DNA of 63,975 nucleotides, filler included, from Octopus bimaculoides (lineage: Eukaryota), in the NCBI RefSeq assembly GCF_001194135.2. It is 6 parts of 5 records of this genome, joined end to end, with 100 filler letters (N's around TTAATTAATTAA, not from the genome) between each part and the next. Parts side by side here need not be neighbours in the genome. Positions count along the whole stretch, not along the records: positions 48,337 to 59,514 come from NC_068982.1; 5 more parts are not named here. One strand, written 5' to 3'. Under the pieces are notes generated by a model. It saw only the letters and a program-made list of their open reading frames with translations. It was not told the origin of the DNA and ran no database searches. Numbering within the stretch: the stretch's first letter is position 1; every line of letters begins with the position of its first letter. This document shows positions 1 through 63,975 of this stretch, piece after piece. A program made the position numbers and the translations under genes.

Positions 1-26
1 ATATATATATATATATATATATATAC

Positions 27-255
27 ACATCTTTAAACTGTTTCTGCTTCAAAGCTGTAGTCATGATGGGGTACCAACGTTGACTGTGCTACACCATTAT
101 TTGAAGCCTTCTCTGATATGTGGCATTTGGTGAATGAGGGAGTTTGATGCTACTACCCTCATCTGTGTTTCCTGCCGTGAGGTAGGCTCATCTGGAATCC
201 TTGACAGAAGGAGGTCCAGTTTTGTTTTCAATACACCCACATCCACACCATGCAG
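27..255 (-). mobile_element. 3' end of a CR1/L2/Jockey-group LINE ORF2 plus 3' UTR
   Basis: The reverse strand from 255 reads LHGVDVGVLKTKLDLLLSRIPDEPTSRQETQMRVVASNSLIHQMPHIREGFK*, with the stop at 99-97. This matches the typical LINE C-terminal pattern FKxKLDxxLxxIPDEP...ASNSL. Confidence 0.75.
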
Positions 256-363
256 TGAAATGAAGTGTTTTGCTCAAGAACACAACGCGTCGCACGGTCC
301 AGGAATCGAAACCACAATCTTACGATTATGATGCTGACATCCAAACCACTAAGCTACGCGCCT

Positions 364-367
<4 letters not shown>
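256..367 (-). mobile_element. tRNA-derived SINE head, truncated; near-identical to 1478-1589
   Basis: Reverse complement GTGGAGGCGCGTAGCTTAGTGG...GTTTCGATTCCTGG...CATTTCA has A-box and B-box-like motifs and 2 mismatches to the copy at 1478. Confidence 0.85.
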
Positions 368-427
<60 letters not shown>

Positions 428-472
428 ATATATATATATATACATGTATGTATATATATATGAACATATATA
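366..472. repeat. (CA)n/(TA)n compound microsatellite
   Basis: Direct reading. Confidence 0.95.
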
Positions 473-985
473 TATTGACATGAACAATGATGCATCTTTC
501 CAAGTGCATATTACCAATTTGGTGATAAAATGCTAACGACTAGCTGGATGGATCCTCCGAACTTCCAAAATAAGAGAAGAAGAGACAATGATGGTCCTTT
601 GGAGGGCATACATCCTCAGCCGCTTGGACTGCAGCTCTCAACTATGGTTACCACACAATATAAAATTAATGGTGGAACTCGAAAGAATCCAACGAAGCTA
701 CACAATGCAATGCAACGTATCAGCTACTGGAAAAGATTGAAAGAATTAAACCTCTTCTCCCTAGAACGAAGGCGGAAAAGATAAACAGTAATATGCACCT
801 GAAAAATCCTGGAATGTCTTGTACCAAACTTAGGCATTGAAAGTTACACAAACAGCAGAATGGTGCGCCACTGCATCGTGCCAAAGATCCCAGCACCTCC
901 ATCAAAATACAGGACGTTATATTGCAACAGCTTGGGTTTCAACGGCCCACAGCTCTTCAAAATCCTTCCAAAATGCCTGAGAGAC
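473..985 (+). mobile_element. Decayed CR1/L2/Jockey-group LINE ORF2 C-terminal region
   Basis: With stops and frameshifts it reads IDMNNDASFQVHITNLVIKC*RLAGWILRTSKIREEETMMVLWRAYILSRLDCSSQLW ... SYWKRLKELNLFSLERRRKR ... NGPQLFKILPKCLRD. Confidence 0.8.
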
Positions 986-1078
986 TCATTCTAACATTTT
1001 TCTAACATTTTTCTGACATAATTTAAATATATACTTTAACCAAGTAACACAAGCCTTCTGTAGTTTTTTCACTCTTAT

Positions 1079-1125
<47 letters not shown>

Positions 1126-1477
1126 GNNNNNNNNNNNNNNNNNNNNNNNNNNNNNNNNNNNNNNNNNNNNNNNNNNNNNNNNNNNNNNNNNNNNNNNNNN
1201 NNNNNNNNNNNNNNNNNNNNNNNNNNNNNNNNNNNNNNNNNNNNNNNNNNNNNNNNNNNNNNNNNNNNNNNNNNNNNNNNNNNNNNNNNNNNNNNNNNNN
1301 NNNNNNNNNNNNNNNNNNNNNNNNNNNNNNNNNNNNNNNNNNNNNNNNNNNNNNNNNNNNNNNNNNNNNNNNNNNNNNNNNNNNNNNNNNNNNNNNNNNN
1401 NNNNNNNNNNNNNNNNNNNNNNNNNNNNNNNNNNNNNNNNNNNNNNNNNNNNNNTATATATATATATATATATATAT

Positions 1478-1727
1478 GTGGAGGCGCATAGCTTAGTGGT
1501 TTGGATGTCAGCATCATAATCGTAAGATTGTTGTTTCGATTCCTGGACCGTGCGACGCGTTGTGTTCTTGAGCAAAACACTTCATTTCACGTTGCTCCAG
1601 TTCACTCAGCTTGCAAAAATGGGTAACGCTGCGATGGACTGGCGTCCCGTCCAGCTGGGGAACACATACGCCATTGAAACTGGGAAACCGGGCCCATGAG
1701 GTTTGCTAGGCTTTAAAAGGGCACATT
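1478..1727 (+). mobile_element. Full-length tRNA-derived SINE
   Basis: A box (TAGCTTAGTGG), B box (GTTTCGATTCC), central TTGAGCAAAACACTT...TTGCTCCAG domain and an AT-rich tail. Confidence 0.85.
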
Positions 1728-1918
1728 TATTATTTATATATATATATATATTGTGACCATAGGATTGCACCTTGAAGTTAACCTCCGAGGCACAAGTATG
1801 GGTAAGGTTGTTTATGGAAGACCAGCAGTCGCTCATTTGCATGTATATATTATTTATTTATATATATATATGTGTGTGTGTGTGGGTGCGTGTGTGTATA
1901 TGCACATATATATATATG

Positions 1919-1952
<34 letters not shown>

Positions 1953-1965
1953 TATNNNNNNNNNN

Positions 1966-2005
<40 letters not shown>

Positions 2006-2011
2006 CATATA

Positions 2012-2201
2012 CATCACGTGATCACGTGACCGATTAGACTATCATATGTTGTTATTCATCGCTGGTCACAATGCGCTTTGCATTGTTTTAGCCTTCGAAT
2101 AACGTCACTCCGCGCTGATCGAAACGGGGACTAGAGCAACGTCGAATGAAATATTTTTCAACCGTGAGTGCAACACCCTAACCACTAGATCATGTGCCTT
2201 C
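2012..2201 (-). mobile_element. Internally deleted SINE remnant
   Basis: Reverse strand GAAGGCACATGATCTAGTGGTTAGGGTGTTGCACTC is a tRNA-like head followed by GACGTTGCTCTAG. Confidence 0.55.
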
Positions 2202-3099
2202 ACACACACATACACACACACACACGCATACATGTATATACATGCACATGCTTATAAACATAGGAAAAGGCATTGCGTTTGCCATTATGAATGTACTCAA
2301 TCCAGTGACATACTACAACAGTTTTATTCGAGACTGACCAACCTCACCTTATTTTAAAATAATCTTTCCCACCGTCTTAATCTCTTTCTTGCAACCCTAG
2401 ATGATTCAAATCGTTTTAGAGATGGTGTCACGATAAACACACGGAAAGCACTCAGATGACTTGTATTTTTTATCACATTGTAGTAAAAGACATTTAACAT
2501 GAGGAAAACTTAATAGAATAGGTTGTTTTTTTCCCTCCCGAAAATGTCACGCCTGAGAAACTAAAGTAATTTTATGCAATATGTCATTTCGTGCAAATCG
2601 CATATTGCCATATGACTAACCTTTTTGCTTAAACTTGAAATATCTTCAGAGGCTTTAGTACCGAGATCAGATTGGAGACGTTATTTTAATTGAACAATTA
2701 ATTAGTGATAATAAAAACAAAATGCGTATGAGGTATTCTTTATCATCTAAGAATATAATAAATTAAAGCTAAATATTTTGATCAACTTTACATTGTATGT
2801 CTAGGGTCTGAGGTGAAATATATTTCTCTCGGGGAAGTTAAACTTAGCAGTGCTATTTAATGAAACAATGTTCTGGCTGTTTACATTTGTGAGCTATATC
2901 AAACACAACATGATATCTATTTACAGCAAGGTGAATTGTACCCTGAGAAATAGGTCTATTAGCAATATACATAGCGCAGAAATAAAGATTAGATATAAAT
3001 TACCGATCTTTCGTTAGGCAGTGCCGGAATCGAGTATAACCTGGTAGCATGTACAGAGTTCTTGCTAATTGTTTTAGGTGCCAATGTTGTTGCAAGCTG

Positions 3100-3309
3100 A
3101 CACAGCACAGATATCCAATAGCTTCTCACGCTGACCCAGCGGACACATGCGGGACAGCTGAAGGGAAATAGGGTTTCACTAGTAGTCGGTTGGTATTTAT
3201 TCCGGTTGAGTAGACAGGAGCAACGTAAAATGAATTATTTCGCTCCCTGGCCAGGAATCAAATCAACGACCAGGAGCTTAACACCCTAACCACAAAACCA
3301 CGCATCTTC
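3100..3309 (-). mobile_element. Degenerate SINE remnant
   Basis: Reverse strand GTGGTTAGGGTGTTAAG...GATTCCTGG resembles the other SINE heads in the window. Confidence 0.4.
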
Positions 3310-3354
3310 AATAGTTATGAAATTTTAAGATAGTATCCCTGATAGAATATATAA

Positions 3355-3565
3355 ACATTAATCCCTCGACTATCGTGGGTGTTACGTTCCAGAAAACCGG
3401 CGATAGGTGAAAATCCGTGAAGTAGAAACAGTACTGTATTGTATACTTTTTAAAATTATTTTTATAATTTGTATATATTTATTTTATTATAAATGCAAAA
3501 CAACACCACAGAGGAATCGACGTAAACCGCGATAGGTGAATCGCAATATGGCGAGGGATTATTGT
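3355..3565. mobile_element. Tc1/pogo(Tigger)-like MITE
   Basis: Imperfect TIRs AACATTAATCCCTCG and CGAGGGATTATTGTA (13/15), TA at the right end, and an internal repeated GCGATAGGTGAA. Confidence 0.55.
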
Positions 3566-4750
3566 ATCTTTATAGTTGTCATGTATTCTATCAGAGAACA
3601 TCGTCGGGTACTGGCTTAAAACTTTGAAACGCTTAGATAAATTCCGAAACATCATAACTTTAGGCATAATTACTCACTTATGAAAATATCTTGTGAGTGA
3701 AATAAAAATCTCATGTATGAAGACTAGAACTTTCATAGACGAAATGCTGTTTTTATACTTATTCTATGGATGCAGCGTGGTCAAATGGTTGGAATTTTTG
3801 CCTTGCAAATACACTCGGTATCTTAGGCGAGTATTTTTCATCATAGCCTCGGGTTGACTCAAGTTTTGCGAAGGAAAGTGGGTAAACGGTAGCTACTGAA
3901 TATGTTAATAACTGAAGCAGATAAACGTTAGGAAATGTTCTCTATGCTTGTTGTTGTTGTTGTTGTCGTCGTCGTTGTTGTTGTTGTTGCTGTTGTTGTT
4001 GTTAGTTGCTAGTCAGCCATGATTCAAAGAGGTGGAACCAGTGATGTTCAAGTTGTGACCATCCTTATTTCTCAGGTTGTGTTTATCTATAGCTATCTAA
4101 TACGCCCTTTCCTTTTTAGGGTAGTAGAGTGTGCTTTGAGGGAGATTTGATTAATATTTCTTGGAGACGAAATGACTTAGAAGAGGCTTACATATTGGCT
4201 AGTATTTCAATGTATACGTTGTTAATAAAACATCTATTCTGATCCTGTGAATGTTATTAATTTTGTTCATTGTTATTTCAAACTATCTATGAACTTCAGA
4301 TTATATCGAACAAATTTGCATGGATAAGTTCTAGAAACCATATTTATGGCAATAATAGGAGGTTATTAAAAACTGTATAAAGCATCATATCCAAGTACGA
4401 AATGAAAATGAAAATGAAAATGAAAATGAAAAAGATATACCGAGAAAACAAAATTCATTTGAATTCCAAGGCTTCTTTCCAAATAATACCTTTAATATGA
4501 ACTGCTGCTTATTGTTGGGAATACTATTCATAAACGATAATCTATAAAATCTAAATGCAGTTAAATCTTTGCAGTAATATATATTTTAATTACTTCTCTT
4601 AAGCTGGTGAAATCACCACGGTGTAACCCTAACCCTTTTAAAAGCATGAGTTATGTTGAAGAGCTAAGCGATATATTTATCCCACGTCTCCATTTTTAAT
4701 AGCACTTATTTTACATATGTACGCTCACGCACTCGCGAGCACTCGCGCGC

Positions 4751-4851
<101 letters not shown>

Positions 4852-5309
4852 TAACCACCCTCCACAGGTACTCACACATGCACAGGCATACATAAACATA
4901 TAAAATATTATTATAATATTAAGCTATAGAAAGAAGGAGAGAAAAAGAAAGCATTATGTTATAGAGAATTGACGTTGAATCATGGAAATTAACGTAGATA
5001 CTTAAGAAATTGAGTTGACTAGAGGCCACATCCGTGATTAGCCGGACGCTTTTCAAGGGTCAGATATAACCTAGTGTAAAGGTCGCAAGCTGGTGCGTTT
5101 TTTTTCTGGTTTCAATTGACTCAGAATAATGACAAATTGCCTCGTTTATTAAAAATGAGACTGTTCTTAGCACCCTTTAAGCAGTTGGTGAATAACTTTA
5201 AAATAATTTCGGTGTGGGTGATAAAATATCACCAGTTGTCATAGTTATTTTAATCGCTTGTTTAAGCACTGTTTCGCATTATTTCTGCCAGAAACTTATG
5301 TACGTAGAA

Positions 5310-5500
5310 GATATTTATTTCAAATTTTGGAAATTGGCCAGCAATTTTAGGGAGAGGGGCAAATCGATTACATCGATCTCAATACTTGACTGATATTTTA
5401 TTTTATCGACTCCGAAAGGGTGAAAGACAACGTTGACAATGGCGGAATTTTAACTCGGAACGGAAAGAGCTGGAGTGAATACCGCATTTTATACTTAGAA
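5310..5500 (-). mobile_element. Decayed SINE of the TAA-tailed family (Nin/Deu-like central domain)
   Basis: ATCGACTCCGAAAGGGTGAAAGACAACGTTGAC is the reverse complement of the GCCTTTCATCCTTTCGGGGTCGAT core seen at 16831-17825. Confidence 0.6.
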
Positions 5501-5759
5501 AATACTGAACATTCTGTATAGTTTCTTTTATAGAAATGATGCAAAAATTGTTTATTTGCGTCATTAAACCTACACATTTTTCAGTGTCATTATACATATC
5601 TTTTAGAATATTCTTATCCTGTGTTTTAATCTACTTCTATGTAAACGGCTGCAATGTTTCCTTTTATCTAATAAATCATACCCGATTAGACGTCAAGATG
5701 TCGATCAACATAAGTGCCGTTAATAGAGGTTTCTACAATAGGTAAAAATACAGCAGTAC

Positions 5760-5992
5760 TGAGGGGAAGGAGTTACACGACACCAGCAGCCTCAATATAT
5801 GACTAGTACTTTATGTCATCGACCCTGAAAGGATAAAAGGCAAAGTTGATTCTGCCAGAATTTGAACAGAACCGCAACAAACACTGCAAGATATTTTGTT
5901 TTGATTCTCTAACGATTATGTCAGAATTGTTAGCACGCCAGACGAAATTCTTAGCGGCATTTCGTCTGTCCGTACGTTCTGAGTTCGAATGT
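5760..5992. mobile_element. Two head-to-head SINE fragments of the TAA-tailed family (5760-5920 minus, 5921-5992 plus)
   Basis: ATCGACCCTGAAAGGATAAAAGGCAAAGT (minus core) is followed directly by GTTAGCACGCCAGACGAAATTCTTAGCGGCATTTCG (plus head). Confidence 0.65.
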
Positions 5993-6714
5993 TTATTATC
6001 ATGTTTATTTGACTATATACTTGCACGAGATCATCTATTTATGAGTCGCACATTTGTATTTAAAAAAACGCATTTAAATTCAGATAGCGATAGATTTCGA
6101 ACTGAGAAAATTCGCACGTAATTAACAGCTCCTTATGCTCTGATAACACCAATGCACTTTGTTTTGCATTTTATTTTTGTCCTGGGAGAAAACATGTAAA
6201 GCTAGATTAATGATGTCCACAAAAAGAAGTAAACTCGATTGCTAACACAAACACTACTCAAAATAAGCTAGCAGTATGAAAAGTCATGGTAGACTACAAC
6301 TGGTTAGACAAAACGAAGTGATAAGATGATGCAGATAGCTGGACCATAACAGTTCAGAAAAGAAAGCCGAAGAGAAAGAGCGATTCACTTCTGATATGAC
6401 AACTCGTGAGTATACTTATGGATAATAATAACTGATATTGATGGGTATACTATTATGCTCCCGAGCTTTATTTTCCTTGAGGTGAAAGTCAAATCTAGGA
6501 CTAGTGGGAAATATAAACAGACAGTCAACCTTCTGCTGCAACGATCGTAGTATCAGGAATGTGCACGACAGGGAAGTACCGTTACTTTTATAAGGGCACA
6601 AGGAGTGAGTTGCGATGCTGCGTCTTTCATCGAAGTGCTGTCGGTGTCTGGGAAAGGAAGTTTTAGCCTAGCCGTACTATTGTCGTCATCGGGGCTCATC
6701 TTTGGGAGGAACAC

Positions 6715-6786
<72 letters not shown>

Positions 6787-9700
6787 TCCGATGTATCCAA
6801 TACCTTGTGAGTGGAAAATTGGTCGACGGAAACACACACACATGCGCGCGCGCATAATCAAAGACCGTGAGTGCTTAATGTGTCTATTTCTGGACGAAAA
6901 GAAAAAAAAATTGCAACATTGACCGAAATAAAACCTAGTTCCACCAGTCATAGACCCATTCATTAAATACGAATAAAAGTAAAAAAAAAAAAAAAGGAAA
7001 ACCTTAAAACGCAATATTTAAAAGAAACAATTTAATATTTTATAAAATGTCTAGTCAAAAGTGAATAAGACGTCTTTTTTATATTCTATGAACATTTCAA
7101 GTCAGTCTTTATGTTAGAGAAATACGAGTCAATGGATTACAGATTAAATCTTGCCTCCAAGTATTTATATTCGTAAATAGGAAGAACGCTGTCAAGAAAA
7201 TCATATATGAATTCTACAAACTTTATCCTGAATACTACCAACAATCAACTCCTTGCTCAAGCTACGCACACCGTAAAATTCTTTCATCACATCCCGTCGT
7301 GTTCTCAATTGAATTGCCGCTGTGATTAAAAATATTCTTTTCCTCTATATTAGCTGTTACACGTTCTTATCTTGAGAATTTTCAACAAGTTCTAGTTTTT
7401 TTTCTTATGTGAGGCGCATTCATACTTCCGATTTAATAACTCCTTTAGCATTAGTTGGCGGTTTTACGGTAGTAGATCTAACAGTAAAATTTTCATCATA
7501 AAAAATTTTCAACACGTTCCCATTTTCTATGTGAGATACATTTACACTTCCAATTAAACATTTTCTGAAGCGTTGGTTAACTATATTACAGTAGCAGTTA
7601 TAAAAATGAAATTTTACTCAATAACTGCTTTTGGATATATAAAATTCTGGAACAAGGGATTGTAAACAAGTTTCTAATCTGTCTAAACTAATTTTCAAGG
7701 ACGTTCAGTTATTTAGACTATGCCATAATTTAGCTTTTATTAATGCAGTAATTTTTTTTATATTCTCATTGCATCTTATACTTTTCCTATTATAGTAGAT
7801 CAAGCTGGTATAGCAAAATAATTACAGGTACCCAATTTCTCAATATTAAGAGTTTCGAGACTTTAATCTTTTCGGAAATCAGTTGTCAGTAGTTTTTAGT
7901 AATAAATTATGAAAATTGACCAGAAATAAAAGTGAGATTGTATGTATACACTGGTTAAATGTTAAATAAAGTTTTATGTTTTACTACTGCTTTATTTGTA
8001 TATTTCAATACTTTAGTGGTAAGGTTATTATTATTCTAGCAAATTAAATCGTTATAATTTTTCAACATAACCATTCTTCCTTGGACTTATCCTTCTCCAA
8101 CAGACCAGGATCTGGATCAAAGATATCATTCAGACGGATGTTAATACGGTTGGTGCGTTATCTTGAAAGCTTATCTTTCTTTGGGGATTAGAGAATGGAA
8201 TTTGGTAACACTTCTATTCTGTGATTAAAGTTTTTGCAATCATTTGGAGCTATCATTCTGTAAATTGGAATTATGAGTGATGATACTTCAAATGACACTA
8301 CAATTAACACTTACGAGGTTTACTTGCCAAATTTTACAGTTGATTTCTTTGAGAATGCTTCAAGAAGAAAGATAAACTTTTTTATCCGAATTCAAGATGG
8401 CTTTAAAACGGTTACAAAGTACATCATGACGATTTCGGAGACAAAAGCTACACTTATATGTATTGTAAATGGATTTATAAGAGGCACAACTGAATTATTG
8501 GCAGGAGCATATTGTTCCATTTAGGTGAATTGATGAACATCAATAATAATCTCTGATATAGGTCACAAGGCCAGAAAATGGGGCAAGATGGTAAAGTGGG
8601 GTTAATATCGATCCCAATACTTTAGAACATAAAGACCCGGTTCAGATATCGCAAGGCATTTTGTCCGACGATTTGACGATTCTGCCAAGTCTTTCAACTT
8701 TCAAACATCTGTAGGAATAACAATCACAAATAAGACTAATAGATAATAAATAAAAGATTATATTGGATGCAAGGAGCAAAAGGGCAACGAAATGTTCTGC
8801 ATTTAGAGTGACATTATGACGTTTTATGAATAACGTAAGCAACATCTGGCAGAATTTCAATAGCCAGAACAAAACTTAAGTGGAAGAGGGAAAAAGTCGT
8901 GGACGGAGTTACACTGAGAGAAGTGGTTATAATTGGATGTGTCAACATGGATAGGAGTGGTGAACTCGCAGTTCTTTTGCAGGCTTTATGATTCAGAGTG
9001 CTTCACTGATGGTGCACGGGTGAGCTGCGGCTAGTCTAGCAAGCAGGTACAAATGCAAGAATAACACAAGCAACAGCAACACTTTTAGTAACAATAACAG
9101 CTAAAACAACTGCGAGGCAAACAAAGAAGTCTGTATGCGGTTATTCGACCTACAACAAATCACATATTGCCGTCTTAAATAAAAAAGCATACATTGGACA
9201 ATATAATTTTTGGTGTGCAAAAAGGTAAAATGGTTACGAATGGGAGGCTTTTGATCATAAGTTTATCCAATCAAGGCCGACATGAAATCAAACAACAGCA
9301 ATAACACAAACATTTAAAACAAAAATGTCATATAAGTAAGGCAATCTATTTCTACACAAAGTTTACATTTATTCTTAAACAACATTTCCTTAGAAAGGCA
9401 TCAATACACAACTACATCAGGTTTTTTTGTTTTGTTATTCAGAGCTGAATGGTTTATTTGTTAATGTTCTTGAAGTGATGATGTGTCAGTTGGATGAAAA
9501 ATATTCTGTCACTCCAACTTAAGAGATGACGGATAAGCGATTCTTTAGTTCCTGTTTGAGCCAAATACTTCACGAGAAATCCACTAATTGCTTACAATGA
9601 ACTGAGACGACTGTTGTTCGCATGAGGCAGACTTTAGTCATTAATTACTTTGTCACTTGTGGACCGAGGTTCTATGACTTCTACCTATATGTTAAATCTT

Positions 9701-10391
9701 GTTTTGATATATGTCTTTGTTTTAAGTTGAAATGTAAAGTTAAAGACGATGTTTGGTTGCAAGTAGGGAATTAGTTACATTTTATATAATTGTTATCTCT
9801 AAATAGACGCAAGTCTATTTATATATGACATGGTTAAGAAGTCCGTTTCTTGGTTCGATCCCACTGTATAACACATTGGGTTATTATATTCTAATACAGT
9901 CTCGAGTCGACTAATGTAATGTGAGTGTATGTATATATATGTATATATGTGTATATATATATGTATATATGTATGTATATATATGTATATATGTATATAT
10001 NNNNNNNNNNNNNNNNNNNNNNNNNNNNNNNNNNNNNNNNNNNNNNNNNNNNNNNNNNNNNNNNNNNNNNNNNNNNNNNNNNNNNNNNNNNNNNNNNNNN
10101 NNNNNNNNNNNNNNNNNNNNNNNNNNNNNNNNNNNNNNNNNNNNNNNNNNNNNNNNNNNNNNNNNNNNNNNNNNNNNNNNNNNNNNNNNNNNNNNNNNNN
10201 NNNNNNNNNNNNNNNNNNNNNNNNNNNNNNNNNNNNNNNNNNNNNNNNNNNNNNNNNNNNNNNNNNNNNNNNNNNNNNNNNNNNNNNNNNNNNNNNNNNN
10301 NNNNNNNNNNNNNNNNNNNNNNNNNNNNNNNNNNNNNNNNNNNNNNNNNNNNNNNNNNNNNNNNNNTATATATATATATATACATATACAT

Positions 10392-10464
<73 letters not shown>

Positions 10465-12149
10465 CATATACATATATATTTATATATACTTATACATGCA
10501 CATACACACACGCACTCACCCCCATCCACATACACCTACTTATATAATGGATTTCGGTCGGAATTTCTAGCGATGAATGCTCACTGCTCAATGTGGAGTA
10601 CCCTTTTTAAAGGCTCTGGGGTGAGATTTGAAAGCTTTTGGCTGCTGCTTCTAAACAAAGCGAGCAACCTCGTGGGATTCCCACGTTGGATAGATTATTA
10701 TTATTTAGTTTGTAACAATGTTGCGAGTACCATAGGGCAGGAGGTAAGTTGCAGGCAATTCCTTAGTTTATGTTTGCTAAATTAGAAATATTCTAGGAGA
10801 CGACAAGAACATCACTATGTTTGATCTCTAGAGATAAATAGCGAATCATCATCATGTCTATTTGCAAACACAAGTAAAATTGTAGCTACAAACTGATCTC
10901 ACTTTCCAGCCATAGCTATTTCACTTCACTAACAATGAAAAAAGCATGAACATCACAGCACGATCATAGGAGTCTCTCAGTGGTGCTTCTATCTTCTTGA
11001 GATAGCAACCAAATCTCATTCATATCACATCTTACTACCTTCTTAAAAGAAAACATTGAATAACAGTCTTTGATACAATATGTTCGAAAAATAAAAAGAC
11101 GGGATGGCCATAGCGAGAATATATTTGTTCATTGTTCTACACCATCTGAGTTTAATGGAACTAAACAACAACTACACGATCATTAGATATTTTCGTTTAA
11201 AACATTTAAGGTTCGTGTTTAGTAATGGTTATTCTGGTTGTAGGTCCCAAGGGTCCCAGAGAATCAGACTCTCATCGAGCCGAATCCGTGACTCCTAATT
11301 TGATTCCAGGTTATTTCACTTCTTATACTTCACTAACGCCCATGGGACAGTCAAAAACACCATAATATCTCATTTTATTTGTATATAAATCTTGAATTTT
11401 CATGACTATCTTTTTACAAATAGTAACACATATTTTATGTGAACAAACAATGCTGGTCTGTATATACTATCTAATGGAATTCAAGATCAGGTGCTTAATC
11501 TATTGAATGAAAGTTAAATGTTTAGCTTCTCGTTCATATCTTAGTAGGTAGGCTACCACACAAGTAAACAGACACATAATTTATGCATGCATGTATGTAT
11601 GTATGCATGTATGTATGTATGTATGTATGTATGTATGCATGCAATATATTCATATATGTATATGTATATTTAACTTTAATAGACAGAGAGGTTAGTAAGT
11701 ATTTAGAACAGACTTTTGAACGTTATTGCCTTCGTTCTTAATGTCGGAAGCATCGCTTATCTATGTTGCAAGGAAATTAAATTTTATTTGAAGAAGGCGC
11801 GATGGGCCAATACGGTATTTCACCGCAGCATCTCATACTAACTTTATAGGTAATAAAGTCCTTTTATTTTTCTTACACAGAAATCTTGAAACAGTATACG
11901 CAACAAAACGTTTAGAGAAAGCATTTCCACCTAGATGCCTTTGTAGCGAACAGAGTTCTCATTGAAGCAGTAGATATAGTTTCTGCATAATATATTCACA
12001 ACCTGTCAGTTGTAGTATTTTTCTTTTGGCTAAGCAAGCATAGACACAAATTATTTTCTCTACACCTCTCTTTCCGCATATGTATGCGCGTGCGCACGTG
12101 TGTTTGCGTGTGTGTGTTTATATCAATTATCTTTATTACTACTGTGGCA

Positions 12150-12360
12150 GACAATCCTTTCGAGATTGCACTCACGCAAGACATTACTAATGTATTTGTA
12201 TCAGCATTTCATCAGTCAAGCTTACATCTTCGTACATAATGTATAAACGCCTAGTTAGAATAGAGGCAGCTGATGAAGGAATAATTCCAAGTGGCTATCT
12301 GTTTTCCTATGTGTTCGTTCCGTTGTCTGTAGTTCATTTTTCTAACGTCCTGTACCTTGA
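12150..12360 (+). mobile_element. Possible Penelope-like terminal repeat remnant
   Basis: Contains CTGATGAA-GGAA-TAA-TTCC at 12270-12288, a decayed hammerhead-core-like motif. The family call is inference. Confidence 0.3.
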
Positions 12361-13254
12361 TATGCATCTATATACACATGTAGATGTAAGTATGTACATA
12401 TACGTGTGTATACATGCATATATATTCTTTGTATTATTATTATTATTAATATTATTATTATTATTATTATTATTATTATNNNNNNNNNNNNNNNNNNNNN
12501 NNNNNNNNNNNNNNNNNNNNNNNNNNNNNNNNNNNNNNNNNNNNNNNNNNNNNNNNNNNNNNNNNNNNNNNNNNNNNNNNNNNNNNNNNNNNNNNNNNNN
12601 NNNNNNNNNNNNNNNNNNNNNNNNNNNNNNNNNNNNNNNNNNNNNNNNNNNNNNNNNNNNNNNNNNNNNNNNNNNNNNNNNNNNNNNNNNNNNNNNNNNN
12701 NNNNNNNNNNNNNNNNNNNNNNNNNNNNNNNNNNNNNNNNNNNNNNNNNNNNNNNNNNNNNNNNNNNNNNNNNNNNNNNNNNNNNNNNNNNNNNNNNNNN
12801 NNNNNNNNNNNNNNNNNNNNNNNNNNNNNNNNNNNNNNNNNNNNNNNNNNNNNNNNNNNNNNNNNNNNNNNNNNNNNNNNNNNNNNNNNNNNNNNNNNNN
12901 NNNNNNNNNNNNNNNNNNNNNNNNNNNNNNNNNNNNNNNNNNNNNNNNNNNNNNNNNNNNNNNNNNNNNNNNNNNNNNNNNNNNNNNNNNNNNNNNNNNN
13001 NNNNNNNNNNNNNNNNNNNNNNNNNNNNNNNNNNNNNNNNNNNNNNNNNNNNNNNNNNNNNNNNNNNNNNNNNNNNNNNNNNNNNNNNNNNNNNNNNNNN
13101 NNNNNNNNNNNNNNNNNNNNNNNNNNNNNNNNNNNNNNNNNNNNNNNNNNNNNNNNNNNNNNNNNNNNNNNNNNNNNNNNNNNNNNNNNNNNNNNNNNNN
13201 NNNNNNNNNNATATGTGTGTGTGTATGTATGTATATTTATGTATATATGTATAC

Positions 13255-13303
<49 letters not shown>

Positions 13304-14309
13304 TACGCACGGGTGTGTATACTGGTAGTATGCGTACATAAACATAAGACCAAACGAGAAGAAAATACGTAATGACCTTTCTTAAATGCAAGTTCAAAGA
13401 CAATACTAATTTTACTTTAGTACATAAGACATTCGTCTTGTCGATTAAGTTTCATGATTTATCAACAAAGCTGTTCTTTGTTTAACTACAATTAAATCTT
13501 ATCTAACCATCAATGTCTTGATTTATTTTATACCTTAACAAGAAAACGATAAGGCAATTGTTGAAGCTTTGTTTAAGCAACGATAATACTTTTTCTGCCG
13601 AATTTTATTCTTAACGTTGGCAAACGGATTAATATTATTTACATAAAGTTTCATTTATTATTCACTATAGATGCAGGTGTTTCTCGTTGATAATATATCG
13701 TTCATTGTTAACCCCAGTAAGAAAATATTTCTCCCGTTTTAAAGGTTAACGTTTTCGACCTAGATATACCCCCAAAATATTTATTCTTTAAAACATACAC
13801 CCAACCCATTATTCCCCACCCCCATCTACAACTGCGTTTCCTATCTTTCGTGGCGTTCTTAACAAAACATTGTTCCGAGATCACATAACTCTGACGTTTA
13901 TGCTTATTTTTTCTACAGTCGTTCTCGTCTTCGTTTCACCAAATGCAATAAACCCTTTGGCTAGAACAGGTGTGGTTGCATCCCAAACCATCTCGACGCC
14001 ATCAGAATATTTAAGACAGTCTGACAATCAATTTACAAACACTTTTGGGTTAGTAATGAAGTAGGGTGGAGTGAGTTGCCAAGAGCCAGTCAACAAGGCG
14101 GCAACAGGATGTAGCACAACATTAAAAGAAGCCATGTAAGCACTTTGTTTATTTATTTGAGGGCAATATAAATCTTTCAGTGGGTGTCCATCATCTTTCC
14201 TCATTCTTTCATCTTCAGTAAAAATGTCGATGTTGAAATATCGCAAATGAAACGACGACAGCAGACTGCAAGTGCTACTAGCAAACATCAGGTTGTGTGT
14301 GCGCGCGCG

Positions 14310-14412
14310 TTCAAATGTGAGTGCGTGGCACCTTGGGCAAGTGTCTTCTACTATAGCCTCAGGCCGACCAATGTTTTGTGAGTGGCTTTAGACGGAAACT
14401 GACAGAAGCCTG

Positions 14413-14416
<4 letters not shown>
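14310..14416 (+). mobile_element. CORE-type SINE fragment (OR2-like)
   Basis: CCTTGGGCAAGTGTCTTCTACTATAGCC is CORE-like; the following GTGAGTGG...GACGGAAACTGA is shared with 62411-62780. Confidence 0.65.
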
Positions 14417-14449
<33 letters not shown>

Positions 14450-15032
14450 NNNNNNNNNNNNNNNNNNNNNNNNNNNNNNNNNNNNNNNNNNNNNNNNNNN
14501 NNNNNNNNNNNNNNNNNNNNNNNNNNNNNNNNNNNNNNNNNNNNNNNNNNNNNNNNNNNNNNNNNNNNNNNNNNNNNNNNNNNNNNNNNNNNNNNNNNNN
14601 NNNNNNNNNNNNNNNNNNNNNNNNNNNNNNNNNNNNNNNNNNNNNNNNNNNNNNNNNNNNNNNNNNNNNNNNNNNNNNNNNNNNNNNNNNNNNNNNNNNN
14701 NNNNNNNNNNNNNNNNNNNNNNNNNNNNNNNNNNNNNNNNNNNNNNNNNNNNNNNNNNNNNNNNNNNNNNNNNNNNNNNNNNNNNNNNNNNNNNNNNNNN
14801 NNNNNNNNNNNNNNNNNNNNNNNNNNNNNNNNNNNNNNNNNNNNNNNNNNNNNNNNNNNNNNNNNNNNNNNNNNNNNNNNNNNNNNNNNNNNNNNNNNNN
14901 NNNNNNNNNNNNNNNNNNNNNNNNNNNNNNNNNNNNNNNNNNNNNNNNNNNNNNNNNNNNNNNNNNNNNNNNNNNNNNNNNNNNNNNNNNNNNNNNNNNN
15001 NNNNNNNNNNNNNNNNNNNNNNNNNNNNNNNN

Positions 15033-15065
<33 letters not shown>

Positions 15066-16054
15066 TCGTTTCAATATGATAAATCAGGAGAAGAGCATAC
15101 CCTATAAAATATTATATATGCGAATGGAATAATTTGTAGAGTTTAGGTGCTTGAAGTTTTGGTTAACTTCTAGCAAGTTATCTTGTTGGATATCAATGTT
15201 TTGTTGTGCACATTTAATAAATACGCCTTCTCTCTCTTTCGTTATATCTGTTTCTCTCTTTCTCGGTTGTGAAAGTTATCATTCATACAAACTTGTAACA
15301 TTTGTCATTCAGATATTTGGAGTCAGTCTTTACTTCATAAGATATTGGCGCGTCTTTATCCAGTTCATAAACGACTTTCAGAAAATACACAAGTGATTGA
15401 AAATAGTTTTCGGAATAGTTTTACTCGATCAGACTGGCTTTGGGATGAATAAAACAACAAATATTTAGTTACCTTCACCCCGAATTTCATTTCAATTATG
15501 TTTCCTTGAAGATATATGTAATGTTTGAAAGTATATTTCGGATTAACCCACTGGTGGAATCAAAATTCTGCGACAAAAATGTTAAAAACAAATAAAATGT
15601 ACTTATTCCAAGAATTTTGCTCTCTTTTAATTAAGTGAATGACATATCTAAGCAAGTATAAAAGGGAAACGACATCATAGTATTAAAATGCACCAAGAAA
15701 ATTGTACACCCCTTAATGTACTAATTATAGATGATATAAGCTACAAATTCTCAGCTACAAATTCAGCTGGTATCTCCATTCAATTATAATTCTGTCCAAT
15801 TGCGTATCAAAGTCCCAGGTTGAAATTTAGAATCAGCATAGAACAGACAATTACAGTTTGGCGTTTGAAAAAAAATTTAATGTTTGATGAAACAATTTAT
15901 TTAAATATTTTATAATGCTCGATGCCAAGTTTAACACATAGATAAAGGTCCAAGTTCACGATTTCCCCATTTACTAATGAAAATTGAGCGCACGCGAACA
16001 CGCACGCACGCACACACATACACACTCACACACACAGTTTGGAAGCGAAAGGAC

Positions 16055-16122
<68 letters not shown>
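16055..16122. repeat. (AAT)n microsatellite
   Basis: Direct reading. Confidence 0.95.
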
Positions 16123-16123
<1 letters not shown>

Positions 16124-16775
16124 CGTCTTGTGACATGCAACACCAATTCCTAAAATTCTGATGGCAAATTGAATTGTATATATACATACGTACTTCAGTA
16201 GTATTAATATATAAAAAAAATGTTGGGTCTTCAATGAGTGAAAAGGTACTTTCTTGAGTTTTGACAGCAATTTAAATAGAAAATTATATTATTGAGGTTG
16301 GATAGTTTAATCATACTACAAATTAATTTTGGGAATGTTTAATATTTAGCTGAAATTAATATTGTGTAAAGGTCACTCTTAAGGTTCAATTTCTCAGATT
16401 TATACGCAGGAGTGCGCGCATAAACGCACACACACACATGTGTGCGCATATAGACCCATGCCCACACACTCACAAGCATATATACGTTTGTGTTAATGAA
16501 TGTACAAGACACAATTGATCACTTACATCTCAAGTAACATTATTAGCGATAGCAAAGCTGCTTTCAATCTAGGCTATTGGCTCAAGTGTTGGAGTGTATT
16601 TGCACGTTAGAAGTATATAGTTCATCGTTAAGTAAATGCTTACATTCTGATTCATATGACCGGAACAGACAAGGACAAAATGTTAGAAGTAAATCTAGGT
16701 TAAATAAAAGAGGTTACGGAGTGAGCTTTGACGATGATGCTATGTTGTTGCTATTGTTGTTGTTGTTGTTGTTGC

Positions 16776-16814
<39 letters not shown>

Positions 16815-16830
16815 TATAATTATTATTATT

Positions 16831-17021
16831 AAGGCGGCGAGCTGAACGAAATGCTTAGCGGTATTTCGCCCGTCCCTACCTTCTGGGTTTAAAATCCGCC
16901 GTGGTCGACTTTGCCTTTCATCCTTTCGGAGTCAATGAACTAAGAACCAGTGAAACACTGATCGATGTAATCGACTCATCCTCTCCCCCCAAATGGCTGC
17001 CTTTGCGGAAAAAATTGAAAC

Positions 17022-17022
<1 letters not shown>
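16831..17022 (+). mobile_element. TAA-tailed SINE, copy 1 of tandem array
   Basis: AAGGCGGCGAGCTG head, GACTTTGCCTTTCATCCTTTCGG core and (TTA)n tail. Confidence 0.8.
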
Positions 17023-17057
<35 letters not shown>

Positions 17058-17079
17058 CATCATCATCATTATTATTATT

Positions 17080-17270
17080 AGGGCGGCATTACTGTTGCGG
17101 ACGAAATGCTTAGCGGCATTTCTTCCGGTTTAACGTCCTGAGTTGAAATGTTGCCGAAGTCCACTTTGCCTTTCATCCTTTCGGGGTCAATAAATTAAGT
17201 ACCAATTAAGCAGTGGAGGCGATGTAATCAACTAACCACCTACCCCAAAACTTAAGACCTTGTGCCCAGA
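17080..17270 (+). mobile_element. TAA-tailed SINE, copy 2
   Basis: GGGCGGC...GAAATGCTTAGCGGCATTTC head and CTTTGCCTTTCATCCTTTCGGGGTC core. Confidence 0.8.
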
Positions 17271-17447
17271 TTACGCTAGTCAAAATGTTTAGAAGCATTT
17301 CTCCCAACTTTATGCTCTAGATTGAAATCTGCCTTTCATCCGTTCAGGGTCTGTAAAATAAGTACCAGCAGAACACTGCAGTCGTTGTAACCGACTAATC
17401 TTCTTCCCTCCCACAAATTTCAGACCTTGTGTCTATAGTAGAAAAAA
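17271..17447 (+). mobile_element. TAA-tailed SINE, copy 3
   Basis: CTGCCTTTCATCCGTTCAGGGTCTGTAAAATAAGTACCAG core and ATTATTATT tail. Confidence 0.7.
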
Positions 17448-17458
17448 TTATTATTATC

Positions 17459-17656
17459 AAGGCAGCGAGCAGGCAGAATCCTGAGCATGCCAGACAAAAT
17501 TCTCAGTGGTATTTCTTCTGGTTTTTCCGTTCTGAGTTCAAATTCCACCGAGATCGACTTTACCTCTTATCCTTTCGGAGTCGATACCAGTCGAACACTG
17601 GGACCGATATAATCGACCACGCCTCCTGCCAAAATTTCAGGCCGCAAAGAATAATT
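17459..17656 (+). mobile_element. TAA-tailed SINE, copy 4
   Basis: AAGGCAGCGAGCAGGCAGAATC head and TTCTGAGTTCAAATTCCACCGAGATCGACTTT. Confidence 0.8.
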
Positions 17657-17825
17657 AAGGTGGTGAGCTGCCAGAATCGCTTGTTCCAGTATCACCGACG
17701 TCAACTCAGCCTTTCATTCTTTCGGATGCCGATAAAATAAAGTACCAGTCAAATGTTGGGGTCGGTGCAATTAACTTTCACCCTCTCCTTAAATCTGTTG
17801 GCCTTGTATCAAAATAGAAACAATT
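17657..17825 (+). mobile_element. TAA-tailed SINE, copy 5 (internally deleted)
   Basis: AAGGTGGTGAGCTGCCAGAATCG head and GCCTTTCATTCTTTCGG...ATAAAATAAAGTACCAG core. Confidence 0.7.
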
Positions 17826-18225
17826 GTTGTTGTTGTTGGTCTTCTTTTTCTTCATCTTAGTTTATAAATCAAGTTCGCCTACTACTGCTGGGATATCGAA
17901 GCTGTGGCGGTATGAATCTGAGGGTAGCACTGATAATTTCGCCCAGATACCAAGCTTGGATTACTCTTAGTTTACCTTTCATTTCCTTTTATCGATTCAC
18001 TGTTTGAATACCAGTTGGTTTCGCTCCTTAGTCATTGAGATACATTAGCCACACACGACAACCACGAGATGATTCGGTGCCAATTCCTCCACAAGACACA
18101 AACTATCACGTATTGCACTGGCTGGCAGCCTGCCACTTCGAACTGCGGGAATACGAAGCAATCATTCAAGCTGGCTAAGCATACATCAATGAACTTTCGA
18201 ATGTAAAAGAGACACCATACGAAAC

Positions 18226-18300
18226 AGCAGCAGCAACAGCAGCAGTAGCGGCGGGGGTAGCAGCTGCGGTGGCGACGACGATGGCGGCATCAGCAGCAGC

Positions 18301-18350
<50 letters not shown>
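18226..18350. repeat. (GCA)n/(CAA)n compound trinucleotide repeat
   Basis: Direct reading. Confidence 0.9.
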
Positions 18351-18352
<2 letters not shown>

Positions 18353-18715
18353 TACATTCAAAGAACTTATTCTGCTTTGGTATGCCTAATTAGACATCAA
18401 GGAAAAGTACCTCGGTGATTAAACTCACTGATAACAGAAAGCAATTGCTTATTTACCGCACCGAAATCAAATTAGAGCATTTCATCGGTTTTAATATAAC
18501 ATAGTCGCAGTCATATTATATAAAAACTAAAATATAAAGTAACATAATGTCATCTAAAATAAATAAACAAAAGTGAAAGTGTCTTACTGAATATTGAACC
18601 TCATGGACCTATATATTGACTATATATATATGTATATATGTATGTATGTGTGTATGCATGTGTGTAATACACATGCATACACATATTATATATCTGCATG
18701 TGTCTGTGTATGTCC

Positions 18716-18890
18716 TCCACCACTGCTTGACAACCAGTGTTAGTATGTTTACATCCCCGTAGCTTAGCGGTTCTGAAAAAGAGACTGCAAAAAAAGCCCT
18801 GAGGTCGATTTGTTCGACTAAAAACCCTTCAAGCGGACCCAGCACGGCAACAGCCGAATGATTGAAACAAATAAGAAAAAATATACAGTG
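18716..18890 (+). mobile_element. 3' half of an OR2-like SINE
   Basis: CACTGCTTGACAACC...GTTTACATCCCCGTAGCTTAGCGGTTC...GGTCGATTTGTTCGACTAAAA; homologous to 26085, 28808, 48355 and 62411. Confidence 0.75.
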
Positions 18891-18899
18891 AAAGAAAGA

Positions 18900-18941
<42 letters not shown>

Positions 18942-18978
18942 NNNNNNNNNNNNNNNNNNNNNNNNNNNNNNNNNNNNN

Positions 18979-19033
<55 letters not shown>

Positions 19034-20019
19034 ATATATAAATAAAGAAAACGAGTTGAGAATTACAGAGGATGAGAGAACATTAAAATATTTTACACAA
19101 ATAGTCATAACGAATATATGAAACAATAACAAAACACTGAATGAAACACATTGTCAATAGTTCTTAGCATTTATTCAAACCGATCAGACAAACTTCGAAT
19201 TAACTTTGAATCTATCGCTTACTAATCCAGTCAACAATATCTTAAATGTCGAGACGCTAACAGAGTTTGTTATCTCAACTGGAGGTTCTGATTTAATTAA
19301 TCAGCAAGCAGTAATATTTTCAAAATCTATTTTATAACTCGAAAGATTTCTTATTTTCTCCAAATCTTGTTTCGGTTCCTGTTTACAAAACGTATATTTA
19401 TAAATATCTAGTTGTAATCTTTGGAGCAAAACTACTTTAGTTTGACCCAACGATATGTTCTTTTTTACTATAGAAGTGGATCAAAGGATTCCTACAGGAA
19501 TATTTGTAAACTGAAAGAGACGGCATCTGATTTAATACGCTTCAGCCATTGTTGTAAATGGCTGTTGATGCTCTATCTTGCAATCAGCATCACGCAGCAC
19601 CAGTCTTCAACTCTTTTATAATTGGTACAAGCATGACAATATTAGCTTCAAATGATAATGCATCGAAGAGTGTAATAAACAGAAGAGTTACATTCCAAGC
19701 AGGTAATAGTTAAACAGATAGAAACGAAACTTTTTGATCATTCCTGCTATAGGACAAATGAAATGTCAACGCTGCTCAGTTGACCAACAGAAGTTTTTCA
19801 GACTTTTAAGTCGCTTACGTCTTAGAATAATCTATGAACTGGTCAGAATTAAGGGGGATAAAATATGAGTTATTCTGGAGTCGGGTTTAAGAATATAACA
19901 GGTTACTTAGTTTACGAGAGACATTTGCATTATCTAATGAATGGAAGGCAATGAAGCCAACCAATCAGAAGGAGGCAGGAATATGCCAAATGCAGATACT
20001 CACAATATATATATATATA

Positions 20020-20119
20020 NNNNNNNNNNNNNNNNNNNNNNNNNNNNNNNNNNNNNNNNNNNNTTAATTAATTAANNNNNNNNNNNNNNNNNNNNNNNNN
20101 NNNNNNNNNNNNNNNNNNN
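20020..20119. other. Artificial scaffold join N44-TTAATTAATTAA-N44 (linker 20064-20075)
   Basis: A 100-nt gap with a six-frame-stop linker; the same structure recurs four more times. Confidence 0.95.
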
Positions 20120-20179
<60 letters not shown>

Positions 20180-20566
20180 CAATGAATGGGGGTTTTATAT
20201 ATGTAATTACCTATATGTACAATTCCGGAAAATGCATTGCGTGCCGTATATAGCATTCGACATTGCCTCGTGTACATATATGTAGATAATATGAGAGAGA
20301 AGTAAGATTAGAAACCTGGGTACATAGGGGCAAACACACATGTATGCTGCTACGTCTCTCTATAAGTATATGTATGTATAAAGAGATTGAGATTTCCATT
20401 TCTATAGTTATATGGATAATCTGTGTTTATGAACACATAATAGTTATAAATATATATATTTATATACTTTCACAACTATGTCCTTCTACGTGTACATATT
20501 GTAGTATTATATATCCATACATACACATACACACATATACACGTAGTTACGTGTATGTGTGTGTTT

Positions 20567-20622
<56 letters not shown>

Positions 20623-21789
20623 GCACACATCATACATTTATACATAACGCCGTACAATATATCATATTAAACGTGCACAAGGAACAATGTAGATTATGTT
20701 TTAAAGGAAACGAAGCAAACACCTGCCAGTACAAACAGGTAGAAATAAAATGTACATATTCATATCCACGCACACACACACATATATATACATATATATC
20801 TACATGTATGTGTATGTGTGTGTGATGTGTACATTCATGTACATATATACATACACATACATGTATATGTTTATGTACAATTACATTAATACATATGCAG
20901 TAGTACGCGAATGTATAATACATATATCTAATCCCACACAAACACAGGCCCACACACCTGTATATATATGTAATTATAAGAACATGAATATATTTAGGCG
21001 TTGGACTTTTGTATATCAATCTCGTAGGAGATACATATTTTCAGGATGATAGTGGAAATATTAATTTTAAAAACGTACATTGCATTTAAGAAACAAAATC
21101 ACATCATATACATAAAGGTCCATCAGGAAAATGAATGTGAAATGTAACGGCTGTTGCCACCTCAACATGGCTGTTCCGTAAGAACTGACGTCACAACATG
21201 GTGATTCTGCCGATGGAAGATGCTAGGCATTTGTTCCATTGTCTGCAATATATGCCGGGTGCAGTTTGCATGGAATAAGCAGCCACAGGAGGCGTCCTCG
21301 TATGGTTAAAATGGTTGTAACATCAGGTCCTATGCAAGAACCACGTTGAAGGGGCAAAAACTACTACTCTTTCTTTTCCCTGAGCATCTTATGAATACAT
21401 TGTTTGTGGTACGTCCACACGTTCGTTTTATTTTTCTTTTTCTCTCTGTTGATTTTTCCCCTTATTTTTGCTTCTTTCTCTTTGGAGTTTTCTGTTTCCG
21501 ACGAAGAACTATGATCGTAACGTTAACAGTACATTCACCCTTCACAGAGCGGTAAATCAATATATTTCTTGTACACATCATCACATTAGCTTTCTTTCGG
21601 TTGTTTCTTTATTTTCTGTTTTTCATTGTTTGTTTATCTGTATTAATTGTTTGTTTATCTGTATTAATTCGGAGTACACTGACAGTACGCAAAACAAAGT
21701 ACGTACATTGTTTTATTACTTTTGATTATTTTTTACTACTTTTAAACGGCAGTAAACAGAGTGGTTTTAAAACAAATAAAATGCTATGG

Positions 21790-21965
21790 AAACAGTTTGG
21801 AGGCATTGCGTCCAGCTTTGTGTTCAGAATTCAAATTCTTCCATGTTCAACAACGCTATTCATCTTATCGAGGGTCGACCATATACACACTGTTTGGACA
21901 TGGAGGTCCATTTAACCGGCTTGCACCCTCTCTTAAATTTTCTGGCATTTTGCCATAATTTGAAA
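21790..21965 (+). mobile_element. Degenerate TAA-tailed family SINE
   Basis: TTCAGAATTCAAATTC...TTCATCTTATCGAGGGTCGA aligns loosely with the family core. Confidence 0.5.
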
Positions 21966-22215
21966 ACATTAATTCAAAACGGTAGTCGTTACATGTGCGT
22001 CAAGTGTTGAGAGCTTCGTTCGTTTGAAACAAGTCCGCAACCGTAATTGGTTTCTGTGAAATGAAAGATGTAAATGTATACATAGGTTTATTTATACAAT
22101 TCAGCAGCTAGACGCTGAGAAAATTATTAGTTTGAATACACACACGTGTGTGTATATCTATCTATCTATATATATAGCTAGCTAAATATACATACATATA
22201 TATATATATATACGG

Positions 22216-22307
<92 letters not shown>

Positions 22308-22853
22308 CTTCGTAGCTAACAGAAGGCAAAGCAGCAGCTAAAAGTTAAATAAACGGTACTGGATTGTAGTAACATTCTGATAAACATTCTCATGGGGGAA
22401 ATTCTCTATTTCAAACCAAGCTCGGTTCCCCTTGACGTGCTTTACACAGTAGTGCAATCACATAAACACACTCACCAACGCACAGACGCACAGATACGCA
22501 CAGAGACATTCTCTTTCTCTCTCTCTCTCTCTCACTCTCTCTATATATATATAGGTGTGCATTTTGCAATGCTTGTGTGTGTCTGGGCGTGTTTTTATCT
22601 TGGAACATTTAAGTTGCAATATTATACTTTAAGTGCTAATTAATTTGAGATGCCTCTTGATAACTGCCTTCATGAAAAATGAACTTTTAGCAGAAGACTG
22701 CTTGCAACGGAGAACCGATATTCGTTAGTGCAGAAATTCGTACGTGGTGATATAATTCTGTATGCATGTATGTGTTTGTGAGAATGCATCGTATCTCTTA
22801 GCTCCTGTATTTGAAACTCCGAGTACTCTTATGAGACCTAACTGATTGTCCTA

Positions 22854-22885
<32 letters not shown>

Positions 22886-23614
22886 NNNNNNNNNNNNNNN
22901 NNNNNNNNNNNNNNNNNNNNNNNNNNNNNNNNNNNNNNNNNNNNNNNNNNNNNNNNNNNNNNNNNNNNNNNNNNNNNNNNNNNNNNNNNNNNNNNNNNNN
23001 NNNNNNNNNNNNNNNNNNNNNNNNNNNNNNNNNNNNNNNNNNNNNNNNNNNNNNNNNNNNNNNNNNNNNNNNNNNNNNNNNNNNNNNNNNNNNNNNNNNN
23101 NNNNNNNNNNNNNNNNNNNNNNNNNNNNNNNNNNNNNNNNNNNNNNNNNNNNNNNNNNNNNNNNNNNNNNNNNNNNNNNNNNNNNNNNNNNNNNNNNNNN
23201 NNNNNNNNNNNNNNNNNNNNNNNNNNNNNNNNNNNNNNNNNNNNNNNNNNNNNNNNNNNNNNNNNNNNNNNNNNNNNNNNNNNNNNNNNNNNNNNNNNNN
23301 NNNNNNNNNNNNNNNNNNNNNNNNNNNNNNNNNNNNNNNNNNNNNNNNTATATATATATATATTTGTATGCGTATATACATGTTTGTTTGCGAATGTGTG
23401 CTTGTGAGAGAGAGCAAGTGTGTGCGAATGAATGTATGTATGTGTGTGTCTGTGCGTGTTTCTGCATATGGTGAAATCTCACAGATCGTTGCTGCGGTTT
23501 TCAATTCCGACATTCGAACGATTTTGAAAAACAGCAATATAAATTGGCATTAACTTACATAGAGTAAAAGCGTTTGGATATCTTAACGAGAACGAAAATT
23601 CAGTAAAATGAATA

Positions 23615-23826
23615 GTGTATTGTTTTCCACTCTAGGCACAAGGCCCGAAATTTTGGGGGACGTGGGGGGGGGGCAGTCGATTAGATCGAAACCTGGTACT
23701 TAATCTATCGACCCCGAAAGGCAAAGTCGACATCGGCGGAATTTGAACTCAAGACGTAAAGAAAGAGAATATACCGCTAAGCATTTCACTCGGCATGCTA
23801 ACGTTTTTTCCAGATGGCCGCCTTAT
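23615..23826 (-). mobile_element. TAA-tailed family SINE
   Basis: ATCGACCCCGAAAGGCAAAGTCGAC...CCGCTAAGCATTTC...GCCGCCTTA is the reverse complement of head and core. Confidence 0.85.
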
Positions 23827-23829
23827 TAG

Positions 23830-24750
23830 TGAAGGAAGTTTTTTAAAAGCTGCTAGACATAAGGAAACCAGGAACCTAAACGATATTAAAACAAGAAAAA
23901 AAACAGAAATTATCTGACTGACAGGAGAAGGCATTACATGGGCGTGGTGGATTCCCAAATATTGTTGTAGCAAATAATAGTCATTAGACAAGGTTATGTT
24001 TACAGAAAGTAAAGTTGAAGAGGGAGAAAGAAAATGCGTTAGTTGCTGCACAAGATAAAGCATTAAAGACTAATTGGATAAAAGCCAAGATAGAAAAATC
24101 CACGAAGATTCCCAATGCAAATCAAAAGAGGAAAGCGTTAGTCAAATAGTAAGTGAATGTAGAATGCTGGCACAGAAAGAATACAAGAAAAGACATGACA
24201 ACCAAGGGAGAGTAATCCACTGAGAGTTATGTAGAAAGCTTGGATTTTTAACATACTGATAAATGGTATGAACATGAACCTAGTAAAGTACTAAAAAGTA
24301 AGAAATACAAGATGTTATGAGACATTAACATTCAGACTGACAGTGTAATAGAAGTTAGAAGGTCTGATTTAGTAGTGGTAGTTAAAGAGAATAGAAAGTG
24401 CCAGATAAGTAAATTTACAGTACGAAATAATGAAGACATTGATATGAGAAGTACAGAAAAATAGCAAAGAACCATGACCTAGCTATTGAGTTACAGAGAC
24501 TGTGGAAAATGCGGGTAAAATGGATCCCAGTTGTAATAGGTGCACTGAGAACTATCCTTAAGGATCTGAACAGATGGATAGAGGAAATAGGCATGAAACC
24601 AATTTTAATACAACTCCAGAAAACTGTTGTTGGGGACATCTAGGATACTTAGGATTGTTTTTGGTATCTAAGGTTACTTGTTGTAGCCAGATGTTACGAT
24701 GTTTGCTTTTTCAACAGTTTAGACTGTTGAGTGCATGTGAAAATAATAAT
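23830..24750 (+). mobile_element. R4/Dong-clade non-LTR retrotransposon, decayed 3' part (CCHC finger + restriction-like endonuclease)
   Basis: Pieces read VAAQDKALKTNWIKAKIEK, ESVSQIVSECRMLAQKEYKKRHD, WYEHEP, DINIQTDSVIEVRRSDLVVV, DLAIELQRLWK and PVVIGAL, followed by an (AAT)n tail. Confidence 0.85.
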
Positions 24751-25930
24751 AAGTATAATGATGATAAAGATAATAATGATGATGATGATGATGATGATGA
24801 GGAGGAGGAGGAGGAGGAGGAGGTGGATAATGGTGGTGGTATCGACAACGACGGCGACGGCAACGGCGATGATGATGGTATAAAAAATATTAAAATATAA
24901 TGAAATCTGTTCTAAAAATGATTGATATATTCTTCTCGAGATATACCCACCACAGGGGGGCCATATCCCATAATATCTTCAGTTGTTTCTCAATGTCTTC
25001 CTCCCCAGCGTGGAGCAAAGTGAAATTGAAAGATTAGTTCATCAGAATTGCAACTTAATGTGTTTATGATATTGTAGAGCAGGAATTATTAGTCGCAGAA
25101 TATATTCTTAGCCTCCACATCAAACCCTGCCTTCACTCTCTTTTATTATAATTCTTATAATTTGCTGTCACACCTCCCAAGCAGACAATACACTTCTCTC
25201 ATTTTCACATTGTCTCCCCCACCACTTCGCCCCCCTCTCTATCACACTCTTGCTCCGAATACATATATATATATACATGTATGTATGCATGTATGAGTGT
25301 GCCTGCGTGTACCTATATATGTATAAATATATACAGATACATTTCTACATATATATGCACGCGCACACACACACACATACACATGTATACATACATATAT
25401 TCATATATATATATATATATATATATAACGGCCTTTCAATACCGTTATAGAGATCTACAACAGCATCCATGGAAGCCCGTTTCCACTGTTATTATTTTCA
25501 TGTGAGTGTGTATGTGTGCGCGTACAAGTGCGTGTGTGTATGGTTACAGTGTACATTTGTGTATGATATGCTATAGTGCGTAGCGTCACATATTTAATAA
25601 TCTGATTGCTTTTAATGTCGAGTGGCATTAGCTTCCACTGGCTTTAGGCTTTATTATTTGCAAGAGCTTCGTGTGTATACCTGGCTCTGTGGAATACGGT
25701 TCTCTGATCACGGTAAAATACTTCTATAAGAACCTTTTACATGTTAGAATAAAACCCGATCTATGTGTGGTTTTTACCTCGGCGTTTAGGCGCATCGATC
25801 CCACTGCGTGCGCGGTCCTGCTCATGCAGTCGTATATTGGTGTAGATTTTGGAGTTTCGTGTCTCGATAATTCATGGCGAATAACTTTTGGAATACGTAA
25901 ATTTTACACCTCACACCTGGATCTATCTAT

Positions 25931-25997
<67 letters not shown>

Positions 25998-26084
25998 CGT
26001 CTGTCTATGTACGTATGTATGTACGTATGTATGTATGTATGTTTGTTTGTACCCTCTCTCTCTACACACATAAATATATATATA

Positions 26085-26250
26085 TTCTTTTATTTCTGGA
26101 TATGTCTCAGTCATCTGACTGCAGCCATGCTGGAGCAAAGCCTTTAGTCGAACACATCGACCCCAGGGCTTACTCTTTGTAAGCCTTGTACTTATTCTAT
26201 CGTCCTCTTTTTCCGCAACACTAAATAACGGGCACAAAATCACAGACACA
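26085..26250 (-). mobile_element. OR2-like SINE 3' part
   Basis: CAGTCATCTGACTGCAGCCATGCTGGAGC...TTAGTCGAACACATCGACCCCAGG is the reverse complement of the family 3' region. Confidence 0.75.
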
Positions 26251-26897
26251 GAAACGTATACATATATATATTAGCCGGCCTATCGGGCCCTATGGAGGGC
26301 TCTTCATTGGGCCTTGCGCCCAACAATGACATTTCATGCATTGAGTATGTATGAAATTTTATTAAACTTCAACAATATTTTTCAAGCAATGAAAAATTTT
26401 CATCAAAACAATGACAATCTTTCAACTTGGAACTTATAGCAAGCTGCATGATAAACAACAATACCATCACCATCGCCACCACATCTGCCATACGTACATC
26501 ATTCAGACTTCTGACCCACCGCCATCGATATCTTTCACTTCATCACCTTCCCCTTCACCACCATCACTACTGTCTTTCTCATCGCTTACTCTCAACTTCA
26601 TTCCTGACCATCTCGGCTACCACCACCACCACCACCTCCGCCTCTGTCACAACTACAGCTCATACTATTACTATCACCTTATTACCATCGTTCAGTAAGT
26701 TGATTCAGTGTTCAGTCCCCCTTTCTATCTTTCTTTTTATTACTTCCACTGCCACATCAACACTACGACATTTAATAAAAACATCATTATCTCTCCCGAA
26801 ATTTCTTTGTTTCCTTCTATTTTTCTTTCTTTCTCTTTCTCTTTCTGTTCACTACCGCCCTCACCGTTTCTGTGCCTACCCTATAACTCTCACCCCA

Positions 26898-26938
<41 letters not shown>

Positions 26939-40719: not shown

Positions 40720-41188
40720 GCCATTACGATAGACTAAGAATATCTTTATTTACCTAGTCATGACCTCCTGTGCAAAGCAATGTCGGGAGACGACAAGAGA
40801 TGAAAGCATGGTTTCATATCAAAAGAGGAACTCAACTGTTCTGTTTACTTCACTGACGAACAGTAAGTTGGCCTAAACAACAAATATGTTTTCCAATTTC
40901 CTCTTTGCTCTTCTTGTTCAATACAAACAGCCACGATCATACGTGCACCTCATCCACACCTCCATACACATTCGCACACGCTCACACTCGAACACACACA
41001 CACGCACACACACACATATATATATATATACACACACACAAATAAATATAGATAGACATAGACACACACACATTTTCTTTCTCTACTGCATAGACATACT
41101 CGTTCTTGTACACAAGTATTTACATTGATATACATAGAAACATATACAAGCTTGCACACTCACGCACACACACACACACACACACACG

Positions 41189-41233
<45 letters not shown>

Positions 41234-42044
41234 ATACGTACACGCACGTACGCACACACACATACCGTGTATATTCACGCACAAATATAAAAATGGAAAC
41301 AACTACNNNNNNNNNNNNNNNNNNNNNNNNNNNNNNNNNNNNNNNNNNNNNNNNNNNNNNNNNNNNNNNNNNNNNNNNNNNNNNNNNNNNNNNNNNNNNN
41401 NNNNNNNNNNNNNNNNNNNNNNNNNNNNNNNNNNNNNNNNNNNNNNNNNNNNNNNNNNNNNNNNNNNNNNNNNNNNNNNNNNNNNNNNNNNNNNNNNNNN
41501 NNNNNNNNNNNNNNNNNNNNNNNNNNNNNNNNNNNNNNNNNNNNNNNNNNNNNNNNNNNNNNNNNNNNNNNNNNNNNNNNNNNNNNNNNNNNNNNNNNNN
41601 NNNNNNNNNNNNNNNNNNNNNNNNNNNNNNNNNNNNNNNNNNNNNNNNNNNNNNNNNNNNNNNNNNNNNNNNNNNNNNNNNNNNNNNNNNNNNNNNNNNN
41701 NNNNNNNNNNNNNNNNNNNNNNNNNNNNNNNNNNNNNNNNNNNNNNNNNNNNNNNNNNNNNNNNNNNNNNNNNNNNNNNNNNNNNNNNNNNNNNNNNNNN
41801 NNNNNNNNNNNNNNNNNNNNNNNNNNNNNNNNNNNNNNNNNNNNNNNNNNNNNNNNNNNNNNNNNNNNNNNNNNNNNNNNNNNNNNNNNNNNNNNNNNNN
41901 NNNNNNNNNNNNNNNNNNNNNNNNNNNNNNNNNNNNNNNNNNNNNNNNTATATATACACATATAAGGGGAATAACCACCAAGGTGGATTCCTAATATGCT
42001 AGAAAAAGAAGGTAAATCGTCTTACAACGAAGAATGTGTTTTTA

Positions 42045-42149
42045 AGAAATTTCAGCAAACGTCAGAATGTAAGAAAAGATTGTTCTCAAGAAAATTCAGA
42101 AAATACATTCTGGCGTTTGCAGAATTTTCTGGAGAACAATCTTTTCTTA
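42045..42149. repeat. Interleaved inverted repeats
   Basis: 42070-42097 vs 42122-42149 match 27/28 as reverse complements; 42045-42070 vs 42105-42130 match 23/26. Confidence 0.85.
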
Positions 42150-44009
42150 GTGGTCAGACCATAGGTGGTCTTCTAGCATAATGGATGTCCACTTAGTGGT
42201 CATACCTCTTATATGTATCTATTTTTCTATATAGATTGGTATATGATAGTTATTCACTTGTGACCTAGGTAGCCTATTAACAGCATTATGTACTTAGACA
42301 AATTTAAACTTTACACTTGTTGCTCCCCTGGTTACTAATGAACCCAGCTCTTGATAAGCGCACATACGCAGGCATTGCAGATCAAGTTTGCCCCATTCAC
42401 TGCACTGGCGGTTTGTTTTCGAACAGTTCACTTCAATTCTGAATGGAAAATGTATGTTTGTTTTCCTAAAAAACCCACTTCTTCACTTGTTTCTGCTATT
42501 GGTGGCGATAACAAGCGTTGCATTCATAATTGACCTCCGGTATTCACATGCCTTCAACGAGAACTTTACACAATCCTTAAATCGTAGTGGGTGTGCTTTT
42601 CACAAACAAAATCGCTATGGGGGTTCTCCGATCATTCATTCAAGCAATATGTCAGTCTAGCATAAATTGCGCTTATCCTCCATCGCCTCAATGGGCTAAG
42701 TCTAGGGTCAGGGTTAGGACCTCGTATCTCCTCAAGACCTTTGAGCAGTGGGCCCCTTGTAACTCACTGCCTAAATACCAATCTTGAGAAATTAGACTTC
42801 TCAAAACCAGAAAAGAGAAAGCTAACTCGAAGACTATAGATCCAATCAATCACCGGTACTGTAAAAATCTGTAAAACTTTCCAGAAGTTTATCATTGAGA
42901 GCATGGCTAGGTTCTTTTTCTATTGACAAATCTTGAAATAAAACTGATATACATACGTACGTACATACATACACACCCATACATACACAGATACATATAT
43001 ATGTACATATAATACTAATATGCATACGTACATACATACCATACATACATATACACGCATACGCACTCGCAAACATAGATTTAGAAAAATGGAAACCGTT
43101 AAAGCGCTTACACAAACGCTTCCTTCCACCAGGCGTGTGTTAATTTGTTTCATTTAAGATTTATTTTAATATAATTAATGTTTTTATAATTTAGGAAGAT
43201 CTTTTTTCGAACAAAACTCACGTGCACGCACATACACATACATATGTATGTAAANNNNNNNNNNNNNNNNNNNNNNNNNNNNNNNNNNNNNNNNNNNNNN
43301 NNNNNNNNNNNNNNNNNNNNNNNNNNNNNNNNNNNNNNNNNNNNNNNNNNNNNNNNNNNNNNNNNNNNNNNNNNNNNNNNNNNNNNNNNNNNNNNNNNNN
43401 NNNNNNNNNNNNNNNNNNNNNNNNNNNNNNNNNNNNNNNNNNNNNNNNNNNNNNNNNNNNNNNNNNNNNNNNNNNNNNNNNNNNNNNNNNNNNNNNNNNN
43501 NNNNNATATATATATATATATATATATTATATTATATATATTATACATATGTATATATATGAGTGTGTGCATGTATGTGTGTGTTTGTGTGCGCGCACAC
43601 ACACACACACACAAAAGTATGTGTCGGTATAAATTTCTTGTTTATCGATAACATGAAAGGCTTATTTTTAAAAACATGGTGTATACTGACAGCTATTTAA
43701 ATTTGTCAAACACCATACTCATGTTATTTTCTTCATTAAAACACATACATTAATGTTAAGTCTAGATTCTAAAAGGTCAAAGTAAATTTATGCAATTTGC
43801 TTTGGAAGAAAAACTGTGCATAACCTATTAGTAATACGGCTGATCATATAAATTGGTTACTAATGTAGTCTTCAAGTATTTCTAGTCATATGGTAGTAGG
43901 CTGTATATAAACACTTCTATATAAGTTTCCTAATGGAACACTGTTTTTACTGTTGTTATCTAATTATATCATTTATAGTTGTCTGCGCGAATATGTTGGT
44001 ATATATTTT

Positions 44010-44052
<43 letters not shown>

Positions 44053-44363
44053 CATACATACATACATACATGCTTGGCATGGATACATACATATATGCAT
44101 ACATTCACACAGACATATGCATATGTATTTTTATGTATAGATATATATATCCACCCTTAGGGGTCAGCCACATTTAAATGGCAAATATACTTCACTTTAT
44201 CGTGCAGTTACTGTTAACACCTNNNNNNNNNNNNNNNNNNNNNNNNNNNNNNNNNNNNNNNNNNNNNNNNNNNNNNNNNNNNNNNNNNNNNNNNNNNNNN
44301 NNNNNNNNNNNNNNNNNNNNNNNNNNNNNNNNNNNNNNNNNNNNNNNNNNNNNNNNNNNNNNN

Positions 44364-44407
<44 letters not shown>

Positions 44408-44522
44408 GCAGCATATCGTATATATTACATATATTCATGTGTGCGTATGTATGTATGTAAATATATATATATGTATAGATATATATATACATATATATAT
44501 ATATATCTTATATATATATATA

Positions 44523-44562
<40 letters not shown>

Positions 44563-44639
44563 CATTCGCTCATATATACATGCTTACATACATGCTTCAA
44601 TACATAACTTTTGATTAAGAAAGCTGTACTGTCTCAAGT

Positions 44640-45803
44640 GGAAAAACATCAGTATGGCTTGATTATAGGAAGATATTCGACTCTGTTCCCCACTCATAGC
44701 TGTTTGAAGTGTCTACATTTGGCGAAAGCGTTTGTTACCTAAATTGCTGTTCTTGAGAGGCTTATGAAGTGCTAGGTAAGGTTTATTACACTTAGAACTG
44801 AGAGTGGAACGATTATCTCTAATGTTATAATAAAGGGAATATTCCAAGGTGATAGTCATTCTGTAACTCTGTTCATTTTAGCATTAAAGCCATTATCATT
44901 CCTTCTACAAAAATCAAATGGCTACATGCTAGGGCTTGCAACTGCTAGAGATATTAATATAACCGATAATATCTTAGTGGATGAGCTCGAGATTCATGCT
45001 AAAAATGTTAACAATGTCAAACAATACAACTGGAATTAATAACATTTTTAGCTGTCATAGGAAAGGAATTTGGCCAAAAGAAATGTGTTCCGTTGATTGT
45101 TGAACAGGGAAAAATCAGTCCTCAGACCCAAAACCTGCACATTAATGATCTTCCTATCTCTCAAGTCCCTCACAAAGAATGCTACCAGTACCTACGCATT
45201 GATGAAAATATATGAACGTAGAGTGATCCGTAAGTATTATACCAAACTTAGAAACTATGGCAGTCAGAACTCTCTTCATACCACAAAAGAATATTTCACA
45301 ATGCATTTGCAGTACCAGTGCTGATTCCAACATTTGGGATACTTGACTGGACTGTGGAGGAAATCAAATCCATAAACATTAAAATCCGAATATTACTGAC
45401 ATCAAATGGAAAACTCCTCAGAAATGATGATATCGATAAGCTCTACCTAAGAAGAGATGAAGGAGTTAGAGGCTTGGAATCTGTGCAAATAACCTTCGAA
45501 TATCATATAGTCTCTCTCAGACAGTATTTGCTAAACAACGGCAGCAAACATAAATACATTAACGTATTGCTGAAAAGTGAAGAGAACAATATCCTACATG
45601 TCGACTGGGAGCTCCTCATGAAGCACTCTCTTTTGGATGATCTCCCACGCAACCCCAAAACAGCCATACTAACATACCTCAACATGACGCTCAGCCTCTC
45701 CTGAACTCGTGGTTGCTCTATCACAACACATTTCGAACGTTATGCATTTGTAATCCAAGAATAGGAGATTGCTACGAAATACCTAATAAACAAAAGAGAG
45801 AGT
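44640..45803 (+). mobile_element. Decayed R4/Dong LINE, RT to pre-CCHC region
   Basis: Pieces read IIKGIFQGDSHSVTLFILALKPLSFLL, ILVDELEIHAKN, LIPTFGILDWTVEEIKSINIKIR...DIDKLYLRRDEGVRGL and IATKYLINK. Confidence 0.85.
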
Positions 45804-45807
45804 GACT

Positions 45808-45941
45808 TTCTATATTTAAGAGACGAGGAATTATGTACATTATTTACATTATTTACATTATTTACATTTGACGGATATTTGTCCTCATCTTGTTTGTTGT
45901 TAACACATCGTTTCGGCTGATATACCCTCCAGACTTCATCG
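45808..45941 (-). mobile_element. Penelope-like terminal repeat fragment with hammerhead-core remnant
   Basis: Reverse strand GATGA-A-GTCTG-GAGGGTATAT-CAGCC-GAAAC followed by an (AATGTAAAT)3 tract; it interrupts the R4 relic. Confidence 0.6.
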
Positions 45942-47097
45942 AGATGAAACACTAAGAGTTTGTCCATGCCTCAGGCCTCTTCCTTCACATTGCGTCTCTG
46001 AAACAGTTTCGGATATCAATGTAAAATTACCAGAAAAAATTCATCATGAACAACACCATTCCAATCAAAAGAAAGACATGCACCTTAACATTTCAGCGTC
46101 TCTGACAGACTTTATTTGGTAGCAGCGACAAGGATTCAGCTACTACGACTAATTATCATTTTGTTTCAACAGCGTAGCTTTACAACCACATTTCGTCACC
46201 CGTTATGAGACTTTACAGGAAGCTTTCCCCAGCATTCGTATGATCAAACATCTCTCAACTAACTATGACTCTGTTCACAGTTTGTTCATTTGTTAGCAAA
46301 TATGTCAAATTTTGCAGCAACATATTGCATATTCAGTTTTTCTTTTAAAATTATGTGGAACGAAATGTTACAGATACCTGTTTTCTCAGAATCTTCATGC
46401 ATAGTCAAGCGCCACTTTTTACAGATAATGGCATACACCCCAGTAATGTGTCTGTCGTATTATAGAAAGTTGTCCTGATTTGGGCTAGTCATTAGCAGAC
46501 ATTTTCGGCGAGTCGAAACTCACATACTACTTATGACATTGCGTTCTGCCCAAACAATCTTCCTTATAATCTGTTGTGGTGTTAGTAAAGACACTAGTTT
46601 TTCTCCCTTTGCAGAAAAATTTCACACAAACCTGTTACTCTCCCAAGTTCTTAACTGATTTTGATATTTCTTTTGTACGAATTAACATTTTGACTTGTAA
46701 ACAGTTCCACTAATGTTGTTTGGGTAAAAATGGTTTGGTATAAATCTGGTTTTGCCGCATACTTTTCATTTTAGCATGCATCAATTTCACTTTAGAATAG
46801 CTGACTAATGATTAAATTTTGTTACTATTTAGCATGGAATTGGGTTGCATTTATTGCTTATTAACCACTCCTATCATATCATATCCGACTATATCATCGG
46901 AAATCTAATGAAATTAAAAAGGTGGTGAATTAATAACCCTACAAAAAATTCACTTTCATGTAAAGAATACTTTACATAATTTAAAGTCGGTGTAAGTTCC
47001 TGTCTGAGAAAAAAAAAAAGAATTTCTACATACATATACTCACTCAGACTTGCAAATATACATAGGCACGCAAAATTGCAAACATGCACACACACAC

Positions 47098-47414
47098 ACT
47101 TTGCTTTTTGTCAACTTACATCGTCTTAAAGAGGAAAGGTTGCTCTCCGAAGATGAAATCTACTGCAAAAAAGGTTCAAGTCTGTCGGAACTATACACAT
47201 CATTGTTTTGATTTTTAGTGTTTTCATTCTCACGATACATACACACAAATGCATTCACACACACACACACATTAACACACACACACACACACACACATAC
47301 ATATATATATAGATCAAATTGATAATAACAATGGGTACAAAAAGAACACACACCTAGTGGTAATCTATTAATTTGTATTCATTTGCCTATCTATAAATAA
47401 GTATCTGTCTATAC

Positions 47415-47459
<45 letters not shown>

Positions 47460-47698
47460 TGTGTGTGTGTGTGTTATACACATGTATGTATATACACGTA
47501 TGCACGCGTGTGTGTGTTAATGTGTGTGTGTGTGTGTGTGAATGCATTTGTGTGTATGTATCGTGAGAATGAAAACACTAAAAATCAAAACAATGATGTG
47601 TATAGTTCCGACAGACTTGAACCTTTTTTGCAGTAGATTTCATCTTCGGAGAGCAACCTTTCCTCTTTAAGACGATGTAAGTTGACAAAAAGCAAAGT
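47098..47698. repeat. Perfect 158-bp inverted duplication (47098-47255 vs 47541-47698)
   Basis: Compared base by base with no mismatches; pairing continues inward through (CA)8 vs (TG)10 and TTAA. Confidence 0.95.
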
Positions 47699-48236
47699 AG
47701 GAGACTTTGAGACATCGGTTTTCGGCATGATTATACCTCCTCAGTGAGAAGCATTACCTGCTGTAAATTTCGTCATCGGAGAATAGTCTCTCATTTTAGA
47801 CAATTGAAGTTGGCAACAAATAATGTAGAGGATTCTGAGACACCGATTCTCGGTGTGATTGTGCCGCTTCTGAACTCACACACACATAAACACACACACA
47901 TAAACACACACACATAAACACACACACACACACACACACACACNNNNNNNNNNNNNNNNNNNNNNNNNNNNNNNCCCCACACACACGTACACACGTACAC
48001 ACATATGCGTGTTAGTAATAACGAGCAAGACAGAAATATTCAATACCAAGTTGTGATTGTAGATGGTTCTTCCATGACTTTGCATATATAACTACTGTTT
48101 TTTGTTCTGTATGTCACAACCACTATTTGACAAAACGATTAAACAGAGAAGTTTAATAAAAGTGATTTATGGATAGATATATGGTATATTATATCTATGT
48201 ATATAAATGTATATATATGTATATATATATATATAT

Positions 48237-48336
48237 NNNNNNNNNNNNNNNNNNNNNNNNNNNNNNNNNNNNNNNNNNNNTTAATTAATTAANNNNNNNN
48301 NNNNNNNNNNNNNNNNNNNNNNNNNNNNNNNNNNNN
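48237..48336. other. Artificial scaffold join (linker 48281-48292)
   Basis: N44-TTAATTAATTAA-N44. Confidence 0.95.
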
Positions 48337-48354
48337 AGAGAGAGAGAGAGAGAG

Positions 48355-48475
48355 AGATTTGTATGTGTACCCCTGTGTTTGTCTCCTGTCATTGCTTGAC
48401 AACCGATGCAGGTGTGTTTATGTCCCTGTAACTTAACAGTTCAGCAAAAGAGACTGATAGAATGTCTGCTTACAA
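48355..48475 (+). mobile_element. OR2-like SINE fragment, CpG-decayed
   Basis: TTGCTTGACAACCGATGCAGGTGTGTTTATGTCCCTGTAACTTAACAGTTCAGCAAAAGAGAC. Confidence 0.7.
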
Positions 48476-49513
48476 ATACATCACACTGAGATATGAGGAT
48501 CTGTTGGTAATTGAATAAATCTCATGCAAAATAATTGAGGAAATGTTAGCAACAGACATTTTTTTAAATATTATAGGAAAAAACTATTAATAAAATGATT
48601 TTCATGATTTATCATGAGTTGGCAGGTCTTAGCATGAATCAACAAACAGTTTGTTCACTGAAATTATAAACAACACCAGTTTTTATCAGATCCATTGGTC
48701 TAGGTACTTCTGACAACACACGACCTGTCAAAAAGCCTAGTGTCCTAGAACCCCTTACTCTAATGAGTCTACTGTGTTATGAACATGTATTCATTGTAAA
48801 GGAGAAGCTGTACTCCTGTGTCAAATGCAACAGTTACTGGCACATTCATGTTCAAATCAGCCTTGCATATGACAAGATATTCATCAATTGTAGGTATCTA
48901 CAATGTAAAAGCTGATATGAAAATAATATTAAGGTTCTGGTGAGTGTGAAGTGTATATGTGGGCACAGAGAATCAAGCATGTGTCTCACTTCTTGGTTTA
49001 CATCTATTATTTGCAGAGAAGACCTGCATCTGTATTATATGCAGGGAAGACCTGCCAGAAGGCATGTGATGTGTTACAAAAGAGTGATGTATGAATGAAT
49101 ATAGACGAGTTGTGTAGATTGGATGTGGTGGGAGACAACCAGTGCTGATAATTATAATGAATAATATGAATTCCTATAGTTATTTGAAAACAGTTGTTGA
49201 TCAGATGTAATAAAGCAATGGGACTTCTTAATAGAGAAAATATGATGTCATTCTTTCATGGGGAAAAAGTCTAAATATTTAATGATTCACAATAACTCAG
49301 AGAACTGACAACAGGAATACAAAAGCGGAGAAGCCATGTAACAAAGACCAGTTAAAAATAGTTTGGAGTGTATGTGTTGATTATAACTTAGTTGACCTAC
49401 TTTCTCACAAGTTTCTAAATGCTGTTGTGTCATAACAATTTACTAAAAAATGTCACTGAAGTATTTATTCTCTAATACAATATATATATATTAACTAATA
49501 TTAACTAAGTATA

Positions 49514-49554
<41 letters not shown>

Positions 49555-50211
49555 ATGCTTGTGAATGTGTGTGTGTGCGTGTGTGCACATGTGTATTTTG
49601 AGGGTGAAAGTAATTTCAATTAAAGGAAATATTTGCAATGCTTCAGGTTTTTTTTTTTTTTTTGACAATTATTCTGTTGAAGGAATCTTGACAAGATTTC
49701 TCTTCTGATGACTATTAATCTATTCTTTAAAGATTAAAGAATATATAATTATTCAAATCTGCACTAAATTTGATCTCGAATTGCCATCCATTCCTGGATG
49801 TGTACACAGTATAAATCTGGATTGAAACTAAGAAGCTTTATTTCAAAACCAAGAAGTATAACATTCCTATCCATGTTTTGAGTTATTTTAGCAATGAAGT
49901 CTGTCCCTTAACAAAAAAAAAACAAAAAAAAAAAACATAAGTAAGAATTTGTTGCTGAGACTGAACAGTATGTGGGAGCTATTAAAATATTTTCCTAAAG
50001 TGATTTGTTTTAAAGTTCTAAATTCTCAAATATTTTGTACAGCTCATGAGAAAAAAGAAATTGTTTTAGCAATGAGAAATTGAAAATTTTTATAGTTTTT
50101 TTTTTTTTTAATTTCATATTTATTTTTTAACCCTTGAAATAGGTTTTTAAAGATTATAAAAATAATTAGTGTTTCCTTATTTCAATTCTATTTTTTCCCC
50201 CTGTATATTAG

Positions 50212-50250
50212 GAACATTTGGAGGATACCAACATCTCAGATGAAGAACAG
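50212..50250 (+). CDS. Candidate 39-nt internal coding exon (EHLEDTNISDEEQ) of an unidentified gene
   Basis: Polypyrimidine tract plus AG (TTTTTTCCCCCTGTATATTAG), an open phase 0-0 frame and a CAG|GTAGAA donor. No homology recognised. Confidence 0.35.
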
Positions 50251-50269
50251 GTAGAAAAATAGTGGCTGT

Positions 50270-50640
50270 TGAGCACTTGTAAGGTAATCCCAAAGGCTTG
50301 CTTTATCTGATGAAAAAAGATGACAGATTGAGCAAATTGTTTAGTGAGACACAGATGATGATTAGAAACAAATGAGTTTGAATGGAAGTGTATGAAAATT
50401 TCTCATTCAGAGGAACCAAGCTCATTGAAACAACACATCAACACATCAAGTGGTGGTAGCATGTTGACAAGTAACTGCCAATCAATCAAATATCATTTGA
50501 ATGCAGTATGTGATGTTTGTATATTGTTAGACATGTCGGCAGTGCTTCAAAATGGGTCTGATTTGAGCTTTGTAGAAGTTCAGCAAATGATTAGAGTAGA
50601 AATATACTTCATCTGAGGAAGATGCCAATTCTTTGGGATG
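50270..50640 (-). mobile_element. Decayed L2/CR1-like LINE remnant
   Basis: Reverse strand LNFYKAQIRPILKHC resembles LYKAQIRPxLEYC. Confidence 0.55.
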
Positions 50641-50899
50641 AAAATCTAACATGCTTTATAATTCACTATTACTACATATAAATCAAAATGATTACGTATA
50701 CTTTAATAGATTATACCAAAGCATTTTACAGTAAAATACAAGAAGATGATTAACTGTTTTTTTAGAACAAAATTGGTGATAAAGACCTCCAAATAATAAA
50801 AATATACTAGGAACAAATAGCAGATGTAAAAAAAAAAATTTCTTAAGTGGAAAAAATCTTAGAATTTAAAATTAACAAAGGGGTCAGACAAAGTTGTGC

Positions 50900-51695
50900 A
50901 ATATCCTTTTAACTAATTAACCTCTGCATTGAAAACATCAGAGACGTAGAAGGCATACCAGAACTGTCGATATGAGGATATGAACATCATCAAAATTACA
51001 TATAAGGAGCTGACATACAGAACCTTATAATTATGGTAAACAACAAAAGAATTTCTTACAGAATAGAAATTAATGTCATGAAAACAAAATCAATGGTAAT
51101 CAGCTACAATCAACAGTCATCAAAAATGAATATGATTGAAGAAAAGCCAACTGAACAAACACCAAAAATAATATACCAGAATCCAAAAAACTAGAAATGT
51201 ATAACAAATTAAAAGGATAGATACAGCTGAAAAATTATTTGAAAAAATTCTAAATATGTAACATCAAGCAACATTAATATGGAAATCAGAAAGAGATTAT
51301 TAAAATGTCATGTTCAGTCCATTTTGGGACTAAGACATGGACTTAAATAAAAATACTACCAAACAGATTACAAACCTTTGAGATGCAGACATATGAAAGA
51401 CTCTTCAGAATATCATTGATAAAATATAAAAATTAATGATAAAGAAATAAAGATGGTAAAAAACTGAGAAATTTTATTAGATATCTTTGATACATACTAA
51501 GTTCTTAAAAAAAAACAAAAGGTGTAAGAGACCTGTTAACAGAAGGCAAAACAAAAAGGAAGGGAGGAAGACAAAAATCATGCAGGCGGATATCAAGAAT
51601 TAAACAGACTTAAAATACAATTGATGTATAGAGACGGAGCAATAAACACTGAAATGGCAAATTATGTTATTCCACTTGCTGAGAGTAAACGGTGG
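50900..51695 (+). mobile_element. Highly decayed RTE-like LINE 3' half
   Basis: Pieces read IEINVMKTKSMVI, MEIRKRLLKCHV, TKTWT, FEM and EGKTKRKGGRQK. Confidence 0.55.
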
Positions 51696-51937
51696 TGATG
51701 GTATTGGTGGTGATAATGATGAAGATACAGTTACATTCTTCTGAAATAATCTCATCTATTTCTAATTTTCTTCTAAAAAAAATAATAAAATGCTGCACCA
51801 AACTATTTTTTTCTTATATATATATATATATATNNNNNNNNNNNNNNNNNNNNNNNNNNNNNNNNNNNNNNNNNNNNNNNNNNNNNNNNNNNNNNNNNNN
51901 NNNNNNNNNTACATATATATATATATGTATATATATA

Positions 51938-52831
51938 TGAGGGGGTACCCAAAAGTAACTGGAAATGTTCTTTGTGGGGAAAACCCATAGTAGTTCAGGC
52001 TTCTGCTGCGAGAAGTACTTCATGCAACCCTCAGGCATCAGTATGCTGAACAGTGGTGTATAGAGTGAAGTCAGATTGCCATGTGGTGCATCTTTGCTTT
52101 GCAGTGCTTCTCCCCTGTTCGTCAATTTTTGTGGTGACTGAAACAAAGGAACGTGCTTCTGTGAAATTCTGTTTTCTGCTAGGGAAAACAGCAGCTGAAA
52201 CAGTTGTCATGCTTCTAACAGCTTATAAGGATGCTGCCTTGAGCAAAACACAAGTTTATGAGTGGTTTTCACGCTTTAAGAATGGTCACTTTTCACGTGA
52301 AGACCAACTTTGTTCAGGGCATCTGTTAACCTCTCGAATGAATGAAAACATCATGAAAATTCGAGAACTGATTTTGGGAGACCATCACTGAACAATTGAC
52401 AAACTTGTTGACATGATTGGTGTGTCCTGGAGCTCCTGCCAACAAATTTTGAGTGAGGAGTTGCAAATAAAAAGAGTTGCAGCAAAATTTGTGCCCTGTT
52501 TGCTCACAGAAGATCAAAAGCAGTCACGACAGAATGCATGTCATGAATTGAAAGAACAGTTGGAAATTGATCTGGACCTTTTTGTGAAGGCCATCACTGG
52601 TGACAAAAGCAGGTGCTACTGAATTTGCAGATGTGGAAGAGGTGAAGAAAAAAATGATGGAGGCATTAAAAGGCATCTCTTTGCAAGAGTTCCAGCACTG
52701 CTTTGAAAAGTGGAAAACAAGTCTGGACCAATGCATTGCTTCAAATGGAGAATACTTTGAAAGCAATAAAAGTGTACACATGTAAAACTAAGTGAATAAA
52801 AGAATTCCAGTTTCTTTTGGGGACCCACTCG
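51938..52831 (+). mobile_element. Mariner element with both TIRs, internally deleted transposase pseudogene
   Basis: TIRs TGAGGGGGTACCCAAAAGTAACTGGAA and TTCCAGTTTCTTTTGGGGACCCACTCG with TA on both sides. It encodes an HTH region (KFCFLLGKTAAET...VYEWFSRFK), VAAKFVP and ITGD, then jumps to FADVEEVKKK...CIASNGEYFE. Confidence 0.92.
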
Positions 52832-52899
52832 TAAACATTCAGTAGCTAAGTTTCTCCTCCCTTGTATCAATGAAACATACATAAGATACATGCACTTCT

Positions 52900-53020
52900 C
52901 AAGCTGGATCACAGGTAACCTGTGTAGGTGATCAATCACTCTATCAGCTGGTTTTCTCTGTTGCCATGTGTGCAAGAGGAAGCAGACCAATATGGAAATA
53001 TGGACATAAAATAATGATGA
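52900..53020 (+). mobile_element. RTE-type 3' tail remnant
   Basis: CCAATATGGAAATATGGACATAAAATAATGATGATGAT matches the tail at 57264-57290. Confidence 0.5.
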
Positions 53021-53712
53021 TGATAATCTGTAATGTCACAGTGGAAATCAGTAGTGGTGACTTAGCACATTTAGAAACTTTGGGGGCTTTAGTTGTGGAT
53101 TGTTTTAATAAATAAGGAGGGTGTAGTGTCTTGTTGTGTAAAGATTCTATTTTAGTGAAAGTCGTCACATCTTCATTGAAGATGGTTTTGAGATTTCTTT
53201 TCATGGAGGTTGTGAAAATATGGTGTGAAGCTTCCAAGTGGCTGACACCTATGTGCTCATAGTTAAGAGGAGTGATAAGTGAAAACATTTCCATAAGAGT
53301 ATGTGTGATTAGAAGTAACAAAAAGTAGGTCACTCAGAGTGTGGGAAACATGGCCAAACCTTGTGATACACTAGACTTAATAAAATGTAGGTCAAAGTAA
53401 GCTCTGCCAGCACAAGGTGCATTAGAGCAGTCTGAAAGGAAATTTTCTACTCAAGAGATAAGATAGAAGCACTCCAAGGATGTATGCTTGGAGAGGGCTA
53501 GGTGAGTACTGCACACCTACTCTGTTCTTGTAGGGTTAAACATAATCTGGTCACAGTTTGTATACATGCCAGCTGAAACTGTTAGAATCACTGCTGTTAG
53601 AGCAGCCTAGATAAACTACTACACTCAAGTATTATATTGAGCACTTTTCTCCTGTTTGTTAAAAGATAACAAATGTGTGTGTGTGTGTGCGTACGTGCGT
53701 GCGTATGTGTGT

Positions 53713-53915
53713 CTTTATCATTTAAACCGGCAATATCTGGCTAAAATATTCTACCTGTTTTATCTTCAGACTGGTCAGGCCTGGCCTTTCACAGCTACCC
53801 TGCAGTGTCATTTTACAAATAAATACCATCAAAATCTCAAAACTATGTAATAATGCATGATTAATTCCAAATGATGTGAATACATAAGCATTGCATTTGA
53901 CAGAGCAGTCTGAAC
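53713..53915. mobile_element. Decayed MITE-like interspersed repeat
   Basis: Weak terminal similarity (CTTTATCATTT vs GAACACTAAAGGG). I recall a similar octopus TTAA-type repeat; not verified. Confidence 0.35.
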
Positions 53916-54038
53916 ACTAAAGGGATATATATATATGATTCAATAATAGGATAAAGTCTTTATAAGAATTTATCAAGTAGTTAGCGTGAAAAACCTCATA
54001 AGGGAAAAAAACCCATCATTTATCCCTATAAATATATT

Positions 54039-54301
54039 TAATTTATATAAGGGCATTACTATACAATAACGCCTCACGCTAAGAGGGACTCCAGAAGTCA
54101 AACTACTATAATAAACACATTTTTACAGATCGCGAGGGAATGGAACTCTCAAAGCTAACCTCCTAAAAACTTTTACGGAGGTTTGCTTTGAGAGTTGCAT
54201 TCCCTCGCGATCGGTAAAAATGTGTTTATTATAGTAGTTTGACTTCTGGAGTCCCTCTTAGCGTGAGGCGTTTTTGTATAGTAATGCCCTTATATAAATT
54301 A
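54039..54301. mobile_element. 263-bp near-perfect palindrome (fold-back MITE candidate) in TA context
   Basis: The arms pair around centre 54170 with 4 mismatches over about 125 bp plus 2 near the centre. Confidence 0.9.
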
Positions 54302-54639
54302 TATATATATATATATATATATTGACAAAAGTCGCTATCTACATGCTGTTGATATATTGTCCGCTTGATTCACACCTTCAATAATCCAATTCTTTCCTAA
54401 ATGCTTTGAAAACAATATACTCTTCAAACAGTCCTCTAATGTACATCATGCTGATAAAAGAAAGAAAATATTATTAAGCAAGCATAGCTACACACAAAAA
54501 TCCTATCTCAAAATACCACCAAAGCATACAGGAAGACTAACATTGATATAAGCACAAAAGTGAAGGACATAGCCACTCCTGAAAATAGACAATTGTGTGA
54601 ATTTCCTCAACATATGGCTCTCTATTTCACTTCATGGAC

Positions 54640-55448
54640 CATAATGATTTCAATGAAGAATTTAACATACCAGTAGGGCTCTGTTATTGACCTTTACTAT
54701 TTATTATAATTTCCAGGCTATAACAGAGGAATTCAAGATTGCCTGTATGTATGCTGATGACCTACTTTTCAGTGCTGAATTAGTCAAAGATTTAGAAAAT
54801 TCAAAATGCAGAAGCAAATCTTAGAATCAAGCAACCTCAAAGTAAACCTAACAAAGACAAAATTTTTAGTTGGCAGAGAAGACAGGACTCTACTGCCATC
54901 TGGGAAATGACCATGCTCATTAGGCAGAAAATGAGTGGGTAGGAATTCCATATGCTGGACCCAATATAAACAGTAGGATCACAAGCAAACTGAGAGAGTA
55001 GAAACTTTATATGTTTAGAAACTTTATATGTTTAGAAACTTTATATGCAGTAAAAGTACCTGTCAAAAATTTTTTCAGAGTTGGTAAGTAGCTTTTTTTA
55101 CCTGGCAGTGGAGGAAGATATTTCAAAAATATAGTAGCCTGAGTAAGAAGCAAGTATAAAAATTTCAGCGAGTTTTTACCACTGCTGTCAACAAAAGGTT
55201 CTTCCCTCCAAATGAAAAAAAGATTGTATGACACTTGGGTGTATAGTATGGTATTGCATGGTAGCAAACTATGGAAACTGAATGCAGAGCATGTGCAAAG
55301 ACTGGAAAGAAATTAAGTGAGCATGTTCTGCTGGATACTTAATATTAATGTACATGAACAACAGAGTACAAATGAGCTGAGAGGAAAACTGAATATAAAT
55401 GGAATTAGATGTAATATACAAGAGAGAAAACCATGATGGTGCCAGCAT
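54640..55448 (+). mobile_element. Decayed RTE LINE, left part (RT YADD to pre-RWYGH)
   Basis: Pieces read MYADDL, NLKVNLTKTK, RLYDTWVYSMVLHGSKLWKL and QERKP*WCQH. Confidence 0.8.
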
Positions 55449-57056
55449 CAAACAGGCACTCCATCAGTTATTTATATATTAATACGCTTGTACCATCGGG
55501 GTTTGTCACACTAAGGGAGATAAGTCTGGATGATTAAATTTGAGCTATTTCCCTGGCTTCTGGATTGGCATTGTTGCAACACTCTTGAAAAGGTGGTAAA
55601 ACTCTTCACAGTACATTCAAGCTTCCAGTTCCTTTGAGTGAAACAAAGTGTATGCAATGTTCCACCAAATTCTGATCAAGGAAACATTCTTAGCTGAGTA
55701 AAAGTCTTCTTTATTGACGAAGCTTCAATGATAGTAGTTTATGCTTTGAAAGCTATAGATTGTTTAAGAGATATTATGAATAGTAATAGTATATTTAATG
55801 GGAAAATTATCATACTAGGCGGAGATTTTAGACAAGTGCTTCCAGTTGTTTCCAGAGCTCCTCCTGCAGCTGTACTTGATGCCTGCTTCAAATGCTCCTC
55901 TGTGTGGGATAATTTTCACCAAATGCAACTTATTTAAAACATGAGAATAACAATGCAAATGAACAAGATTTTGATACTACAACTTGGATGTGGATTTCTT
56001 CAAAGCTCTCTGGATAATCTTGCAGAAGATACTATTGATATTCCTGAGGCATGCATATGTAACAATTCTTTGGTATCTGGTATATTTGACAATTGTACAG
56101 TAGAAGAAATAAAAAACAGAGTGATCTAATCCCCTAAAAATTCGGATTGCTTAGCAGTAAATAAAGAAATTTTAAGTAGCTTGCCCACTGAAGTACTTCA
56201 GCTCCACAAGCATAGCATCGAAGCATCAATTATAAGTGGATCTCATTATCACACAAGAGTATTGATTCCAAGAATCAAACTTATTCCATGCGATGCAAAC
56301 ATTCCATTCATTCTGCATCAGACCCAGTTCCCAGTTCATTTGTCCTATTCTATGACAATCAATAAAGCACAGGGACAAACATTTGATAGATTTGGCATAC
56401 ACTTGCCACAGCCATGCTTCACTCATGGCCAGCTTTATGTAGCTTTTTCAAGAGCAAAGGCAATGAACAGTGTGAGGGTTAAAGGGATACCTCAAAATGA
56501 ATCCACACATGGTCGCAGAAGGGGAATCACCTACACTAGAAACATTGTATATATAGGGAAGTGCTGTAACAGATGTACTTAACATATACTTTCACACAGT
56601 AACTTAATATATACTTATATTATTAATAAATATAACAAAGTATAATAGAATTTTCCATTAACCAAAATAGTGCAAATTAAACAATTTTAATTAAATGATA
56701 ACTATTCATCAAACGATATTTAAATTATCCATAAATTTTTTCACAGGTCCTGCTAGTGACAATGAATGTTTCAGTTGATCTGATCAATGGAACAGCTTGC
56801 TCATGAAATTAACATGCAAGTGGCTGAACACTCAACAAACTCACAGGCTCTTAACATAGTTCTCAGGGAAATACAGCAGGACACAGAATGTGACAAGGTT
56901 GGCTCTCTGAATTACAGGTACAACTTAATTTTGCCAGCTGAGTAGACTAGAGCAACATGAATTAAAGTGTCTGGTTCAAAGACACAAAACACCCCCAGGA
57001 ATCATGACCTTCCAATTGTGAATCAAATACCTTGACCACTAAGTCACGTGCCTTCG
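55449..57056 (-). mobile_element. tRNA-derived SINE (58777 family) split by a Helitron: head/body 57056-56757, tail 55470-55449
   Basis: Joining 55470 to 56757 restores GATCAACTGAAAC...GTCATAACTGATGGAGTGCC. It is flanked by a 12-bp TSD, TGGTGCCAGCAT (55437-55448) and TGGTACCAGCAT (57057-57068). Confidence 0.88.
55471..56756 (+). mobile_element. Internally deleted Helitron carrying PIF1-type helicase C-terminal pseudogene
   Basis: Starts TTTATATAT (variant of TCTATATAT), ends CTAG, and sits between A and T with no TSD. It encodes GKTLHSTFKLP, FIDEASM, GKIIILGGDFRQVLPVV, QFPVHLSYSMTINKAQGQT and FTHGQLYVAFSR. Confidence 0.92.
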
Positions 57057-57300
57057 TGGTACCAGCATATGATGAATATGGAGGATGACAGTTGGCTAAG
57101 CTGGAAGTCAAGAGATCCAAACAGGAGGAACGTGCGGAAATAGAAGACCAGAAAGGACATGAGAAGTGGTGAAAGCTGATTTCAAGAGGCTGAACTTCAG
57201 AGATGACAAAGTGCTAAGACATGTGGCAAAATGTCTTGCTAGTGAAGACCTACCTATCCTATCCAAGCATGGAAAAATGGACATAAAATGAAATTTTACC
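57057..57300 (+). mobile_element. RTE LINE right part and 3' tail
   Basis: WYQHMMNMEDDSW continues the left piece, then EVVKADFKRLN and the tail CCAAGCATGGAAAAATGGACATAAAATGA. Confidence 0.82.
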
Positions 57301-58241
57301 ATACAAGAATAAATAAAGGGAGTGACAGTTTTGTCAGCAGCCCAAATGTCTTCATACATGAGTATCAAGAATCAATACTGCAAACATCAAAGATACAACT
57401 TTATAACTGTCTTCCGAAAAGGCTGAGGAATTTAAATGATTAAAGTTGCTTATGAATGTGTGTATACACATGTAAGAATGTTTGTATGTAAACACACACC
57501 TATCAAAAACCAGTGAAGATATAAATTGGTGTAAATTATACAGCAAAAGATGTACTTTTTTTTTATTCCACATATACTATCTGCAGTGGATTATATATAA
57601 GCTGGATAGAACAGCTTCTACTGACTCTCTGGTGATACTAAACACATAAAACTGAATTCTATGATATACAGCAGAGGTAACACAAGAAACAAAGAAGTTT
57701 TCTCATTACTAATCTTGCATGTGGAGAATAAGTAGAAATTACAGCAACTATCAAATTGCCTGTCAGGAGCTTAAATTTAATGGTTCTAGCACTCACTTTG
57801 ACTACCTTAACTGTATACCCAACTACTTCATTGCTAAAAATATACCTGCCCCATCAGTATCAGAATTATTAAGTATCTAGAATTTAAATTTATGCTTTTT
57901 TTCTTCTGATCAATCAAACAATTACAATTCTTCAGCTTATTTCCAGGAGTCATTACAGTTCAATCTTTCTAAATTCTAACATCTTAACCTTGCAGACTCT
58001 TCTGATTATAGTAACACGCACACACACACACACACACACACATTTAAGGAAGATAAATAAAACCAATAAAATAATTACTTGCTTAAAAAATATATCTGAA
58101 GTTTGATATCAGGCATGTTTTTCTTCTTTTTATACAATTCCTTATCGTAATTGTATCTATTCATTATTTACTCATTTACTTCTGAAACACTTTTTTTCCT
58201 TTAACAGAAATGTTCTGTTTTTTTGTTTTTTTTTCTTCCAG

Positions 58242-58300
58242 CAATAATTGCTAGAGCTTCATCCAAAAGACTAGAAAGTCTCAGAGAGATCTTTAGTTGA
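58242..58300 (+). CDS. Candidate terminal coding exon (xIIARASSKRLESLREIFS*) of an unidentified gene
   Basis: A very strong acceptor (TTTTTTTTTCTTCCAG); only one frame stays open and it ends in tandem TGA TAA. No homology recognised. Confidence 0.3.
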
Positions 58301-58776
58301 TAAAATTTATGGTAGCTCTGCATCTTAACTCTCATTATCTTGATTTTCTTTAGTATGATGTTGCTCCCTCTCTATATTGTCCTCATTAGATATTTCTTCT
58401 CTATGTAATTCAAATAACTCCATTACAACACATCTTTTTCATTTATACCAATGTTTCTCAACCATTTTTTGCCTATAGACTCCTTTGGTTCCTATTTTAC
58501 TCTACTGGACCCGCGTAGCCATTCAGTGTCTTTAAAAAAATCCTATTATATTTTTATAATTAAATATTATTAGGAATTGTATTTAAAAAATTGTTAAAAT
58601 ATTTTGTGCACTGTAGCAGTAACAATATATTGCACATAAATTTTAACAATAAGATCTTATATGGACCCCTAAGGGCCATGTGGACACTGGTTGCAAACCA
58701 GATTTATATCACTTAATTCAGCATATGAGCTAGCCCAACAATCTCTTCATGAATATTTTGTACTAGATGTTCAAAG

Positions 58777-59147
58777 GGAGGCGCAATGGCCCAGTGGTTA
58801 CGGCAGCGGACTCGCAGTCATAGGATCGCGGTTTCAATTCCCAGACCGGGCGTTGTGAGTGTTTATTGAGCGAAAACACCTAAAGCTCCACGAGGCTCCA
58901 GCAGGAGATGGTGGCGAACCCTGCTGTACTCTTTCACCACAACTTTCTCTTACTCTTACTTCCTGCTTCTGATGTGCCTGTAATTCAAAGGGTCACACTG
59001 TGTCACGCTGAATATCCCCGAGAACTACGTTAAGAGTACACGTGTCTGTGGAGTGCTCAGCCACTTGCGCGTTAATTTCACGAGCAGGCTGTTCCGTTGA
59101 TCGGATCAACTGGAACCTTTGACGTCATAAGCGACGGAGTGCCAACA
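58777..59147 (+). mobile_element. Full-length tRNA-derived SINE with CpGs intact
   Basis: A box TGGCCCAGTGG, B box GGTTTCAATTCCC, and 3' end GATCAACTGGAAC...GACGGAGTGCC. Confidence 0.88.
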
Positions 59148-59291
59148 CCAGCTGTTCAAAACTCAAAAAGTCTGCAATGCAGTCTGGATAAATTTTACTC
59201 CAGACAAGATTCATTGTGGTTGTTTTCACTTCTTGCCATACTTCTGTACGTTGAGCATTCATACCAACATTTCTTTAGAGGAAGTTTAGTT

Positions 59292-59514
59292 TCATCATCA
59301 TCGTTTAACGTCCGCTTTCCATGCTAGCATGGGTTGGACGATTTGACTGAGGACTGGTGAAACCGGATGGCAACACCAGGCTCCAGTCTGATTTGGCAGA
59401 GTTTCTACAGCTGGATGCCCTTCCTAACGCCAACCACTCAGAGAGTGTAGTGGGTGCTTTTACGTGTCACCCGCACGAAAACGGCCACGCTCGAAATGGT
59501 GTCTTTTATGTGCC
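59292..59514 (-). mobile_element. (GAT)n-tailed SINE with RTE-like 3' end
   Basis: Reverse strand GGTTGGCGTTAGGAAGGGCATCCAGC...CCCATGCTAGCATGGAAAGCGGACGTTAAACGATGATGATG; homologous to 60550 and 61117. Confidence 0.88.
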
Positions 59515-59614
59515 NNNNNNNNNNNNNNNNNNNNNNNNNNNNNNNNNNNNNNNNNNNNTTAATTAATTAANNNNNNNNNNNNNNNNNNNNNNNNNNNNNN
59601 NNNNNNNNNNNNNN
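59515..59614. other. Artificial scaffold join (linker 59559-59570)
   Basis: N44-TTAATTAATTAA-N44. Confidence 0.95.
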
Positions 59615-60029
59615 TCAGAATCGCTGCTTTCAGAATCGCTGCTTTCAGTTTCAGATACAGAAATATCCGATTCATTATTGTTCACCACGTACTTTTGTAG
59701 CTCATTCATTCTTTTCTTCAATATCTCCATATCTTCTGTTGAAAAACCTTCAAATTCGGAATCACTGCTTGATAGCATGAAACTCCTCTCCATCATCAAA
59801 GGTGAAAAAATTAACGCCGCAAAAAATGTGGAAAAAAAATCTTCAAATATCACGCCAAACAATGTCGGATACAATAACTCAAATGTTTGCAAAGTGAAAT
59901 CAGGTGTTTAAACGAATGTACTAACGAGATTTGGGTTCAAATTTACATTTAAATAACAATGTGTACTCTCGGCTGGCTATGAACCAAAAAATTTTTCGGC
60001 CAGCTACGGCCGGGTTAGTAACAAAAGGG
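59615..60029 (-). mobile_element. piggyBac-like element 5' end with acidic transposase N-terminus
   Basis: Reverse strand TTAA|CCCT terminus (TTAA at 60030-60033) and the frame SSSDSEFEGFSTEDMEIL...ESDISVSETESSDSESSDS running open into the gap. Confidence 0.65.
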
Positions 60030-60259
60030 TTAAGACGTAAGAAACATATTCCATATATAAAAGATACACATGAAAGCAACGGGAAATGCCTGAATAAAAA
60101 GGAAAATAATATATGGCTTATCTTACCTTATGGCAAGCAGATAATGACTAACCTTATCTGAGTAATTCATTCTATCATAGATAAACATTTCACTTCTAAT
60201 AATATAACTATAATTAATAATAAAATAATGAGGATTGGATTTTTGGTAACCAAAAGCCT

Positions 60260-60480
60260 ATTTCGACATATATCACCTTTTAATAAGGTAAAATTTGATG
60301 CATATTGCACAAATAGAAATAACTCCCCTCCAACTATGAACATAATCAATATTCAAACAAACATAAATTCCAGACATATATCTAAACAACACATGAACAA
60401 CAATACAAACACAACTAACACTTCTAATAACTATTTAAATTATTTCTGCCATTGTAGGGTTAAAGAAAAATGTAAACCAT
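60260..60480 (+). mobile_element. Penelope-like remnant (RT to GIY-YIG linker)
   Basis: ORF 60228-60515 contains FNKVKFDAYC...CHCRVKEKC, similar to the PLE CNCRxKxxCP linker. Confidence 0.45.
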
Positions 60481-60549
60481 GCAACCATCGAAGTGGAAGG
60501 CAAATATTTTTATAATGATGGAGTGACAGCGTGTTATGTGAAAGCGGAA

Positions 60550-60856
60550 GCAAAATCGTGATGTCACCTGTGCCCAGCGTCGCCTTTCTGGTACTTGTGT
60601 CTGTGGCATATGTAAGGACTTTCGAGCGAGATCGTTGCCAGTACCGCCTGACTGGCCTTCGTGCCGGTGGCACGTAAAAGCACCCACTGCACTCCTGGAG
60701 TGGTTGGCGTTAGGAAGGGCATCCAGCTGTAGAAACTCTGCCAAATCAGATTGGAGCCTGGTGTAGCCATCTGGTTTCACCAGTCCTCAGTCAAATCATC
60801 CAACCCATGCTAGCATGGAAAGCGGACATTAAACGATGATGATGATGATGATGATG
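60550..60856 (+). mobile_element. (GAT)n-tailed SINE
   Basis: GTGGCACGTAAAAGCACCCAC...GGTTGGCGTTAGGAAGGGCATCCAGC...ACATTAAACGATGATGATGATG. Confidence 0.88.
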
Positions 60857-60994
60857 AAATAATATATACATATATATATAACCCCTATTTAAAATCACGA
60901 TATTAGTCTGATTATTTGTTAAATAGTTAGTAGATTTTAAAGTCTTTTATTTTCTTAACTCATTTAAATCTTTCAAACCTAACATCATTAACAA

Positions 60995-62410
60995 TTGAAT
61001 GGGATCAGAGGATGAAAGCTGCTGTGAAGGGGCCAGTGGAGAGGGTTAGTCGGGAAGAAGTAGTGGAGGCAATGAAGGAAATGAAAATAGGAAAGGAAGT
61101 TGGTCTATCAGAAGTATCATCATCATCATTGTTTAACGTCTGCTTTCCATGCTGGCATGGGTTGGACAATTTGACTGAGGACTGGCAAACCAGATGGCTG
61201 CACCAGGCTCAAATCTTATCTGGCAGAGTTTCTACAGCTGGATGCCCTTCTTAATGCCAACCACTCCGAGAGTGTAGTGGGTACTTTTACATGCCGCCGG
61301 CATGAGGGCCAGTCAGACAGTGCTGGCAACGGCCACGCTCAAATGGTGTTTTTTTATATGCCACCCGCACAGGAGCCAGTCCAGCGGCACTGAGGGATTG
61401 TTGTGTTGATGGAGCTCTGCCAGGGTGTGTGGGATGGAAAAGGAATGCCAGATGGTTGTGTACTAAGTGAGGTGGTACTGATCTTCAAGGGAAAGGAGGA
61501 TGGAATGAGTTGTGGGACATATAGGGAAGTGAAATTATTGGAGCATGCAATGAAGATTGTGGAAAAGGTGTTGGAGAAGAGAATTTGGAAAATGGTGGAT
61601 GTGGATGAGATGCAATTTGGTTTTATGCCAGGAAAGGGGACAATACATGCAGTTTCCAAATTAACAAGATTGCAAGAAGAATACCAAGATAAGGAAGAGT
61701 TGTACATATGCTTCGTTGATCTGGAGAAAGCATTTGATAGTTTTCCAAGGAAGGTGATTGAGTAGGCATTGAGAAAGAGAGGTGTACTAGAGGTAATAAC
61801 AAGAGCAGTTATGAGTTTGTATGAAGGGGTAACAACAAGAGTTGGAATTGGATTAGAGCTGTCGGAGGAGTTTGTGATGAAAATTGGTGTGCATCAGGGA
61901 TCTGTGTTGTCACAGTTGTTGTTTGCAGCAGTGGTTGATGTGGTGACGGAGAGTGCGAGAGAGGGATTGATAATGGAGATACTGTATGTAGATGACCTTG
62001 TTCTGATGAGTGAGACGATGGAGGGATTGAGGGGAGAGTTCGGGAAATGGAAGGAGGCATTTGAAAGCAAGTGTTTGAAGGTAAACTTCGTGAAGACAAA
62101 GGTGATGGTGAGTGGGGTGGAAGGAGAAGTGTTAGTGAGTAAGGTGGATCCATGTGGTGTATGTTGGAGGAGGGTAATGGCAAATGCAGTGTTATGTATG
62201 AGATGTGAGAAATAGATTCATGGTAGACGTATGAAAATGAAGAGGGTGACCCAAAGACTGGTAACAGATTCTATTTGTGGAAGATGTGAGAAAGGAGCTG
62301 GAGGGCTGGCAGAACCAGTGAAAATGCTATGTGCTGAGGTGAAAACAGTGAGAGGGTTTTGTTATTTGGGAGAGAGGGTGGATGTAAGTGGGGGATGTGA
62401 AGCAGAGACA
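60995..62410 (+). mobile_element. RTE-clade LINE reverse transcriptase pseudogene
   Basis: ORFs 61403-61765 and 61769-62215 read YREVKLLEHAMK, QFGFMPGKGT, FVDLEKAFD, GVHQGSVLS, LYVDDLV and LKVNFVKTKVM, with in-frame stops. Confidence 0.93.
61117..61392 (-). mobile_element. (GAT)n-tailed SINE inserted in the RTE
   Basis: Same family as 59292 and 60550; it interrupts the RTE between GKEVGLSEVS and GIVVLMELCQ. Confidence 0.88.
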
Positions 62411-62780
62411 AAGGCAGGTGAGGCTGCATGGTAATAAGCTTGTATCCCAATCTCATGGTTCTGGGTTCAGTTCCACTGTGTGGCATACTGGACAAGTGTC
62501 TTCTACTGTAGTCTCAGGCTGATCAAAACCTCATGAGTGGATTTGGTAGACAGAAACTGAAAGAAACCCATAGTATATGTATGTGTGTGTGTTTGTTCCC
62601 CACCACTGTTTGACAACTGGTGTTGATGTGTTTATGTCCCTGTAACTTAGTGGTTTATCAAAAGAGACCAATAGAATAAGTACCAGGCTTAACAAAAAAT
62701 AAGTACTCAGGTCAATTTGTTTGACTAAAAGTTCTTCAAGTCAGTGCCCTGGGTTGACGAAACAAATATAAGATAAAAGA
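62411..62780 (+). mobile_element. Full-length CORE-type (OR2-like) SINE, CpG-decayed
   Basis: tRNA-like head, GGACAAGTGTCTTCTACTGTAG core, a (TG)n stretch and a 3' region shared with 18716. Confidence 0.8.
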
Positions 62781-62790
62781 TGTATATATG

Positions 62791-62837
<47 letters not shown>

Positions 62838-62937
62838 NNNNNNNNNNNNNNNNNNNNNNNNNNNNNNNNNNNNNNNNNNNNTTAATTAATTAANNNNNNN
62901 NNNNNNNNNNNNNNNNNNNNNNNNNNNNNNNNNNNNN
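62838..62937. other. Artificial scaffold join (linker 62882-62893)
   Basis: N44-TTAATTAATTAA-N44. Confidence 0.95.
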
Positions 62938-63435
62938 CGACAGACCTGGTAGGTCTATATATCTTAGATAATATAGGTAGAGAATTCTCTGAATTAACCG
63001 GAGGTCTATATAAGGATAACGCACTATTCTTAGTTAAGAACCTTTCAAGCAGACGTCTTGAACTGCTTAAAAAGCTTTTGCATAAATTCTTTAATAGGTT
63101 TGGCCTTTCCACAATTATAGAAAACGAAAACTATTCTATAAACTATTGAGATGGAAATCGTAACCTAATTACCGGACTCCATGAGCCTTATCTAGTAACC
63201 ATCCCTCGTAAATAAAGAGAGCCCTACTACTAAATATAAGTAAAAGAATTTCAAACCTCTCCTCTAATGAAGAGATATTTAATAAACATAAGGAAAAATA
63301 CAATATAGCACTAACAAATGCAGGATATAATGGTAAAATTAAATACCTCCCCAATAATATTAACTATAATAGCCAGGATAAAGTAACTACCTCCGACCCA
63401 CAATAATTCGACAAATTTAACACTAACAAAGATAA

Positions 63436-63505
<70 letters not shown>

Positions 63506-63910
63506 GAAATATTAAAAATACGATAAGACAAATAATAAGACAAATAATATTTGACATAATAACAGCAACAATAATAATAATAACAATAATAAAATCATTA
63601 GTAATAATAGTAAAAATTATAATAAAAATAGTATTATCAAATATAAAAATAAAAATAAGAATAATAACAGAGAATTTACACATAATATAAGGAACCCTAA
63701 TAAGGGAAACAACGTAGTCAAATCAAGAATAACATAGTAAAAACAATTTTTAGTTTAATTAACAAAGATTTTACAAATGCAAAAAACAAATATTGGGAGA
63801 TAATCAATACCAAAACAATAAGAATAGTATATAGTCTAACACATAACCTAGCTGCCATCATCTTCTCAATTAACAATAGAAAACTAGACACCTATCTAAA
63901 TAGAAAAATT
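62938..63910 (+). mobile_element. Penelope-like element RT region, decayed, with internal (AAT)n expansion
   Basis: Pieces read DLVGLYILD, GGLYKDNAL (compare GLYRDDGL), KRISNLSSNEEIFNKHKEKYNIALTNAGY and FLSLINKDF...IINTKTIRIVYS. Confidence 0.78.
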
Positions 63911-63975
63911 AACAGAAGTAATACAAACATCAATAATAATAATAACAATAATAATAATAATAATAATAATAATAA

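What the first reader, a model, noticed from the sequence alone, without database searches (positions are those of the whole stretch)
54640..57300. Triple nesting resolved to the base: Helitron inside SINE inside RTE LINE
Seen: removing 55471-56756 rejoins CCATCAGTTA|TGACAATG into a continuous SINE 3' end that matches the intact copy at 58777-59147. Removing the SINE (55449-57056) leaves a 12-bp TSD (TGGTGCCAGCAT/TGGTACCAGCAT) and restores the RTE motif W(C/Y)QH-MMNMEDD. Known: Helitrons insert at A|T with no TSD and end in CTAG, while LINE-mobilised SINEs create TSDs. Inference: the order is RTE, then SINE, then Helitron. This defines exact termini of a Helitron that a repeat masker would probably call only a PIF1 fragment.
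Basis: partly seen in the sequence, partly recalled or inferred. Interest (0 to 1): 0.7.

Follow-up and report, generated by a model that had tools for sequence, protein, structure and literature searches.

The report
Helitron inside SINE inside LINE, octopus

Summary

- **Helitron excision.** Cutting out 55471-56756 rejoins a minus-strand SINE. There is no gap at the junction against the related SINE at 58777-59147.
- **SINE excision.** Cutting out 55449-57056 leaves one copy of an 11/12 target-site duplication (chance about 0.006). It restores a LINE reading frame that aligns ungapped to a better-kept paralogue (WCQH|MMNMEDDS against WYGHVMHMSEDS).
- **Helitron ends.** The 1286-bp insert carries a PIF1 helicase remnant. 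Two paralogous copies fetched from Octopus bimaculoides and O. sinensis start at the same base, and the O. bimaculoides copy also ends at the same base. All flanks are unrelated.
- **Helitron hallmarks.** The paralogues start A|TC. The window copy starts TT (C>T) and ends CTAG|T. A 9-bp subterminal hairpin is intact in the O. bimaculoides copy and eroded in the window at CpG sites.
- **What kind of Helitron.** The family is a deletion derivative: an 88-bp leader, then helicase residues 90-492, with no Rep and no Walker A. The window copy has lost a further 198 bp.
- **The outer LINE.** Its relatives have an RTE-like build: one EN+RT(+PHD) ORF of about 900 aa, then a (TGA)n tail at the stop codon. 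I did not place the clade by phylogeny.

Helitrons, RTEs and SINEs are all documented in octopus. Interest is low.

The parts
54643..55448 (+). Outer LINE, 5'-truncated. It holds the RT core from the YADD box onward, a decayed PHD-like Cys/His stretch, and the C-terminal domain up to WCQH. It has many stops and frameshifts, plus a 17-bp x 2.9 tandem repeat at 54999-55047.
   Evidence: The local DNA alignment to the L001 LINE starts at 54643. tblastn of the stitched frame maps to 54661-55448.
55437..55448 (.). Left copy of the SINE target-site duplication, TGGTGCCAGCAT (codons W C Q H of the LINE).
55449..55470 (-). 3' end of the inner SINE. It comprises a 6-nt private tail (rc TGTTTG) and the last 16 nt of the shared 3' module, cut off from the rest by the Helitron.
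55471..56756 (+). Non-autonomous Helitron copy, 1286 bp. It lies between host A (55470) and host T (56757) with no TSD.
   Evidence: The ends are shared with L002 (both ends) and L001 (5' end) at 85-88% identity with unrelated flanks.
55471..55560 (+). Helitron 5' terminal leader, about 88-90 bp, non-coding. It begins TTTATATATTAATACGC. The paralogues begin TCTATATATCAATACGC and TCTCCATATTATTACAC.
   Evidence: Helicase homology starts 88 bp into the L002 copy.
55561..56582 (+). PIF1-type helicase remnant, corresponding to residues ~90-492 of an intact 493-aa relative. There is no Walker A and no Rep. It has frameshifts and stops. A 198-bp deletion at 56189/56190 (GAA microhomology) removes residues ~303-366, including most of the 2B domain.
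   Evidence: Pfam PIF1 E=1.5e-24, profile positions 67-192 of 223. tblastn against the L003 ORF. Alignment A1 columns 762-959.
56727..56756 (+). Helitron 3' terminus: an eroded subterminal hairpin (ATCCATAAA-TTTT-TTCACAGGT) followed by CCTGCTAG.
   Evidence: The homologous L002 segment folds as a 9-bp stem with a 4-nt loop, -5.3 kcal/mol, z=-3.2. The window differs from it at CpG>CA/TG positions. The inferred ancestor folds at -8.5 kcal/mol. The related element L005 has hairpin + CTCGCTAG|T.
56757..57056 (-). Body and tRNA-like head of the inner SINE. Total SINE length is 322 nt once the Helitron is removed.
   Evidence: The Rfam tRNA model matches full length (1-71) at 56979-57053 on the minus strand, at 21 bits and E=0.016 in a local search, which is below the gathering score of 29.
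57057..57068 (.). Right copy of the SINE target-site duplication, TGGTACCAGCAT.
57069..57292 (+). Outer LINE, 3' part: MMNMEDDS...GRPRKTW-like C-terminus, ending near ATGGAAAAATGGACATAAAATGA.
   Evidence: tblastn and DNA alignment run to 57260. The 21-mer at 57269-57289 recurs at 52992-53012, where (ATG)n follows it.
58777..59147 (+). Young comparator SINE (CpG observed/expected 0.92). It has a different tRNA-like head and the same 3' module. Its probable 8-bp TSD is TGTTCAAA.
   Evidence: The TSD was read by eye.

Best explanation
Three transposition events are stacked at one spot in an octopus-type genome.

1. A LINE with RTE-like architecture inserted first, as a 5'-truncated copy, and then decayed.
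2. A 322-nt tRNA-derived SINE was later reverse-transcribed into the LINE's C-terminal coding region on the opposite strand. This duplicated 12 bp of target.
3. A 1.3-1.5 kb non-autonomous Helitron then integrated between an A and a T in the SINE's 3' module. It made no target duplication, as rolling-circle Helitrons do.

The Helitron is a deletion derivative: an 88-bp 5' end, the C-terminal four fifths of the PIF1 helicase, about 175 bp of 3' UTR, a hairpin, and CTAG. It cannot have moved itself. It must have been mobilised in trans by an autonomous RepHel element that recognises the same ends.

What is shown: the boundaries, the collinear empty sites, the shared termini in other copies, and the domain content. 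What is inferred: trans-mobilisation, the absolute ages, and the RTE clade.
For: - **SINE empty site.** It is collinear and ungapped.
- **LINE empty site.** It is collinear at protein level and at DNA level, where exactly one TSD copy fits best. TSD chance is about 0.006.
- **Helitron content and ends.** The insert has a PIF1 domain. The closest named proteins are from Octopus sinensis and O. bimaculoides. Paralogous copies on CM046607.1 and CM016859.1 share the 5' end to the base, and one shares the 3' end, all with unrelated AT-rich flanks, a|TC...TAG|t.
- **3' hairpin.** It is intact in L002 and eroded in the window at CpG sites. A related element has the same hairpin+CTAG|T layout.
- **Loss of autonomy.** The family lacks helicase residues 1-89 and any Rep.
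- **Age gradient.** CpG observed/expected is 0.09, then 0.14, then 0.23. Copy identities are about 58% for the LINE, about 80% for the SINE module and 85-88% for the Helitron. This fits a reported Helitron burst at JC 0.09 in O. vulgaris (PMC13282606).
- **SINE head.** It matches the tRNA model full length.
- **LINE relatives.** They have EN+RVT_1+PHD in one ORF of 880-921 aa with a (TGA)n tail at the stop codon. A second LINE 3' end in the piece is followed by (ATG)n.
Against: - The window copy starts TT rather than TC, and its hairpin no longer folds (-0.4 kcal/mol, no better than shuffles). Its Helitron hallmarks therefore rest partly on paralogues.
- Only one other copy confirms the 3' end, and that copy reads GTAG where the window reads CTAG.
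- No Rep-bearing autonomous partner with these ends was found.
- The tRNA match is below Rfam's gathering score, and ARAGORN found nothing.
- No second copy of this SINE's head was seen.
- No orthologous empty site from another individual or species could be examined.
- The RTE clade was not tested by phylogeny.
Confidence: 0.9

Rival explanations
1. The outer element is a LINE of another clade (L2, CR1 or similar), not RTE. The nesting itself is unchanged.
For: The RLRW-GH-V-RM and GRPRKTW C-terminal motifs occur, from my own knowledge, in several LINE clades. The decayed window copy hits no Pfam model and no database protein. A PHD finger after the RT is not a textbook RTE feature.
Against: Relatives have a single EN+RT ORF of about 2.8 kb, no called ORF1 upstream, and a stop codon that runs straight into a (TGA)n tail. 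This is the RTE pattern of Malik and Eickbush 1998, cited in PMC9115989. RTE-BovB types are greatly expanded in cephalopods (PMC10294476).
Confidence: 0.25
2. The Helitron entered a SINE source copy first, and the composite SINE+Helitron was then retrotransposed into the LINE. The inner two events would then be in the opposite order.
For: Nesting alone cannot formally exclude movement of a composite. No empty-site orthologue was available.
Against: From general knowledge, a Pol III SINE transcript would stop at the T-runs inside the Helitron (for example TTTTTT at 56741-56746). The two other Helitron copies sit in non-SINE flanks. CpG decay is deeper in the SINE than in the Helitron.
Confidence: 0.03
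3. The 1286-bp insert is not a transposed Helitron. It would be a PIF1 pseudogene fragment placed there by repair or recombination, with the A|T and CTAG features coincidental.
For: This copy lacks Rep, lacks the TC start and has no working hairpin.
Against: Copies in two other genomes, at unrelated loci, share the same first base. One shares the same last base, and both begin a|TC. A filler fragment would not recur with identical ends.
Confidence: 0.02

Closest known systems
Canonical (Helitron1-type) non-autonomous Helitrons of animals
   Same: The family starts 5' TC. The 3' end is CTAG, preceded by a short hairpin 8 nt upstream. Integration is between A and T with no target duplication. 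The helicase is PIF1-type. Copies at several loci share the same ends.
   Different: This family keeps most of the helicase ORF but has lost Rep and the Walker A motif. It is therefore a coding-remnant deletion derivative, not a short non-coding element. The window copy has TT for TC and an extra 198-bp deletion.
RTE-clade LINEs of cephalopods (for example RTE-2_OV, PMC9115989; RTE-BovB types, PMC10294476)
   Same: Relatives have a single EN+RT ORF of about 3 kb, almost no 3' UTR and a trinucleotide-repeat tail. The window copy is 5'-truncated.
   Different: Relatives carry a PHD finger after the RT. RTE-2_OV is described as 1109 aa, against 880-921 aa here. No direct sequence comparison or tree was made.
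tRNA-derived octopus and cephalopod SINEs (labelled OK, SepiaSINE and OegopsSINE by RepeatMasker in the supplement to PMC9115989)
   Same: The head is tRNA-like, with an A-box-like TGACTTAGTGG. The length is about 320 nt, there is a 12-bp TSD, and the 3' module is shared between families.
   Different: The family name was not established. The 3' end shows no similarity to the tail of the LINE it sits in, so its LINE partner is unknown.

Membership tests
Helitron (canonical) | 5' terminus TC, directly after a host A | tested here: met
   L002 reads a|TCTATATAT and L001 reads a|TCTCCATAT. The window copy reads a|TTTATATAT, a C>T change at base 2.
Helitron (canonical) | 3' terminus CTRR, directly before a host T | tested here: met
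   The window reads CTAG|t. L002 reads GTAG|t. The related L005 reads CTAG|t.
Helitron (canonical) | Subterminal hairpin a few nt upstream of the 3' end | tested here: met
   L002 has a 9-bp stem with a 4-nt loop, 8 nt before the end, at -5.3 kcal/mol and z=-3.2. In the window copy it is eroded (-0.4 kcal/mol) by CpG>CA/TG changes.
Helitron (canonical) | No target-site duplication; precise A|T empty site | tested here: met
   The excised site aligns ungapped to the related SINE (...CTTA|TGAC...).
Helitron (canonical) | RepHel protein (HUH Rep plus PIF1 helicase) | tested here: not met
   Only helicase residues ~90-492 are present, with no Rep and no Walker A. The element is therefore non-autonomous, which is compatible with membership as a non-autonomous Helitron.
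Helitron (canonical) | An autonomous partner with the same termini in the same genome | not testable with these tools
   No searchable octopus genome was on hand. A metagenome scan for the 5' leader found nothing.
tRNA-derived SINE | Pol III tRNA-like head at the 5' end | tested here: inconclusive
   The Rfam tRNA model matches full length at 56979-57053 (-), at 21 bits against a gathering score of 29, with E=0.016 locally. ARAGORN found nothing. An A-box-like TGACTTAGTGG is visible in the sequence.
tRNA-derived SINE | Flanking target-site duplication | tested here: met
   A 12-bp repeat matching at 11/12, abutting both ends. Chance is about 0.006.
tRNA-derived SINE | Repeated in the genome | tested here: inconclusive
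   The 3' module recurs at 58930-59143 at 79-81% identity. No second copy of this head was found in the 54 kb of octopus DNA from L001 and L002.
RTE-clade LINE | Single ORF with an N-terminal AP-type endonuclease and an RT; about 3.2 kb; no separate large ORF1 | tested here: met
   P0128 is 921 aa with Exo_endo_phos, RVT_1 and PHD. No ORF1 is called upstream in L007. The L001 copy spans about 3700-6260.
RTE-clade LINE | Very short 3' UTR ending in short tandem repeats rather than poly(A) | tested here: met
   In L007 the stop codon lies inside (TGA)n. The window's second LINE end at 52992-53012 is followed by (ATG)n. This copy keeps only AATGA.
RTE-clade LINE | RT domain groups with RTE in a phylogeny of LINE clades | not tested

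The most novel reading that the evidence does not exclude
The octopus Helitron family may have been exchanged horizontally with crustaceans. An intact 493-aa helicase ORF on a Tara Oceans contig (L003) is 89% identical to a mantis-shrimp (Oratosquilla oratoria) protein. It is also 75% identical to the already decayed O. bimaculoides copy. The same ORF is only 48% identical to a sea-urchin Helitron helicase. At nucleotide level, the window copy is 72-80% identical to L003 across the coding part.
Probability: 0.2. Interest if true: 0.35.

Novelty: already known. Interest (0 to 1): 0.12.

Why it matters
The practical value is small. The site gives base-exact ends and a relative age order for one octopus non-autonomous Helitron family. 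It could serve as a clean test case for repeat annotators, which often report such copies only as helicase fragments. It opens no new biological question. Nested TE insertions are routine, and Helitrons, RTE LINEs and tRNA SINEs are all documented in octopus genomes (PMC13282606, PMC9115989, PMC10294476).

Tried and rejected
- **Sequencing runs.** No reads could be laid, so no empty or filled alleles in other individuals could be sought.
- **Decayed LINE as a query.** The search for homologous proteins with the stitched, decayed window LINE found nothing. Pfam also gave nothing for it. A better paralogue from L001 had to be used instead.
- **Exhaustive protein search.** It was not used.
- **Metagenome scan.** A scan for the conserved 5' leader pattern found no contig.
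- **Exact-product look-ups.** Two window ORFs inside the Helitron were not on record.
- **tRNA detection.** ARAGORN found no tRNA in the piece. Rfam at piece scale gave no tRNA hit. A hit appeared only in a 111-nt local search, and none appeared for the young SINE head.
- **Rep domain.** I looked for Rep next to the related helicases on the short contigs L003, L004 and L006 and found only PIF1.
- **SINE and LINE tails.** By eye, the SINE tail has no similarity to the tail of this LINE, so I rejected the idea that this LINE mobilised it.
- **Shared 21-mer.** I considered whether the 21-mer shared by 52992-53012 and 57269-57289 was chance. I kept it as a second LINE 3' end because an (ATG)n tail follows it.

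Full report
**What is in the sequence**

The region 54400-57500 has three layers. The + strand of 54643-55448 and 57069-57292 reads as a decayed reverse-transcriptase C-terminus: a YADD box, a Cys/His stretch, and ...LERN......WCQH, then MMNMEDDS...VVKADFKRL. Between these two parts, on the minus strand, lies a 322-nt SINE split in two (55449-55470 and 56757-57056). Between the SINE halves, on the + strand, lies a 1286-bp segment that encodes a PIF1-type helicase remnant (Pfam PF05970, E=1.5e-24, profile positions 67-192 of 223).

**Checking the Helitron excision**

With 55471-56756 removed, the reverse complement of the joined flanks aligns to the + strand SINE at 58930-59143. The junction TTA|TGA sits inside a 146-nt block with no gap. 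A blastn of the rejoined SINE covers positions 163-316 at 79% identity, straight across the junction at 300/301. The repeat finder had flagged the same inverted homology without any prior hint (I2). So the insert added and removed nothing at its target, and it sits between an A and a T.

The two SINEs share only this 3' module. Their tRNA-like heads differ, so the comparator belongs to a related family and is not an intact copy of the same one.

**Checking the SINE excision**

The SINE is bounded by TGGTGCCAGCAT and TGGTACCAGCAT. A repeat this good within +-15 bp of two arbitrary points turns up in 0.7% of random trials in this piece.

The window's LINE is too decayed to hit anything directly. 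A better-preserved paralogue lay by chance in one of the fetched octopus loci (L001, about 3700-6260). The stitched window frame aligns to it at 50% identity over 110 aa (E=3e-28). The alignment runs ungapped across the restored junction: IQERKP*WCQH|MMNMEDDS against VQERRLCWYGHVMHMSEDS. At DNA level, keeping exactly one copy of the 12-mer scores better than keeping both or neither (282, 276 and 264).

The SINE head matches the Rfam tRNA model over its full length at 56979-57053 on the minus strand. This is 3 nt from the proposed 5' end. The score is sub-threshold (21 bits, E=0.016 in a 111-nt search). ARAGORN found nothing.

**Are the Helitron ends real?**

The closest named proteins to the helicase remnant come from Octopus sinensis and O. 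bimaculoides. I fetched the DNA around both. In both loci, nucleotide homology to the window starts at 55470/55468. In the O. bimaculoides locus it ends at 56757. Identity is 85-88%, and the flanks are completely unrelated.

The paralogues begin a|TCTATATATCAATACGC and a|TCTCCATATTATTACAC. The window copy has TT, a C>T change. The window ends CTAG|t, and the O. bimaculoides copy ends GTAG|t. The O. sinensis copy diverges before the 3' end, so it is uninformative there.

The last 30 nt of the O. bimaculoides copy fold into a 9-bp stem with a 4-nt loop, placed 8 nt before the end (-5.3 kcal/mol, z=-3.2). The window copy differs from it at exactly the positions expected from CpG decay (CG>CA, where the other copy has CG>TG) and no longer folds. 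The inferred ancestral 30-mer folds at -8.5 kcal/mol.

A more distant relative on a marine-metagenome contig (L005) shows the same layout: hairpin, 8 nt, CTAG, then T.

The single-base ambiguity (55471 and 56757 are both T) is settled by the A|TC starts of the paralogues.

**What kind of Helitron**

I compared the copies with an intact 493-aa helicase ORF (L003). The O. bimaculoides copy covers residues 90-492 at 75% identity, and this coverage begins 88 bp after the 5' terminus. All three copies share this join. The family is therefore an amplified deletion derivative with no Rep and no Walker A, and it must have been mobilised in trans. That last step is an inference.

The window copy alone lacks a further 198 bp at 56189/56190. 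The deletion is flanked by GAA microhomology and removes most of the 2B domain.

**The outer LINE**

Database relatives of the L001 paralogue are single ORFs of 880-921 aa with Exo_endo_phos, RVT_1 and a PHD finger, typically on contigs of about 3 kb. In one intact relative (L007) no ORF1 is called upstream, and the stop codon lies inside a (TGA)n tail.

A second LINE 3' end in the piece (52992-53012) shares a 21-mer with 57269-57289 and is followed by (ATG)n. A single EN+RT ORF of about 3 kb with a near-absent 3' UTR and a short-repeat tail is the RTE pattern (Malik and Eickbush 1998, cited in PMC9115989). RTE-BovB types are reported as greatly expanded in cephalopods (PMC10294476). I did not run an RT phylogeny. 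I hold 'RTE' at about 0.75.

**Order and age**

Nesting gives the order LINE, then SINE, then Helitron. CpG observed/expected rises in the same order: 0.09, 0.14 and 0.23, against 0.92 for the young SINE at 58777-59147. Copy-to-copy identity rises in the same order too: about 58%, about 80% and 85-88%. A pairwise identity of about 87% between Helitron copies fits the Helitron burst reported for O. vulgaris at JC distance 0.09 (PMC13282606).

The alternative that a SINE+Helitron composite was retrotransposed is unlikely. The Helitron holds T-runs that would stop Pol III, and the other Helitron copies are not in SINEs.

**Comparison with what is known, and verdict**

Helitrons, RTE LINEs and tRNA-derived SINEs are all documented in octopus genomes. 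A curated O. vulgaris library lists eight recently active Helitron families (PMC13282606). RepeatMasker tables for octopus transcripts already carry Helitron, RTE-BovB and cephalopod SINE labels. Nested insertions are routine in a genome that is about half or more repeats.

The novelty class is 'already known' and interest is low.

The one mildly unusual side observation is how close the octopus helicase is to a crustacean one. This could reflect horizontal transfer, which is a well-known Helitron habit. I did not pursue it beyond three pairwise comparisons.

**Limits**

No orthologous empty site and no genome-wide census of ends could be made. The 3' end is confirmed by one conspecific-family copy plus one distant relative, and the 5' end by two copies.

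Noticed in passing
L003 168-1649; P0013; L002 23186-24394: An intact 493-aa Helitron-type helicase on a Tara Oceans contig is 89% identical to a mantis-shrimp (Oratosquilla oratoria) protein. It is 75% identical to the decayed octopus copy, against 48% to a sea-urchin homologue. This may indicate Helitron exchange between crustaceans and cephalopods.
   Followed up: partly
window 54018-54322: A near-perfect 305-bp palindrome (two 152-nt arms, 92% complementary, 1 nt apart) ends in a (TA)n run just upstream of the LINE fragment. It draws sub-threshold miRNA-precursor hits in Rfam and looks like a foldback or MITE-type element.
   Followed up: no
window 52992-53027: A second LINE 3' end. It has the same 21-mer as 57269-57289 (20/21), followed by AATGATGATGATAAT, a trinucleotide tail of the kind seen in the intact relative L007.
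   Followed up: partly
window 54999-55047: A perfect 17-bp tandem repeat (2.9 copies of TAGAAACTTTATATGTT) lies inside the decayed LINE. It is a local duplication absent from the L001 paralogue.
   Followed up: no
window 58777-59147: A young SINE with almost undecayed CpG (observed/expected 0.92, 23 CpGs), a perfect A box TGGCCCAGTGG and a probable 8-bp TSD TGTTCAAA. Its first 84 nt match L002 839-923 at 87% identity.
   Followed up: partly
window 59292-59478; L001 8616-8790 and 6508-6692: Another repeat family, SINE-like and GC-rich, runs to the right edge of the piece. It has two copies in the O. sinensis locus at 79-81% identity.
   Followed up: no
window 48390-48476; L002 31670-31762: A short repeat at the left edge of the piece matches the O. 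bimaculoides locus at 85% identity over 93 nt. It is unclassified.
   Followed up: no
window 51834-51910: A run of N, presumably an assembly gap, flanked by (TA)n. It produces spurious inverted-repeat calls.
   Followed up: no
L001 10777-10850: The O. sinensis Helitron copy has a roughly 70-bp internal deletion after the helicase and then diverges from the family about 100 bp before the expected 3' end. It may be truncated or interrupted by another insertion.
   Followed up: no
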